NCBI GenBank assembly: GCA_036630325.1
Contig: CP142726.1
Span: 1-64,000, forward strand
Direction of reading: 5' to 3'
Source: Vairimorpha necatrix
Lineage: Eukaryota
DNA: 64,000 nt
Shown: piece by piece, positions 1 to 64,000 of the stretch
Layout: each line of letters opens with the position of its first letter
Numbering within the stretch: the stretch's first letter is position 1
The notes under the pieces: model-generated
Database searches by the model: none
Seen by the model: the letters and a program-made list of their open reading frames with translations, nothing else
Told to the model about the DNA's origin: nothing
Program-made: the position numbers and the translations under genes

Positions 1-1535
1 CCTACCTAACCTACCTACCTAACCTAACCTAACCTACCTACCTAACCTACCTAACCTACCTACCTAACCTACCTAACCTACCTAACCTAACCTACCTAAC
101 CTACCTAACCTACCTAACCTACCTAACCTAACCTACCTAACCTACCTACCTAACCTACCTAACCTACCTACCTAACCTACCTACCTAACCTAACCTAACC
201 TACCTAACCTACCTACCTAACCTACCTACCTACCTAACCTAACCTACCTACCTAACCTACCTACCTAACCTAACCTAACCTACCTAACCTAACCTACCTA
301 ACCTAACCTACCTAACCTACCTACCTAACCTACCTAACCTACCTACCTACCTACCTAACCTACCTACCTACCTAACCTACCTACCTACCTAACCTACCTA
401 CCTACCTAACCTAACCTAACCTACCTAACCTACCTACCTAACCTACCTAACCTACCTAACCTAACCTACCTAACCTACCTACCTACCTAACCTAACCTAA
501 CCTACCTAACCTACTACCTACCTAACCTACCTAACCTACCTAACCTACCTACCTAACCTACCTACCTACCTAACCTACCTACCTACCACCACCTACCTAC
601 CTACCTAACCTACCTAACCTACCTACCTAACCTAACCTACCTACCTAACCTACCTAACCTAACCTACCTAACCTACCTACCTACCTAACCTACCCTACCT
701 ACCTACCTACCTACCCTACCTAACCTACCTACCTACCTAACCTACCAACCTACCTACCTAACCTACCTAACCTACCTAACCTACCTAACCTACCTACCTA
801 ACCTAACCTAACCTACCTAACCTACCTACCTACCTACCTACCTACCTAACCTACCTAACCTAACCTACCTACCTAACCTACCTAACCTACCTACCCTACC
901 TACCTAACCTACCTAACCTAACCTACCTACCTAACCTACCTACCTACCACCACCTACCTACCTAACCTACCTACCTAACCTAACCTACCTAACCTACCTA
1001 CCTACCTACCTAACCTACCTACCTAACCTACCTACCTAACCTACCTAACCTACCTACCTACCTACCTAACCTACCTACCTAACCTACCTAACCTAACCTA
1101 ACCTACCTACCTACCTACCTAACCTACCTACCTACCTACCTACTCTACCTAACCTACCTACCTAACCTACCTAACCTACCCTACCTAACCTACCTAACCT
1201 ACCTACCTACCTAACCTACCTAACCTACCTACCTAACCTACCTAACCTACCTAACCTACCTACCTACCTAACCTACCTAACCTACCTACCTAACCTACCT
1301 AACCTACCTAACCTACCTAACCTACCTACCTACCTAACCTACCTAACCTACCTAACCTACCTACTACCTACCTAACCTACCTACCTACCTAACCTACCTA
1401 CCTACCTAACCTACCTACCTACCTAACCACCTACCCTACCCACCCAACCTACCTACCACCTACCTACCTAACCTACCTAACCTAACCTACCTACCTACCT
1501 AACATACCTAACCTAACCTACCTATCTAACCTAAC
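1..1535. repeat. Telomeric tract of mixed CCTA/CCTAA units (G-strand TAGG/TTAGG)
   Basis: Continuous C-rich repeat from base 1, ending abruptly at ...ctaacctaac|acgtaagc. The C-rich strand at the 5' end indicates a left chromosome end. Rare variants (ccta>cta, cca, cccta) occur. Confidence 0.95.
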
Positions 1536-1619
1536 ACGTAAGCTTTTAGCCCTCAAACCTTTCTAAATCTTTTGTTTAAAAAATTTATCAATTAAATCAA
1601 TATGTAACTAAAATAAATA

Positions 1620-1692
1620 AAAATTGAAAATTTGTATAAAAATTGAAAATTTGTATAAAAATTGAAAATTTGTATAAAAATTGATAATTTGT
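1620..1692. repeat. 19-bp tandem repeat (aaaattgaaaatttgtata), about 4 copies
   Basis: ttgaaaatttgt recurs at 1624, 1643 and 1662, with a variant at 1681. Confidence 0.85.
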
Positions 1693-1753
1693 TTTTAAAT
1701 TTTATCTAACTATCTTTATAATTAAATTATTTTTTTTCAGATTAATGATTATA

Positions 1754-4700
1754 TGTTATACTTTTATTTAATAGGGGGTTCAACCCAACATCCCCCTAAG
1801 ACGTGTAGTCTCAGGTTACAAGCTTCTAATTTTTCATTTTAATAATCTTTTAGGTCATAATGTCGTTTCTTAATGTATCTTCAGCTATCAGTCCTTACAA
1901 TATAAGAATAATTCTCGCACTTTCCCATTATTTTACCAACATTTGTGAATCTTCCTATCATATTTTTCATCTATTTTCCCAAAATTTTATCTTGCGATTT
2001 TCACAGCCTGATCTACTTCAAGTTTTTCTCTATGATTTTGTTTAAACTTACTTGCATATTCATCCTTTTCATCAATTTCCATAAAGACTTCTTCTCCTTA
2101 TTCTTTCCATGCTTCCATTGGTGTACATTTTATCGCTGTGTAGAGTGTTATTATAGGTTCTTACAGCTTGTTCTAGTTTTTCCTCTGGGTTTCCTTGTTT
2201 TTGATTGATCATCAATTCCCTTATTGTTCAAATACATCGTTCTATTCTTCCATTGCTCCTATGAGATTCTAAACCTACTTTCCGTTGTATAAATTTGTTT
2301 TCTTTACACCAAGTTACGTACTTCTCAGTGAAATATTTCTTACCGTTATCCGAAATATTCATCTAGGCATCCATCTTCATTTATCAATTAACCTAAAATT
2401 TTCGTAATAACATCACTTCCCTTATTTCCTATCTTTGCGCCCCATACTCTTCTTGTAAAGGAGTCAGTCCCTAATAGCACGTATTTTTCTTTTTTTTCAA
2501 TATCCATTACGTCTAAAGCTACTTTTTCTAATTTCTTAAATGTTGTTACAAATTTGGAACCTCCGGTCGTTTTTATGTTATTAATGCAACATACTTTACA
2601 ATTTTTTAGCATTGTGGTTATCTGGTCCAATACCTTGCCAGTACAGTCTTTGTTTTTCCTTATAATAAGTTTTTTCACTCCTCGATGATTTAAATCCTCA
2701 TGAACTCTGGAATTTCTGTCTCTCTTAGTTCTTTGTGTAGTAGTTCTTTAATTTCTCCTGTTGAGAACTTCAAATAGTTTTTACCTTCTCTTTTAACCAT
2801 GCGCTTTATTTGTCTCCCTTTCATCTGTTTTTAAGTCCGTTTCTATCTTTCGCTGCTTTTTTTATCACTTTGTTATTTTTAAATTGTCTACTAAGAGCAT
2901 CTACATCCGTCATCCATTCTCCTTTTACATATTCAATAGTAAAATCGAACTCTTGTATGTTTTTTATCCATCTATTATTTTTGTTAGTTTTGCGAAACGG
3001 TTTGTTTCTAATCTCAGCCAGTTCTTTATGATTTGTCATTTAATGAAATTTGCTTCTCTCAAATCGGATTCGAATTTCTTTATTCCAAATAACACTGTCA
3101 ACATCACTTTTTCATTAATCATATACCTTTTTTCTGTTGCTGTTAACATTTTTGATGCCCATTGTATCTGATTCCACCTTCCTTCTTTGTCTTCTTGCAA
3201 TAGTATAGCTCAAGTTCCCGTATCGTATGCATCTGTCCTTACTCTACACATTTTTTTACTATCTACCATTTTTAATTTTTTCACATCCTTTAAACCCTCT
3301 TTGATATCCATAAGAGCTCTTTCCATATCTTCGGACCATTCCCATTTAACATCTTTTTTTAGTGCTTCTGTAAGAAGCGCTGAAACATAAGCATAATGGG
3401 GAATAAAATCTCTTAACCAGCCTGCACGTCCTCAAATCTCTTAAGCTCTTTCATCTTGTTAGGCCTTCTGTATTCTAATGTCTCTTGCTTTTAAATTTCA
3501 TTTGGAGTTATGTCTTCTCCGTTAATTGTTACTCCAAGTAGTTTTACTTCTCCTTTATATTGTATTTTTTTTAAGTTTTTTTTAATCCACATTCGTTAAA
3601 TAATCGAATTACTTGTTTTAATAAATTTTCGTTTATATTACTATCTCTTGCATGAATAATAATAATATCATCCATATACACCTCAACACTCTTGCCTCTA
3701 AACTTATCTAAAACTCCGTTCATCACTTTTTACATAAAATAGGAAGATTTTTAAATCCCATTACCATGCTATTCTTTTTGTAAACTCTAACATTTATCTC
3801 AAAAGCTTTCTTATGCTTTTGAGCTTTCTTAATTTCTATATGATAGAATCCTTCCTTTAGTTCTATAACCATAAATACAATAGAACCTTATGTTGCCCTA
3901 ATAATGTCTCTAATCAATGGCAATTCATACGGATCTTTTTGCACCAGTTCGTTTAAAGCCATCAAATTGCTTCTAAATTGTACTTCACCATTTAGTTTTT
4001 CTATAGTACTTATTGGGCTTCTCCATTCGCTCTTTGTCCTTCTGAAACTACCTCTACTTTCTTTTAAATTAATATACTTTTCTAACTTTTCTCGAATTAT
4101 AAGAAATATTTTGTCTTTTTATAACTACTTTCACTTCTTGTTTTGTTTTGATAGAATATTTTCCCCCTGTTAAGTATTTTATTTTCCTTTCGTCTTTTCC
4201 TAATACATCAGGAAATTTTCCTTCCAATTCTTCATATTTAATAATATTTTTTCTCTTTTTATCTTGGTTTGTATTTTCCACATAAAAACTGTTTCTTATG
4301 TTCCTCTTTCTACCTCCACTGATAGTCTTAATTTAAAATCATTTTTTTTTAATATTTTCTTTTTACTATTATCACGAACCAAAATATTAAACACTTTTAT
4401 TTTTATTATTCTATTCTTGTTCTCCTTACGCTCTTTACAACCTCTAGCTATATGTATTATTTTCCACATATAAAACAATGGTTTTCTTCTCGTCTTTGAT
4501 ATCAAAAGTTTTTTGCTGGCACTGCTATAGTCCTAGTCAGTTATCCTTTAATCTTCTTTTATATTTTTCTTTCATAACCTCTACCATATATTCAAGTTCT
4601 CTACTCCTTAATTTTTCCTTGTTCTTATTCTCTTTCTTTTCAACAACTAATTTATCAATTTCATCAATAATATCATTCCAATTAATCATACTGGTCAAAT

Positions 4701-4922
4701 TTTTATCAATAATAAAATCCTGAAGTTCAGAAACTTACTTGTTTTATCGACTGCTTTGTTGTCACATCTTTTACATCTTTCTGCATTCTGATGATTGCTT
4801 CAACTCTCTGGGCTTCTTTTAGTAATTTTCTCTTCTCTTAAACACAGGTCTCACTTGTTACCCTTTCATCTTTTGTGTTTGCCATGTTATACATTTATTT
4901 AATAGGAGGTTCAACTTTAACA
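1754..4922 (-). mobile_element. Degenerate full-length mini Ty3/gypsy LTR retrotransposon, copy 1 (37/38-bp LTRs)
   Basis: LTRs 1754-1790 (tgttatacttttatttaatagggggttcaacccaaca) and 4885-4922 (tgttatacatttatttaataggaggttcaactttaaca). TSD TTATA at 1749-1753 and 4923-4927. PPT (TAGGGGGA) and PBS-like TGGCAAACACAA. Frameshifted CCHC knuckle, RT (YMDD at ~3668-3679), RNase H (DVDALSR) and integrase (ALDVMD, FTRRVWG). Confidence 0.92.
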
Positions 4923-6850
4923 TTATAATTAAAACACAAAGTATTTTTGGTGTAATTCTGCGAATAAATTTATGTAAAAATACATTGTAAAAGTATTGAA
5001 TCATGTCTTTATTTTGTAATATATTATTGTAAAAAATGTCATTCTTGTGTTTTGACATATTTCTTACTGGAAATATTCGTATTATAATAGAAAAAAAATA
5101 TTTTAGGGATATTATACAAATAACTTAAATCTCGAAAGCTTACTAACGCATATATACAGACATAGGAGCTCATAATCTTTAGGAAAGCTTATGATAAATA
5201 CTTTGAATAATAAAATTGAATCATTTTTCCAAGAAAGTAAAATGACGTGATAATTTGGAAACATTAAGGACTAGATTCCAGTGTTTGTTTAAAAATACAA
5301 TACGAATAACTAATTACAGTTGAATATTTCACTATAAAATTACGTGATATAAAAATAGATCAATGAAAGTAATTAAGATTTATGTATAAATTAATATGAT
5401 TTAATTTATTTTTATAACATAAGAAATTTTAGAAAAAAAATTGTTTTTTTAAATTTTTATCGAATATTTATATCTACTTGGCTGCTGCATAGGGATGCGT
5501 CTTCTTCTAATGTACAATTCTATGTATCTATGTATTTGCCCAACTGTTCAGGAAGTCTTTTATAAGTACAAATGATATGGTGTCTATTTTTTATGTTCTC
5601 TTTGGACTTCAATTTTTTATGGTAGAAAATATAATATTTTAAAAATAAGAGGGGGTGAAAATATTGGATAATTAAAAAATACATTCTATAAGAAATATAT
5701 TTGATTATGTGATCATAATCTCCTAGATATGTTTTTATATTTTCTGTTATAACCGTTAGATTTACTTCTTGATTGATCTTCATATAATTTTAATTATGAG
5801 GAGAACCAGTTTGATATATTGATAACCAGTTAATATTGATAAATTTTTTGCGATTCCGATATGTTGTATATTCAAAATTATTGCGTAAAAAATTGCGGAT
5901 GGTTTAAAAGTAACCTATCATTATCTATGAAAATGTTTTACATAATGTGTATATTAAAATGTATTTTTTATGATGTAACACTTTCATGGATTATTGAAAA
6001 ATTCCAATTTTTAATTAAATCATTAGATTGATTTCATTCTACGAAAATCAAAATGTTTATTCCAAAAAAATTCATAAAAATTTTTTTGTTAAAATATTTA
6101 CAATTTAATTTATCAATTTATTATTATATTTTTTTTATCAATTGATATTTAAATTAAATATTATTTGATAATTAATAATAATCGTCAACCGCATCTATGT
6201 TTAATATGTAATTGGGTTTATGCATTAAACTATTTTCTGTCATTATTAAAAATAAGAATTGTTTTTTTAATTTATATGCTCTTACATTATATTATCCTTA
6301 AATTTATATAAATATCTTTTGATTAGTTGCATTGGGTTTTGTTTATACTTTTTATTAACCCTTATTAGCTCTTATTAATTTATATTTTTAAATTCTTCGG
6401 TTAGTGTAGTTTTTTTTCGTAAAAATACTAATTCTGTTTTATTTTGATTTTATTTTTATCATAATTTTAGTATAAATAATAAATACGTGGAATATATGAT
6501 ATTTACTAGAAAAATTCATATGAAGAAATACGAAATTCATTTCCAGCTTAGTTTTGTGTATAAATTTACAATTTGTATAAATATTGATTATCTTATTATT
6601 CGAAATGTATTTATATTGTTTTCTGACCATTATTAGATTTATTTCTTAATTATTTATAATTATTTTCATTTGAATAATTTTTTGTAGTTTATTTTATAAT
6701 ATTTTTACAGATTATAACCAAAAATTTCAAAATACTGTTTTAATATAGGATAACAGAATGGAATGTTCGTTGTTGTGTTCCTATATAGATGTTTATATTT
6801 TATTTTTGTCGTATGTCTTATGTTTCTTTGAGACTTTAAATTTTCATTAT

Positions 6851-7153
6851 TGACGTAGTCCAGAGAAGCTACCTCTGGATATATATAGTTCGATGTAATT
6901 ATTGATTTTATTGTTATTAAATAAGCCTCGTTGGGCATCTGTTACGGGATACTGATCCCGGGCTTGGTAGCCCTTCCTAGTTCTATGTTCCCAAGGGTAA
7001 TGATCGTTAATTTGTTTCATGATCCGGTGGGGGTCAGGGCAAAAAAGAAATAAATATTCGATTTTTGGAATAGACCGGTCGAATGGTCTATTTTCCAAAA
7101 AGGGAAAATTGATAAAATAAAAATAAATATTTTGTGGTATTTATAATACCACA
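6851..7153 (-). mobile_element. Solo LTR (~300-bp family), copy A
   Basis: The minus strand starts with the hairpin TGTGGTATTATAAATACCACA and ends ...ACGTCA. TSD ATTAT at 6846-6850 and 7154-7158. Internal AATAAA. Confidence 0.72.
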
Positions 7154-10100
7154 ATTATGAATTTTCATGATATTATTTGGTTTATATATGCTACATTTTT
7201 ATAATAATTTTAAAAACTTAAGTTAAGCATAAAAAAATGAGTTTTTAGATATGATGGACTTTCCAATGTTTCCTTGAGATAAATAGTATTAATTTTTTTA
7301 TATAAGAACGATTTAAATCATTTATAAAACTTTATGAAATATTGATTGTAATTTAGTAACTTTAATTTACAATTTTCTAAAACCCTCCATGATATGGTTT
7401 CTTTTGAAATACAAATATATGAAAATCTTTAATAGATTATTTTTTATTTTTCGTTAAATTTTTCGTTATTAAATCATATGTTTCTCGTGTAGGTTGTATA
7501 TGTCATCATGTTTAATATGTAGGTGTAATATATTGCATTTTAAATTTTCGATTGATATATTATTTTTTAAAAAAAATTCGTTATATGTTCTAAAACTATT
7601 ACTTTTTTCAATCAGTCGTATGTGTATTATTAAGAGAGAAATTTGAAATATAAAATATAATTTAATGATCAAAAAATATTATTTTCGTTTTAGTGGTTGA
7701 GACTTCTGATTAAATAGTCGTGAAAATTTAATTGTATATAAATTTTCTTCTTTTTACTTATCTAAAATTATTCGAACGTTTAGTTTGAATGTTTTTATTA
7801 ACTATTCTAGAAAACATATATATTTTCAAAACGAGTTTTAGTCCAATACGTTTTTTTTTAAAAAAGTTATCCTACTACTTTAAATATATTTTCTTTTAAA
7901 AATTATTTTTGTAATATTAACCTCAATTATCTTTATTGAAATTGCATTTTGAAATATATTAGTTTTTTCAAAGATTTTTATTGGCAATATGTTTATTTTA
8001 CATGTTGATAAATCTTTGTGTATTATAAAATTTATATTAAGTCAAAAATATTCTTGACCTTATCATGCTTAGATTTAATCTAACGCTTTTATTGAATTAT
8101 AGACAATATATAATATCAAAATTAAATTTTATTTTACATTAAAAATATTGACTATAACGGTTATATTCAAATTTTTTATTATTAAATTTTAAATATCTGA
8201 TAATTATAAGACAAAGAACGAAATTTTTTACTTTATAAGAGTAATTTTTAAGTTTAGTCTTTTAACTTATAATATTTCGTTTTTTTGCTAAATAATAAAA
8301 TTTTTTATTTTTTTATTTAAATATGTGTAAATGAGTTATTATATATTCTAAAATTTAATTTCTTTTGAATACTTTTATAATTTTGAAACTAACGATATAT
8401 AAATATTATTTAGGTGTTTTTTCAAAGATTCTTATTTGTTTCGAAGTATTACCATATTGTTAATATTTAATATATCCAATTCTAACTTTTAGACTTTTAT
8501 TTTATTTTTTTTTGTAAATAATCTTAAAAACGTCCAGGTGAAATATTATATAGTATTATTATTGAAAAATATTTATCTTGTATTAACATGTCATAAGTAA
8601 GTTTTTAAATTTAAATTAGCTAGTGATAAACATTTTATATTATGTTATTACTCTTAATATAAATTAAAATTATTTTCTGCTTAAATATATAAATTTTGAA
8701 ATTTATATTTTGTTTGCTTGTAACTATGCTATACAAGATTCTAATAAATATAGAATTTATATTTAATTCTATTATTGTTATTAACTGTATTGGATTTATA
8801 TGCATTTCTATTCGCTCCGTATTTTTGGTTTTATTTTTTTTAATAATGCGACGCCTTTTTCAAAATCTCGAAAACGTTTTATTCACAACAACCTTGTATT
8901 AAATTGTATGTGCGATTGTTTTATTTAATTATTCATAATTGAAAATTTACTTATTATTTCTTATTATATAAAAATATGGAAAATGTTTTCAAGTAGGTTT
9001 TCCCTAGGATTTTTGAAATTTTAACATAAATGTTGGTCCTAAGTAAAATTCTTTTTACCGTTACTGAACGATTTTACAATGAATAGGTCTGTTTTTATAT
9101 TGTTAATTTAATATAATTTTCTTCAATTCTTCTAATTATAGATTAAATAAATGATTTCTAAATGAATATATAATTTTACGATATTGTTGATTGAATTTGA
9201 AAATTTTCTTTCGTATATAAACTTTTTTTATAATATTTTGATCTTCATACTTAAATTTTGATCTAATTATTATATAAAAATATTATACTTAACGGATTTA
9301 GAAAGTATTATATATAACAAAAGAGCGATTATCAAATATTTAACCGATAGATTTTTGAATTGATTTGTTCTTATTTATTTGAAATTAATAATAAAATAAT
9401 ATATTTTTATAAATATAAAAAGTATTGATGATTTTACTTTTTAGAATTTTTTGGTCATAATTTCTAATTTTGTGTGGTCAATATGATTGTAAACAACAAA
9501 TTAATATTTGTGACAATTGTTTTTTACCAACTTCGATTTCAAAAGTCTACAATGTTTTATAACTGAAACTTCTTTAGAATTCTATAGATCAAAAAAATGT
9601 AATATACGAGGTTAATCGAAATTTGTTTAAAACTTTTATATAATATTTGTTTTCGTTTTTTTACCATTAGTAATTATTATACTTAATAACGTGCACATAT
9701 TGGTCATATATAAATATTATATAGTTGATTTTTAGTATAATTTTCATTTATAAAATCATCTGATATGTTCTAGATAATTAAAAAACTTTATTGCTTGTTT
9801 TAATTTTATCTATATATACTATATGCAACATTGGGATTAATTTTTGTTCATCTTAGCGTAACTTTAATATAAAAGAAAATTGTATTTCGTCTAATATCTT
9901 GATCGTATATCTTTATTTTAAATTCTTATGTATTTATGTTGCTGAGCAATATGTATAAATCATATGAATATCTTTTCTTTATAATCTCTTTATTTTCTAG
10001 TTGTAATAATTGAATATTATTTGTATCACTTCTAAAACAGTGCTATAATGATCGTAAAATAATTATATTTGTTTGCTTTCGTACTTATACCAAAAGAAAA

Positions 10101-11530
10101 AGGGAAAGATCAAATTTCAATTATCTTGTTATTACCTATGATGTAAATTTAGATAGAGTGTAGAATTCGTTTTAAATTTTAAAAGGTTTTTTTTCTACCA
10201 ATATGCTCGTTCTTATTTTTTCTTTATTTCTCTGTTCTTCATGAATAAAACTTTGGTACTTCTAAGTTAGAATGCTAAAAATATTTCGCTATTAATAACT
10301 TTATGATTGTGTACTTGCTTCATAGATATTCAGCCCTTCATATACAAAATTCCCATTTAAATTTTATTTTTATTGTAATTTTTTTTTAGCCACGTAAGTT
10401 AAAGGTTTATTATTTTGAATGGATAAACATATTGTAAATTTTTTTTTTGTTGTATTATTGGTGAATATTTGACAGAGTAAACTTTGAAAACTGTCCTTAT
10501 GATGTAATCGTTATTACACACTTCCATAAAATCTTTGTATTTAGTTTATCAAGTTTTGGTTTTTTAACATTTATTTAAATACTTTAATGTATATACCTAA
10601 ATTATTTTAGATAGATTTATAATCTTATTTCTTGTATATAAATATATCCTAATTTATTCAACAAATATATTTTTATACTAAATTATATGTCTTAAATGAT
10701 TAATATATAGTGTCAGACATTTCTTGTAATTAAATCACTCAATGATTGTGTTTTCATTTCTTTTTGAAAGAATCTAATATACTTGTTTTTAAAAATATGT
10801 TTTTATCTTGCAAAAAGAAATAAATATATCGTTTAATTAACGTATTGTGTCTAAAGCCGATTTAATATGTTTAACTTTACTTCAATTTTTTGATTTTTAT
10901 GTCGATTCTGCACATAATGCGCTTCATTATTATTTTATATACAGCAAATTATATACTTACGTACTCATACGAAAAGACAAATAAATCTAAATTTCTTAAA
11001 ATATTAATTATACAGATATATACGTTGTCAACCTCTAAATAAAATAAACTAAATTGTGCAAGAAATAATTTTCGAAATAACAATTATAATGTTTATTCAG
11101 ATGTGTGAGGCTGCAGACCTGCACTGAAGAATGAGCTTGAAATTAAACAATTTTTGTTGGTACTGTCAAACATCTCAGAGTATTGTAAATAAACATTAGA
11201 CATGTTTGACATTCACAAACTCATAGTAAGACAAGTGCATGTCACATGAAGTACTACTGATTCAGTAGAACTTCGGTTTCATGTTTGTTTGTTTACATCT
11301 CAAAGAGTTTGACAGTTAATCTAATTGACTATTTAAACGGAATTTACCCCTGACCTACAATTCCGATGAGCAGCAAAACAAACAAATAATATAAATCAAT
11401 ATGTTAGTTTAGACTCACCACTTCAACTTCGGATCAGGCTTCATGCCGGATATAAGATGTGTAGATACTCCATAAAGAAAAAAAATTATTAATTTGTCAT
11501 ATATTTATTTCTTGTTTTTATGTTTAATTC

Positions 11531-11816
11531 CGAGGTATTGCCCGGGAGTTGGCCATTCCTCAGATAGCATTCTATAATGCTTCTCCCGGGTATTAAAGTT
11601 TTATTATAATGCAAGTTGTACTATTAAATCTGCCTCATTGGGCTTTATCTTCCCTTTTCTGGGGATGCATTGATTGATACTGCTAATTTCTAGACTCCTC
11701 TGTTCTTCTTGACATATTTTGGTGGGGGTAAAAATAAAAAGAAAATGTTTATAGAAAAATAAATTCTAGAAAATTCATTTGGAGGAAAATATAATAATGT
11801 GGTAAATAATACCACA
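11531..11816 (-). mobile_element. Solo LTR (~300-bp family), copy B
   Basis: Alignable by eye to 39727-40037. TSD AATTC at 11526-11530 and 11817-11821. The 3' end has decayed (TACCTCG instead of TACCACA). Confidence 0.8.
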
Positions 11817-12001
11817 AATTCATATTTAATATAAAAAAATATAGTTTATTTCAGAAAATAACATAATAAATACCATTGTTATAATATATATAAACAATCT
11901 TTACAAATAAATACAACATAATTACTATTATGTTTTCTATTATAAAAAATGAATTATTTCAGGATATGCTAACGGTGTTTTATATTTGTAGTATATTCTG
12001 A

Positions 12002-12150
12002 ATAGGTTCCGCGTTAGCGTCTCCTGTTTGTGGGCAGCTTCTCGGCTCTTAGTCCTTTTGAAATCGTAACCTTCACATCTCTTCGTAGTTTATTGGAATA
12101 ATTTCGTTTGTCTTCTCTGTTAATCATCTTGATGTACGCTTCTACTTTCT
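12002..12150 (-). mobile_element. Extreme 3' fragment of a non-LTR (REL-type) retrotransposon
   Basis: A VEAYIK-like remnant matches LEAYIQ of the element at 34.6-35.2 kb. It shares a 25-bp identical terminus with 21719-21743. Confidence 0.55.
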
Positions 12151-12651
12151 TATTGTATTTGATAGTTTAACCTATTTTTTATTTTATATAACAAAAATGT
12201 TAGTATTGATATTATATTTTTATTCAAATGTATATATATCTTCTTTATTATACTCTATAAACTATCTTATTTAAATTTTTAATATATCATTTTTGTTTAA
12301 TCATAATATATTTAAAATATTTTTTTTTCAAATATTTTCCTTAAATGAAGATAATTTTAGATTTTAAAATATATGAACTTATATATTACAAAAAGATTAG
12401 TATTATTTAATATAATAGACAAAATTAATATGAACCTTGCATCGATAAAAAATATTTGAATTCTACAAGCCTTGATCTGATGATTTATCCTTCATTTAGT
12501 ATTTATTGTAATATAATCCGTTGTATTAATTATCTTTATCTCTAAAAAAGCAAAATTCATTACCGACAATTAAATTACTACACACCTTCTTTTACATGGC
12601 CAACATGTTTTTTCTAAATATATTTTTTTTATACTAAACTCTAGATTTTTA

Positions 12652-12653
<2 letters not shown>

Positions 12654-12699
<46 letters not shown>
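12654..12699. repeat. (TA)n microsatellite
   Basis: Run of TA dinucleotides. Confidence 0.9.
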
Positions 12700-12704
<5 letters not shown>

Positions 12705-15700
12705 ATCATTCTTATTACTTTATAGAATTTTATATCTTATATACGTTTTTATGATAATTTTATTTTTAAACTCTTTTAATAATTTTTATATAGAATGACA
12801 GTCTTCAATTTGGTATTTATATAATGTTCTAATTATTTATAACTTTACATTTGAAATATTTTGTTTTACTGATTCATCTTAATTATAACTGTAAACAGTA
12901 TATATGATAATTTGGTATCTATTTATTTTAATATATTATCTAAAGTTGAATGTTAACTAATAAAGACTTTCAAAACTGTTTTTAAACTTTGTCTGTATCA
13001 GTGTCAATATATACTTTATATGACAGATATGTAATTGCAATCAATTACGTATGCACAAACTTTCAAATCTTATTATATGCTAAATTTCTTATCTAATAAA
13101 TTCGCTTTTCAATTTTTATAAATTTTTCGTAAATGTTAATGATCCTTCATTAGATATTATTTCTAGACATTCTCTTCTTTTCTCATAATATTACTCTCTT
13201 CTTGATTTTTATTTATTTCCATGTAAGATAAGAGAGAACCATTACATAGAATTTTGTTAACAATGAATTTAACCTCATATGTTTTGTGTAGGTAGTTTAT
13301 TGATAAATACCAATTTGAATTCTCATACAAACTACAGAAAGTACATATTGTAAAATTTTATGTTTCAGAACATATGTTTTTATCTTTTTTTTGTCATTAC
13401 ATCGTCAAGATTCACTGCTGATAAAAAAACTAATACTTAAAAAAAATTCTAAATTGAAAAACCATGTACATAATACTTACACAAATGTCACTTATCATTA
13501 CATGAATCTTTTACGCGACTTCTTACATTTCTAAAATTCGATCCTGCTTTCTACAAACTTCTTTGATCACCAGTTATTCGAATTTTGGAAAATGGGGATA
13601 AAGAATCGTATAAAAGAAAAAAAGATGATCCTAGATAAATTCTTCTAGTCGTTAATTCACCATAGACAAATTTCATTAAACACTGCATCAGAAATGTTTT
13701 CTAAAAAACTGGCCTATTTTTTAAAACACGGTCGATTTAAACATCAATTTTATTTCTAGTTATAAGTGAAGTTGTTCATTAATAGTAAAGTTCTATTTTT
13801 GTATTTTTTGAAGCTCAGTGTTATATAAAATTTTTTAATGATTTCCAAATAAACTTCTTCGTGCGGGGAACGAAAATTTTTTTCAAAAAACCCGAAATTA
13901 GAAAGTCATTGTACAAAAACGATGGGTTTTAATGTTTTTTCTAGTGACGTTAATCTAAAATATAAAGGACTGGATATCATTTTTATCTCATAAATATTTT
14001 TAAAATGTTCTACATATTCAGTGTCTACTACAAAAAATATAATTTTAAAATTTATTATAAAAAGCTACTTTATACAAAATTACTTATTATTTTTTATACA
14101 ATAATCATCTCTAATTTATATAGAAAATTCGGTTTCAGTTTATTAATACTCTATATGAGAATTTTCCTTATATTACACTATTTATTATAAAATTGTATCA
14201 GAAAACGGTTTGTTATTATGTATTGAACATAATATTTTTTATCGACTCTATATATATTGCTGATACAAGTTTTATATTCAAATTTATTAACTTAAAAATT
14301 TCTACATAGATAGTTTTATGTATAAAGTCCAAGTTATTTTTGATTTTTAAAGAGTGTGTTAAATTTGTATCATTTTGATCCTTGTATTATATTTATATTG
14401 TCGATACGTTTCTTGTCATTTTCAAATAATAATTGAAAAATATTTATACTTAAAATTATTATATTTTACATAATGTATTTTTTTACTAAGAATTTATCTT
14501 ATTTTTGATTTTACACAGATACATTGAATCATGCGGCTTAACATAATATTCTAAACTTATAACAAGTTGATTATATTAATTCGACATGAATTGTAGGTAT
14601 TAAGCGTATTTCATCTAGGTTTTATAAGGTAGTTTTCATATTTACTTAAGGTCTAGATTTTATCTTCAATGATATTTATTAAAACAATACATCTCTATTA
14701 AATAAACAGTACTAAATACAATCTAAAATTCAAAAATTATCAAACATTAAACTTGTGTTTTGTTATACGATAGAAGATTTGGTTTGAATTTACGGAACGA
14801 ACAAATAATAATGACAGTATTACTATTTTAAAAATGATATAAAAACCTTGTCCTTTACACGGGGAAGAAGCTATTGATTCATCTAAAATAAATAATGGAC
14901 TGTTTTTTCAAAGAAATTGATTCTTTTATTTTGTAAATATTAATTTCTCGCATATATATATTTTCGCCCTTAATATTATAAATGGCTTGAACATAACATC
15001 AAAATTTTTATTGCAAGAAACGACATTTCGATAATCTTTCATCTAGGGATTTGTTTTTCTGCCAAAAAAATTGTGTACGGAATTTGGTTTTAGAAATTAG
15101 AAATAAGGACGAAACGAGTTAATTCGTTTTCTGCATACTTTATTTTGTTTCAAATTTTATTAAAGTAATATAATGTGTATATAGATTCTTTTTTCTTTTT
15201 TTATAGAACATAAATAAAATATGTGCATTTTTTATAAAAATTTAATTTACAACCAAATCAATCCCAGAAAGGTTCAGTCAAAATTTATGTCTGAAATTAT
15301 TAAATCCAAGGTATACTATCTAATGTGAACATTAAATTTGATTTAGTGTACAGTTTTATAACTATTTTAAGATCTACAATCTTTTTATTTGTTTTCTTTT
15401 CTAAACAATATATCGTTCTCTTCTCTATTTGATTTGTGTATGATTTAGATAGTCTAATTATATGAAAACAAAAAGTATATCTATTAGGGGTGTAATTCAA
15501 AAATATATCAATTCAATTGTTTTAAAGATATGTTATATTTAAATGATCATTCACCCCATCTTATGAAAAATATTTTCATCTCTGGAATATTCAAAAAATA
15601 TAGTATCCCAAAATGAATTTTTTCCATTTTTAAGATTATATAATTTTACAATAAAATGTTTACGTAATGAAATCTAAACATATCAAATATTAATTTGCGG

Positions 15701-18383
15701 AATTATATCACTTTATTGTATATATGTTGTAAAAAATGATTTTATTTATATTCAAATGCACAAATAATTATAATATCGTGTTTCTGACTTTATATTTCCT
15801 TTATTTTTCAACTTTTGTTCATTTTACTATCTTAAATAACTGATTATTTGTCTTCTATTTTTGGTTTTGTAAGTCAAAATTACTATATCAGTCCTATAGA
15901 ATAAAGTTAATAGTATATTCACACTGACTTTCTATTCTTAGAGGATAAATGAAACGTGAATTTTATTTTTTAATTTTCTCTAATTTTGTTTTTAGATTTT
16001 AACTATTATATTGCCAAAGAGAACAATTATTTAATTGAATACAATACTTAATTTTTATCAATTGGGTTCTTAATAATTTGTTTATTATTTTTACATAGGG
16101 AATATTTTTTCTTTATTAATTAATCGAAATTATCATAACTCAGAAACTTAAAATTATCTTATGTTATATTATTAAAATACGTTTTTGTTCATTATGTTAA
16201 GTCTGTACGAATAAAATATATGATGTAATTGATTCGGTGTATTTCATTCTTTTATAGATAGATACATATGATTGTTGCAATAAATATGAACTTATAACCA
16301 AGATTTTTATATCTTAGAATATTATGTATATTTATATTAAGCACTTGCCATGTTTATAATATCTACACGTATCTTAGTAAAAATTTATAAATTTTGTTGG
16401 CATTTTGAATTTCTAGTATCATTTAATTTTTATTTTATTTTATATATAGACTTCGAGGTTGATTTACGCCCTAAAGAAGGAATATTGTTGTTTTCTTTAA
16501 TGTGTTCATTTTTTCTGCGCTTTTCGATCCTTAATGTTTAATTTTTCTTAGTCTTTCACTAAAAGTTTCTTGTTTAAGTAAAATGCTAATGACTAATTGG
16601 AGATATTTAAAACACAAGAAACATTTGTTGAAAAAATCTTTATATGTCAACATTACATATATATATATATACCTGCTCATTTTGCCAAGTAAAGTCAATG
16701 ATTTCTTTAGTCTATCGATGTCCAATCAATAATGGCTAATGCTCAGGGCAGGTCACGTCTCAGTATGCAAATGACTCGTCACACATAGATTATTCAATTT
16801 TAGTAGTATTGATGGGGAATCTGTTCGAAATACAAATTTCTTAGATTATCTAAGTTCGATTATATAGATAAATATTTATATAACAATGTATTTAACAGTG
16901 TTTGTTGATTAAACTAATTTTTTATGTTTCTCTATTATATATATACTAACTTTACTTTGTTTGCAAGCGATAGATATAATTATAATTTTTCAATTGCAAA
17001 AAATATTAAATTTACTTTTGAAGTTTGGTACTTACAATACTGTTTATTCTGAATTTTGATATCATATTATTTTTGTCTTGTCAATATTATTATCTCTTCT
17101 TAAATATATATATACATATACAAATACATCTCTTCTTAATAATTAGTTAGTCGTTTAAAATGTCAAGAATAATTACTTTCAAGCCTTCATGATATAGCTA
17201 AGTTCTTTTGTAATGATCTATTTTGGGGTGATTAATTTCCTCAGTTAATTATCATGATTTTCTTCTTCATTTTATTACATTGTATATTTACTTGTTGTCC
17301 TTGAAAGATCTAAAATTTAAATCTCTAAAATTAGAAATTATTGCATTTTAGACTAAATATTTTTTCATAATTTTCTTTTCTGTCTTATTGTATATATATA
17401 TATATATATATATGTATATAGAATTTTCCTCATTTAAAAAATGAAAATTTCAAAACTCTAAAATTCAAAATTATTGCAATTTAGACAAATATTTTTCATG
17501 ATTTTTATCAACTTCTTATTTTTGTATAAATGTGTATATGTTCTTTTCATCAATAAAGAAAGAAAATCAAATTATGTCATTTTAGATATTTTTTTTATGA
17601 TTTTATTCTTATTCTTGGTGTTTGAATATATATACTTGTCATCCTTGAAAAATTAAAAACTTGGAAGTTCAAAAAACAAAATTTTGACTTATAGCCTATA
17701 TTTACTTTAAAATTTCAAATTTTTGGCGAGGAGAAGAGAAGATGATATTAAACATAAACTCAAAAGAAATTGAGTTAAAAATTCAATTGATATAAGGTAT
17801 TTCTACTCACTTAACTATTACCGAATACTTGCGCTTCACTATCTCCGACGTAACCATTTAGATTTGATGAGAATATTTTTATATAAAGCCTCTAATCGCG
17901 TCATTAAATCGATAAATATATTAAAATGAAGATTTTAAAAACTCTGTATAGATTTATCGCATTAATATAAAGTCTATATAAAATAAATCATCTAGATCCC
18001 AGATGGCTCTTTCTCTTACTCAGAACACTAAAAGCAACCTTATTAAACTTCTTTGTCACTAATGAAATAATTGAACAGATCACATCTTATACTATATCTT
18101 GTTTGTATAAAAACAAACTTCATAAATTTCTACATCAAGAGTGCCATAATTTTCTTTTAGATCCCTATAGAATAAACAGCTATGGTATTTGAAACACAGA
18201 AGGACAAATTATATGTATTAAAATTCGAATTGTAAAAATATTTTAGAAATTAATAATCAATTCATTACAAGAGATACTTTTCATAATATTTGTTTAGTCT
18301 ATAAATTTTGAAATATTATATTTAGTGACGTCTGTATGCCCAACAGCATCTATTTCTACACAGTGAATATAAATTTAAATTTT

Positions 18384-18454
18384 ATTGCCACCGGGAATCG
18401 AACCTTGGACCTTCGATATTTCAAATCAATGTGCAACCATTCTGCGAAGGCCAC
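18384..18454 (-). pseudogene. tRNA-Phe(GAA)-like pseudogene or tRNA-derived fragment
   Basis: Minus strand: D-like CGCAGAATGGTTGCA, anticodon arm TTGAT-TTGAAAT-ATCGA (GAA), T-loop GGTTCGATTCCCGG. The acceptor stem does not pair and the T-stem has mismatches. Confidence 0.55.
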
Positions 18455-19212
18455 TTATTTAAAATTTTTGTTATCCTTTAAGAAAACCAATTATAGTTCA
18501 ACTTTATCTTATTTTTGTTTTCTTTCTATACATAAAGAAAAATTTCAAATAAGTCAAATTGAAAGATCATTAAGCGATTTAACCAAATAATAGAATAATT
18601 TACAATATTAGTTTTCTGCTTTCTTATATAAAATAAAATTATATAAGATTTTCTTTGATCCAAATATACATTTCTATATATATATACATGTTATACTAAA
18701 AAATAGTAAACATTTTACACTGCAAAAACAAGTATATGTCCTATATTATATACAAAATACTTTCATATGTGACCGCACATTTTAAGATTTACTGGCATTG
18801 TATTTCAATTTCTCCATTATATCTGGCAATTTTGTTATTCTTATTTTCCAAACCCTCTAAAGTAAATGTTTTTAAATAATTTTTTCAACAAGTTAAAACT
18901 TTCATTTGTAAGAATATGATTGGTAAGTATTTTATCTGCTACAACTATATATCAACTACATTCTTTTATTCATTCTACTACAAAATAATAAAAACATATT
19001 TATGTGATTTAACTAATATTCTTTATTGAGATTTTGTTTTTCTTAGATACTGTGATGTACATTACTACAACACATGGACAGATGTCAAAAATATATCAAC
19101 CGTTTTGAAAGGCATGTCAAGTTGGGTCACACAATCAAACGAAAGTTGCATGGTCGTTACTACATTCGTAAGTACGCCAATGTTTGTGTTTAGTGTTGAC
19201 AACATATAAAAG

Positions 19213-19540
19213 ATTTATTGAGTTAATTTATCATTAAAGTTAGATTGTTCAGTTTCCCTCGGTATCGTCCACTAGATTCGGCTCTTCATAGACTTTGGTT
19301 TCTGTGGAATTATTTATGTTTTTCAACTCCAAATTTATCAGCTTCATTCTCCTATACCGACATCGCTTGTTCAACAGTCGCCATATTCGCTAGTGCGCTT
19401 ACAGCTCTAACCACTTCTTCTTCTTCTTCTGCATAATCTTTATCGTATCTTGTTCGTCGTTCCAAAGAGATGCTTTCTGGTAATTTTCTTCATCACATTA
19501 GACTGGATGTATGCTTCCAGAAATGTTTAGATTTCTGCAG
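19213..19540 (-). mobile_element. 5'-truncated non-LTR retrotransposon, 3' fragment (same family as 34600-35231)
   Basis: Colinear nucleotide similarity with 34600-34900 (gccatattcgcta..gcgcttacagctcta..cacttcttcttc; tagactggat.tatgcttccag) and a terminal AATAAA. Confidence 0.85.
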
Positions 19541-21718
19541 AATGCAAATAAGATTTTAAAATATTAATATATATGTACACAATAATAATATAGTTTAGAA
19601 ATAATGAATTCCTAAACTTTTAAAATTTTACAACTGTAAGTATTATTTTGGAAAAAATATTTTATTTTGACATTACGATTGATTTTTAGTAAAAATTTAA
19701 TTAAATTTTGAATTTCTTCAAAAATGTCAAGAGAATTATAAAAATTTAAAGGCCGTATTAAATTTCAAAAAATATTATCTGGTCATCTTTTTAATTGAGT
19801 TGTTACTCTGTAGACAAAGAAAAATTAATAATAAATTTCAAATAAAGATCACTGAATAAAATGTAATTAACATTTTTGTTTAGTTTTTGATTGTATATTT
19901 TTTTAATTAATTTATAAAGTAAAATTTGTTTTATTTTTGCTATTAAATCCTTTAAATTCAAAATCTACGCTCTTTTCTATATTTTGTTTATTTTAAATTT
20001 CCCTCCTAAAATATTAAATAAAATTTTTTTGTTTATGGGCAATGAGAAATCAAAGATTGGATTGTGCAATAAAGAGATAAGACAAGTTTGGAATGACAAT
20101 GAAGTTTTGTGAAATTAATACTACTATAAATAGAGTATTATAAAATATCACATCACAAGACAGTCAATTTTTTTTCTGATAGTGTAATAATCTCTATAGT
20201 TTATGCTCATGATCTTCTATCAACAAATGATTTTTATACGAATTATATACTTCAGAAATTTGAGTACCGTTAGTTATACCAACTTCAATGGACAAGACCT
20301 TATAGCGCTTGCGCATCCCACGTGTCGCGAGAAGTTGAAAAGTTGGAATACAGATGTATACTCAAATTTCCGAAGTATTAAATTGTATAATAATCATTAG
20401 CTGATAAATAAGAATATAACCATAACATAAAAAAAATTACATTAACAGTGAAAACCACGGGCTGCCACAAGGATTTTAATTGCACTTTTTAGTTTAATTA
20501 TATAGAAGCTCTTCCGCTACATGTCCTTTACCCAAATTTAGTCATATAATCTATTGATAAACATAAGGTTTCTCCGGTCATATATTTCTAGTCCGTAGAA
20601 AATAATGATTTTAATGATCGCATTTATGCCTAATTATTGCTTAATCAAACATAAGTATGATTATTGCATAATCATTGAGAAGAATGTATGCGAGAACTTC
20701 TATAGATATAAGTTTACCATTACCTGAATAAATGATTCAATTATTAAAAGGGATATTAGAATTAAGATCAAAATTATGAATATTAGATTATTTAAAAACA
20801 GTTTTACTTAGAATAAAGGTGCAATTTTAGACATTTCGACTATTTAAATAATTTTACTTACTAATATTATTTATAGAACATCAGTCTGATGAATTGTGTG
20901 ATATGTGTAAACAAGAATATTTTGATGATTATTTTAGTTTTTTTATTTATGATTATAAGAATTTAAATAGATAATCTATGAAAACTTTTAGAATGCTTAA
21001 AATTTTTTGTGTCTCTTCCATGTACTGATATAAATAAATGTGAAAATTCAAAACGTTATCACGTTTAGTGTTATAACACTATATGATAAACAATGAATTT
21101 TTTTAATTAGGAAATATTTATAATTATACCTATTTCTCAATTTGCTTTTAATTTAGAACAGATGTATAAGGATAAAATTATAGAAATATCGAAAACAAAA
21201 TATTAAACAAAAAAGTATTTTATATATACAATAGAAATTGTTATTAATGAGGTTTTTATATAAAAGATAAACAAAAAATATTAGTACAAATTGTTGAGTC
21301 CTTTTTACTTTTTTTTGATCTACTACTGATTTAACGAGTAAATATTATACGATCAGATATAAAATATTTTCTTTAATAGAAAGATACTAACATAACAATC
21401 AGATATATATATATATATATTTCGTTTTAATTGAAGGTGATCCACTCATCTCCTGAACAGGTTTGCCAATATTAATATATATATTGAAAGTAAGTTTTTC
21501 AAAAACTATCCTTTATTAAAAGTAATTTTGATCTCGTAAAATCATGAGATATCTTAAGATCAAGATGTTATAACTAATTTTATATCCTATATTGGGTCGC
21601 GAAATTCTATGCTATACTACCATAAGATATCGTTGAAATATAGTTATATTTCGACATAAAAATAAATGAATCTAATTAGGGTATGCTTATTGTAATTTAT
21701 ATTTATAGTTCAACAAGG

Positions 21719-21820
21719 ATAGGTTCCGCGTTAGCGTCTCCTGCTTGTAGGTTGCTTCTCATCTCCATAGTCCTTTCCACATCTCCATCGGTAGTCCAGA
21801 GAAATGCTTTGTAGCGTGAT
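21719..21820 (-). mobile_element. Extreme 3' fragment of a non-LTR retrotransposon
   Basis: Encodes TLQSISLDYR (compare ALESIFLERR at 34.8 kb). Its terminus is identical to 12002-12026 over 25 bp. Confidence 0.6.
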
Positions 21821-23194
21821 CATTTGAATGTTATTTCGACATAACATAATTTTTGTAAATATGACAATTCTTATTCAAGCTTATTTTTTTAGAAATTCTC
21901 ATTAATTTATGCAAAAAATTATATATAATTATATAATATAATTACTTGATTCTATAAGATCTTATTTATTTGAAATATGTCAATTTCTTTATTCTTATAA
22001 TCATGCCTTCTTTGGAATTTTTTTTTAATTCTTTTTGTAGCCCTTTTGTGAATAATGATTGATCATTATTTGATTTGCCACGATAATATCTACATTTTTG
22101 TATGAAAATTATAATTTTTAGAAAATTTAAATGTTAAATTCATATATACGTACTTATGAGATTTTTCTATTTTTCTTAATAGAAATTGTGTTTATTTACG
22201 ATACATTAATATAATCGCTCCCTCGTATTAAATAAATAAAATATAAAATCTTTATAATATTTTAATTTCGTTCTATATTATATTAAAGTGTTGTATTTTT
22301 ATACAGTATTGTTTTCCAATGGGGTATTGGTTGTTTTTTATCCACGATTATATTCTTTCTAATGTACCTCGATGTATTTCAATAATAAGAATTCATCTTT
22401 AAATTTAAAAAATCTTTGTTTTTGATTTATACACAAATTATATTCTGATTTGTTTAATTTAAAATCTATTTATTCTATGTGTTGATACCGGCAATAATTA
22501 TATAATTGAATGTTTTAATTACATAAAAATACCTATATAATATTTGTTACCATATAGAAAGTTCTATTATTTCAATACAATTATTTTTACTGCATCTATA
22601 TTTATGTATATTTTTCTTGATTTTTAAGTTTTTTATTTTGTACTTTTATATATATATATATGCAGATAGATACCCTTTAAAAAAATTTAAATTATGTATA
22701 TAATAAAGGGTTTAATTAGAGTAGAAAAAACTTTACAATCTAATTACATATACTACATAGTTATTTTTACTAGTTTTTATGAGATGTCAATTTCTCCTTT
22801 TTTCGTGTTCATTATCTTTCTCATGTACAAATATACACAGAGACTTTCCATTAGCCATAAAATTAGAATTATTGCTGATACTTAAAGACTTGTATATATA
22901 TTTAGATGTAATTGTAATTAAAATATAGATTTTTTCTGAGAGTTTTTAAAATATTTAATCATTATAATAAAAATTTTTACCAATTAGTATACATTTATTA
23001 ATTTTGTTCTTATGTTAGAATGTTAAATCGTAAAACACCCACGGTTACGCTAGAAACTTTTAGAATCATTCTGTTTTAAAATCTTCATAATAAAGACATA
23101 CTTTGATTTTCTTTTAGAAAAAATAAATCATATAAACTAATAAGTACGCATATATATACACAGATTCCTTGTTATCACATAAGACCGTACAATT

Positions 23195-23670
23195 ATATGC
23201 ATTTTTAGATGCTCAGAATTTTTATATTTTTCTAGATTTGTCTTCTTATACATATATACAAGAAGGAGATGGAAAATGGCAAATTTCATAAATGCTTTAA
23301 CAACAAAAAAAGATACTCAAAAAGTACTTGTATAACAATTATATGAAGTTATATGCATTTTCAGCTGTTCTTAATTTTTTCATATTTTTCTAGATTTGTC
23401 TTCTTATACATATATACAAGAAGGAAATGAAAAATTATCAAATTTCATAAAAGCTTTAAAAACAAATAAAGATACCCAGGTGTCATTTATAGAACAATAA
23501 TGTGTATTTATATGCATTTTCAGCTGTTCTTAATATATTCATATTTTTCTATATTTGTCTTCTTATATATATACAAGAAGAAAATGAAAAATTATCAAAT
23601 TTCATAAAAGCTTTGAAAACAAATAAAGAAAAAAAAAGTACCTGTATAACTATAATATGAATTTATATGT
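23195..23670. repeat. ~158-bp tandem repeat, 3 copies
   Basis: tcta(g/t)atttgtcttcttata...caagaag recurs at 23231, 23389 and 23548. Confidence 0.88.
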
Positions 23671-26600
23671 AGTTAGATATTCTAAATTTTACGACATTGT
23701 TATTTCCTTCTTATATGTTTATTAAGCTATAGTTACTTATCTATAAAAAAATTTGAAATTATTTTTCTTTAAAAAATATCATCAAGACAATCAATACTTC
23801 TAACTTAACATACATATACTATAAATGTTAATTTTTTTTGTTTAGAAGTAAAGTTTTTTTCTTCTTCTTTTAAGTTCATTATCCTTCTTATATATACATA
23901 TACATCTTTACAATTGATTTTTTAAATAGAGTATAAGTTCTGTTTTTCCGAGTACCCCAATGATTTGAATATATTAACCAATATTTCGATACAGTATGTT
24001 TCTGTTTGTTGTTAAAATACGTTATGTTAGGGCTTTTTTAATAATTTCGCTTCTTAGTGTATATAGTATATTATTAATTTATAATTACAATTTAAAAGGT
24101 TGAATTTCTACATTTACACTATTAAAAAATTATGGTTATTTATTGACACAACTTCTTCATACATCGATCATCTAAAAACTTTAAGGGACTAACAAACCAT
24201 AATTGATGATCTAAATATACAAAAATATAAATAAATAGAAAATACTTTGCATTGCTTCGTTTTGCGAACTTTAATTGTTTCAAAAGTTAAAAATTAGATT
24301 TTTTCTAGATAGTAAATACCTAACCTACCTACCTCTCCCTCCCAATGAAATGTATATTTACCTACATAATCTAATCATCTAAGTACCTTCACTAATTCTT
24401 AAACTTTTTCTTAACGAAAACTTATCATAATTATTAATCGAATGTATATATACATACCAAAGTATATATTCTACAAAACATATTATGCTTTATTTCCTGA
24501 TTTTTATTAAGAACTTTGAATTATTTATTGTTTCAATGAGAATATTTTTTGTTATTTTGGCTGAATAAACGAAACTAATATATCTTTAAACAGCCTTTAA
24601 GTTCTTTACAATGTTAATTGCAAATATTGTAAATTTACATTTTCGATAAACAATTATATTTGAAAATATAATATTTTGTATACAAGATGGATATCAATTT
24701 AAAATTTTAATTTGTCTCAATTTATAAATTTAGAATATATTATTATACGTCATGCCATAAGACAAAATACCACAGCAAATATAAGAATTCATCAAGCAAA
24801 AGACTAATAAAAGTAAAATTTTAGGTAAAAAATATAAATAGCATAAATTAGCGCGCTTTTTTTTAAACCCTGATAAGACTTGCAGAAATAATTTCTTTAA
24901 ATAAGAACATAGTATTGGTAGATAATGGTGTACCGCAAAAAAAGCGCGCAACTGCGGAGGTCAATTGAGGAAGAACATTACATTTTTATGCTCTAATAAA
25001 AAAGCATGTATAGTTTTTTAACTTATTTATATAATAAAAAAGTCAATCACAGTGTTTGACATAAAATATTATGTGAACTGATTTGGATCATAAAGAATAT
25101 TATCATATTATAATATCTTTTTGTGGCTGTGTTGAGAAATATATGCAGACATTTAACTTTAAGGTATTTTTGAAAGGTTAAGGGGTGTCAATCATCGTTG
25201 TACTTAAAAAAGATTTAGTTTATAAGAGGTAGACGATCGTAAATTAAAGTTTTTTTGCATACAACTCCAATAGAGTTTGGTAGAAACCAAACGCATGAAT
25301 CTCAAAAAACAAGCAAACGAATCTAGATAATTAATCATTTCTTTAAGTTGGCATTTCTAATATTTTTTTGTATCTTAATTTGATATACGAAGTTCTTTCT
25401 CAAAAAACTTTTTTTTAGTTGTTATGAAATTTTCACAAAAAATTGTTTTTATATTTATTAAGTAGCTTTATATTTAACATGAAATATTTTTTTTTTTTTT
25501 TTGTATATAATTCTAATTTGTTGAATAAATTGAATATAGTATATAATAGGTTTTTTTTGATTTAGATTTTATTTCAAATTTATTTTAAAAAAATGCACAA
25601 AAAGGCGGACAATTTCTAGATAGTTTGATGATACTTGCAAAATAGTTGCGTCTTAATGTGATATGTCTGAATCTTATTTGATCAAAAAAACATATAAAGA
25701 CTTGTGATATATTCTTTGCATATACTTGATAATCTTCTTTTATTCAATAGAGCAAATGAATTTACAGCGATATTGTTAATATTAGCCTTTAAATTTGTCA
25801 TTTTCATACCAAAAAGTATTTTATATAGTTTTATGTACACCTAAATTAATTAAAAATATTTCGACTTGTCAATATTATGATAAAGAAAAGTTGTGGCATT
25901 AGAATATATAATTGAAATATATCGATTGTGGTTTTGAAAAAAGTCGATGTATACTAATTGTTTATGCTCTGTTTTGTTATGAAAGCATAAAATATTATAT
26001 ATACTCTTCCATTTATTCTAATAATTAAATTTTATAAACTGTACTGAAGCAGCTTTGTTTAATAAAAATATTTTATGCAATCGGTTGTATATAATTTATC
26101 TTGTTATTTTTTATTACATCTTATTTACTAGCGTTTTGGGACAACTAAATTTGGACTTTAAATATATTTCTTTATAGAATAAGATTTTTAGAAGAAACTA
26201 TTTTTATTTTTATTAAACTTATTTCTTGTCACGTGTCTTGTTTTATGATTTTAAAGGATTTATTATAATTTTTTTTATTAAATATATCGTTTCAAATATC
26301 TTTTCGGTCAAATCATCTAATTTATTTAGTAAATATATATCTTATCTTGTATTTTCCTAATAGTTAATTTGTGATAAAATGTTTACTATTTTAAATATAA
26401 ATAAAAACTAATGTTAGAAATTTTTACATATTACAAGATCTTTTATCGTCTTTTTGCTATAAATGAAAAAGATATTGAATGATATTCCATTATTAAATTA
26501 TTAAAATTTGTAAATTTTACATATTTTATTAACACTCATAACTTTATATTATATAAATATTTATTATCATATTTAATTCAAACTTTACTTAAAAAATTAA

Positions 26601-29600
26601 ACTCATCTTATAAAGAACTAAAACATAATTTTAAAAGAAATTGTTTTAAGTAAGATAGTTATATCATAAGTATTGATTGTATACCTTTTTGTATTAATAT
26701 CATATTATGCTTTTGAAAATTTTATTTCTTTTTATAAGTTCTAAATACTAAATTAATAAATTATTTGCCTTATATTTTCATAATTTAAAAATCATTTTGA
26801 TACTTGATGTATGTTTGGTTAAATTCTTATGTCGTTTCTACTTGTTTTATGGATTTATGTTTAAAAAGAACAGTACAAATATTTTTCTTGTATGTTTTGG
26901 ATGAAAATTTTCTCTCTCTTCATTATAAATATGATTTAATAACATTTATGTTCAAATAAAATTGCGTAATTGAGTAAATTAAAAATTTTATTTTGAATCA
27001 CTTGCTTGTTGTATTATTTACTTTATAATTTTAATTTTTTTTGTTTCTTTCTTTTTTTTTTGGGCTCCTCTGGATAAAATATTTTAAAAAGTTGCAAAGA
27101 TAGGATATAGTCTAAATGATGGGATTTTTAAAATGTTTTTGGTGATTTTACAGCATATTCATTTTTTGTGACTGTAATTCAAAAACTAATTAGAGTGGAT
27201 ACCACTTTTACATGCACTTCACATTTTTCATACACTAAATATTCTCAATAGTCTTAAATTAGAAATTTCTAATTATTCAATAACTATAATCTATTTTATA
27301 ATAAGAGTTTTCATCTTAAATATTATATATGAGATATTTACCCTTGATTTTAGCAATTTTTATAAAAAATATATTTTAATAATATTTACCTAGTTTTCAG
27401 CTAAAAATCAATTTCTTTGTAAAGAGATTTTTAAATGAAATCTTATGAACAATCTGACTTATTATTGTAGATAAGCAATCTCAAAGTTAAATTGAAAATA
27501 TAGTAACTTTAATAAATACTAACATCTTTGTGTTCTTATTTTACATCTAATAACTATTTAATATACCAAATACATTAAATGTTTTCATGATAGCTTTACC
27601 ATATTTATACCTCTAAATGTAATAATTTACAAACACGAATTTAATTGAATCATAAAAAATCGCTTGATTGACACTTTAGAAAAATATTATTTCTGTGATA
27701 ACTTGTAATTCTATCATTGTTGTTTAAATCATTAAGTGAAACCTTATATTCTTATAAATATGCTAAAATTGGGTAAGTTTTTAAAGTCATGCTTCTATTT
27801 TTTTTCGAAAATAGTATAAATTTATCTTTGCAATATCCTTTCTATTAACTGAATTTATTTGTGAAATATTGTATGCCTATATGGCTTGAAATATTCTTGG
27901 TTTTTTTCTTAAAATCTGAGTATTTTATTTTAAGACAATTTTAGAATATTATATTTAATTTTTACGGCTTCTTTCTTTTGTATAAAAATATAATTACTTG
28001 TAATAGTAGTCTAATATGAAACAGACTTCAAAAAATATTATTTTTATTTACTTTATCATATTCGATTAGAATTTATAATCAAATTTGTTACATATATTTC
28101 CATTCTTGCTTTCAATAGGGGCTAAATTTTTTTTTGTCCTATTGAATTAATCTCTTGCTGGAATATCTAAAGTATGATATTACATTTGAAATTTACGAAT
28201 TTATACGATGAAATCTATGATGTTTGTAATTTTATAAATTCTTTTTCTCAGGGTTCTTGCATACTTTTAGTATTTTTATACGTTTTTTATTTTTAGTATT
28301 AGGCTATATTTTAATAACGTCTTAAAATTGTGATATTTTGACCATAAAATCGATGTTACAAGATTGAGTTTTGTTGAATTATTGAAATATGGTAAAATAT
28401 ATTACTGAAAAGATCTATTTGTATTAATTTTTTTTGCTTAAGTGATGGTATAAACTTTTTTTGAAAATAAGTTTTATATTTTGCTCTAAAATTTTATTTT
28501 TATATGGGTATTTTGGATATTTATGGATAGTAATTTCTATCAATGTGTAAAAAGCTATCATTTAATTAACCACTAAGAAAATTTCATTACTACTAACTAT
28601 AAATTAAAACATTAGATTTTATTTAAGTGACTGAAAAGAGGGATTAAGGGTGTGAACAGTACAAATAATTTTTTTTTTACTTTATAAAACGTATTAAAAC
28701 ATTAATATCTTCCTGTATCCTTTTATAACATCGTATATCATTTTTTCATAAACAAAGCATATTGTGAGAATTTAAATTTTGGTAGACAAGAATTAATTAT
28801 TTATATCGAAAAAATACTTAATTTTTTTTTAATATTTAAAAACAATTAAGCTATCTCCGATGAAATTTTTGTCCCTAACTTTGTAACCTTATTTTCGGCT
28901 CTTGAGTTAAAACAATATCATTTATATAATTTTCTCTCATTATATCCTTTTTGTTAAGTGTAAAAAACAAATAAATATTAAATTTTTATTATTGGCCTAA
29001 TATATTTATTATTTCCAAAAAAATATAAATACATTTTGAAATTATAATTTCTGTATGTAAATTTTAGATGTTCAAATGTTATTATTTTATTATACAAATA
29101 AAAGAATAATGTCCTGTATAGACGGAACTTTGCTATATTTATTATAGTTTTCTAAAATATTGTTAATATTAATATAAATATTGATGATGTTTTGACTTCT
29201 CATATATTCCATGCCCTCAAAGACAAACTTTTTTATATATTTTATTTTTAATATAACAATTTTGTTCAGCAATTTAGTGAAAGTTCATGCTTTTCCATTT
29301 ATAAACATGTTTCTACAATATCATTGACCCTTATTGTTGTGAGGTGGTCCATACATCACAAATAAAAAATTAGACAGTTTTAAAGAAATAATATTTTATT
29401 TTTCAAGGTATTTTTTCTCCTTAGATTATTTAATTTTAGATTTGTGTGTTTTATTGATTTAAATTAAACGAATTATAGTATAATTAAGTGTTTGTTCTCA
29501 ACATTTTTTATAGTGATAATGTCTTATCTTTTTAAAAATCATTAAAATTACTAAAACTAGAAAAATGTAATAAAAATATGAACATTAATTCTTCAATAAT

Positions 29601-31971
29601 ATTATATATTATGTACGAATACTTTTTAGTAACCAACAATGTTCATGTTGTACATCTTTTACAATTTTATTAATATATAAGATCATCTATATTTATTTTT
29701 TATCAGAAATGACTCATATTGTTTTATAAAAATTGCATTATCAATTTTAGACATATTTTAATTTTATATTAATAGTCTTGTCAAACGGCAAAGAAATTCG
29801 CATTGCTCTAAAGTAGTACATTAAATAACTGGATGTTCGAGCGGCTGTCAATGCCAGGCATTAAAAAGTTTTTAAATAATTTTTTTATTCGAGTCTATCT
29901 CACTTGAATTTATTGATTTTTTAAATAAAATATTTAAAAATAAGAAGGAGTAAATAAAATTAAAAATTGTAAAATACATACTATGAGAAATAAAGATGTT
30001 TATGTAGCTGTAATAACACAATACGTAAGAATTTTTTTGTCTTCAAATATAATCATTCTGATATACAATAAAAAATAAATGTTTATTCAATTCGAATCAC
30101 GTACATATTTTTTAGCTATCTTGTTTAGATCTTGCAAAATTAATGCGTTAATCGTACTATATCATAAAATGTATACCACAGTTATACATTAAAATCCGTC
30201 GGAATGAAAACATGAAGGAATTATTATTAAATATTTGAAGAAAGACATAAAAATATCTTAAAGTTGGCATTGTAGATTTGATATAGTTTAAACTTTTTAC
30301 AAAACTATATCATAAATATATACAAAGTATATTTTTCATAATAGAGACTTTTGATTGAATTGATTTAGAATACTTACTTACGTACTCATACAAAATATGA
30401 ATGAAGCAAAGTTCCACTTTAACATAACACGTTATATTTTGTCTAAATATATCTAAATCAAATTTTATGATTAAATGGTTGCAATATTACTTTTATAAAT
30501 TTTCTCATGCGTCCTTTGATGCGTTCATGATAGAAAATTATTTTTTTTCTTTTTATTTTATTTTTATATATATTATAAAAATTACAATATGGTCGACATC
30601 AAAATGTTTTATTATCTTCTTTTTCTTCTACAATACGTGGGAGTAAAATAAAAAATTTTTATTTATCAGAATATTGTAAACTGTCAAACATGTAGCCCTT
30701 AGAGCTCTGCGACATAAATAATTTAAATTATTACATTGCCATATCGTTTTTATATATATAAAATAATAATATTTAATCTTAAAAAATATTTTTGTTTTCA
30801 ATTTAATATTAATATAAGTATTTGTATTTTATTTAAATACATTATATTTAAATTCAATGTGTTAAATATAATTGTAAGTTACAGGTTAAATTTATTACAA
30901 TTTTATTCGTAAAATCCCCGCGCTAAATTTTGAACTGGGTGATGTAATTATCTTTACTACTTTCTACCCTACTACTTAGCTCTCAAAATAAAGGAGCATT
31001 TTTATGAAAATTAGCCATCGTCTGCGCTTTACTCTACTGCGTCTTACTATGTTTTATTGTATTCGTCTTTACGGTACTTTATTTCCCTGTTATAAAAAAG
31101 ATCTATGGGCATGAGATTTTTCTTTACACATGTCTTTCAAACAATGGTACGAATTTTATCCGTGTATCTCATTCTTCAAAACAAAATAGTCTTTTTTGAT
31201 TTCTTCTTTTTTTAAATCTATTTGGATTTTTTTACACTGGTTGTTAGCCATCTTCATACACAGCTTTGAGTGTGAATAATAGGAATACCACTACGCTACA
31301 TCTGGACATGTCTCATAGCATATATAATTTCCTCATACTGTTTCTTCGCTACTCTTCTCAGCCCAACTACGTTTTCTCCTATCCGATTCCTTTGATTGAT
31401 GCAATTCATTACATTCTTTTCGTTTTGACAAATAACCATCCCTATTCTATCATTACTGCATTTTTTTACGTTTCATGCTTTGACGGAATTTTTAACCTCT
31501 TCCTTTGTTTATGTTTGGGTTCGATTATTTTTTATTCTCCACCATGTTAAAAATAATTGTAAGTTAAGAGTTGGATTTATTAAATATATATTTAATGCAC
31601 TTTGAAAATTATTTTTATAAGTTCTTATTTTAGGATTTAATAACTTTGAATACAAGATAGAAATCGTATAACATGCCATTATTATGCGTGTATAATGCTT
31701 GGACAATATTTTATCCACTGATATATTACTTTGATCGAAAATCTTGGTTTAATATACATTCGAGAATGTTTTAAAATGCTTATTTCTCTGTCATTATTAA
31801 GATGATACCATCATATACTTGAGATAAAAACACTATATGTTGTTGATTCGAATTCACTATTTACAACAACGACGATTACATTAATTTTTTTGTGAAAAAT
31901 ATAAAGATATTAGAACGTAACAAAGTATACCACAATTTAGTTAAATTAGATATTTATTTTTCTCTAAGATC

Positions 31972-34269
31972 TCACTCTTCTTTATCTTTTATTGTTTTTA
32001 CTAAATCATCATGTAATGTTATTCCTGATTTATTTAAACTTTTTAATATGCCAATTTCACCTAATATGTTAACCATCCTTCTAAGAATTTTTTCGCAAGC
32101 ATATTGTTTAAATGCTTCATTATTTAAACTATTTTCGATAAGTGAAACAGAAACTCTTGGTAAATCTCTTTCACAACTTCTTTTTGTATTTTTGTCAATA
32201 AAAGCACTCAATTCAGCAAAGAATGTAATCAAAATGTTATCATTATATTCGAGTAGAATATTTTTGTCATATTTATCTATGAATTTAATCAATTCGTGAG
32301 TTTCAATATCACCTATATAAATATTTGTTATTTCTTCTCTTCCTCTTTCTCTTAAGTCATTTTCAAATTTAGTTCTTGTCTTTTCATCGTATAAATTTTC
32401 AATATTTGCATTTAAAGCTTCATTTTTCAAAGACATTAACTTTAATCTATGTATTTTTATATTTATTTTATTTAAGAGTGTCGTTATTTCAGATCTTTTA
32501 ATCTTTATTTCTTCTTCGCTCATTTTTAGATGGCTAATGCTTTCGATAATATTTTTAATATTATAAAAATACTTTAAATTTTCTTTTTTAATGTCTTCTA
32601 AATGTTTTTCTAATATTTTTTTACTTACCGTATCGTAATTTTTAGTAACTTCATTTTCCCCGAGGCCCAAATTTGCGATCTCATTACTTTTTACGATATA
32701 ATAATAATAATCAGCTGCAATGCATTCAGTCTTTTCTAAACCTGTAAACAATGCCGCAAATTTATATACAACCTTCCAAATATTTCTTTTATATATTTTT
32801 ATATCCGCAAGACAATTTTTTATTAAATATTGATATGCTTTACACAAATTAATATTATCTTCGCTCGAGATAATGTTCATTGAATTTTCCTGCGACGGAA
32901 CTAATTCAGTAATTCTTTTCAAAGTCCCAAATATTGGTTCATCGAATACATCGTTTTTATTAATAAGCTCTTCAGCTTCTAGCAATAAACAGATTTTAAT
33001 TAGATAGGTACTTGATGACTTATAGCCGCGCGAAAATATATCCTGTAGTGCTTCCAAGATTATTTGCCTTTCTGTTTTATTTCTCTGTTTTTTTCCTATT
33101 GTCAACTCTAGTTCGTTTTTATTAATTATATTCTGACAGTCTATAAGATATTTAAAAATAATATTCAGAACAGTGCTTGTTTTATCTAAAATTCTATTTA
33201 ATAAATAAAGTACTTGATTATTATTACTCATCAACCTATAAAACAATTCTATGATATTTTCTTTCTCTTTCATTTGTTCTATTGCATAAATTTTTTTAAA
33301 AAATCCTTGAAATTCTAAATAAGTTTTTTCATAAATGAATAATTTAGTTTCACCTCTACCTACCTTCTTTCTTAAAATATATTTAAAATTATCAGTGTTA
33401 ATAGTAAGACATAATTTTTCACATTCTAAACCCATTTGTATTTTGTTTTCGAAAAATTCAATTTTATTGAGTTCACAAACTGAAAAGCGTGAAGGATGTA
33501 AGGAACCGATATCATCAGTAGAAACAAAAGCATACAAATCACAAAACAACCTACTAATCAGATCATGACTTTCATCTTCATGTGGAGGCTCAAATTCTAC
33601 CAGTGATAATATCAAATTTCTATCAAGTTCTTTAACATCTATTTCAAAACAATAATATATATTATCTAATTGAATACTAATAACTAAATAAATTCCTTCT
33701 GTATTTTCTTCAATATATAGCGGAATTTTATAATCGATCCGAACTCCGTATAATTCCAAATCATCTCTCAATACTTTGGTCATTCTATACCATAGAGAAT
33801 CGATGCCAATTATATATTTATAAATGATATCAGGACGTATGTGCATTTCTTTTCGTTCGTCATTTATTTTTTCTATCCGTTTGATAATTCTTTTATAGAA
33901 TGCATTAGTTCTACAATTGTTTGGTCTGTATATTAATATTATAGCATCTGCTGCTTTTTTTTTGTATTTAATAAATAATTTTTCTTCGAATTTCTTTAAG
34001 ATATTATCAATAGATTTGTTCTCCATATCCACAATCAAATATTCTGATTCTTCAAAATGCCAAGGAAAAGTTGTAATCTTAATTCCTGCTTTTATTGCAT
34101 TTTTGCGAAGGTGAAAATTAAACATTACACATAAATATCTGCTTTCATTATTCAAAAAACAATAATCTCCTACTGCTATTTTATTTAAAAAAGCAATTTT
34201 TAGATTATTATACACAATATCCGAACATTGTACAACTAAAAATGCTACAACAAATTTAATTATATTCAT
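31972..34269 (-). CDS. 765-aa hypothetical secreted protein (N-terminal signal peptide, Lys/Ile-rich, no recognised domain)
   Basis: Long intact ORF with signal-like start MNIIKFVVAFLVVQCS. CCCC lies immediately before the ATG. Confidence 0.88.
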   Translation of the reverse strand: MNIIKFVVAFLVVQCSDIVYNNLKIAFLNKIAVGDYCFLNNESRYLCVMFNFHLRKNAIKAGIKITTFPWHFEESEYLIVDMENKSIDNILKKFEEKLFIKYKKKAADAIILIYRPNNCRTNAFYKRIIKRIEKINDERKEMHIRPDIIYKYIIGIDSLWYRMTKVLRDDLELYGVRIDYKIPLYIEENTEGIYLVISIQLDNIYYCFEIDVKELDRNLILSLVEFEPPHEDESHDLISRLFCDLYAFVSTDDIGSLHPSRFSVCELNKIEFFENKIQMGLECEKLCLTINTDNFKYILRKKVGRGETKLFIYEKTYLEFQGFFKKIYAIEQMKEKENIIELFYRLMSNNNQVLYLLNRILDKTSTVLNIIFKYLIDCQNIINKNELELTIGKKQRNKTERQIILEALQDIFSRGYKSSSTYLIKICLLLEAEELINKNDVFDEPIFGTLKRITELVPSQENSMNIISSEDNINLCKAYQYLIKNCLADIKIYKRNIWKVVYKFAALFTGLEKTECIAADYYYYIVKSNEIANLGLGENEVTKNYDTVSKKILEKHLEDIKKENLKYFYNIKNIIESISHLKMSEEEIKIKRSEITTLLNKINIKIHRLKLMSLKNEALNANIENLYDEKTRTKFENDLRERGREEITNIYIGDIETHELIKFIDKYDKNILLEYNDNILITFFAELSAFIDKNTKRSCERDLPRVSVSLIENSLNNEAFKQYACEKILRRMVNILGEIGILKSLNKSGITLHDDLVKTIKDKEE

Positions 34270-34462
34270 GGGGTTACAACGATTTTTTTTAGATAGTAAA
34301 AAATTTTTAATTAAATTAAGTATTAATATTTTTTTTATTATTTAATATTTAGACATCCAAATTTTCAATGAATAATATTTCAATCTTTAGCAAAATTTTT
34401 GACAGGCAAAAAAATGTTTTTTATTTAAAACCCATCAGTTTAAATGTCAAAACAAATCCATG

Positions 34463-34599
34463 GGCTTAAGCAAACTACAGCCCCTTTTTAAGGGTGTTCA
34501 TTTTATCGAATCTCAAAAACGAACTGCAAAAAAAAAGGAAGAGCAAAGAAGAGCTAAAATCTCAAAGCACTTATGATATTAAAAAACAATAAATAAATA
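34463..34599 (+). mobile_element. Merlin-like terminal inverted repeat (left end), interrupted by a LINE insertion
   Basis: Resembles the TIRs at 35980-36165 and the reverse complement of 37290-37429 (tgttca.ttt..tcgaa...aaaac.aa.tgcaaaaaa..gagca..aagcacttatga.attaaaa). Confidence 0.55.
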
Positions 34600-35231
34600 A
34601 TTTATTGGGCTATTTTATAATAAATTTTAAATAGTGTTAGCATAGCTGTCCCCGGTATCGCTCATGGGATTCAGCTCTTCACAGAATTTTGTTTCTGTGG
34701 AATTATTAATGTTTTCCAACTTCACTTTTTCAGCTTCATTCCCATTTGCCGACATCACTCCTTTAACAGTTGCCATATTCGCTATTGCGCTTACAGCTCT
34801 ATCCACTTCTTCTTCCACTGCATCTGATCGTATACTCGTCGTCGTTCCAAAAAAATGGACTCTAGAGCTTGATCGACAATAGACTGGATATATGCTTCCA
34901 GGTAGAGTTTGATTTTCAGCTTCCTGATATACTTTCTGTGATATTTGGTTATCACTCCATCCCATGTCATCACATAAGGAACTATTCTTGTCCGAAATTT
35001 ATGTATTAGTCCCAGTTCATTTGCAAGAAGGTCATATTTTTTGAGTTTTTCATTCTCAACTATAGTAAGTCGATCCTGGTTGGTTATACCAACTTCAACT
35101 ATTAAAATTTCTTTCTTCTTCTTGTCAAACACAAGAATATCAGGCTTATTATGGGTCACCTTTATATTAGTGGATATTCTCGTATCTACTCTTATTTCTG
35201 CACGATCATTTTCCATGATCTCTTGTACTGG
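34600..35231 (-). mobile_element. 5'-truncated non-LTR retrotransposon with C-terminal restriction-like (PD-D/ExK) endonuclease, frameshifted
   Basis: Translation HNKPDILVFDKKKKEILIVEVGIT...ENEKLKKY. AATAAA at the 3' end. ~21-bp TSD attaaaaa(a)caataaataaata at 34578-34599 and 35232-35252. Confidence 0.9.
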
Positions 35232-35659
35232 ATTAAAAACAATAAATAAATATATATATATATATATATATATATTTATTTATGTACAAGATTATATCTT
35301 AATTTGAGTTCTTACAATTATATAAATTAATAAGCATTTTTACTATTCTGATTTTTTAGAATTGGGGACCGAAACGCTCCACTCTGAGGGGTTTCTCTTT
35401 TTTTTGTAATTAAAAAACGAAGTGACGCAAAAAAGAGAAGCAATCATTACCACTCAAACTACTTGCAACTTTAAACATAAATACCAAATAAATATATATT
35501 TGTATAAAAAATTTAATTTTAAAAAAGAATATTTTTGAAACTATATAATTCTTAAGAATTCAACATATTTTGCATTTAATTTTTTCATTAAACAATCTGT
35601 CTAGATTGTAGAACAATTATTTAATTTTCCTTACATAAATGTTATTTATATTTTTTGGT

Positions 35660-35904
35660 TGTCATAACCTCGGGTGAGAAGTCCGAAACGAAGTTGTTGT
35701 TCTATGATTGAACAAATAAATATATATATTTATTTAAAGGGATAAGTTCATGATCTCGCTGTGGAGTCATGTTTGCTGATTGTCTGTCTGATAGTTTCTT
35801 CTCGTTTTTGCATGACCTTCTTTAATTATTTTTTATTTATAAAAAATATTTTCTAAAATTGAAAGGGAAGACATATTTAAGAATTAATTGTGGTGGATAC
35901 CACA
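35660..35904 (-). mobile_element. Solo LTR (~300-bp family), diverged copy D
   Basis: The minus strand begins TGTGGTATCCACCACA, has TATAAATA and AATAAA, and ends ...GACA. The flanks (ttggt/tcgga) match only imperfectly. Confidence 0.5.
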
Positions 35905-35979
35905 TCGGATTTTAAAATGAGATTTTAGAAGAAAATCTTCTTTATTAATAAACCAAAAATTGAAAAAAAATATAAAGGG

Positions 35980-37229
35980 TGAGGTGGGGTACATTAGACC
36001 CCCCCCCCTTTTTTAAGCGCTTCAATTTTTTTTCAACCCCCAAAATTGAAGTGCAAAAAAAAAAAAGAGGAGCAAGAAAGGGACAAAAATTTCTTGCCAC
36101 TTTAAACATTAAAAATACAAAAATTAATATAAAACGGCTTAAAATTAAATTTTAAACCAAGATCTAAAAATAAAAAGTGTCTACTTAAAATTTTAAAATA
36201 AATTCATATTCATTTATTTTATGATAATTTTCATTTTTTTCCCTTTTAAAATGACAGAATTCTACAAGGACGTTGAGAAAATATTTATATCTACTTTAAA
36301 TTCAAGGTTTTGTCTACTTTGTAGTGGGAACGTAGACAGACGTATAGAAATACAAAATCAAATGAGATGTACAACAAAAAGTTGCAGAAAAAATAACGAT
36401 ATCAAAAAAGAAAGGTTTTAATAGATCTAAATTGCCATGGCTGATAATATGCCAAGTCATATTTCTTTTTGTTGAAATACGGTCATAAAAACAATTAAAA
36501 AATATATAGTTTTAGTCGAAAACCAATTTATAGAATTATCAAAAACTTTAGTAAGCATATAACTGGTAATAAAAAAAAATAGGAGGTCCAGGTATAATTG
36601 TAGAGATTGACGAATCTAAATTCGGAAAGAGAAAATACAACAATGGCCACAAAGATACGGCGTATGGGTACTTGGGATGGGAAAGGACGACGGAACGAGG
36701 CTTAGTCTTACTTAAAGTTTAAAATAGAAAAGCCATGACTCATGAAAGATTAATAAAAGAATATGTACTCCCGGAAGTATTAATTATACTGATTTTTTTA
36801 GCGGGTATATAAATTTAAATCAATTACGCTTATACGAACACCATACCGTTAACCGTTCCCTTGTTTTTATAAATTTAGAGAATGGTATTCATACTAACAC
36901 AATTAAAGGAACATGGGCTGGTGTAAAAAGAGTAATTCCTGCAAGATATGGACTGAAAAAGATGTAAATCTATTTCTTTATCTGTTTACTTTTAAAATAA
37001 ATAATCCTTACAACCCCCTCAAAAATATGATAAAAAGTGGTTTTGCATAACATATCTTGGTTTAAAACTTTATTTAAAGACGTTTTATATTATTATTTTG
37101 TATTTTATACGTTTAAAGTGGCAAGAAATTTTTATTCCTTTCTTGCTCCTCTTTTTTTTGCACTTCAATTTTGGGGTTCGAAAAAAAATTGAAGCGCTTT
37201 AAAAAGGGGGTCTAATGTATCCTCCACCC
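35980..37229 (+). mobile_element. Merlin (IS1595/ISXO2-like) DNA transposon with long TIRs and a degenerate transposase
   Basis: ~175-bp inverted repeats (35988-36163 vs 37054-37222). Broken ORF ~36251-37050 with CxxC...CxxxxC zinc ribbon, IGGPGIIVEIDESKFGKRKYN, GVWVLG, HHTVN and HTNTIKGTW motifs. Confidence 0.9.
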
Positions 37230-37289
37230 TAAAAAGGGTAAATAAGGTACAATACCTTAAATAATTTTTATAACTAAATTTATAATATA

Positions 37290-37429
37290 TTTATTTTTTT
37301 ATTTTAATGTCATAAGTGCTTAGTAATTTTTGTCTCCTTCATGCTCCTGCTTTTTTGCACTTTGTTTTAGGGGTTCGAAAAAATAAAGTGAACATATTCA
37401 GAGAGGGGATTGTATTAGCATCTTTAGCC
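37290..37429 (-). mobile_element. Merlin-like TIR (right end) of an older related element
   Basis: The reverse complement GGCTAAAGATGCTAATACAATCCCC... resembles 34463-34580. No matching TSD was found. Confidence 0.5.
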
Positions 37430-37952
37430 ATAAGTGGCTATATATTTAGAGGGTAAAATTTAAGGATATAGTAATTCAGCTTAAAAGAAGTTTTCTTGTA
37501 AATTTATTAGCAATATATAACCGTATGTATTTTTAAACGTAAACAAATTTTAAGGGAAAATTATCAAAAATAAAAAAAATGAAAAATTGACAGCCATCAT
37601 AAATTTAATGATTACTATTATATCTTTATTCAAAAATATGACATTTTAATGTACTTCTGAGTGCCTCGATCTAAATCTCACTATTTAATATTTATTATTC
37701 AAGAATGTGGCAATGAAAAGACAATATGATCTTAGTCTCGAATTATTTTATGCATATTAATGCTTTACAAATGATTTTCAAAATTTTTTTCCTGTCAAAT
37801 ATTTTAAAAAAAGATTTTTACATCTTGTTATGAACTGTAAAAATCTAAGAAAATTATTTTAAAAGTATTTCTCGTTGTTATCTATAAATTTAATCTTTAA
37901 TAAATTCAAGTGTGATCTTGTTGTTATATATTGCTATTTTTAAAGCCCTATT

Positions 37953-39047
37953 ATGTTTTTTATCATGTTTGTTTGCTTATATTTAACTTTCATTGATCAT
38001 GGAAATCATATTATTGAATATTTGTCTGGTATTGTATCCATTTATTTAAAATATCAAGCATTAAGAAGGCATTTACGTATTGAAAATGAATCGAGAATAG
38101 AAATTAAAGAGCAAAATGTGAATGCGTTAGATATAGAATCTTTCAAAAGCGAAGTTGCAAGTGTAATCATTGATGATTTAAGTGAACCAAAGATAGAGTA
38201 TAAATATTATGTAAATATTAATTTTATAGAGGTTTTTCAACACGAAAAAGAATTTAAAAAAAATTCTGATACTGACGCAATTGAATTTAGAGAAAACAAT
38301 ACCATTAAAGTATTGGGTTTTATTAATCGTTCTGATACTGATGCAATTGGATTTAGAGAAAATAATAACAATAATGAATTAGAATTTATAAAACGTTCTG
38401 ATACTGATGCAATTAAATTCAGAGAAAATAATAATAATAAAGAAGTAGAATTTAAAAAGAATTCTGGAACTGATGCAATTGAATTTAGAGAAAATAATAA
38501 TAATAAAGAAGTAGAATTTAAAAAGAATTCTGGAACTGATGCAATTGAATTTAGAGAAAATAATACCAATAAAGAATTAGAATTTGAAAAGAATTTTGAT
38601 ACTAGTACAATTGAATTTCGAGAAAATAATACCAATAAAGAATTAGAATTTAAAAAGAATTCTGAAACTGATGCAATTGAATTTAGCGAAACAAATACCA
38701 ATAAAGAATTAGAATTTGAAAATAATTTTGATACTAGTACAATTGAATTTCAAGAAAACAATACTAAGACAGAATTATATGACAACAATAAACCAGTAAT
38801 CTGTACTAAAGAGGATTACAATCCTAGCAAGCTCGATATCAAACAGGAGATTTCGCAATCAAATCATGTTAATGAAGAAGATTCATCTTCTGATGATGGC
38901 AATACTAAGCGTAACCCTGTGATGTCTCCATCTAATCTAATAACTGTTGTATTATTCATCATTATTCCATTAATAATTCTAGTTATGTATTATTCTTACA
39001 AATTATTTAAGATTAAACATACTAAAAATGCTATAAATGAATTATAA
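37953..39047 (+). CDS. 364-aa repeat-containing surface protein (N-terminal hydrophobic segment, ~8 x 21-aa repeats, C-terminal TM)
   Basis: 63-bp tandem repeats (SDTDAIEFRENNNNKELEFKKN) at ~38250-38770. TM LITVVLFIIIPLIILVMYY. CCC at 37946-37948. Confidence 0.92.
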   Translation: MFFIMFVCLYLTFIDHGNHIIEYLSGIVSIYLKYQALRRHLRIENESRIEIKEQNVNALDIESFKSEVASVIIDDLSEPKIEYKYYVNINFIEVFQHEKEFKKNSDTDAIEFRENNTIKVLGFINRSDTDAIGFRENNNNNELEFIKRSDTDAIKFRENNNNKEVEFKKNSGTDAIEFRENNNNKEVEFKKNSGTDAIEFRENNTNKELEFEKNFDTSTIEFRENNTNKELEFKKNSETDAIEFSETNTNKELEFENNFDTSTIEFQENNTKTELYDNNKPVICTKEDYNPSKLDIKQEISQSNHVNEEDSSSDDGNTKRNPVMSPSNLITVVLFIIIPLIILVMYYSYKLFKIKHTKNAINEL

Positions 39048-39726
39048 AAATGGTACTGATTAAAAGAATATAGCTTGCTTGTATAAACATTAATAAATAG
39101 CAAATCATTTTTACGTAACATAGCATCGTAACTTTAATTATATTTATACATTCAGTTTAATAACATGTTGATTTAAACTGTACATTTTGACAAATACTTT
39201 TAACGACTTATTATTTTTTCCAGTAAGATTTTAAAATATTGAGCGACGAATTCAGTTATAAAAAAAAAGATGTCATAAGTATATGAAAGAATAGTTAATC
39301 ATAGTTTAGATCAAGTTACCTGCCTTCAGCATACTTTAACTAGTAGGTAAAAATAGAAACTCTTTTGGAATCACAAAAAATGTGCTTTCTAGTAAAATGA
39401 ATAATAAAGTAGATTTAACAATAGTGGCCTTTTTATTTATGTGTAAAATGTAATCTTTTTTAAAATTTAAATTTTTCTATATTTTTCATGACAATGTAGT
39501 TCTTTGGAAGTCTTATTTCTATTTGTTTCTTTTTTAATTTGTTGGCTGAAATAAGACAATTTGGCTAAAATAGCATTAGTGTAAAAAAAATTTAAGGAAT
39601 CAAAATTTTTAAAAAACTGTCCTTTTTAAAAAAGAAAAGGAAAGGAAAACTTCAAAACTTAACTTGTATATAGAAATGTTATAAAATTAAGATATAATAA
39701 GTAAAAAAAAATATTGACAACATAAT

Positions 39727-40037
39727 TGTGGTATTATTTACCACATTACTTATTTTTATTTCATTTTTCCTCCAAGTGAATTTTCTAGAAACTTCTTTGC
39801 TATAAATATTTTCTTTTATTTTGACCCATCGATTTTTAGATGAGAAGAGAACAGAGAGTCTACAACGATAACGGGAGGGTATCTTACACCTTACCCCCTC
39901 ACATGAGGAACTATGAAAGCCCACAGGGGCAATTTAATAAACATAATAAAAATAAAAATATACTTTACAATATTGCAGGGAGAAGCATTCTTGAATGCTA
40001 TTTACATTATGGCCATCTCCCTGGTGGAAACACCACA
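39727..40037 (+). mobile_element. Solo LTR (311 bp), copy C, best preserved
   Basis: TGTGGT...ACCACA ends with a perfect TSD ATAAT (39722-39726 and 40038-40042). HSE at 39778-39795, TATAAATA at 39801-39808, AATAAA cluster at ~39935-39956. Confidence 0.85.
39778..39808 (+). promoter_or_regulatory. Heat-shock element (GAAnnTTCnnGAAnnTTC) plus TATA box inside the solo LTR
   Basis: GAA-tt-TTC-ta-GAA-ac-TTC followed by TATAAATA. A 3-unit version is present in copy B (11764-11776). Confidence 0.6.
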
Positions 40038-40308
40038 ATAATTAATATAATAGTTTTAAGTATCTCGGCTTTCATTTTTTCTAATCATATAAAGAGTCAA
40101 ATATATATCTACAAGAAAATATATCTTACGCCCAGAGGTACAGAGGCTTGCAAGATCTTTATTTCGCTTATAATGTTTGAATAGACACTTATTTTTAAAT
40201 GTTTAACGGCGAATCACATCTTTATAATACCTATAATAATATTAAATAGCTATAAAGGCCTTTCATATATCTGAATTTTTGACAGATCTAAAACTTACAT
40301 GATTGAAT

Positions 40309-41171
40309 GGAGCATTTTCACTTTATCCCCCCCCCCTTACCAATATAAATTGAGAATTTTTAAAAAATATCCCTTTTTTTCGAAATTCGAAGCGGAAAAA
40401 ATGTGAAGGAGCAAAAGTCAAAAAAATAAAGTTGTAATAAAATAGCATATTTACCAAAAATAAAACAATTATTTTTTCGTTTTTTTTTTCAATTTTTTAA
40501 AAATTTCCTTCTTCCAATTATTGATCAAGATTTATCTTTATTGTACATTGCAATGTATAACAACGAAATCTTTATATAAACAATATTTATAAGGTTCATT
40601 TGCTGTTATAAATGAATATTTTTCAAGAATTAAAGAATTTTCCAAACATGCAATATTTTACTTTTGGAGCTAAAATATAACATATATTAATAAATTGACA
40701 TTCTATACGATTCAATAATTTATAAAAGAGCATAAATATAACATTATTTTTACTTTGTTTGTCTAGAAAAACCAATAAAAACCTAAAAAACAAGACTAAT
40801 AAATATACTACCAAACTAAGAATAACCTAACCTAGATTCTGTTTTAAACAACATAAACTATGTATAAACATGTTTATCTTTAGCAAAAATTAAATGTAAT
40901 GACAAAAGAAAGCAATAGGTTAAAACATATTTTTACAAATTTAGACTTCTATTTAACTCATAGTTTATTAGAAAACATTATTAAATTGGTTTAAATAATA
41001 TATTTTTCATAAACTATGATCAAATTAGATATTTCTAAGACCATTTTTTTACTTATGCAAATTTTTCTCTGTTCCTTTCCGCTCTGGACGCTTCGACTTT
41101 TAAAAAACAGGGCTAAAAATAAAAAATTCTGTATTTATATTGGTAAGGGGGGGATAAAGTGAAAATTAGCC
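40309..41171. mobile_element. Non-autonomous Merlin-like element (863 bp)
   Basis: TIRs gg....ttttcactttatcccccc(c)ttaccaatataaat at both ends. 8-bp TSD GATTGAAT at 40301-40308 and 41172-41179. Confidence 0.85.
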
Positions 41172-42506
41172 GATTGAATATAATCGGAAGCATTGATCCT
41201 TGTTTTTTCTCATTCATAATTTCAAAGACTATAATTTATTTTGCTATAGTTTTTTCAAAAACCAAATACAAATTTGCTCGTATAAAATTTATTTTAACCA
41301 GTTGAAATTTAGTCTATATCTACAACGAATTAATGGCCTAAATCTGTCCTGGGTTATTCAAATGCCTATCATATATTCTTTAAAATAATTTCAAACATGT
41401 AAACCACAATTTGTTCGTTACGATCCAACACTTTTATAATTTGAGTTACGCTAACCTAAAAGATCTACAAAATAACATTATAGATAATAAAAATTCTATC
41501 TTACTATTAAAAAATAAAAAATTATTCACAATTGAAAATCTCTGCTTGCTTTTTTAATAAAAAATTTCAGTTATTCTTATGCGGTGTCTCAACTTTGTAC
41601 ATTTAGGTTTTTATTTTTAAAATAGGCTTATTAAATCTTCGGCCTCTTCATTACTTATCCATCTCTTTTTTGAAAAAGGGGGCAATTTTTTAAAAATTTT
41701 ACCCCTGTTATTTTTTCTTACAGGTGCTGATTTTAGCCGACGTTTATTCATATTTTTTGTTTGCTATGATAAGATCTTGAATAAACGGAAACTAGAATAA
41801 AAAATAATATTACTTTGTTTTCTTTTTACGCAAAATATCACATGAGAGAAATGATTTTTTATAATGATGCATTTTTAATTAAAATCATAATTACATAAGC
41901 CAAAATCAAAGTAACTATTGTAAAACACAAAAGAATTACAATGATTATATTATTTCTACTTATTTAGAATGAGGTTTTTATATTGCAAATTAACTAATAC
42001 AATAAAAATAAACATTTTTGAAACATCATCCATAAGACTGATTTTGATTGATCATAATAATAGAATTAAATACATTACATCATTTATGATTTTTAAAATG
42101 TTGTTATTTGTAAAGTTTATTCCAAGAATATATACAGACAATTAGTTCTGAGGCTATTTGTTCATTTTTTAAATAGCATTATAGATATAGTTCAGAGGCT
42201 TTTATTTGAATAAGAACACAAGTTATCATAAACTTTAAAGTGTTTCGTTAATTGTACATATTTAACTAATATCTTTAGTGGTTAACTATTTAGAAAAGAG
42301 TCAATTTTTAATTTGTTAAGCTAAACTTTTTTCACAAGTTCGTTATGATTATTCACTAAATTGATTTTTGAGTTGTAATTTAAAAACAAGAAAAAAGTTT
42401 AAGATATTAGAAAATGTATAGTTTTCTTTATTTGTTTTATCATAAATGTCATAATAAAATTTATATTAATTTTATGAGATAAATATTCAATTAAAAAAGA
42501 ACCCAA

Positions 42507-43808
42507 ATGTATTGGAAGCTTCAAATATTTATTATTTGGGGATATTGTTGGCTATCATTATTTGTTGAGTATAAAGAAAATGATACATGTGATGTATATG
42601 TTGGTGTTACAAGCTTTGCTAGCGGCCTAGAAAACCTGCAAATTACGCTTCTTAAAGACGAAGATTTTATTTCTGAGCGTCCAAATCGAGACGATTTATA
42701 TGATAAAGTAGAACTATCGATGGCAGGTAATAAAAGCGACTTACATCTAGTAAATAGAGAAGAATATGAAAAAATCAAAGCAGCATCATCAAAATTTAAT
42801 CGCTACGATTGTGTTTCAAAATTTATTAATAGTGCAAAATATTATAAATGTACAATCAACTTAGCGGATGGAAGAAAATATTTTTTTGGACTTCTTTTAG
42901 AAAGAGCGAATAATGGACCCAAAGATCTTTCTTACACACAATTATTTAATTTTGATGGTAATTTACATTTTGGGGAGCTAGTCATACTAAAAGCAAGAAA
43001 AATTATAAATAATTTGAGCCAGAATAGTTCAAATGTAATAAATAATTCTGATAAGAAGGGTACTAATAATTTGGATAATAGTAATAAGAATCCTGAGCAA
43101 AATGATACTTATGAAAATACTAAAGAGAATAAAAAACATCTCAATGTAGAACCGATTAAAAATTTTAAGAACGAAAGACTTGATGCTGATCTAAGTAACA
43201 TAAGACCTGATGATAATCTTGATAACGAAACTTCTGATAAGAATTTAAATAACTCGGAAACCGAGAAAACTTTATTGGACGAAACGCCTGATAAGATTCT
43301 AGGCAATTTGGAATCTGATAATAATCTTATAAAAAAATTCTCAGATAAAAATGGCAACGTAGAACTGGATAATAATCTTGAGAAAGAAGAATATAGTGTA
43401 AATTCAAAAAATTCAGAAACTTATGATAATCTTGCGAACAAAACTCCTGATACAGGTCTTGCGGACGAAACACCCGATAAGAACCTAAATTATTCGCAAT
43501 CAGAACCTGATAAAAATCTTGATGACGAAACGCCTGATCAGAATCCAGGCAATTTAGGGCTCGAGAATGAAAAGTTTGAAAAAAATCTAGTTGAATCGGA
43601 ATCTGATAATAATCTTGAGAACGAAAAAGCTGATAAAATTCTAAAAACCTCGATACCTGATAGTAAACACGACAATAATAACAATGATTCAAAAGACAAT
43701 CCCAATGACAGAAATAACAAACCATATCTTTATTTGTTGTTATATGCCATTTTCATATTAATATTTGCTTTTTCGGTATTTTTGTTAAGAAAAATAAATA
43801 AAAATTAA
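42507..43808 (+). CDS. 433-aa type-I membrane/surface protein, orphan family member 1
   Basis: Signal-like N-terminus, conserved ~150-aa domain, Asn/Asp-rich degenerate repeats (DETPDKNL) and C-terminal TM YLYLLLYAIFILIFAFSVFLL. CCC before the ATG. Confidence 0.92.
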   Translation: MYWKLQIFIIWGYCWLSLFVEYKENDTCDVYVGVTSFASGLENLQITLLKDEDFISERPNRDDLYDKVELSMAGNKSDLHLVNREEYEKIKAASSKFNRYDCVSKFINSAKYYKCTINLADGRKYFFGLLLERANNGPKDLSYTQLFNFDGNLHFGELVILKARKIINNLSQNSSNVINNSDKKGTNNLDNSNKNPEQNDTYENTKENKKHLNVEPIKNFKNERLDADLSNIRPDDNLDNETSDKNLNNSETEKTLLDETPDKILGNLESDNNLIKKFSDKNGNVELDNNLEKEEYSVNSKNSETYDNLANKTPDTGLADETPDKNLNYSQSEPDKNLDDETPDQNPGNLGLENEKFEKNLVESESDNNLENEKADKILKTSIPDSKHDNNNNDSKDNPNDRNNKPYLYLLLYAIFILIFAFSVFLLRKINKN

Positions 43809-46800
43809 TACTTAGTTGCCTTTGTTTTCGTATATTACAAGTTAAAAACATTGTTACAGAGTTTTTAAAGTTAAATAATAGTGATTTTTGATTTAACATA
43901 TCTTAATACATCATATTAAATATTTAATACAACGTAATAACATAAATCAACAACTATAGTGTTAAGTCTGTAGAAATTTAATTTCTAATATTTAACATTA
44001 GAGAAATTAATATAAAAAACCAATATAATTGAAAAATACATTTGATATTATAGCCATCAAATAATTTAGAGATAATATGTGGGGATAATTGTTTAAAGAT
44101 GGTAAATTAGAGTACTAAAACATATATTAGCTGAAACTATAAATATAATATTTATCAGATTTGCTATATTAGTGAAATTTTAATAATTATAAATTTACAT
44201 ATAAATTAGATAATTTTAAAATTTGTAAAAACATATGAAAACTATATTAATAAATTTAGATCATGATTTAATACATACGATAATTTAATCGTTTGATTCT
44301 TTATATTGTCGTTTTGATCAAGATAGTAACAATATTTAATTTCATACTGTAACTGTCAAACATTAATTGAAAATCATCAAAATTAACCCAAGTTTCAGAT
44401 TTTTTCAAAATTATTGAATTTTATTTAAGTATATTTTAAAAGCCTAATTACACATGTTTGTTTTTAGTTTTGTTACGGGATAAAGATCTAGTTAATGAGA
44501 TCATCTTGTCATTACTATATTGTAGATACTTATTTAAAGTATCTGCTGTAAAATATTTATTATAAATATTAAAAAAATATTTTACATATCTAAAAATATT
44601 GTGAAAAGGAAGTTTAAACTTTATTTGACAAGTTTTATTTGAAAAATTTGTTTTAAAAATTTTACAATACTTTCGACGGATATAGTATTTTGCAAATAAT
44701 CATGATGAATAAACTAATTTAAACTTAAGATTTTTTTCTAAATTTTATTTTTATTTTTGAACATAAATTCTTTCTTTTTTCATAAAATTCTCTTATTAGC
44801 GCAATAAAAATTGGCATTTTTACATTAGCTTTTGTAATAACGACACTGTTATTTTCTCTTATAAATTATTAATAATTTATATTTGACAGTTCCACACCTC
44901 GGAGACTGATTGTCGAACGCTAATTGAGACTAAGAGATTTTATTAAGAAAATAAAAATAAAAGTTTTGTGACAAAATCAAAAAATATTTTAAAATCATCT
45001 TAAGATCAAATTATGAAACTGCGAAGTTTGGGTTCAATGCCAAACAAAAATAATTTAAGTAATTTTAAAAATGAAGAAGGAATCGATCAAGGTGCATCTA
45101 TCGGAGTATCGATTAATATAAAATAATCTAAAACATTTTCAGAAGACGTGATTTTTTTCACCAGGTAAAGATATCATAGTATTGATTTCACAAAGTGCGC
45201 ATGCGACGAATGTCGAAAAACGAATTATTAAAGTTTTTTTTTTAAAATACTAAAAATAATGCTAGTGAACAAAGAGAATGTGAATTTTCTTTCATTGTAT
45301 TCTATGATAGAAACACTAAAAATGCTTTACGTACATTTAATATGCATAGTTAGACTTTGCGATTTACAAAAATTTTTTATATTAAAAGCACACACTGAAA
45401 ATCTCTAGGAACTAAAACTTACAATTGAATTAGAAGAAGTCGAATATTGAAAACGTGCAAAATTTTTAGTCGGTGAATCAAATTTAAATTCATATATTGA
45501 TGAATGTTTAGAATAAATAACTAATAAAAATAAAAATACAATGTGATAAAGTAACAAAACGCGAATGAAGTTATTTCCAGTGAATTAATAAGTAAAAAAC
45601 ATATGATAGCTTAAAATCATTTTTTTTTTGTAATTCAGATAATATAATTTTAGCAGATTAAGTTAAACTTACACGAAATGATGGTTATACAACAAATTAT
45701 AAATAATTGTTCGATTGATGAAATAATATAAATTTTACTGAAAAAGAAAATTTCTTTTATGTTTTGCTACATTATGTATTAGATTGCTTAGAGAATTTTA
45801 TCGTTAGGTACTTAAGTATTTCTAGATACCTTCGCGATACAAAATAGAGTCTAAATGAATAAATATTCTAAGTTCAAGTTATTGTTTTGATATATTATTA
45901 CTTCTTGAATATCAAGCAAGACAGTATTAATAAAAAACTTTACGCAATTTACAAGATGACATAGAAATTTGCAATGTGTCAAGCCGTGGAAGCATACTCA
46001 TTAGCAAATACAATATATCAAAAGATTTATTACTTGATGTTTGAGTCTTAATATTTTCTTAAAAAATTCTTAAATGCTTGATCAAATTTTTTACTTATTA
46101 AAAAATATTTGATTGATTAGCAATAAAGTATGTCTAAAATTTCATTTATAATCTAATGCTCGTAAATTTTTCATACTTTCTTGCGAGGAAAAAAAGTCCA
46201 CATACTTGGAATTTCTTAAAAAAGTCATACCTTATCTAAATTTATCATATGTTATATATAAAACATTTTTCTGAGCCAAGATTGAACATTTATAAGTAAA
46301 TCTGTCGATTACAGAAAACAATGCCCATCTAACAGTAAACTGGTGGCGTGTTCTAAAGGCTGGCATACTAAGGAGCGCAAGGGGGTAATGTAATTTGAAT
46401 ACAAATATGTTTTTTGTTTATAGAATTTTGTCTGTTATATTGTTTATAAAGCTGCTTTTCATGGTAATAAAATTACTCAGTGGTTTTGTACAAATTAGAA
46501 AAATATACAATAAAAGTATGAATTTTAAAATCAAAATTAAAATATTAATGAAAAAAACTTATATATATTTAGAAAATATACAAAGTCTACAAAGTAAATA
46601 TTTATGAGGTACATAAAATTTTTTACGTTTTGTAAAAAACGAGTCCCTGTCTTTAATAAATTACTGTTGACACTATTTGAAGAAAAATAAGTAATCTATC
46701 TCTATTAATATTTTTATAAAAACCCATTGAAATAAATTTTGCACGTTTTAAGCTAGGTACAAAATAAGACACAAAGTCTTTTATTTATATGAAAAAAATT

Positions 46801-49185
46801 CAAATGACTGAATAATTTCAAATGATAATATATATTACAAATATATGGTCGTAGATTTAAAAATTATGAATATCTGTTTACATATATTTTAATAGGAATT
46901 ATGTAGTATATTGTAATATTTGACTTTCGTTATTATTCTTAATTTAAGCTTTGACTAATAAATAGTATCTTTGATGCTTAAATATCAAAGTTTAAAATTA
47001 TTTATAAATTGTCAATTATAAAAATTGACCAAATTGTTAAAGAACATGATAATTTAAACGGAAATATTTCGTAAAGACTTAACAAGAATTTTTAAAGGGA
47101 ACTAATACTGATAGATGATTGTAGCACTGTCAGAAATGAAAAAAAAATCGGATTTAATGAAAGTTAAATTAGCTATATAATAAATACTGTGATTATGATT
47201 TTAAATATCAAACTTAGCATAGATAAATTTATACATTTTTTAGATAAAAATAGTGGTATAACAATTTCATACTAACAAAAAAAATTAAAAAACGTCTTAA
47301 GTTTCTTATGGAGACTATATTATTAGTAATAAGTGAAATTTGTACTAATAAAAGAGAGGGGAAAACAATATATAATATTTGTACAGTATATAGGACATTC
47401 TCTGTCAGTATATAAGTTTTCTTTATTCTTTTCCTAAAAAAAGCCAAGACAAGATGATTAATTAGAACAAAATACAAAGATAAGCTCAAAATCAAATAAC
47501 CTAAGCAAATGTAAAGGAAAATATGTGTAGTATGGAAAAAACATTTATTATATAGCTCTATTTTGCTCACCTGATAAGCAAATTACGTGAGTACTTTCTT
47601 AACAAATGGTCTGTATAAGTAGGGACGGATTAGTATGTGCTATTCGTCTTTGAAGAAGGTTGACTAAAACGACTTCTCGGATATATTGTTGTAAAAAATC
47701 ATAAAAGACAGGTTTCTTATTTGACCATTAAATGTCCGATTTTTACGGGTTTAAAAAAATGTGCTCATGGAATAATAGATATTTTAAGGCGCCTTTTTAG
47801 AACAATTAACTACATTTGCATATTTTTCGTTTGCTGTTCTATTATTTTTTTATGTGGTTTGTAAATATGTATAGTTTCGTCTGTATTCCCAATATAATTT
47901 GTTTTTTGATCTTCATAATTTAAAGTTTTCTCAGTAGCAACATAATCACTTAATACCTAGCTATATACAAAGAAACGAGAGATTCATAATGAAATGAAAG
48001 CTGATATACAATCTTATATTGATAGTAATAATTCCTAAAATAAATCTCAGTGGAGTATAAAACAAGGAATTTAAATAATAAAATTCAATAGTGAAGAGTA
48101 TCTCAAAAAACATCTTCTCGGGTTGAAATTATTTTTTTTATTGACAAACAAAATTGCACTCTTTCAAAGCTTAATAAAAAATTTTATGTTTTTCTATAAT
48201 TAAAAACTTTTGCCTTTGCGCCTAGATAGTTCTATTTGTTTGTTTAAATTTCTATGAGTCTTCATGTGTGTTCTCATATTTAATTGAGACTTTCAAATCT
48301 TTCATTTGGCTATTCTGATTTTTTGATTTTGTATTTCGAGACTAAAAAATATGTATGAAATACCGAAATTTCGGAAATTAAATGATGCTTTAGAAGCCGT
48401 ATGATATAATTTGAATATTTTTGACAGTATTTAAAATAAACATGTTGCTTGTCACGTGTAATTTCTTAGATCAAATTTGTAATTTAAGTACAGGCTCTTG
48501 CAATATTTTAATATTACTTAATATGGCCTTGTTTTTTAATGGACTACTAAATAGTTGTAAAAAAAATTGTATGTTAATACAAACAAGAGCCTTTTAGCAT
48601 AGTGGTAGGTATCACAAGTTATTGGCCATTGAAATTTTGTACGATTGTTGGCTTTTCAATATATAAAAGGTTTTTGTTTTTATTATGATCTCCAATTTTA
48701 ATGGCATAAAAAATAATATTTCGAAATTGTATGTTTATCCTTATCTAAAAATTTTCTTAAATTTTTAATAGGGTAAAATAATAGGAAAAATAATGTTTGG
48801 GTTATGAAATTTAAATCTAGCTATTAAAAAGATCCTTTGAGATATTAATAAGTGGTAAATTCTATCTTTGAATATGTTCAATTGACAACGGCTATAAATT
48901 TACTACTTTTTTATTTAAAAAATGGACTTCGAAATTTATATTTACGAAATTCTGATTATAAAAGAATATGAATTTTTTTGTTAATAATGCATAAGAACCA
49001 ATAATTAAAAGAAATTTTGATTATTCCTAAAAATATAAACTGGACAAAGCAATACTGTTATTTTTATTATCATTCATTATCATATGTTAATACGTTAATC
49101 AATTTGTTAAATTAATTTTATTTATATTAACTGTCAAATTGTGACTTAAATTAATAATGCTATAATTTGAATTTTTTAAACCCTT

Positions 49186-50923
49186 ATGTCATTAAAATTA
49201 TATTGGTATTTTATTTTTAATCACTGTGAGTTGATATTATTTGTAGGTTATATGGAGATAATCAATGTGATTTATATATTGGCAAAACAAATAAAGCTGA
49301 CGAATTGAACGAATTTAAAATATTCATTTCTAGAGATAAAAACTTGTTTTATAAAGAAATTAAAGATCAATTGAAACTTAAGTACGAAATTAATCATCTT
49401 TTTGAAACTGGACTGTTTTTACATCAAATAGATGAAAGAGAATATGCTTCAATAAGAAATCTGGCCGAAAATCTTGAAGATGAAAATAGAAAATTAAGTT
49501 TTTTAATTGCGTACAATATTATAAATACAGTTTCAATATTTTAGAATATAATCAAATTTGTTTTGAAATAGTTTTCTATGAGAAAAACATAAATACTATT
49601 TGTTGGGGACATACAAAAGTATTTACTTTAGAAAAAAAAAATATTTTCAATACATTAAGTATGGAAAGAAAAATGCGATTATTTATCGATTCAAAGAATA
49701 ACGATTTATATTATAAATTTTTAGGTTTGCCCAAAAGATCAAATACTTTATATGCGAATATCGTTGGTGATAATACACAAAAGGAACATATTACCTTTTC
49801 AACGCTAGTTATGTTAGACATATATCGTATTAAAGAATCAAATGTACAAAATGCTTATAATTTAGAGAAAAAAACAATAAATGAATATAATCCTATCAAT
49901 TTGCAACATTTAAAACTTGTTTGTGTTGAAAACTTATTAGCTAAAAATAATTACTACGAAACCATTTTGGAAGCTAAAAATGATATCGAATTAAAGGGAA
50001 TAACAAAATATAAATTAATAACTTCATATTTTAGTTATCTATATAACAATAAAATCTTTCTTAGATACAAAAAGAAGAAATTAAAAAAACGTGATATTTT
50101 AGACGATCATAATATGAGTAATAAAATTAGAAATTTTTTATACATACATAACCCTCTTAATTCCATATGTATATATAAAAATAAAAAAATATATAAGGAA
50201 AATAAAAAGAATGTTAATATAAATGATTACAATAGAAGAAAGTATGCCGGAAATGAAGTACTAAAAAATAAACAAGATAAGAGATCTATTATTAGTTACA
50301 AAACTGCTATAAATGAGATATTAATAAAACCAAATATTAGAGAATATCATGATATGTTTAAGAAAATTAAAAATGTCTATATAGCGTCAATAATTCATAA
50401 TGGAAATTTCAATAAACGATACGAACACCCTATTCATGCCGTTTTCAAAGATTATATTTATTATGGACATAATTGTAGTAAATTTGCTAAAATTGACCTG
50501 AATTTAATAGTAGTATATATTCTCACAGTTATTAAAAAACAAAATACATGCACAAATTTGAAAGATTATAATCAAGAAAATACTAAAAAACACATAGTAT
50601 ATTACAATACTTTCGAATTCGATTCTAAAACTATTGTAGAACATAAAATAAATCCATTCGAAAATTCCAACAATAGTTTAATGATTGAAAATGGAGAAAC
50701 TAATACAAACTTAGTAAAAAATAATACCATGGATGTTCTAAACAGGAGTAAAGATCTCGAGGATAATATTTTATCACGTGAAAAATATTTTTTTTCTGAT
50801 TCGGAATCAAATAATGACAATTCCAACAACAGAAATGGGCCATCTAAGTTCAATTACTTGTTTTTTATCTTAATCCTATTGATTTTTTCATGTTCCATTT
50901 ATTTTAAATTGAAGCGCGAATAA
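49186..50923 (+). pseudogene. Orphan family member 2 (~580 aa reconstructed) with two 1-nt frameshifts (~49252, ~49506)
   Basis: cccttATG at 49186. MSLKLYWYFIFNHCELILFVGY/GDNQCDLYIG aligns with LFVEYKENDTCDVYVG. After the second shift, NCVQYYKY..FEIVFYE..W matches the paralogues. It joins ORF 49661-50923, which ends in a TM. Confidence 0.75.
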
Positions 50924-53900
50924 AAATTTATATTAATAATAATGTCCATTTTGATTATTATATGTAAAACAATTATAGGTTACTCATTTATAATGTATTT
51001 GTATTCATAGTATGTTATGATAATATATTTTAACGATGTGTAGAAGTGCAAAAAATTTTGGATCGACAGCAACTGTTTAAATAAGATTATACATGAGTTT
51101 GACTTATTTGAATATTAAAGAACAACATAGAGGAGTAATAATTATGATGATCTATACCTTAAGTGTTTCGACTATGATATTTTGGAAAACTTTAAAAATA
51201 TTCTTTTGTGAAAGTATTTGTTTAGTCGTTAATCTATTGTTTTATGCAATAAATTTTGCTTTTTTTTTTTAGAAATTGGATTAATATACGTTTGTACAGT
51301 GGCTCTATGCTATCAATATCTAATGTCCGTGTGTATCGCAGTCCTTCTTTCAAGTATATAGGTTAAAAAATAAATTCATAGTTCTTTATTTTTTTTAGAT
51401 TAAGTTTATATTAATACTGTATATATTATAAAAATACTAAATTATCCGTAAAACACGTTTAAACTATCATGAGCTTAAATTTAACTCATATAACATAGCT
51501 TAATTTTTCGGTATGATTTAATACATAAAATAATCCAAACATTTTTTATTTTGACTTTCAACAAATTTCGTTTTTTTGTATATTGATTATCATATTTTTT
51601 ATTTAATCCAAAAAATAGATAATATTAAATTGAAACATACAGTATTGGGTGTTATAAACAATGTATGTCAATCTATTAAAAAATTACTGAGTAAATTTTT
51701 TTTTATAAGGTGTAATTTAATGCTTTTTTTATACAGTAAACTATAGAAAAGAGCCGCGTTTACGCTTAATGCAAAGAATGAATTTAAATAAATAGATATG
51801 TAAAGTATTGATTATAATGATTATAATATTTACCTTTACAATGAATATAATGCTATGTTCAAAAAAGATGTGTGCAAATTATTTTTTGATACATTCTATG
51901 AATTGTCCAAATAGCATAATGTACTATACAAGAGAAAATTCGTGTTACATCAAAGGCATTAAGTCTCTTTATGAAGTGTGGAATGATTTAAAATTGCAAA
52001 CTCAATCAAATTTAGTAGATTGAATTCTAAATAAATAATCAATTATAAGTATAAAACTATTTAAATATCAGCACAAATCTTCAAAAAAAACGCAAAGAAA
52101 AATGTGCAAATAAAATATATATAAATTAATTTCTGCCACCAAAATCAAAAAAAACCTTCTATTTACCTTTAAATACAATATATGCCTCATGATTTTATCA
52201 AGATTTTTTTAATGTTTTTATTGTAAGAATATAAACATCATTTTATAATATCTAGTCTGATAATGTCATAAATAGTAATTGAGGTGTTCTAGAATTATTT
52301 TTATATTAATATTTTCTTCTTGCTATACATTTTTACATAAACTATTTATTTAAAAAAACAATTTTTATTGTTATAAATATTGTAAAATTGCTCCAAATAT
52401 CTCATGATAGAAATTTATGATTATGATCATTTTATCATACAACTATTCTAACTTTATTTTATAAGTAAATATAAAATAAAAACCTTTATTATATCTAAAC
52501 TAAAAGTTATTTGCCATAAGTTCAGATCTATTTATCTTTGAAGCTATTATAAATTATTTGCTAAATTTAAATTCTTAAAGATTGGGCGGATTTTTAATGG
52601 TGCCATATAATTATTTTATTGTGGGAAGATCGCTCGCAAAATAAGCGTAAATGTCATAATGAAAACCGAAGTTAAATCGACTTGAAGACACTAAATGCAT
52701 TGTCAAATTTTAATTTAAATTCAGCACCAGAAATATATTTTAAACCCTCCAATTTATTTCTTAATTATCTGATGTGTCCCTGTTATTCCCTTGCTTAAAC
52801 ATTTAATTTTGAATTCGTCGTAGTATGTTAGCGTTCCTTCTACGTAGAAAGATCAGACGTCGTAGAGACATGATATCATAAAACTAATTCTAATATTGAG
52901 TTAAAAAATGAAGTATTTTCATATTTAAGAGTCGTATATTAATTAGATTTGGTTATTAGACAAAAATGCGCAGAATTTTGTATTGCCCGGGTGTTATACC
53001 TTTCTAGCATATTCCTTTTGCATGTTAAAATGCCAATCATATCACAAAAATGTTCTAATATGTTCTAAAATAAATGTTTTATGTGTCGATGTGGAAGAAT
53101 TAGTGTTTACAACTATCAGAATTTTTTTTATATTACAAATATGTTTTGTAATTAATTGCTATAATTTAATTGCGATGTTTATTAAAACATTATCACGTAT
53201 ATGTAAATAAAATATGCTTCTAGATTTGTAGAGCATATAAAATACGTTTAAATGACGATTTAAAACATTTTAGTCGAACAATAATATTAAAATTTCAAAA
53301 ATAACTATAACAGTATTTCGCTATATTTACATAATAATAAATTTCCTGGTCTGGGGGTTTGATGTATGTTTAAACCTGTTTAATATATTTGTAATAAACC
53401 CCATTAATTTGAGAAACGATAATCAATAATTTCTTAATCATCCCACTGATTGGTCCCTTTTATGAGACAACTATCATTGAGTTTTTCTTATTGATTCATT
53501 TAGTGCAACGCCTTTATTTCAATTTGATAAACTTTGATTTTTAACTATCTGATAAAGCTTAATTTATTGGTAAAATTAACTAAATTTCTTCAATATCCTT
53601 GTAATATAATGTTAAATTTTCGCAAAGACACATAAATATTAGGGAATATAAAAAGAATCAAAAATATTAGCAAAATAACATATGCTAAATTTGTTCTTCA
53701 GTAAAATTTTTTATGATCGAAATGCTCGAACTGAATTATAAAATTTTTAATCGAAGGATATATACAACAACGATATTCTATATAGGGATGCAATTATATT
53801 AATTTTATCTTCGAAATATGCACTGAATAATCAGAAAACAATAAAGGCCTGCGAAAAATATATAAAATAAGCAACTGTTTGTAAATATAAAAAACTTAAA

Positions 53901-54856
53901 CGATTTGTTTTTCAATAATTGATAAATTATCGTAATTTAAAAATTGTATGCACATTATGTCTATATTTTTTTATTAAAATTAAATGAAGATATTTAAAGT
54001 TAGAAGTTTTGATATAAAACTTTTTTACATTACAATTTTTAATCGGATAAAATTGTTTTATTAAATTCAACACGCCAAAAGACTCTCGAACAGACCGACA
54101 ATAGAATTAAAACAAATGATAATAACATTCTATATTTTTACTGTATTTGCTTATCTTTTATAGTAAAGATATAAATTACAAGAGTCATGAATGTAACGAT
54201 TTAAAATTTGTGCTTTAAAATAATACCGTTCAAAAAAAATTTTGTTATAATTCTAAAAAACTGATCAACCGAATAAAATGCTCTGTTGTATTAAATTCTT
54301 TTATAAAATCAATGAATTTGATAAATAAATACTTATTAATTACAGATGATAAAAATCTAATTACTAGGCTTTTGCTTTCAAATAGTTTTTGATGAATATT
54401 ATAAACGTGAAATAATTTCAGAACGTTATAAGAAATTTAGTTGGTACAATTGATCAATGAATAAGAATTGGATGTTTTAATCTTATCCATACCAAACAAA
54501 AGTTTTATTTATAACTTCACTCCCATCCTTTGCGACCTAAACAAATTATGTATATATTGGATGCTACACATTAGCTACTAATAGATGATTTTTTCATTTT
54601 CTGTTTTTCTATTTTTAATCTGATGTGAATTTTATATATATAATAATTTGCAGGAAAAAAATGAAGACACGAATTATTTTAGTTGCTAAAACGGACAAGT
54701 TTTTTTCGAAAAAATATTTTTTCGATAAAAAATAATGTTTAAACAGAAAAAACAATAAAATGCAAACCCTTTTTAAGTAAAAAATATCAAGTTGATAACT
54801 GTCAATTTATGATTTTTATTAATTATTTATATAAATATCGATAATTTATGGCCCCA

Positions 54857-55456
54857 ATGTTATTAGGGTTAACTAAGTCTATTCTATTTGTATATAGCGA
54901 CTCATATTTACTATTTAATTATAAAGAAGATGATACTTGTAATTGTTATATTAGTCTTCCTAATAAAGCAGAAATTGATGATAATTGCAAAGTTTTTTTG
55001 TCTAAATACGAAAAACGGTTGTACGAAGAAGCAAGACATTCATGTAGTGCTGATATCTTCATAAAAAAAGTTTATGAGGAAGGACTTATACTGGAAGTGG
55101 TGGATAAAAAAGATTACGAAAAAATTGGAAGATTGGCTGGAATAATTACCAATGTGAAAACCCGTGAGATATTTTTGAACAATGAAAATTATCGAAAGTG
55201 TAGTTTGAATAAATGCCAGCACACAAATTTTTTTTTCGAAATTGTATTTTATGAACCGAAAAAACATAAAATTACATGGGAACATAGTGCAATGTACGAT
55301 TACGATCCGAAATATGTTTTCGGTAAACTAATGCTACACAGAACTAGAAGTTTAACTATAAGTGCTGGGTTTTATGAATTATATATAGAAAATTTAAACT
55401 CCTCCATTCGCTCGGATACACATAAATTGAACATTACAAATGACAAAAGGACATAG
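54857..55456 (+). CDS. Orphan family member 3 (~199 aa, N-terminal domain only, no TM; possibly truncated)
   Basis: LLFNYKEDDTCNCYI, VDKKDYEKI, YRKC, FFEIVFYE and FGKL match 42507 and 49186. The CCCC motif favours ATG 54857 over 54848. Confidence 0.8.
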   Translation: MLLGLTKSILFVYSDSYLLFNYKEDDTCNCYISLPNKAEIDDNCKVFLSKYEKRLYEEARHSCSADIFIKKVYEEGLILEVVDKKDYEKIGRLAGIITNVKTREIFLNNENYRKCSLNKCQHTNFFFEIVFYEPKKHKITWEHSAMYDYDPKYVFGKLMLHRTRSLTISAGFYELYIENLNSSIRSDTHKLNITNDKRT

Positions 55457-56610
55457 AAAAAAAGAATTGAAGATATAGACAACAAAAAAATACCGATGTT
55501 CATAAAAAGAAAACTTACGAAAAAAATCTAAAGTTTCTAACACAGCTTTAGAAATTAAATGTAATATTTTTAATTGGTAATATATATTATAAAGAAAATT
55601 TGCTTTTTTAAATTTTTAAGAATCATTTTAGAGATAATTTTTGTTTTCGACATAGCTGAGAGCAATTGTATGATTCTTTTGAGAATTAAATGTGTTAAAC
55701 AAGAAGCGGACACGAGAATAATTCTTTATTATGAACATGGATAATTGTAGTGACCAAATAACTAACAAGCTAGCTTGAGATGCGTAAAATCAACGGCATA
55801 CTAGAGTATATACAAAGTCTTCTACATCAGAAGTGATTTTTGTATATATCTGATAACTTTTTAAGGTATAAGCTTGAAGTTGCTTGAAAGAAAGGTCTAG
55901 AGCTGTAAAACACTGATCAGACAGACAAATACTATAAAGAAGAAGCGCGAATGAGTTGACCCAGTAAAATATATAAAATTTACAAAAATGAACATTTGCA
56001 GTAAATACAAAACTGGATAACTTAATTTTTCTTGATAATGTTAATTTATACATCAATATTTTCTATAATCGAAAATTATTAATCATAGTCTTTTATTTAA
56101 ACTACATGGTTCTTTTATTTCGTTTAAATATATAACGTATTTATATTTCTTTTTATTGATAATTTTAAAGTGAAATTATTTGTAATATTATACTAAATAT
56201 TTGAAATTTATTGACCAACTTTGTCTTTAGGTATATGGTTTCTAGTATAGTAAATTAAGATAAAATTTTTGTTTTCAAAAGATATAAGTAAACATTTACA
56301 AATATACATAATTGATTATGCTAAAACATTTTACGTATGTAAATGCTATAATATTTTAAAAAACGTTTTTAGTGATTATAATTAAAACACTTAGAAAGCA
56401 TATCAAAAATTAATTTAGAGTAATCATATGGCAAAATTGATCTAAAACAAGATAAAAATCACAAATAATCAAGTTTCTCCCAAATTTTAAAAAAATGATT
56501 TGATTACAAAAAAATTGTAACTAGTTATCATTACTTTTAATTTATCATAGACGATATAAATAACTCGCTATTTTTTTTAGATAATGTTAACCATTTATTT
56601 ATTGAGGGTT

Positions 56611-59112
56611 CTAAACCCTACATCCCCCCTCCAGACGGGTAGTCTCTCCATCTTCTAAACAACTCTTCCTTATCTCTTTCAAATCATAATGCCTCTTTTT
56701 AACAATTTTACCATCCAGTAGTCTCACAATATATGAATCATTTTCACTTATAGCTACGATCCTTCCGCGACCCGTGAATCTTCCCTTGTCTGTTTTCGCA
56801 CGTGTACCTAAATTTTCTCTCCTAGCGATTCTTACCTCTTTGCCTACTGTAAATGTCTCTCTGTGTCTTCTCTTGAACCGACCAGCATATTTTCCATTTT
56901 CATCATTTTCAATTATAACTTCAGCAGTTTGATCTCTCCACGCTTCCATCGGCGTACATTTTATTGCTGTATGTAGTGTATTATTATATCCTTTGATTGC
57001 TCTTTCTATCTTTTCAGAAATATTCCCATCATTCAGCTTTATCAATGTCTCTCTTATAGTTCTGATGCATCTCTAGATTCTACCATTACTCCTATGAGCT
57101 TCTAAGCCCACTTTCCTATGTTTAATATCATTAATACTACATCATTCTTTAAATCTATTACTTACAAACTCTTTTCCGTTGTCTGTCACATATTCCTCTG
57201 GAAATCCATCTTCCCTTATCCACTTTTGTAATACCTCTATAACTTCACTACTCTCTTTACACCTCAAATTCGAACCCCACAACCTTCTAGTAAAGTAATC
57301 AATACCCAGTAACACATACCTATTCTCTCCACCTATGTCCATTAAATCCAACGCCACTTTCTCCAATTTCTTTCTAGTTACTACGAAATCACATCCTCCT
57401 GTGTTTTTCCTATTGTTAATCCCACATATTTCACAATTCTTAATTACCTTATTAATATGATCTTTCATACCAGGCCAATACCATCTTTGTTTAATGTTAT
57501 AATAAGTGCCTTTGACACTTCTATGGTTTAACTCCTCATGTACTCTTGTTATTTCATGTTCTCTACTATCTAGGCTCAATATCTCTTTCACCTCACCTGT
57601 GGAAAATTCCCAATACTGTTTACCGTCCTTTTCTTTAATATGTTTCTGCTTTTTTCCCAAAATTTGTTTTTCGATCACTTCTTTTCTCTTGTTGTCCTTT
57701 TCTTTTTGTTAATCCGAAACTTCTACCTGATCATACTGCCTACTTAACGCATCTGCATCTGTCATCAACTCCCCTTTCACATACTCTATTGTAAAGTCAA
57801 ACTCTTGTATCTGTTCTACCCATCTGTTTATTCTGTTATTATTGAAGTATGGCTTATTTCTGATCTCTGCTAATGCTTTATGATCCGTCATCAAATGAAA
57901 TTTCCTTCCTCTCAAATCACTTTCAAACTTCTTTATTCCAAAAAACACCGCCAACATCTCCTTCTCACTTATCGTATATCTTCGCTCGGTAGGAGTCAAC
58001 ATTTTCGATGCCCATTGTATCGGAATCCACTCACCCTCTTTATTTTCTTGTAATAGAATTGCTCCGATCCCCGTATCACACGCATCAGTTTAATACTCTA
58101 AATAGCTTTTTTCCGTCCGGAATCTTCAACTTTTTCATATCTCTCAAGCCTTGCTTCATATCCTCAAAAGCTCTTTCCATATCCTCCGTCCAATTCCACT
58201 TAACATCTTTCTTTAAAGCCTCAGTAAGCCTTACTGTTCTATACGCATAGTTGGGAATAAAGTCTCTAAACCAACCAGTTAGTCCTAAAAATCTTCTTAA
58301 CTCTCTAACATTCTCAGGTTTTCTATATTCCAATGTCTCCTGCTTTTTAATCTCATTCGGTCCCATGACCTCCCCATTAATTGTTACTCCCAGCAACATC
58401 ACCTCATCTTTTTTGTATTGTATCTTTGTTTGGTTTATTCTCAACCCACACTCTTTAAACTTTTTAATTACCCTCTCTAGTAACTCGTCATGCACTCTTA
58501 CGTCTTTACCATGAATAACTATATCATCCATATATACTTCCACGCCTTTACCTCTGAATTCATCTAAAACTCTGTTCATTACTCTCTGCATTATATGAGG
58601 CGAATTCTTAAACCCCATAACCATACTATTCCATTCGTATACTCGACCATTCACTTCAAATGCTGTTTTGTGCTTATGGTGCTCCTCAATCTCAATATGA
58701 TAAAACCCTTCTTTTAAGTCGATAACCGTAAATACTTTTGACCCCTGTGTGGCTCTCATAATATCCTTAATTAACGGTAGTGAGTACGGGTCCTTGTCAA
58801 CCAAATCGTTTAACGCCATCAAATTGCTTACCAATCTTACGTCCCATTTGGTTTTTCAAGTTCTCTTTTTGGACTTCTCCACTCACTTTTGGAACGTCTT
58901 ATAACCCCTCTATTTTCCAACTTATTCAAGTACTCCTCAAATTTCACCCTAAGGTAGTATGGCACATTCTGCCCTCTTTTCACAACCTTTTCACCTTGCT
59001 TAGTATTTATTGGACACTTCTCTCCTGTGAGATATTTTATCTTTTCTTCTGATTCTTTAAAAACTTCCGGATACTTTTCAATTAAATTTTCTAACTTATT
59101 TACTGTTTTACA
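56611..59112 (-). pseudogene. pol: pol: RT, RNase H and integrase, with 2 frameshifts and 3 internal stops
   Basis: DLKEGFYHI, MGFKNSP, YMDDIVI; TDACDTG, EKEMLAV, ADALSR; HEELNH..CEIC, ALDLMD, TDNGKEF. The third catalytic residue position (SNGRI-E-R) reads TAG at ~57074. Confidence 0.92.
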
Positions 59113-59613
59113 TCATTTCCCTTCATTGTTGATAATTGGTTCTTTCTGTAAAACTTGTTCCTTTTTAATTTTATATTTTTCCCTACCAGCTACACTTTCA
59201 TGACATTCTCTAGCGTAATGCCCTTCTTTCTTACATATAAAACATTTTGTAGTTTCTCTGATTTCCCTTCTTTTCCTATACATCCTAAGATTTTCTTTTC
59301 TTTCTTCCCTAAACTCTTTCAACACTTTATCCATAATCTCTTTAATCATTTCTTGTCTTTCTTCTGACTCTCTCTCAAATTCTGCTCCTTTTTGTAAGCC
59401 TTTATAAATTTCCTCCCAACTGCTCCTTCCGTCACAAAAATTTTCAAAAATATAATCCTGCAAGTTCGCAGATGCCAAATCCATAACATCTTTCCACTCA
59501 ACTTTCAATATTAACTTTAGTCTCTTATCTATCCTAATTGCCTCTTTCTCTAATGTTCTAGCCTCTTGACTACGGGACTCTCTTGTTTCCCTGTTCATCC
59601 TTGTGTTCGCCAT
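59113..59613 (-). CDS. gag: Short Gag (~166 aa) with CCHC zinc knuckle
   Basis: CFICKKEGHYAREC. The MANT N-terminus is conserved with copy 1. Confidence 0.8.
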   Translation of the reverse strand: MANTRMNRETRESRSQEARTLEKEAIRIDKRLKLILKVEWKDVMDLASANLQDYIFENFCDGRSSWEEIYKGLQKGAEFERESEERQEMIKEIMDKVLKEFREERKENLRMYRKRREIRETTKCFICKKEGHYARECHESVAGREKYKIKKEQVLQKEPIINNEGK

Positions 59614-62600
59614 GTTAACCATTTATTTATTAAGGGTTCTAAACCCTACAGATAATGTTCTATAAGATATAACTTTTACAAATGTATTTTTTATAAAAAA
59701 TCGATTCGAATGTATTTATTACATAAATTTAAATTTTAAGGGCAGAGAATGGATTTAAGGGTTAATACAAAAACCATTTATAACTTTAAATATTCAATAG
59801 AACCCTTTTGCAGTTTAACATTATACATATGCTGAAAATAACTTCGGTATAATTTATTTTAATAAATGTTTTTATTGCTAATATTATTCTACTTGTTTTG
59901 TAAAACATTAATTTAATGTACTATTAGCAAATTAATAATATTTTGAAGTTTATAGCTCATACTAATGTGTTCATGACAAATTAAAATTCAAAACTAACGA
60001 GGTCTACAAAACATATGCCAATGTATTATAGAAAGTCTTTAATTTCTATTATACAACTAAACGTTAAATATATACTTAAAACATCAATGTTATTTTTTAT
60101 TTTTTACTTATAAAATAACGTTTTTTTTTCGAATTAACAAAATATTTAGATTGTAACAAATTTTATATAAGTATTTCAAACTACCCAAGAATATAAACTA
60201 TTGTGGAAATTTTTTAAAAAATCATAATACCAATGTATTTGTCTAAAAAATTCTCTTTACTATACAATCATTGCATCTATATGGTAGTAACGAATTGATA
60301 TATTGTGGCTGTTAAATGTATTATTTTTAATACACAATTTACTTTACCTCATACCTTACGATGTGTATTTTAGTGTATAGATTGCTTTATAAAAACAAAA
60401 ACTGACTTTAATAAATTAATAAGATGGTAATATTTGAAAATTTACATTGGTACTACAAAAGAAGCTGGTAAATTTGCAGATTTTCAAAAAATTTCTCTTC
60501 AAAGAAGAAGGTTTAACGTCCGTAAAAAAACATTGCACATAGCTTTTGTTATTGTCATTGATTTTCTTTTTTAAAATAGATTTGTTAAATAATGCGTTCC
60601 TTTCCTTTTAATATTTTTAAATGGATAAAATATATATTTATTATTATTATTAGTAAATAATTTACAGTAGATGCATTGGGTAAGTATCTACAATAAAGTA
60701 TTACTGAAGTGTCTTAGTATCTATATCATCATCTTGTAAATGGTTTTCTTATGTTTACAGTAGCAAAAAAACGAATATGAAAAAAATAAAAGTCAAGAGG
60801 TCAAACTAAAGGTGAGGACACCAGGAAAAAATTTTACAATAATGTATAGTATCGTAAACGTAGCATGAATAATTAAAATAAAGTAAAATTTAAGAGAAAG
60901 TCTTTATTGAAAAAAAAACAAGAAACTCTTGATTAGGCACACATTTAAGTGTTCATTTTTTAGAAAAAAGGGATTCATGTATATGGCATTTGTATCAAAT
61001 TAAAAGTATCTGAAATTTTTTTTTGATTTTTTTAAGTAAAAAAAATTGTTGAATTTTCTAATCATTTGCATGTTATTGATTCTAAAACAAAAATTGAACG
61101 CAATAAACCAGATATATGAAGCGCTCAATAGTTTTATCGAAATTACATATTAAAAATACAATTTGATATATGAGAAATCGCGAGCATTGACAGAAGCGAT
61201 TTGTTTTATGCAAATACGAAAATTAATTAAAAAATAGATAAGACCTAGAGCCTCTTAATGCAGATAATCACTTAATAAATTACAAAAAAATAAATTGTTT
61301 ATTTAAAATAAACCACTTTAAGAATACGATGCCTTTACTAAGTATGATCACAATGTAAATATAAAAAAAAATTTTATTTAAATGTTTAATTTTAGTTTAG
61401 TCTTGCACCAAATAAACTTGATACCTATAATTTGTGCAGTTGAGAAAACGACGATCAAGACGAATTTAAAGATGAAGAGTAGACTAATTCCTATTTATCA
61501 GGTTCTGATAACTAAACTGGCAATTATTCATTGTGTTGCTCTCATTTCTGCTTTCAATGTGGTTTTATGTTCAATCCAAGTGGAATTTCATTAGGGTTTT
61601 AATAAAAATGTAATATCCAAATTTTAATGTGTTAATTTTCACTTAAGCGTTGACTACGTGAAATTAGGTTAGGTTTATATAAAATTGCATGATTAAACCT
61701 TTGTAACTTGTCATTAAATGTTTTACGTTAAGAATTGATATATTAATAATTAATATATCATATCTTAATATGTTTTGTCCACAATAATACGATTGATCAA
61801 ATGAAACAAATCACTTGTTTAACCTTTGACTAATATAATAATATAAAATTTAAAGCTATGGTTTCTGACAAATCACAAAAAAAATTTATGCTAAAATATC
61901 AAACCTTAGCTTTTTGAGATGGTTTTTAATATTAATATAATGCAAAAGAAATCAAATTCTTATATATTTTTTCGTAGACAAAAAAAATTTTCAGTACAAC
62001 TACCATTCAAAGGTCCATGTACAAACACAATTTTATGATATATATATATATAAGAATTTATTGTGCAAAAAAAAATATATTTATAATTAATGCATGCGAC
62101 AACTTCATTATTACAGTATATCAGTTAATAGATAAAAAACTTAAAAGCGATTGTTTCTTATAGATATTATGTACTGTAACAAATGAACCATTGCAAAAAG
62201 TAATAAAGTTATATGTTTACTAATTTTAATTCCTAAAACTTTGTGTATAAGGCAAACAAATTTTGATACATACAGCAATGTTTATTATATCTTTTAAAAA
62301 CAATTCTTTGAACTTATGTGTTTGAATTTAATTACTATATTTTATTTCTTGTTTTATAATAAAAAATTCTATGAAACAATTATACGCGGATTTTCAATAT
62401 TGATTTTCGCTAGTATATGTTAATTACATTGAAAAAATACTCTTATGTATGTGTTTCTGTTTTAAATTTTTTTTATTAATTTTAGCCGAAATGTATGAAT
62501 TGTATTTACAAATTAAAAAACCTTTTTAAGAGCATAAGATTTGATGTTTATCATAAACAAATATCCTGCTTATTTAGTGCATAGATTTTTGTATGTTATA

Positions 62601-64000
62601 TAATACGTTCAATACTGTTTTAACGCTAAAATTATAAATATTTATTAATATACAATTGTAAAGGCCGATGTATCTTAAGTTTTTGATATAATTAATTATA
62701 AACAAAGGTCATATGTACAAATATAGCACCGAATATATAAAATATCATAACCAAAATTAGAATTGTACGATAGGATTCATTTTGTCTATGCTTTTAAGTT
62801 ATTGATGTCATTAAACTCAAGATGATTAAAAAACCATTAAAAATATAGTTAGAAAAACAAGAATATTAATTTCGAAAAATACATTTTTATAATCCAAAAT
62901 ATACAATATAAAGGTTTTTTCTATTTAAATCGCAAATACAACTATAAATGAGTTAGATATAAAAAGTTTTAAAAAAAATTATTAAAAGTCAAAATCTTTA
63001 GTTATCTATAGTGAATGTTGTAGATAATGATATCGAATCTGTAAATCTATCACTGTTAGTATTTTTTTATAAGAATATAAATTTAATGCAAACCAACGTA
63101 TCAATATAATGCTTTCGTGTGGATTGTTTTTGTAAAAGAAAAATGAAAAAGCTAATTTTTTAAAAAACTAATTTTATACTTTTAGTAGAATATAAACATT
63201 AAAACTAGTATTAAACTTTTGACTATTATAATTGTTATTTACTTGCACATAATTACATATAACGCAAATCTCTGATTTTTTAAATAAAAAAAATGTCATC
63301 TGTTCATTATTTTACTAGAGTAAAGCCTCAAGATCAAAATAAATATTATCCAGAGATTAGAAATTGTTCTTGATAAAAATCTAATTTTTTTGATCTTTAT
63401 ACATATGCGATTTAAAGAATGTTAATTTATTTATGGGGTGTTTTTGATCAGAATTAATATTTGACGTATAACCCAATAAATGTTAATAAAAATTAAAGTG
63501 AATTGTCTGTAACAAGATTTTCTTCTCGTAGCATATTTAATACTAACAAATAACAAATATGTAATATGTATTTACTTAGATATTGAGGTTAATTAAACAC
63601 ATCATAAAGCCTTTCTAGAGGCTTTCTTTTATTTTTCGACATTTGTTAAATTAAATATATTACAATTTCGGTTTTTTTTTACGAAAATCATAAATTTGAA
63701 AAGACGTCAAAGTCATGTATATTGTAATTTATTATATAAAAAACGAATTATCTGAACCCTTATGGTTTGTAAAATATTTTTGTATTTTCTTTTTGGTTGC
63801 AGTAAAATAACTTTTTTTGTAAATCACAAAGAAAATAATGTTTGTGATGGATACGTTGGATTTTCAAAAGAAGTTGATATATATGATGAAGTCAAAATTT
63901 TTCTCTCTTATGATTTAAATATTTTGGAAATAAAAATTGATTCTAACTCATACGTTGCAGATATCGTAACATTAGTAAGTGAATTTGGTTTACCTCTGTT

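Follow-up and report, generated by a model that had tools for sequence, protein, structure and literature searches.

The window, by which we mean the whole 64,000-nucleotide stretch analysed here, has a G+C content of 24.8% and opens with a telomere array. The array ends at position 1533 and a decayed Ty3/gypsy-type element, referred to as e2, starts at 1754, so that the gap between the two amounts to 220 bp, as the preliminary description had stated. The features of this end of the window are given below; the coordinates of the integrase, RNase H and reverse transcriptase (RT) remnants are approximate.

1..1533, no strand: telomere array in which 4- and 5-base units are mixed (CCTA x208, CCTAA x129)
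1749..1753, no strand: target-site duplication (TSD) TTATA, telomere side of e2
1754..4922, minus strand: decayed Ty3/gypsy-type element e2, 3169 bp
1754..1790, minus strand: 3' LTR of e2, 37 bp, TGTTGGGTTGAACCCCCTATTAAATAAAAGTATAACA, with the GGGT/ACCC stem retained
1791..1798, minus strand: polypurine tract (PPT) TAGGGGGA, adjoining the 3' LTR
1799..1812, minus strand: conserved block GAGACTACACGTCT, immediately upstream of the PPT, including the inverted repeat AGAC/GTCT
2284..2735, minus strand: integrase remnant, zinc-binding and catalytic core regions (located via P0008)
2948..3338, minus strand: RNase H remnant
3523..4076, minus strand: RT remnant, with YMDD legible in the stitched translation
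4433..4477, minus strand: broken remnant of the gag CCHC zinc knuckle (CFICGK, then a stop)
4873..4884, minus strand: primer-binding site (PBS) TGGCAAACACAA, adjoining the 5' LTR
4885..4922, minus strand: 5' LTR of e2, 38 bp, TGTTAAAGTTGAACCTCCTATTAAATAAATGTATAACA
4923..4927, no strand: TSD TTATA, centromere side of e2

Comparison with intact relatives (tblastn) places the remnants in the order gag (with its CCHC knuckle), RT, RNase H and integrase. Both LTRs are bounded by TGTT...AACA, contain AATAAA and end in TAACA, and they differ from each other by 5 substitutions and 1 indel. The miniature LTR layout that had been proposed for this locus was thus recovered, together with the element's own TSD, its PPT, a length similar to that of a sister copy (e1, 3066 bp) and a PBS related to the one found there (TGGCAAACACAA versus TGGCGAACACAA). 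The GGGTT..AACCC hairpin that had also been proposed was found in the 3' LTR (4-bp stem, -3.7 kcal/mol) but not in the 5' LTR, where G>A and C>T changes have left AAAGTT..AACCT, which stays unfolded (0.0). The loop of the 3' LTR hairpin probably held the ancestral pol stop, TGA. At the other end of the element the PBS doubles as gag codons, in that the final A of the LTR and the following TG make up an ATG from which M-A-N-T is translated; a further in-frame ATG lies within the 5' LTR, 9 nt ahead of this junction ATG. The block GAGACTACACGTCT upstream of the PPT recurs in all four elements for which the DNA is readable.

The coding part of e2 is heavily eroded: its reading frame changes at least 8 times and is interrupted by about 28 stops, as compared with 2 frameshifts and 4 stops in e1, and on the RT-RNase H tree its terminal branch measures 0.47 as against 0.092 for e1. 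Judged from these sequences, much of the protein divergence between the two copies is decay of e2. The changes on the e2 lineage are dominated by G>A (132 changes, 0.27 per site; C>T, 0.155 per site). Hypermutation was considered and rejected, as the changes show no dinucleotide context preference and the raw G>A excess derives mostly from the G-rich sense strand; we read the pattern as AT-biased decay and not as editing. Taken as a single copy, e2 is ordinary, namely a dead subtelomeric insertion. It represents an old integrase-type insertion of a very compact family of LTR retrotransposons, and this explanation as a whole we hold to be very probable; the mechanism proposed below for the miniature LTR is its inferred part.

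The sister copy lies towards the other end of the window and is better preserved; its PPT reads GGAGGGGGGA.

56580..56584 and 59651..59655, no strand: TSD GATAA
56585..59650, minus strand: element e1, 3066 bp
56585..56622 and 59613..59650, minus strand: LTRs of e1, 37 of 38 positions matching
59601..59612, minus strand: PBS TGGCGAACACAA, also given as TGGCGAACACAAGG

Pfam recognises zf-CCHC, RVT_1 (E 1.5e-30), RT_RNaseH, Integrase_H2C2 and rve in e1, and its gag and pol parts are split only by a stop and frameshifts at places where relatives run on continuously. The proteins of the two copies had been called clearly diverged, and indeed they are 67% identical across the 402 RT-RNase H residues that were stitched together, a figure that falls to 51% when 836 codons are compared. 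Identity per codon position amounts to 0.68, 0.71 and 0.41, and the dN/dS value of 0.27 (LWL85) is a rough estimate, given that dS is saturated (and undefined by NG86) and that the single long HSP on which the codon comparison is based conceals frameshifts. The LTRs of e2, which had been described as different in sequence from those of e1, align with them over their full length and are therefore better regarded as diverged homologues. Similarly, the two copies are not independent witnesses of the design, as they had been presented: far from belonging to unrelated RT clades, they fall with Nosema granulosis proteins in one clade of 6 rows (SH-aLRT 98), so that e2 by itself adds only modest weight to the case for inheritance. 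That the short LTR is an old, inherited family trait is nevertheless supported, mainly by elements outside the window.

Neither blastn and tblastn nor searches with LTR patterns found further copies or solo LTRs in the window. Contigs of two sequencing runs, X1 and X2, provide depth over positions 1300-5500 in 28/30 and 24/30 bins, respectively; among the 16 contig pieces listed (of 301; 132-328 nt), none bridges the boundaries 1753/1754 and 4922/4923. One X1 contig departs from the window sequence inside the 3' LTR of e2 and enters a variant LTR/PPT junction, which hints at the existence of further copies.

Outside the window, the most complete comparison is offered by L003, a distant metagenomic relative that belongs to another starred subclade (7 rows, SH-aLRT 95) within the same family of about 1000-aa proteins. 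Its 39-bp LTRs differ at 1/39 positions and are flanked by TTATA on both sides; it has the PBS TGGCACCCAGTC and a PPT, at a repeat spacing of 3124 bp. Together with e1 and e2 it makes up the three elements seen with both LTRs and a TSD, and in each of these the PBS lies 1 nt past the 5' repeat, the PPT lies 1 nt before the 3' repeat and the 5-bp TSD is perfect. In another element, L011, a PPT is followed by a 38-bp LTR resembling those of e2 and then by unrelated flanking DNA, while L012 has a PBS after a 47-bp segment TGTT...CACA, the LTR status of which is unconfirmed because the 3' end is missing. PBS variants in the family are TGGCGAACACAAGG, TGGCACCCAGTC and TGGCAACACCGA. The hairpin was rejected as a family trait, being present in e1, the 3' LTR of e2 and L011, and absent from L003 and the L012 segment.

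In intact relatives gag and pol are fused in a single open reading frame (ORF) of about 1000 codons, and in many members this ORF begins inside the 5' LTR, continues across PBS and PPT and terminates within the 3' LTR, which leaves almost no base of the element non-coding. The boundaries can be followed at the protein level. Among the 28 near-full-length relatives (at least 940 aa), 19 encode near the N-terminus the junction of LTR end and PBS, ...NACA|TGGC: in 14/28 it is seen as [H/Y/N/D]-M-[A/G] (NAC-A|TG-G(C/G)), and 5 more begin with MA or MG. Tails that translate the PPT are found at the C-terminus of 11/28. For 18/28 the longest contig measures merely 3035-3283 bp, of which the ORF takes up about 3000 nt, so that there is no space for long LTRs. 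Because the design recurs in distant relatives, the short LTR appears to be inherited and not an accident.

The named sources of intact relatives include Nosema granulosis, Vairimorpha apis, V. necatrix, Enteropsectra breve and Pseudoloma neurophilia. On the RT-RNase H tree the family clade (56 rows) nests among gypsy elements; by its sequences, then, the family belongs to Ty3/gypsy (Metaviridae) as one of its branches, and every named member comes from a microsporidian. That the family has been active is suggested by its intact ORFs and by purifying selection. A scan of viral contigs found no relative. In the case of gag, a phmmer search with the e1 gag ORF as query and 1.84 billion representatives as target returned 68 matches at E<=0.001. 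The 9 matches that reach E<=1e-10 are short gag pieces of 82-210 aa and most of the others match the zinc knuckle only, by which measure gag evolves too fast for such a search to size the family.

How could an LTR of this size work? In microsporidia, according to the available text of Peyretaillade 2009 (PMC2803860), 5' UTRs are shorter than 7 nt, start codons are immediately preceded by a CCC-like motif, and AAUAAA signals are used; the accessible part of Benachenhou 2013 (PMC3601003) gives TGTTRNR...YNYAACA and AATAAA as conserved LTR motifs, and the ends of the family LTRs fit these. A CCC or CCCC stands 10-11 nt ahead of an ATG in the LTRs of e1, e2 (5'), L011 and L003. We therefore propose that the miniature LTR may be the minimum that the microsporidian host permits, in which the integrase end-sites TGTTRNR...YNYAACA would enclose a host-style core promoter (the CCC motif 10-11 nt upstream of the ATG), the start codon and AATAAA. 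With 5' UTRs of less than 7 nt, transcription would start at about LTR position 22-28, which is inside or downstream of the AATAAA in the 5' LTR; a poly(A) signal would therefore be provided only by the 3' copy. U3 would then comprise some 20-25 nt and R (with U5) just some 10-16 nt for the first strand transfer. The AATAAA is only 9-18 nt from the LTR end, and cleavage about 20 nt downstream would land outside the LTRs of e1 and e2. As no complement of the PBS is found upstream of it, a host tRNA would be the expected primer, and self-priming would not; ARAGORN found 0 tRNA genes in the window. The polyprotein would probably function uncleaved.

All 23 aligned relatives match RVT_1, RNase H, Integrase_H2C2 and rve, whereas none of the 23 matches a retropepsin Pfam family at E<=1. 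Zinc knuckle and RT leader lie 36-176 aa apart (median 64 aa, n=23), and a D[ST]G motif ahead of RT occurs in 2/28 relatives. The knuckle itself (zf-CCHC) is recognised in e1 and 15/23 relatives; no capsid or Retrotrans_gag family is present among the 25 families listed of the 45 matched at E<=1, nor in the table of P0008. For P0008, AlphaFold (mean pLDDT 77.8) predicts helices over residues 14-135, one of them spanning 69-135, and places neither a strand of at least 3 residues nor a beta domain before residue 260. A profile search of the PDB gives a similar picture: Ty3 Gag-Pol (7q5b_A, E 1e-109) is the best match of the family and aligns at its residues 578-1012 with family positions 216-655, and two entries named protease/RT/RNase H by their depositors (7kse_A, 7ksf_A) align at residues 117-499 with positions 193-579, their N-terminal 116 or so residues being unmatched by the family profile. 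On these profiles and this model, the family is without a protease and without a recognisable capsid domain, although the predicted N-terminal region may contain a divergent capsid.

Canonical Ty3/gypsy elements need a protease for maturation, and the family might, in the manner of non-autonomous elements, obtain its protease, perhaps also its capsid, in trans from the host or from other retroelements. The all-helical N-terminal model and the absence of both domains from 23/23 members would suit such a dependence, as would the presence of protease-bearing elements in Nosema bombycis: the available text of Williams 2008 (PMC2474625) credits nearly all of the elements described in Xu 2006 with Gag, protease, RT, RNase H and integrase. 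Those elements either represent another group or had their protease assigned by position. Against supply in trans stands the retention of the design, with intact ORFs of about 1000 aa, across many sources, and the 56-row clade includes no protease-bearing relative; we consider this explanation unlikely. The alternative that we put forward, and hold to be possible rather than probable, is that the family may represent the smallest design of a self-sufficient LTR retrotransposon known so far (about 3.0-3.1 kb), with LTRs pared down to integrase end-sites, a host-type CCC promoter and AATAAA, with PBS and PPT in coding sequence, without protease or true capsid, with an R of some 10-16 nt, and with an uncleaved Gag-RT-RNase H-integrase polyprotein that would replicate on its own RNA.

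The position of e2 raises the separate question of whether insertion at the chromosome end was targeted, or preferentially retained. The 220 bp that separate e2 from the array concern one insertion, in a window of 64 kb that is gene-poor (just 5 non-element ORFs of at least 150 aa with an ATG start), and in Microsporidia sp. MB, LINEs and LTR elements are for the most part found at the ends of chromosomes or in discrete regions at their centre, as far as the available text of PMC13174016 goes. However, the sister copy e1 lies about 55 kb from the array, telomere repeats beside an element were seen at 0/40 fetched loci, and a single case makes statistics impossible. Targeting or preferential retention seems to us rather improbable.

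A third explanation would view the repeats of 37-39 bp as stumps, left when these copies lost, by deletion or misassembly, the greater part of LTRs that are otherwise of ordinary length in the family. Just three elements display both LTRs, and LTRs this short fall outside the range known for autonomous elements (some 80 bp upward). On the other hand, these three elements come from different sources and agree in their boundaries, every one of them being flanked by a perfect 5-bp TSD of its own and having PBS and PPT abutting, and self-BLAST of the copies detects no end-to-end similarity beyond the 37-39 nt. Moreover, intact relatives carry the junction of LTR end and PBS in their first residues (19/28) and contigs hardly longer than their ORF (18/28), so that truncation is very improbable and, at the level of sequence, close to refuted. 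The remaining possibility, that the repeats and TSD of e2 are chance matches in AT-rich subtelomeric DNA (13 short, A/T-rich direct-repeat families occur in 3.8 kb) around a decayed RT fragment, is refuted by the alignment of these repeats with the LTRs of e1 and L011, by their exact abutment on PBS and PPT, and by dinucleotide-preserving shuffles of 1534-5400, 0/100 of which attained the 28/30 gapless matches (spacing 3131 bp) of the actual pair, the best having 24.

With the compact family as the preferred reading, its features can be set against those of known systems. It has in common with Ty3/gypsy elements (Metaviridae), such as Ty3 of Saccharomyces cerevisiae, the order RT-RNase H-integrase, a gag with a CCHC knuckle, LTRs bounded by TG..CA, a PBS that begins with TGG, a PPT and a 5-bp TSD, and differs from them in lacking a protease and a recognisable capsid domain; ahead of RT it has about 215 residues, whereas Ty3 has about 577. 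Ty3 has LTRs of 340 bp and a total length of about 5.4 kb, whereas in the family the LTRs measure 37-39 bp, the whole element about 3.1 kb, and the coding sequence overlaps LTRs, PBS and PPT. One continuous gag-pol ORF is also typical of Tf1/sushi-type elements. Tf1, however, encodes a protease and uses its own 5' end as a primer, and the family has no PBS complement upstream of the PBS. Very short LTR elements with PBS and PPT are known as TRIMs (terminal-repeat retrotransposons in miniature), but these are non-coding and non-autonomous and have LTRs of roughly 100-250 bp, whereas the family encodes RT, RNase H and integrase between LTRs that are shorter still.

Ty3/gypsy clades that are specific to microsporidia and have gag and pol fused into a single polyprotein have been reported (Parisot et al. 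2014, PMC4202319; repeated in PMC13174016, in both cases according to the available text), and the family matches these groups in its microsporidian host and its single gag-pol ORF. It is very likely one of these groups. LTR lengths are not stated in the accessible text of Parisot 2014, the main text of which does not contain the word 'protease'. The Nbr elements of Nosema bombycis (those of Xu 2006), with which the family may overlap, have a protease in the available text of Williams 2008, unlike the family. We found no description of a protease-less design with miniature LTRs in the searchable literature, a reach that does not extend to Xu et al. 2006.

If functional, the family would set a new lower bound for an LTR retroelement, namely an LTR of about 38 bp, no protease and almost no non-coding sequence, and if it does represent the smallest self-sufficient design, both long LTRs and proteolytic maturation would be dispensable for the life cycle of such elements. 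The size of an LTR may track the promoter architecture of the host: microsporidian promoters and UTRs are tiny, and hence the LTRs can be tiny. There is also a practical side. Standard LTR finders have a default minimum LTR of about 100 bp, and structure-based annotation at such thresholds would overlook these elements, as a result of which retroelement content and LTR-divergence dating would be misjudged in microsporidian genomes. Metagenome bins could be affected as well, since two MAGs, labelled Clostridium and Turicibacter, contain such contigs (those behind L011 and L012). A search of these two MAGs gave 50 and 18 matches, mostly to other, longer gypsy elements or fragments.

The element at 1754-4922 (e2) is a dead subtelomeric relic, and what makes it of interest is the design of its family rather than this single decayed copy. 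Direct reading of the sequence confirmed all the figures of the preliminary description, namely LTRs of 37 and 38 bp, a length of 3169 bp, TSDs of TTATA and a distance of ~220 bp to the telomere.

Features of e2 and of its telomeric side (window positions)
1-1533, telomere array of mixed CCTA and CCTAA units
1534-1753, 220-bp spacer between the telomere array and e2
1617-1692, 19-bp tandem repeat inside the spacer
1749-1753, 3' TSD, TTATA
1754-1790, minus strand, 3' LTR, 37 bp
1791-1798, minus strand, PPT, TAGGGGGA
1799-1812, minus strand, conserved block between the decayed coding body and the PPT, GAGACTACACGTCT
4873-4884, minus strand, PBS, TGGCAAACACAA
4885-4922, minus strand, 5' LTR, 38 bp
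4923-4927, 5' TSD, TTATA

The two LTRs of e2 are five substitutions and one indel apart. The repeat pair gives 28 matches over 30 gapless positions at a spacing of 3131 bp, and a chance origin is excluded, as 100 shuffles of 1534-5400 that preserve dinucleotides gave at most 24 matches. Mapping of intact relatives onto e2 recovers gag, RT, RNase H and integrase in that order, the CCHC knuckle of gag being broken, at the cost of at least 8 frame changes and ~28 crossed stops. The sister copy e1 (56585-59650, 3066 bp) carries LTRs that match at 37 of 38 positions, a GATAA TSD and damage limited to 2 frameshifts and 4 stops; its ORF pieces match the Pfam families zf-CCHC, RVT_1, RT_RNaseH, Integrase_H2C2 and rve. 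No further copies or solo LTRs were found in the window. On the e2 lineage G>A changes on the sense strand (132, or 0.27 per site) exceed C>T changes (23, or 0.155 per site), and no dinucleotide context is favoured; e2 has 30.5% G+C and e1 35.9%, and we read the G>A excess as AT-biased decay.

The two copies had been described as showing the same architecture independently, a view that does not hold: their LTRs can be aligned over the full length, and the likeness is homology. Nor do the RTs belong to unrelated clades. In a quick IQ-TREE phylogeny of RT-RNase H (LG+G4, 79 rows; 7 of 81 proteins were dropped for covering no more than 300 of the 421 reference residues), e1 and e2 fall in one clade of 6 rows with Nosema granulosis proteins (SH-aLRT 98), with an end branch of 0.47 for e2 vs 0.092 for e1. 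On the strength of the shared clade and these branch lengths we regard them as diverged members of one subfamily, much of the distance between them being decay of e2. Global nucleotide identity is 64.7%, the stitched RT-RNase H identity is 67% (402 residues) and identity by codon position (first, second, third) is 0.68, 0.71 and 0.41 (836 aligned codons). The dN/dS proposed earlier came to 0.27 (LWL85), a rough value given saturated synonymous sites and frameshifts masked in one long HSP.

A protein search placed both copies among ~1000-aa polyproteins, whose named sources include Nosema granulosis, Vairimorpha apis, V. necatrix, Enteropsectra breve and Pseudoloma neurophilia; in the RT-RNase H tree these form a 56-row clade (support 100), outside of which the protease-bearing gypsy elements fall. 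The DNA of three relatives from metagenomes could be read. One contig (L003), from a starred subclade of the family other than that of e1 and e2, has 39-bp LTRs with a single difference, a TTATA copy at each end, the PBS TGGCACCCAGTC and the PPT AAGGCGGGGA, at a spacing of 3124 bp. The second (L011, 3024 bp, in a MAG labelled Clostridium) ends its ORF with ...ETTRLEEGMLGY, followed by a PPT, a 38-bp LTR similar to that of e2 and unrelated flank. The third (L012) has a 47-bp TGTT...CACA segment before its PBS, unconfirmed as an LTR since the 3' end is absent. An LTR pair with TSDs is seen in three elements only. The proteins extend the pattern: among the 28 relatives with 940 aa or more, [H/Y/N/D]-M-[A/G] stands within the first 14 residues in 14, and another 5 open with MA or MG. 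These N-termini are what the junction between LTR end (...NAC-A) and PBS (TG-G(C/G)...) encodes. In 11 of the 28 the PPT is read as protein in the C-terminal tail (GGD, GDV, GGC or GML), and in 18 the longest contig is just 3035-3283 bp for a ~3000-nt ORF. That the mini-LTR is an old, heritable trait, as first suggested, is borne out by the short LTRs of L003 and L011 and by the junction-encoding N-termini; e2, e1 and the outside relatives jointly establish the family design. The MAGs labelled Clostridium sp. and Turicibacter sp. (L011, L012 and the further loci L013-L040) gave 50 and 18 matches to eukaryotic retroelements; these contigs are binning contaminants, not bacterial genes.

The design also has no protease and a reduced gag. 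Among 23 aligned relatives none matched a retropepsin family (Pfam, E<=1), a weak Peptidase_A17 match being located in the RT/RNase H region; at the same threshold RVT_1, RNase H, Integrase_H2C2 and rve matched in all 23 and zf-CCHC in 15. The stretch from zinc knuckle to RT leader is variable and K/E-rich (median 64 residues, range 36-176, n=23), and D[ST]G occurs upstream of RT in 2 of 28 relatives. An AlphaFold model of an intact relative (P0008; 23-row alignment, mean pLDDT 77.8) has helices at 14-135, one of them spanning 69-135, then the knuckle and a low-confidence linker (158-191), with no strand of three or more residues before residue 260. The predicted gag comprises a few helices (one of ~67 residues), then a CCHC knuckle, then a disordered linker rich in K and E, a layout of residues 1-210 that we take to be nearer to a coiled coil plus knuckle than to a two-domain retroviral capsid. 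In a profile search Ty3 Gag-Pol was the top PDB match (E 1e-109), aligned solely between profile positions 216-655 and Ty3 residues 578-1012; chains named protease/RT/RNase H (7kse_A, 7ksf_A) match from chain residue 117, leaving their N-terminal part unmatched. Nosema bombycis elements do encode a protease, according to a passage of Williams 2008 citing Xu 2006 (PMC2474625).

Both ends of the LTR conform to the integrase recognition motifs TGTTRNR...YNYAACA, with AATAAA mid-LTR, features that a passage of PMC3601003 treats as conserved among LTRs generally. CCC or CCCC stands 10-11 nt ahead of an LTR-internal ATG in e1, the e2 5' LTR, L011 and L003, and the LTR's last A joins the TG of the PBS to make a second ATG. 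In microsporidian genes, according to PMC2803860, 5' UTRs are <7 nt long, a CCC-like motif closely precedes the start codon and AAUAAA signals lie close to the stop. On these grounds we propose that the mini-LTR is a normal microsporidian core promoter and start codon placed between integrase sites. The transcript would begin at about LTR position 22-28, inside or past the AATAAA of the 5' LTR, leaving that of the 3' LTR as the only poly(A) signal; a length of ~10-16 nt would remain for R (plus any U5). As the sequence upstream of the PBS contains no complement to it, priming from a tRNA would be expected; PBS sequences differ between subfamilies, and no tRNA genes were found within the window. 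In a family without protease the polyprotein probably functions uncleaved. Against this mechanism counts that merely 9-18 nt separate AATAAA from the LTR end, so that the poly(A) cleavage site may lie in flanking DNA. That the family is active we infer from its intact ORFs and from purifying selection.

Just upstream of the PPT, all four elements readable as DNA carry a GAGACT(N2-4)CGTCT block with the inverted repeat AGAC/GTCT.

Sites near the 3' end
e2, block at 1799-1812; pol stop/hairpin within 1754-1790
e1, block at 56632-56645; pol stop (in the hairpin loop) at 56611-56613
L011:2699-2712, block; pol stop/hairpin within L011:2724-2761
L003:3646-3657, block

The block is conserved despite translation in differing frames (ETTRL or ETPS), which points to constraint as nucleotides rather than protein, and may act in cis in plus-strand priming. 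Separately, the pol stop lies in the loop of a small GGG..CCC hairpin within the 3' LTR (TAG in e1 and L011, TGA in e2, where the ancestral frame was inferred).

The element descends from Ty3/gypsy and works like a Ty3/gypsy retrotransposon, but lacks the protease that is a defining feature of that group. It also stretches LTR length, another such feature: to our knowledge, 37-39 bp lies far outside the range of autonomous elements. Most likely the family is one of the microsporidia-specific single-polyprotein gypsy groups; a single polyprotein is recorded for microsporidian groups by Parisot 2014 (PMC4202319), whose passages on these groups give no LTR length and whose main text does not use the word protease; its supplementary tables may hold LTR lengths.

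The idea of a telomere bias has a single insertion as its basis. The array at 1-1533 is an irregular mix of 208 CCTA and 129 CCTAA units, not pure TTAGG or TTAG; the motif is described as shortening stepwise across microsporidia (PMC13174016), and this array has the look of a state that is intermediate or prone to slippage. Between array and e2, the 19-bp repeat ATAAAAATTGAAAATTTGT (1617-1692) has 4 copies with 98% matches; assembled contigs of sequencing run X1 skip 57-60 bases there, which suggests that its copy number varies. Positions 5000-56000 are very gene-poor, with 5 ATG-ORFs of at least 150 aa outside e1 and e2, none matching a Pfam family. A 765-aa ORF (31972-34269, minus strand) has as its sole match an uncharacterised Vairimorpha necatrix relative at 67% identity; it may be part of a subtelomeric gene family specific to the lineage.

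Follow-up and report, generated by a model that had tools for sequence, protein, structure and literature searches.

The element and its ends

The window analysed in this study comprises 64,000 nucleotides (positions 1-64,000 of contig CP142726.1) of Vairimorpha necatrix, a microsporidian of the Nosema clade (G+C 23%; telomeres TTAGG/TAGG). On its minus strand lies a 3066-bp element (copy A; 56585-59650), bounded by two 38-bp direct repeats with TG..CA ends that are identical at 37/38 positions, with a single T/C difference. Its parts, given in the direction of the element, are as follows:

59651..59655, GATAA on the plus strand: target site duplication (TSD) on the 5' side, identical to 56580-56584
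59613..59650, minus strand: 5' long terminal repeat (LTR), 38 bp, TG..CA, in which ACCCTT and AATAAATAAA occur together with an ATG that is in frame (LTR positions 29-31)
59601..59612, minus strand: primer binding site (PBS)-like TGGCGAACACAA, directly adjoining the 5' LTR and lying within the gag frame (M-A-N-T)
59113..59622, minus strand: gag-like ORF (169 aa; CCHC zinc knuckle at ~59203-59247), closed by an in-frame stop at a point where the frame of relatives stays open
58837..59112, minus strand: N-terminal part of reverse transcriptase (RT), directly after gag, without a Pfam match; a protease would not fit
58085..58834, minus strand: reverse transcriptase RVT_1, with a frameshift at either side
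57709..58083, minus strand: Ty3/gypsy-type RNase H (RT_RNaseH), with an in-frame stop at its end
57142..57678, minus strand: zinc-binding domain (H2C2) of the integrase and the initial portion of its DDE core, with an in-frame stop at the end
56611..57141, minus strand: remaining integrase and C-terminal region, with an extra in-frame stop at 57073-57075
56623..56632, minus strand: polypurine tract (PPT) GGAGGGGGGA, adjoining the 3' LTR and part of the coding frame
56585..56622, minus strand: 3' LTR, 38 bp
56580..56584, GATAA on the plus strand: TSD on the 3' side

The first-pass annotation had described two 38-bp LTRs, a perfect 5-bp TSD, and a PPT and a TGG abutting the LTRs. All of these were borne out when the window was reread and the LTR pattern was compared with shuffled sequence (two matches in the window, none in 100 dinucleotide shuffles). 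The sequence immediately 3' of the 5' LTR is TGGCGAACAC, and a conserved block (GAGACTACCCGTCT) lies just upstream of the PPT. The final A of the 5' LTR doubles as the first letter of another in-frame ATG, while at the opposite end the pol frame enters the 3' LTR by 12 nt and terminates at TAG. A single ORF thus overlaps both LTRs, its start lying within or at the 5' LTR and its stop within or at the 3' LTR. The start codon in or at the LTR and the pol stop in the 3' LTR go beyond the first-pass account, as do the CCC/ACCCTT motif, the apparent lack of a protease and the broken state of the copy, which are described below.

A poly(A) signal and a hairpin had also been proposed within the LTR. 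The former was recovered, AATAAA being present in copy A and in the LTRs of all relatives; the latter was not upheld, since the copy A LTR gave a z of -0.24, 78/200 shuffles folded equally well, and the hairpin is not conserved (it is absent from one copy B LTR, L001 and L086; see below). No primer tRNA for the PBS was found in the window or in 19 loci, the Rfam search of the window being empty, and inspection by eye revealed no LTR-PBS complementarity of the Tf1-like self-priming kind. Among the elements the PBS sequence varies after TGGC[AG], with variants including TGGCGAACAC and TGGCACCC. Within the window, a degenerate LTR core pattern matched only the four known LTRs, and no solo LTRs.

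Coding content and decay of copy A

Pfam searches placed the domains of copy A on the minus strand in the order gag-RT-RH-IN, which is also that of its relatives. Matches were obtained to zf-CCHC (E 2.5e-4; 21.4 bits, the cut-off being 20.8, identifying the CCHC knuckle of gag), RVT_1 (E 1.5e-30), RT_RNaseH (E 7.9e-28; a gypsy-type RNase H) and Integrase_H2C2 (E 3.6e-14). The rve match of the broken copy A (E 4e-7, 30.7 bits) falls slightly below the 32.6 cut-off, which the relatives exceed. By its domain order, RNase H type, H2C2 + DDE integrase, CCHC gag and LTR/TSD/PBS/PPT, copy A is a Ty3/gypsy (Metaviridae) element. Assignment to the TRIM/SMART miniature (non-coding) class was ruled out, as copy A is almost entirely coding.

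Copy A had been described as complete, which holds for its structure; its coding sequence is interrupted by four in-frame stops (59113-59115, 57709-57711, 57142-57144 and 57073-57075) and two frameshifts (near 58835-58842 and 58084-58093). Copy A is a pseudogene, i.e. a dead copy. A variant more than 99% identical to it is present in public runs at ~13 times the depth of the flanks. Flank depth in run X1 is 4-6 and element depth 60-86, while element depth in run X2 is 60-2400. Compared with copy A, the X1 contigs show 11 differing letters in 1665 nt and 5 in 1411 nt; the abundant contigs depart from it at 6/6 breaks, and the high-depth contigs terminate inside the LTRs (at 56594 and 59630).

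Copy B and relatives in other assemblies

The window contains a second element of the same design:

1754..4922, minus strand: copy B, older and heavily degraded, of a different family, with 64.2% nucleotide identity to copy A
4885-4922 (38 bp) and 1754-1790 (37 bp), minus strand: copy B LTRs
4923-4927 and 1749-1753: copy B TSD, TATAA on the element strand
copy B PBS-like sequence: TGGCAAACAC

Relatives come from other assemblies (L001, L080, L086, L005 and L094): L001 has 39-bp LTRs and the TSD TTATA, and L080 has a 38-bp LTR at its 3' end only, followed by unrelated AT-rich flank (a search of its MAG for further copies of the L080 family found only that one LTR). Within the 38-39-bp clade, both ends are known for three elements only. 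Where the context is long or genomic (A, B and L001), the TSDs match in 3/3 elements, compared with 0/3 short metagenome or MAG contigs (L086, L094 and L005, the last with only 4 flank bases). The internal repeats of L086, L005 and L094 are 58, 66 and 75 bp long, respectively; without a TSD, these LTR lengths are therefore read from the repeat itself, and assembly may have collapsed these contigs. The terminal repeats of L096 (139 bp) and L090 (117 bp) were dropped as LTRs, because they lie at contig or locus ends and 139 is the assembler's k.

TGG adjoins the LTR, and the A of the LTR forms an in-frame ATG with the following TG, in 6/6 elements with both ends. Ten relatives have complete N-termini; an extra in-frame M precedes 'MA' by 4-7 codons in six of them, and two start at 'MA'. 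The in-LTR ATG of L001 is out of frame, this copy itself being broken.

The relatives are single ORFs of ~1000 aa, and the closest protein matches are 'Pol polyprotein' sequences of Nosema granulosis (77-85% identity). All named matches are microsporidian or MAG contaminants, those of the protease-less clade being named from Nosema, Vairimorpha, Enteropsectra and Pseudoloma. The search of viral_contigs returned six weak integrase-only matches and no relatives. In a tree of 20 rows (midpoint-rooted, built by a quick method, with L086 and L005 on long branches), copy A, L080 and L001 lie within one starred 13-row clade of ~1000-aa proteins, which also includes Vairimorpha and Enteropsectra members; outside it are L005, L086 and then the protease-bearing elements.

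It had been suggested that copy A represents a minimal-LTR lineage, and not a pair of repeats shortened by deletion. Copy B, L001 and L080 agree with this, as do the relatives with 58-75-bp repeats, and the RT homologues checked for short TG..CA repeats had repeats of 37-39 bp with distinct TSDs (GATAA, TATAA on the element strand, and TTATA) in A, B and L001. Judged by these sequence comparisons, the short LTR is a trait of the lineage and not the product of deletion.

Absence of a protease match

No protease was matched by Pfam in any of the six pieces of copy A, nor in any of five full-length relatives at E<=0.1. Protease matches are present in L094, L090, L096 and L092, and L086 has weak matches only. 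Among the database matches with at least 46% identity, a protease family is listed for 0/56 (32 of these being 895 aa or longer), compared with 9/25 of the more distant ones. The spacing between CCHC and RVT_1 in the relatives (115-139 aa) is similar to that between the end of the protease and RVT_1 in protease-bearing elements (101-117 aa), and therefore leaves no room for a protease. Copy A and its close relatives thus appear to lack the aspartic protease that Ty3/gypsy elements encode between gag and RT. A polyprotein without its own protease could remain unprocessed, or might be cleaved by an enzyme of the host or by the protease of a co-resident element.

LTR signals and the host promoter grammar

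A C-triplet motif occurs in all seven distinct LTR sequences, the expectation being ~0.1 occurrences per 38 nt (background CCC 0.0024-0.0030 per nt). In four lineages it takes the form ACCCTT, which has 16 occurrences in 111,600 nt (both strands counted). The sole LTR copy lacking the C-triplet is the degraded 5' LTR of copy B, which reads CCTCC. Among the host ORFs in the window, 3/5 have CCC at most 10 nt upstream of the ATG. Published passages describe a C-triplet at most 15 nt from start codons in N. ceranae (PMC2685015), as well as 5' UTRs shorter than 7 nt and AAUAAA near stops in E. cuniculi (PMC2803860). The CCC/ACCCTT motif of the LTRs therefore seems to match the published Nosema core-promoter signal. 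The distance from CCC to the in-LTR ATG of copy A is 12-14 nt, which places the motif beyond the peak at -10 to -3 that has been published for genes of the host.

Discussion

It is highly probable that copy A is a dead member of a Ty3/gypsy-type family of ~3.0-3.2 kb that exists in multiple copies, with one gag-RT-RNase H-integrase frame, 37-39-bp LTRs, no protease and neither an untranslated leader nor a trailer, and whose replication, we infer, relies on host signals. The whole LTR apparently fits in 38 bases because the promoter and poly(A) signals of the host are ultra-short. Microsporidian genes, with a CCC motif ~20 nt or less from the start codon, 5' UTRs of a few nt, and AAUAAA close to the stop, would make such a tiny LTR possible. 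In the partition into U3, R and U5 that the LTR sequence suggests, U3 would correspond to LTR positions ~1-18 and accommodate the ACCCTT core promoter as well as the integrase end and the final codons of pol. Transcription would start just 3' of ACCCTT, upstream of the in-LTR ATG (position 29), and AAUAAA at LTR positions 20-29 would direct cleavage at or slightly past the LTR end; R would therefore measure ~10-20 nt and U5 ~0. Priming at the PBS, which begins with TGG and also provides gag codons 1-4, would yield a very short minus-strand strong-stop DNA that could transfer via the short R, after which PPT priming and integrase would restore the 38-bp LTRs and the 5-bp duplication. The R of MMTV (~15 nt) is a precedent for strand transfer through an R of ~10-20 nt; such short-R retroviruses have long U3 and U5, whereas the whole LTR described here is shorter than most U5 regions.

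A more far-reaching claim, which we advance tentatively as possible if somewhat short of probable, is that this clade has the shortest functional LTRs (37-39 bp) and comprises the smallest coding LTR retrotransposons (~3.07 kb) yet seen, having adopted the host CCC promoter and stop-proximal AAUAAA, with an R of ~10-20 nt, no U5, an ORF running from the 5' LTR to the 3' LTR, and the protease discarded. With the protease discarded, a retrovirus-like particle or RNP would need an unprocessed or host-processed polyprotein. If true, such elements would set a natural lower bound on the requirements of an LTR and of retrovirus-like replication.

Several other readings have to be weighed against this. 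The 38-bp repeats could be what is left of longer LTRs after internal deletions in these copies, as LTRs under ~75 bp are absent from the literature searched and other microsporidian gypsy consensus LTRs are longer (~170 bp in Consensus_retroA of A. algerae, counted from a printed passage). However, lengths of 37-38 bp have been kept in two elements of only 64% identity and recur in other assemblies (39 bp in L001, 38 bp in L080), the start and stop of the ORF are incorporated in the LTRs, and the contigs of the abundant unbroken variant terminate inside the same short LTRs. Deletion is thus already largely refuted, and we consider it very improbable. The strongly AT-rich, low-complexity genome might instead favour a chance repeat or an assembly artefact, but none of 100 shuffles gave a match, the repeats exactly bracket the gag-pol frame together with the TSD, PPT and PBS, and independent assemblies show the same design; this explanation is already refuted, and its probability is negligible.

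Two further possibilities concern function. The LTR might have no promoter and consist of integrase ends and a poly(A) signal only, the element relying on read-through transcripts of adjacent genes, a frequent phenomenon in microsporidia. For E. cuniculi, a passage of PMC2803860 documents overrun of transcription as well as transcripts spanning several genes, and U3 would be shorter than 20 nt. Nevertheless, read-through RNA without a defined 5' R could not restore identical LTRs via standard strand transfer, and the C-triplet found in every distinct LTR sequence, with in-frame ATGs shortly downstream of it, argues for a promoter, which makes this reading improbable. Alternatively, the family may be non-autonomous, having lost its protease and relying on protease-bearing gypsy elements in the same cell or on host proteases, i.e. 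a short-LTR parasite of other elements. The uniform lack of protease matches in full-length relatives and close database matches is consistent with this, and protease-bearing relatives (L094 and others) share a MAG bin with L080 and L086. We nonetheless regard such a lack of autonomy as unlikely, though by no means far-fetched: the protease-less clade is broad, with matches named from four microsporidian genera, its long open frames of ~1000 aa have been retained, which suggests long-term self-maintenance, and the window is devoid of any protease-bearing element.

The short-LTR, protease-less family can be compared with several known systems. The LTRs of canonical Ty3/gypsy elements (Ty3, Tf1) are hundreds of bp long. 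Like copy A, these elements have TG..CA ends, a 5-bp TSD, abutting PBS and PPT, a CCHC gag, RT, gypsy-type RNase H and H2C2-DDE integrase; unlike it, they encode a protease and have untranslated leaders, whereas both ends of the copy A ORF lie in LTRs. The Nbr elements of Nosema bombycis are reportedly those of Xu et al. 2006. According to a secondary citation in a passage of PMC2474625, elements of this species encode gag, protease, RT, RNase H and integrase, and thus differ from the family described here in having a protease. The microsporidian single-ORF Ty3/gypsy elements of Parisot et al. 2014 (PMC4202319), like the Nbr elements, come from the same phylum and appear to share the fused gag-pol and the RT-RH-IN order; the A. 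algerae consensus printed in its supplement has the ~170-bp LTR mentioned above, compared with 37-39 bp here.

The shortest LTRs that we found in print measure 76-90 bp (PMC3281118). They belong to grass elements, namely the non-coding FRetro129 (292 bp, with 85-bp repeats) and FRetro64, a coding Ty1/copia element of 5.2 kb with LTRs of 76/90 bp (PMC3281118). The SMART element FRetro129 and FRetro64 resemble copy A in their short LTRs, TGT..ACA ends and 5-bp TSD; however, the LTRs of FRetro64 are twice as long, and it represents another superfamily in another host kingdom. The full-text literature searched for protease-less LTR elements, short LTRs and microsporidian LTR elements gave no account of this architecture or of LTRs shorter than 76 bp.

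LTRharvest and LTR_FINDER have a default minimum LTR length of ~100 bp. The whole clade would therefore be reported at best as 'pol fragments', which would distort estimates of TE content, of insertion ages and of the number of solo LTRs in microsporidian genomes. A 38-bp LTR that still gives rise to intact multi-copy families would constitute a natural minimal system for defining what U3, R and U5 need, and would also show how a retroelement can borrow the compact promoter grammar of its host. That a long-lived clade has dispensed with its protease would, in turn, challenge the view that element-encoded polyprotein processing is indispensable for LTR retrotransposons. Some of these elements were found inside bacterial MAG bins, and are therefore useful for flagging contamination by microsporidia or other eukaryotes. 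The clade also occurs in many metagenome and host-insect runs.

Structure and state of copy A

The Ty3/gypsy-type element on the minus strand at 56585-59650 (copy A) is 3066 bp in length and comprises the following features:

59613-59650, minus strand: 5' LTR, 38 nt, direct repeat
56585-56622, minus strand: 3' LTR, 38 nt, direct repeat
56580-56584 and 59651-59655, read on the plus strand: target-site duplication GATAA on both flanks
59113-59115, 57709-57711, 57142-57144 and 57073-57075, minus strand: four in-frame stops (three-frame translation)
near 58835-58842 and 58084-58093, minus strand: two frameshifts (three-frame translation)

The two LTRs (TGTAGGGTTTAGAACCCT[T/C]AATAAATAAATGGTTAACA) differ by one mismatch, and a search with this pattern found two places in the window, both of them these LTRs, and none in 100 shuffles. 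GGAGGGGGGA adjoins the 3' LTR and TGGCGAACAC the 5' LTR. The description in the first-pass annotation (short LTRs, GATAA, a tract and a PBS-like sequence abutting the LTRs) proved accurate. Pfam models were matched in the order CCHC knuckle, RVT_1, gypsy-type RNase H, integrase H2C2 and integrase core. The element had also been called complete, which holds for its structure but not for its reading frame, broken by the four stops and two frameshifts: copy A is dead, though structurally whole.

Short LTRs as a lineage trait

Short LTRs characterise a clade of maximally compacted microsporidian gypsy elements that lack a protease. The existence of a minimal-LTR lineage, proposed from copy A, is borne out by the diverged second element of the window (copy B) and by two relatives from other assemblies (L001 and L080), all of which likewise carry LTRs of 37-39 bp.

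1-~1535, C-rich strand on plus: telomere, irregular TTAGG/TAGG repeats, ~1.5 kb
1754-4922, minus strand: copy B, ~200 bp from the telomere
4885-4922 (38 bp) and 1754-1790 (37 bp), minus strand: copy B LTRs, TG..CA ends

Copy B shares 64.2% identity with copy A, is far more decayed, and has its own 5-bp duplication, purine tract and TGGCAAACAC. L001, on a metagenome contig, is a 3163-bp relative with 39-bp LTRs. The 5-bp duplications are distinct (GATAA in copy A, TATAA in copy B, TTATA in L001). In L080, a contaminant contig of a 'Clostridium' MAG, a 911-aa open frame ends in an LTR-like stretch of 38 nt, beyond which lies unrelated AT-rich DNA.

More distant relatives have internal repeats of 58 bp (L086), 66 bp (L005) and 75 bp (L094), lengths given by the repeat alone, as the flanking 5-mers mismatch (L005 has only four flank bases); these contigs may be collapsed assemblies. 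The repeat of L092 measures ~172-176 bp. The repeats of L090 (117 bp) and L096 (139 bp, the same as the assembler's k) are located at locus or contig ends and were dropped as LTRs. A degraded relative (L095, ~1464-1510 of G002:C80) contains a candidate 47-nt 5' LTR (TGT...CACA) followed by TGGCAACACC, its 3' side lying beyond the contig end.

In tomato, LTRs described as 'very short' are 194 bp long (PMC3701649). The shortest found in the literature searched are those of the non-coding SMART element FRetro129 (85 bp) and the copia element FRetro64 (76/90 bp) (PMC3281118), compared with 37-39 bp in the copy A clade, while the gypsy consensus of A. algerae, as far as it is printed, has LTRs of ~170 bp by our own count. 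Neither LTRs below 76 bp nor the architecture of the clade were found in the full-text papers searched. The protease-less short-LTR clade may be previously undescribed in the literature searched, an earlier description being possible.

Absence of a protease

No protease model (Pfam) matched any of the six pieces of copy A, whose gag passes directly into the N-terminal part of RT, with ~35 residues between the zinc knuckle and the first conserved RT block. Protease families were likewise absent from all five full-length clade members at E<=0.1, and gag-asp_proteas, Asp_protease_2 or RVP is present in L094, L090, L096 and L092; L086 gave weak protease matches only. In the database table, a protease family is listed for none of the 56 matches with at least 46% identity (32 of them 895-1188 aa long) and for 9 of 25 more distant ones. 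In the clade, 115-139 aa separate the knuckle from RT, about as many as lie between protease end and RT in protease-bearing elements (101-117 aa). The domain is thus predicted to have been deleted rather than merely diverged. According to a secondary citation (PMC2474625), N. bombycis elements encode a protease; the clade therefore differs from that description.

In a quick IQ-TREE phylogeny (20 rows, midpoint-rooted), copy A, L080 and L001 grouped in one starred 13-row clade of ~1000-aa proteins that includes entries of Vairimorpha necatrix and Enteropsectra breve. L001 forms its first split, and therefore LTRs of 38-39 bp occur on both sides of the deepest fork. L086 and L005, with repeats of 58 and 66 bp, fall outside this clade, as do L094 and L092, which encode a protease. 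This placement is consistent with stepwise LTR shrinkage on a tree whose root is only a midpoint and in which L086 and L005 are long branches.

Host sequence and surroundings

The best protein matches are Nosema granulosis 'Pol polyprotein' entries (77-85% identity), followed by Vairimorpha, Enteropsectra and Pseudoloma. The subtelomeric window (G+C 23%) is poor in genes, and those it contains are orphans, with only five host ORFs of at least 150 aa in 64 kb, none matching a Pfam family above cut-off:

31972-34269, minus strand: host ORF
37953-39047, plus strand: host ORF
42507-43808, plus strand: host ORF
49661-50923, plus strand: host ORF
54848-55456, plus strand: host ORF

Several of these have hydrophobic N-termini. 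A composite TAGG/TTAGG telomere has so far been reported for Nosema muscidifuracis only (PMC11592040). Base composition, telomere type and protein matches therefore place the host among the microsporidia of the Nosema clade. An AT-rich 20-nt unit, tandemly repeated ~3.5 times (~1620-1700), lies between the 3' end of copy B and the telomere repeats.

Gypsy polyprotein matches also number 49 in G001 and 16 in G002, MAG bins titled Clostridium sp. and Turicibacter sp., respectively. They (loci L080-L110) are spread over many short AT-rich contigs, which points to eukaryotic contamination of both bins, probably microsporidian or host.

Signals within the LTR and overlap with the ORF

AATAAA (mostly AAATAAATA) and a C-triplet are present in all seven distinct LTR sequences (copy A, copy B 3' LTR, L080, L001, L086, L005 and L094), the triplet having the form ACCCTT in the copy A 5' LTR, L001, L086 and L005. 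An eighth, the degraded 5' LTR of copy B, keeps AATAAA and has CCTCC instead of the triplet. In the non-element DNA of the window, CCC starts at 0.0024-0.0030 per nt, and 111,600 nt (both strands counted) contain 16 copies of ACCCTT; CCC lies within 10 nt upstream of ATG in three of the five host ORFs. In N. ceranae, a C-triplet located no more than 15 nt from start codons is the dominant upstream motif (PMC2685015), E. cuniculi mRNAs have 5' UTRs of <7 nt and AAUAAA close to the stop (PMC2803860), and in Nosema a CCC motif directly precedes expressed transcripts, the N. apis form being ACCCTT (PMC11592040).

In each of the six elements for which both ends are available, an in-frame ATG (M-A... 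or M-V...) arises from the terminal A of the 5' LTR and the TG of the PBS. A further in-frame ATG follows the C-triplet within the 5' LTR of copy A, copy B, L005 and L094; L080, whose 5' end is missing, has the same ATG-NNN-AAC-ATG motif in its 3' LTR. Among ten relatives with complete N-termini, six have an extra in-frame M 4-7 codons ahead of 'MA' and two start at 'MA'. The pol frame, for its part, reads through the purine tract and enters the 3' LTR; in copy A it ends there at TAG (LTR positions 10-12). The hairpin (AGGGTT/AACCCT) earlier ascribed to the LTR is present in copy A but folds no better than shuffles, and is absent from the copy B 5' LTR, L001 and L086.

All four elements of the 38-39-bp clade, 56-68% identical overall, also share a block, GAGACT(A)C(C/A)CGTCT, just upstream of the purine tract, which codes for a conserved C-terminal G-E-T-T-R-L:

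56633-56646: block in copy A
1801-1814: block in copy B
~3641-3653 of L001
~2699-2712 of L080

Its AGAC/GTCT could form a small hairpin, and the block may represent an extended PPT or other cis element.

A 38-bp LTR would be feasible because the host gene-expression grammar appears equally compact. U3 would occupy about LTR positions 1-18, combining the integrase end, the last pol codons and an ACCCTT core promoter, with transcription starting directly after this motif. AAUAAA at positions 20-29 would direct cleavage at or just beyond the LTR end; start and cleavage so placed would leave an R of ~10-20 nt and virtually no U5. A minus-strand strong-stop DNA of 10-20 nt would then be made and be transferred via the short R. 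Gag codons 1-4 would at the same time constitute the PBS, and the final pol codons the PPT. No tRNA that could prime at the putative PBS was found in the window or in 19 loci.

Copy number and an abundant variant

Contigs from four public sequencing runs served as the read-out. In run X1, word depth was 4-6 in the flanks and 60-86 in the element; in run X2, element depth was 60-2400. Two X1 contigs (56594-58259 and 58230-59630) are 11 and 5 letters off copy A, and in X1 and X2 each contig spanning its six breaks has a different letter or indel there. High-depth contigs terminate within both LTRs, the pattern expected where many insertion sites diverge. The depth excess and the contig differences therefore show that the copy A family is multi-copy, with an abundant variant that departs from copy A at every one of these breaks. 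Compared with copy A, this variant (X1, X2 and run X4) carries 9 additional bases, or three gag codons, at window position 59496.

Follow-up and report, generated by a model that had tools for sequence, protein, structure and literature searches.

The closest well-described counterpart of the element reported here is Ty3 of Saccharomyces cerevisiae (Metaviridae), in which gag and pol are separate frames (GAG3 and POL3) and the LTRs are several hundred bp long. To our knowledge, textbooks count an aspartic protease (PR) among the fixed components of any retrovirus or autonomous LTR retrotransposon; in retroviruses the maturation of the polyprotein is a drug target. In microsporidia, the main text of Parisot et al. 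(2014, PMC4202319) describes Ty3/gypsy groups specific to these organisms that encode a single polyprotein and not separate gag and pol frames; the word "protease" has 0 occurrences in that main text and in one supplementary file. According to the relevant passage of Williams et al. (2008, PMC2474625, citing Xu et al. 2006), nearly all retrotransposons of Nosema bombycis encode a protease, and the same secondary source gives Gag, protease, RT, RNase H and integrase (IN) for the Nbr elements of this species. Within the literature searched, no paper stated that a gypsy or other LTR retrotransposon lineage is without a protease, and the one match to a "protease-less" LTR retrotransposon was discarded as a word join in a reference list.

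Anatomy and decay of two elements

The window analysed here, the whole 64-kb stretch of Vairimorpha necatrix DNA, holds two elements, both on the minus strand, as are all features below unless stated. Copy 2 (56585..59650, 3066 bp) is a Ty3/gypsy-type element that is present end-to-end but dead. It is bounded by 38-nt terminal direct repeats and by a 5-bp target-site duplication, which reads GATAA on the plus strand (59651..59655, partner 56580-56584). The 5' LTR (59613..59650, 38 nt) runs TG...CA on the minus strand and contains AATAAA and an upstream in-frame ATG, the 3' LTR (56585..56622, 38 nt) contains the pol stop codon (TAG), and the two LTRs match at 37/38 positions. Immediately after the 5' LTR, TGG... 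opens a primer-binding-site-like tract, TGGCGAACACAAGG (59599..59612), a putative PBS; the 64-kb window has 0 tRNA genes. The gag ATG (59611-59613) spans the border between the LTR and the putative PBS. A polypurine-tract-like sequence, GGAGGGGGGA (56623..56632), abuts the 3' LTR.

Between these ends the Pfam order is zf-CCHC, RVT_1, RT_RNaseH, Integrase_H2C2 and rve. A Gag-like N-terminal domain, helical in the AlphaFold model (residues 1-126, 59245..59622), is followed by a CCHC zinc knuckle (residues 127-140, 59203..59244; Pfam zf-CCHC, E=2.5e-4), the single CX2CX4HX4C of the gag-like frame 59116-59622, which gave local structural matches to retroviral nucleocapsid knuckles. A linker of 39 codons (59086..59202) occupies the usual site of the protease and leads to the RT (58379..59085), recognised by Pfam and by its match to Ty3 RT and consisting of an N-terminal fingers segment (58843-59085) and the Pfam RVT_1 region (58379-58828). 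RNase H (57799..58089, Pfam RT_RNaseH) and integrase (56614..57708, with H2C2 at 57409-57564, the catalytic core from 57345 and a C-terminal domain) complete the element.

The order of knuckle, RT, RNase H and IN is shared with Ty3, whose proteins also gave the best matches among solved structures (Gag-Pol chain 7q5b, E=3e-121; RT 4ol8, E=4e-102), and the TG...CA repeats, the 5-bp duplication and the putative PBS-like and PPT-like tracts are likewise Ty3-like. The copy 2 family differs from Ty3 in having one frame and 38-nt LTRs, and the LTR length of both window copies (37-38 nt) lies far under the usual Ty3/gypsy range. Of what characterises a Ty3/gypsy element, LTRs with a duplication and the order RT, RNase H, integrase are present, and a retropepsin is not.

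Copy 2 has accumulated six lesions, namely four in-frame stops (TGA 59113-59115 in the linker, and 57709-57711, 57142-57144 and 57073-57075 in IN) and two frameshifts (near 58842 in RT, and 58091-58093 at the start of RNase H). Contigs about 99% identical to copy 2 occur in four other public runs (X1-X4), where all four stops are replaced by sense codons and both frameshifts correspond to indels. These contigs retain the short junction between knuckle and RT; in one of them, which covers 58230-59630, the only insertions are one of 9 nt and one of 1 nt. Since the TGA at 59113-59115 is AGA (Arg) in the contigs of all four runs and Arg also stands at this position in P0002 and P0003 of Nosema granulosis, in which the frame is open across the junction, and since copy 2 carries five other lesions, programmed readthrough of this codon was rejected. 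Copy 1 (1754..4922) is more decayed, with more lesions than copy 2. The two copies share 68% DNA identity and represent different families. Copy 1 has LTRs of 37 and 38 nt and a 5-bp target duplication, TTATA, and lies ~220 bp from telomere-like repeats.

The junction between Gag and RT

The interval 59060-59250 is a Gag/RT junction without an aspartic protease, as the preliminary description had proposed. In copy 2, LIEKYPEVF starts at residue 180 (59085), 39 residues after the knuckle, one of these being the in-frame TGA, in good agreement with the ~40 codons given earlier. For copy 1, with the end of the decayed knuckle near 4437 and the first residue of FPDVL near 4215, the gap is again short and free of a protease, as had been claimed, but it comes to ~74 codons with one frameshift and not to the 65-70 counted before. 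Also borne out is the lack of a D-[S/T]-G motif in the copy 2 junction: the only coding-frame D[ST]G in either copy belongs to the RNase H motif TDA(C/Y)DTG, and one further D[ST]G of copy 2 lies in a non-coding frame inside RT.

Aspartic-protease Pfam families (E<=1) were found in none of the six ORF pieces of copy 2, and none was found in the six copy 1 pieces around the junction. A PR profile, which we built from nine protease-bearing relatives, reached a best E of only 0.84 against the full set of 846 ORFs (>=30 aa) that the window yields in six frames; as a control, the same profile detects PR in 56 of 266 database proteins. In the PR-bearing relatives, the distance from knuckle to RT start is at least 102-132 aa, and a gap of 39 codons is therefore too short for a retropepsin. 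The features of such an enzyme, a D-[ST]-G loop combined with hydrophobic-hydrophobic-Gly in a beta-rich fold of ~90-100 aa, were not found in copy 2, the 39-aa linker of which is disordered in AlphaFold models. From the Ty3 knuckle (C267-C280) to the equivalent RT position there are 305 residues vs. 68 here, and the Ty3 protease lies within the 237 extra residues.

The preliminary description had further regarded Gag as too short for a normal two-domain capsid, and the models agree with it. Ahead of the knuckle there are 126 residues in copy 2 (median 133 in 30 full-length relatives), predicted by AlphaFold to form four helices (14-37, 43-49, 52-63 and 69-124, pLDDT >90) with no recognisable two-domain capsid. 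Beyond the knuckle, the copy 2 Gag-like protein matched no Pfam family, and no capsid or Gag family was present among the 25 most-matched Pfam families listed for 37 members scanned. Foldseek searches with the Gag-like domain returned nothing at E<=0.001 from the PDB, where only local knuckle matches appeared, and nothing at E<=0.001 from BFVD; the VIA wide search gave generic helical bundles (best Z 6.6), with no capsid among the 50 matches listed.

No protease in the element or its clade

Nosema granulosis, Vairimorpha necatrix, V. apis, Enteropsectra breve and Nematocida minor have open polyproteins of ~1000 aa that repeat the copy 2 layout of Gag-like, RT, RNase H and IN parts, and all named relatives found are microsporidian. 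For two relatives the records bear bacterial MAG names. A single polyprotein is common to these relatives of copy 2 and to the microsporidian Ty3/gypsy groups described in the main text of PMC4202319. In 11 of 39 proteins scanned with Pfam, the knuckle ends 104-147 aa before the start of RVT_1 and no PR family is matched, and in 11 of the 39, more distant ones that serve as a positive control, PR families are matched; in those PR-bearing proteins that had a full RVT_1 match as well as a knuckle the same spacing is 359-448 aa (for P0069 of this set, the PR was called by our own profile).

A census of linker length covered 90 database proteins in which the knuckle and the RT start could both be located. 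The linker measures 17-107 aa (median 47) in 75 of the 90, and 74 of these have no PR match; it measures 132-416 aa in the other 15, and 14 of these have PR. Among the 74 short-junction proteins without PR, 29 are single frames of 934-1188 aa. Two proteins were considered as possible holders of a protease, P0143 for its 168-aa linker and P0165 for a VVDTG in its 107-aa linker, and both were rejected, each linker being of low complexity with no PR profile match and no second motif. When the PR profile was aligned by hhalign with that of the PR-less polyproteins, the match (E=0.23) covered 28 columns and fell in RNase H; for the controls P0201/P0203 and P0210 it covered 89-98 columns immediately ahead of RT, at E=8e-5 and 3e-4. 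In the AlphaFold model of the intact relative P0152 (pLDDT 82), the knuckle-to-RT segment contains only a disordered stretch, 158-192; Foldseek of the full-length model returned RT chains only and is no test for a protease. Profile searches (Pfam, our PR profile, hhalign) and the models alike show no protease in the element or in intact relatives, and the intact close relatives examined have none at the junction, the only ones that do being the more distant clade members P0201, P0203 and P0210. This indicates a derived loss and leaves the absence in the copy 2 family as originally described.

The enzymes of the family are conserved: 12 catalytic or zinc-binding positions of RT, RNase H and IN, together with the IN Glu, are invariant in 27/27 full-length members. 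With RT, RNase H and IN complete in the relatives and these residues invariant, a non-autonomous element of the LARD or TRIM type was rejected. The family has inserted recently. The two junction linkers, between knuckle and RT and between RNase H and IN, are the most indel-rich zones of the alignment, in which no conserved motif of the linkers was seen, and 2A-type skipping as a substitute for a protease was rejected, a 2A-like NPGP motif being found in 0/39 proteins.

Trees were computed on RT-IN columns with FastTree (99 rows) and IQ-TREE (40 rows). In these trees the PR-less rows nest in a clade (support 100) of which the first branch, P0210, and the branch P0201/P0203 retain PR, an entirely PR-less clade of 19-39 rows has support 99, and copy 2 groups with Vairimorpha necatrix, Enteropsectra breve and Nematocida minor proteins. 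On this grouping and on the single frames of its relatives, copy 2 is assigned to a microsporidia-specific gypsy lineage. Because the early branches of the microsporidian clade carry PR at the same position, the loss of the protease, in one or two events, is derived and old. The nearest outgroups of the PR-less elements, P0201 (Enteropsectra breve), P0203, P0210, L004 and L005, are PR-bearing, compact single frames of 1100-1119 aa, ~100 aa longer than the PR-less ones, with a protease of ~90 aa (DTG, DSG or DAG plus LIG/IIG) directly upstream of RT; the terminal repeats of L004, ~3.9 kb apart, are identical and at least 67 nt long. The Gag part of P0201 and P0203 has no CCHC knuckle and is ~200 aa long, and the N-terminal profile of the PR-less proteins aligns with the knuckle-bearing P0210 only from the RT start onward. 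A search for named relatives of the Gag-PR part of P0201 returned P0201 alone.

Multiplication with or without cleavage

That a whole family is without a protease suggests that it can multiply with a single uncut protein. Copy 2 is a decayed microsporidian Ty3/gypsy-type element, the retropepsin of which was deleted in its lineage, and we give even chances to the reading that the polyprotein of such an element works uncut. In intact members a single open frame of ~1000 aa stretches from LTR to LTR and encodes in order a four-helix Gag-like part (~125 aa), one CCHC knuckle, a variable disordered linker, RT and RNase H and, after another variable linker, integrase. According to this reading, the polyprotein would stay uncut and act in cis: the module of Gag-like helices and knuckle would bind and chaperone in cis the RNA of its own element, possibly in oligomeric form, the flexible linkers would keep RT/RNase H and integrase tethered to the element RNA, and replication would proceed as a ribonucleoprotein instead of a protease-matured capsid. 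In its broader form the proposal is tentative, and we place it slightly below even: a long-lived clade may have given up both the protease and the matured capsid and may rely on one uncut protein of ~115 kDa, with the helix-and-knuckle module keeping hold of the RNA as the tethered RT and integrase copy and insert it, in a LINE-like, cis-acting RNP of a gypsy element that measures just 3.1 kb and has 38-nt LTRs.

Multi-domain replication proteins that are used uncut, with no protease of their own, are known from hepadnaviruses (P protein) and LINEs (ORF1p/ORF2p). The P protein has a variable spacer between its functional domains, and ORF1p carries a coiled-coil and/or CCHC RNA-binding module and acts in cis on its own RNA. 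The likeness is put forward as a proposal on the working mode and not as membership; hepadnaviruses and LINEs share no homology with the element beyond RT and are without a retroviral-type integrase and LTRs. Protease mutants of the canonical elements Ty1 and Ty3 and of retroviruses are not known to transpose or infect, so that adaptation would be needed for an uncut mode. A diverse, recently mobile PR-less clade in which RT, RNase H and integrase are under constraint would demonstrate that an element can dispense with maturation by a protease of its own, and it would provide a natural minimal system (~1000 aa, 3.1 kb) in which to ask what Gag, capsid and processing are needed for. Moreover, elements with 38-nt LTRs and no protease evade standard LTR finders and domain-based classifiers, so that the repeat content of microsporidian genomes is mis-annotated, as is contamination in metagenome bins.

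Two alternatives to the loss itself have little weight. That the protease is missing merely through the decay of two dead copies was suggested by the lesions that break both of them; it has next to no probability and is refuted by the relatives, the other runs and the linker census, the same short junction being present in the 99%-identical version and in the 74 database proteins, full-length frames included. It is also very improbable that the Gag-like N-terminal domain conceals a protease, either of another type or very divergent, even though residues 1-126 alone among the folded parts lack a family assignment and fold searches with them yielded no clear match. The domain is predicted to be all-helical, with one helix of 56 residues, and retropepsins are beta-rich; its language-model features lean weakly to Gag/capsid clusters (0.88-0.89, below the 0.9 line and a lead only), and over residues 1-120, where the mean frequency of the commonest residue is 0.26-0.38, no conserved catalytic-looking residue is evident.

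Of the three working modes put forward in the preliminary description, namely an uncut polyprotein, a protease borrowed from another element and a host protease, the latter two deserve closer weighing. Cleavage at the two disordered linkers by a microsporidian protease of the host, e.g. a Ddi1-type retropepsin or a cytosolic endopeptidase, is rather unlikely but deserves attention: both junctions are predicted to be disordered and exposed, a condition for cutting by a non-specific endopeptidase, the PR-less clade persists across several genera, and a host enzyme is always present, whereas a helper element may be absent. On the other hand, the linkers have no common conserved motif, and within the literature searched no paper linked Ddi1 to microsporidia. 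We consider it distinctly improbable that the element is a partial parasite with its own RT and IN and a protease borrowed from a co-resident PR-bearing gypsy element. The same microsporidian clade does contain the five PR-bearing outgroups named above, and Enteropsectra breve holds both the PR-less P0176 and the PR-bearing P0201, which makes help in trans possible in at least one genome. However, retropepsin activation needs co-assembly in one particle, and with Gag parts as unlike as those of P0201, P0203 and P0210 and of the PR-less proteins this looks unlikely; the PR-less clade is also deep and species-rich with all enzyme residues retained, and no PR is present in the 64-kb window. Elements of Nosema bombycis, said in the relevant passage of PMC2474625 to carry a protease, would be further candidate helpers. 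Returning to the uncut polyprotein, we observe that the variable linkers suit a protease-cleaved junction equally well as a tether.

No protease is encoded between Gag and RT

Copy 2, a Ty3/gypsy-type element of 3066 bp on the minus strand (56585–59650), carries in its gag-like frame a single CCHC zinc knuckle at residues 127–140, and the reverse transcriptase (RT) starts with LIEKYPEVF from residue 180. The intervening gap of 39 residues, one of them an in-frame TGA, agrees well with the ~40 codons of the preliminary description, while the gap in copy 1, a more degraded element from another family (1754–4922, minus strand; 68% DNA identity to copy 2), is ~74 codons and not the 65–70 estimated there. 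Ty3, the best solved relative, has 305 residues separating its knuckle from an RT position that is found 68 residues past the knuckle in the window family.

At E≤1, Pfam matches were to zf-CCHC, RVT_1, RT_RNaseH, Integrase_H2C2 and rve, with no aspartic-protease family in any of six pieces of copy 2 or six of copy 1, and the sole coding-frame D[ST]G is the RNase H motif, leaving the junction free of D-[S/T]-G as first described. A profile made from nine protease-bearing relatives picked out the protease in 56 of 266 fetched proteins; against the window's 846 six-frame ORFs it found no protease (best E=0.84). In profile–profile comparison, the protease model reached only E=0.23 over 28 columns, located in RNase H, against the alignment of protease-less polyproteins, while the protease-bearing controls P0201/P0203 and P0210 were matched at E=8e-5 and 3e-4 over 89–98 columns adjoining RT on its upstream side. 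Together with AlphaFold modeling, these searches of both copies and their relatives bear out the initial claim that no protease lies between Gag and RT.

For the window junction (pLDDT 77.8), AlphaFold predicted four confident helices within residues 14–124, one of them 56 residues long, followed by the knuckle and a low-confidence stretch reaching the RT start. Its position and its knuckle mark this N-terminal domain as Gag-like. The domain is about half the usual size, matched no capsid fold in fold searches and had no capsid or Gag Pfam family among those listed for 37 members, in keeping with the earlier view that Gag is too short for a two-domain capsid; its language-model features lean weakly to Gag/capsid clusters.

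Four in-frame stops and two frameshifts make copy 2 a dead element. Contigs ~99% identical to it from four other public runs carry AGA, GAA, TGG and GAG in place of the four stops and a one-base insertion or deletion at both frameshift sites. Because the only extras in one contig spanning 58230–59630 are one 9-nt and one 1-nt insertion, the intact version keeps the same short junction. Two Nosema granulosis proteins are likewise open from MANTR..., past the knuckle, to RT and RNase H, with Arg in place of the TGA. Since the contigs show the short junction without the lesions, we rejected the missing protease as a mere product of decay, and regard it as extremely improbable that its absence is an artefact. 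That a protease is hidden within the element is also very unlikely: profile and structure searches found none in either copy or in the model of P0152, an intact relative (1002 aa, pLDDT 82). Low-confidence segments of this model are limited to residues 1–12, 119–136, 158–192 (knuckle to RT) and 642–656 (RNase H to integrase, IN), and its predicted folds are all accounted for, save the 119–136 stretch within the Gag-like part.

Linker length and phylogeny of the relatives

The nearest named homologues of the window retroelement proteins are all microsporidian (N. granulosis, Vairimorpha necatrix, V. apis, Enteropsectra breve and Nematocida minor). With the junction as query (261 aa, the stop entered as X), exhaustive HMMER searching yielded 147 matches, and a word-based search with P0004, the closest full relative, yielded 134; many are open frames of ~1000 aa filling 3.0–3.3-kb contigs. 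The public records of L080, P0004 and P0207, close relatives of this microsporidian element, carry the names of bacterial MAGs (Clostridium sp., Bacteroidales bacterium, Turicibacter sp.), apparently because eukaryotic DNA contaminated the metagenome bins.

Among 39 matches analyzed with Pfam, 11 had the knuckle end 104–147 aa ahead of the RVT_1 start and no protease family, and 11 more distant proteins matched gag-asp_proteas, Asp_protease_2 or RVP; protease-bearing proteins with a knuckle and a full RVT_1 match showed a spacing of 359–448 aa. Linker lengths, taken on 90 proteins having both knuckle and RT start, were 17–107 aa (median 47) in 75, with a compact protease only in P0210, and 132–416 aa in the other 15. 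All but one of the latter carry a protease, the exception being P0143, whose linker is Lys/Glu-rich.

Trees computed from the RT-to-IN columns alone (FastTree, 99 rows; IQ-TREE, 40 rows) agreed in placing every protease-less row and three protease-bearing rows in one clade with support 100. Its first branch is P0210 (DSG), P0201 of E. breve and P0203 (DAG, DTG) form a separate branch, and a clade of 19–39 rows with support 99 is entirely protease-less and includes the window copy, adjoining P0004 (70% identity). As the protease-bearing P0210 and P0201/P0203 branch inside the support-100 clade, the loss is derived, requires one or two events, and is older than the spread across several microsporidian genera. 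None of twelve catalytic or zinc positions of RT, RNase H and IN varies among 27 full-length protease-less members, nor does the IN Glu.

How the polyprotein may work

The family has a single frame, no protease of its own, conserved enzymes and recent insertions. We give about an even chance to the polyprotein working uncut, in which case the helix-plus-knuckle module would bind the element's own RNA, and flexible linkers would tether RT/RNase H and IN to this module. Residues 181–980 are nearly gap-free in the alignment of protease-less members, and indels are concentrated in the knuckle–RT linker, the RNase H–IN linker and the middle of Gag. The uncut reading is favored because the junctions consist solely of non-conserved spacers, because a 2A-type motif occurs in none of 39 proteins, and because one frame gives Gag and Pol at 1:1, better suited to a ribonucleoprotein than to a closed shell. 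Canonical elements, however, require processing, which counts against it. Cutting by a host protease is conceivable but rather unlikely, and a protease borrowed from a co-resident element is more doubtful still, since the Gag parts of protease-bearing relatives are unrelated in sequence and co-assembly with such a helper is therefore unlikely, which again favors an uncut polyprotein. The preliminary interpretation, an unprocessed polyprotein or a protease supplied in trans, is supported at the level of sequence.

Parisot et al. 2014 (PMC4202319) describe gypsy groups of microsporidia that encode a single polyprotein; their text and one supplementary file make no mention of protease. A statement in Williams et al. 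2008 (PMC2474625), taken from Xu et al. 2006, has nearly all N. bombycis elements encoding Gag, protease, RT, RNase H and IN. In the literature searched, we found no statement of any LTR retrotransposon lineage without protease.

Element ends and other features of the window

Copy 2 is bounded by terminal direct repeats of 38 nt (59613–59650 and 56585–56622; TG...CA; 37/38 identical) and a 5-bp target duplication, with a TGG... tract immediately 3′ of the 5′ repeat and a purine run immediately 5′ of the 3′ repeat. The gag ATG spans the point where the 5′ repeat meets the TGG tract (the LTR/PBS border); the stop codon of pol sits within the 3′ repeat. At 59496, three codons (9 nt) of the Gag-like domain are missing from copy 2, as judged against contigs of three other runs and the N. 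granulosis proteins. Copy 1 has repeats of 37 and 38 nt (1754–1790 and 4885–4922) and its own 5-bp duplication. The 37–38-nt repeats contain both AATAAA and the first in-frame ATG; the outline TGT(A/T)GGGTT...AATAAA...AACA is common to both window families and the metagenome relative L080 (2724–2761). L004, a protease-bearing, P0203-like locus (protease at ORF residues 217–309), is bounded by terminal repeats of at least 67 nt, identical to each other, at 41–107 and 3924–3990, 3883 bp apart; very short LTRs are thus found in the protease-bearing sister lineage as well, not in protease-less members alone.

The window has a G+C content of ~22%. Irregular telomere-like CCTAA/CCTA repeats (TTAGG/TAGG on the opposite strand) fill positions 1–1534, recurring at 1617–1692, and this start resembles the end of a chromosome. 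Next comes a 19-nt tandem repeat, ATAAAAATTGAAAATTTGT, in 3–4 copies, and copy 1 is inserted ~220 bp inward from the end of the telomere-like tract. Subtelomeric plus-strand ORFs without Pfam match (42495–43808, 54845–55456 and 63756–63998; also 37944–39047 and 49490–50923) probably form a species-specific family of membrane or secreted proteins; three have an N-terminal YKE(N/D)DxC..Y(V/I) motif, three end in a hydrophobic tail, and the ORF at 37944–39047 contains about eight tandem 23-aa repeats (DTDAIEFRENNNNKE.EFKKNS). A minus-strand ORF at 34791–35279, without Pfam match, has a KPDILVFDKKKKEILIVEVGI stretch resembling the PD-(D/E)xK nuclease motif and may have been left behind by another mobile element.
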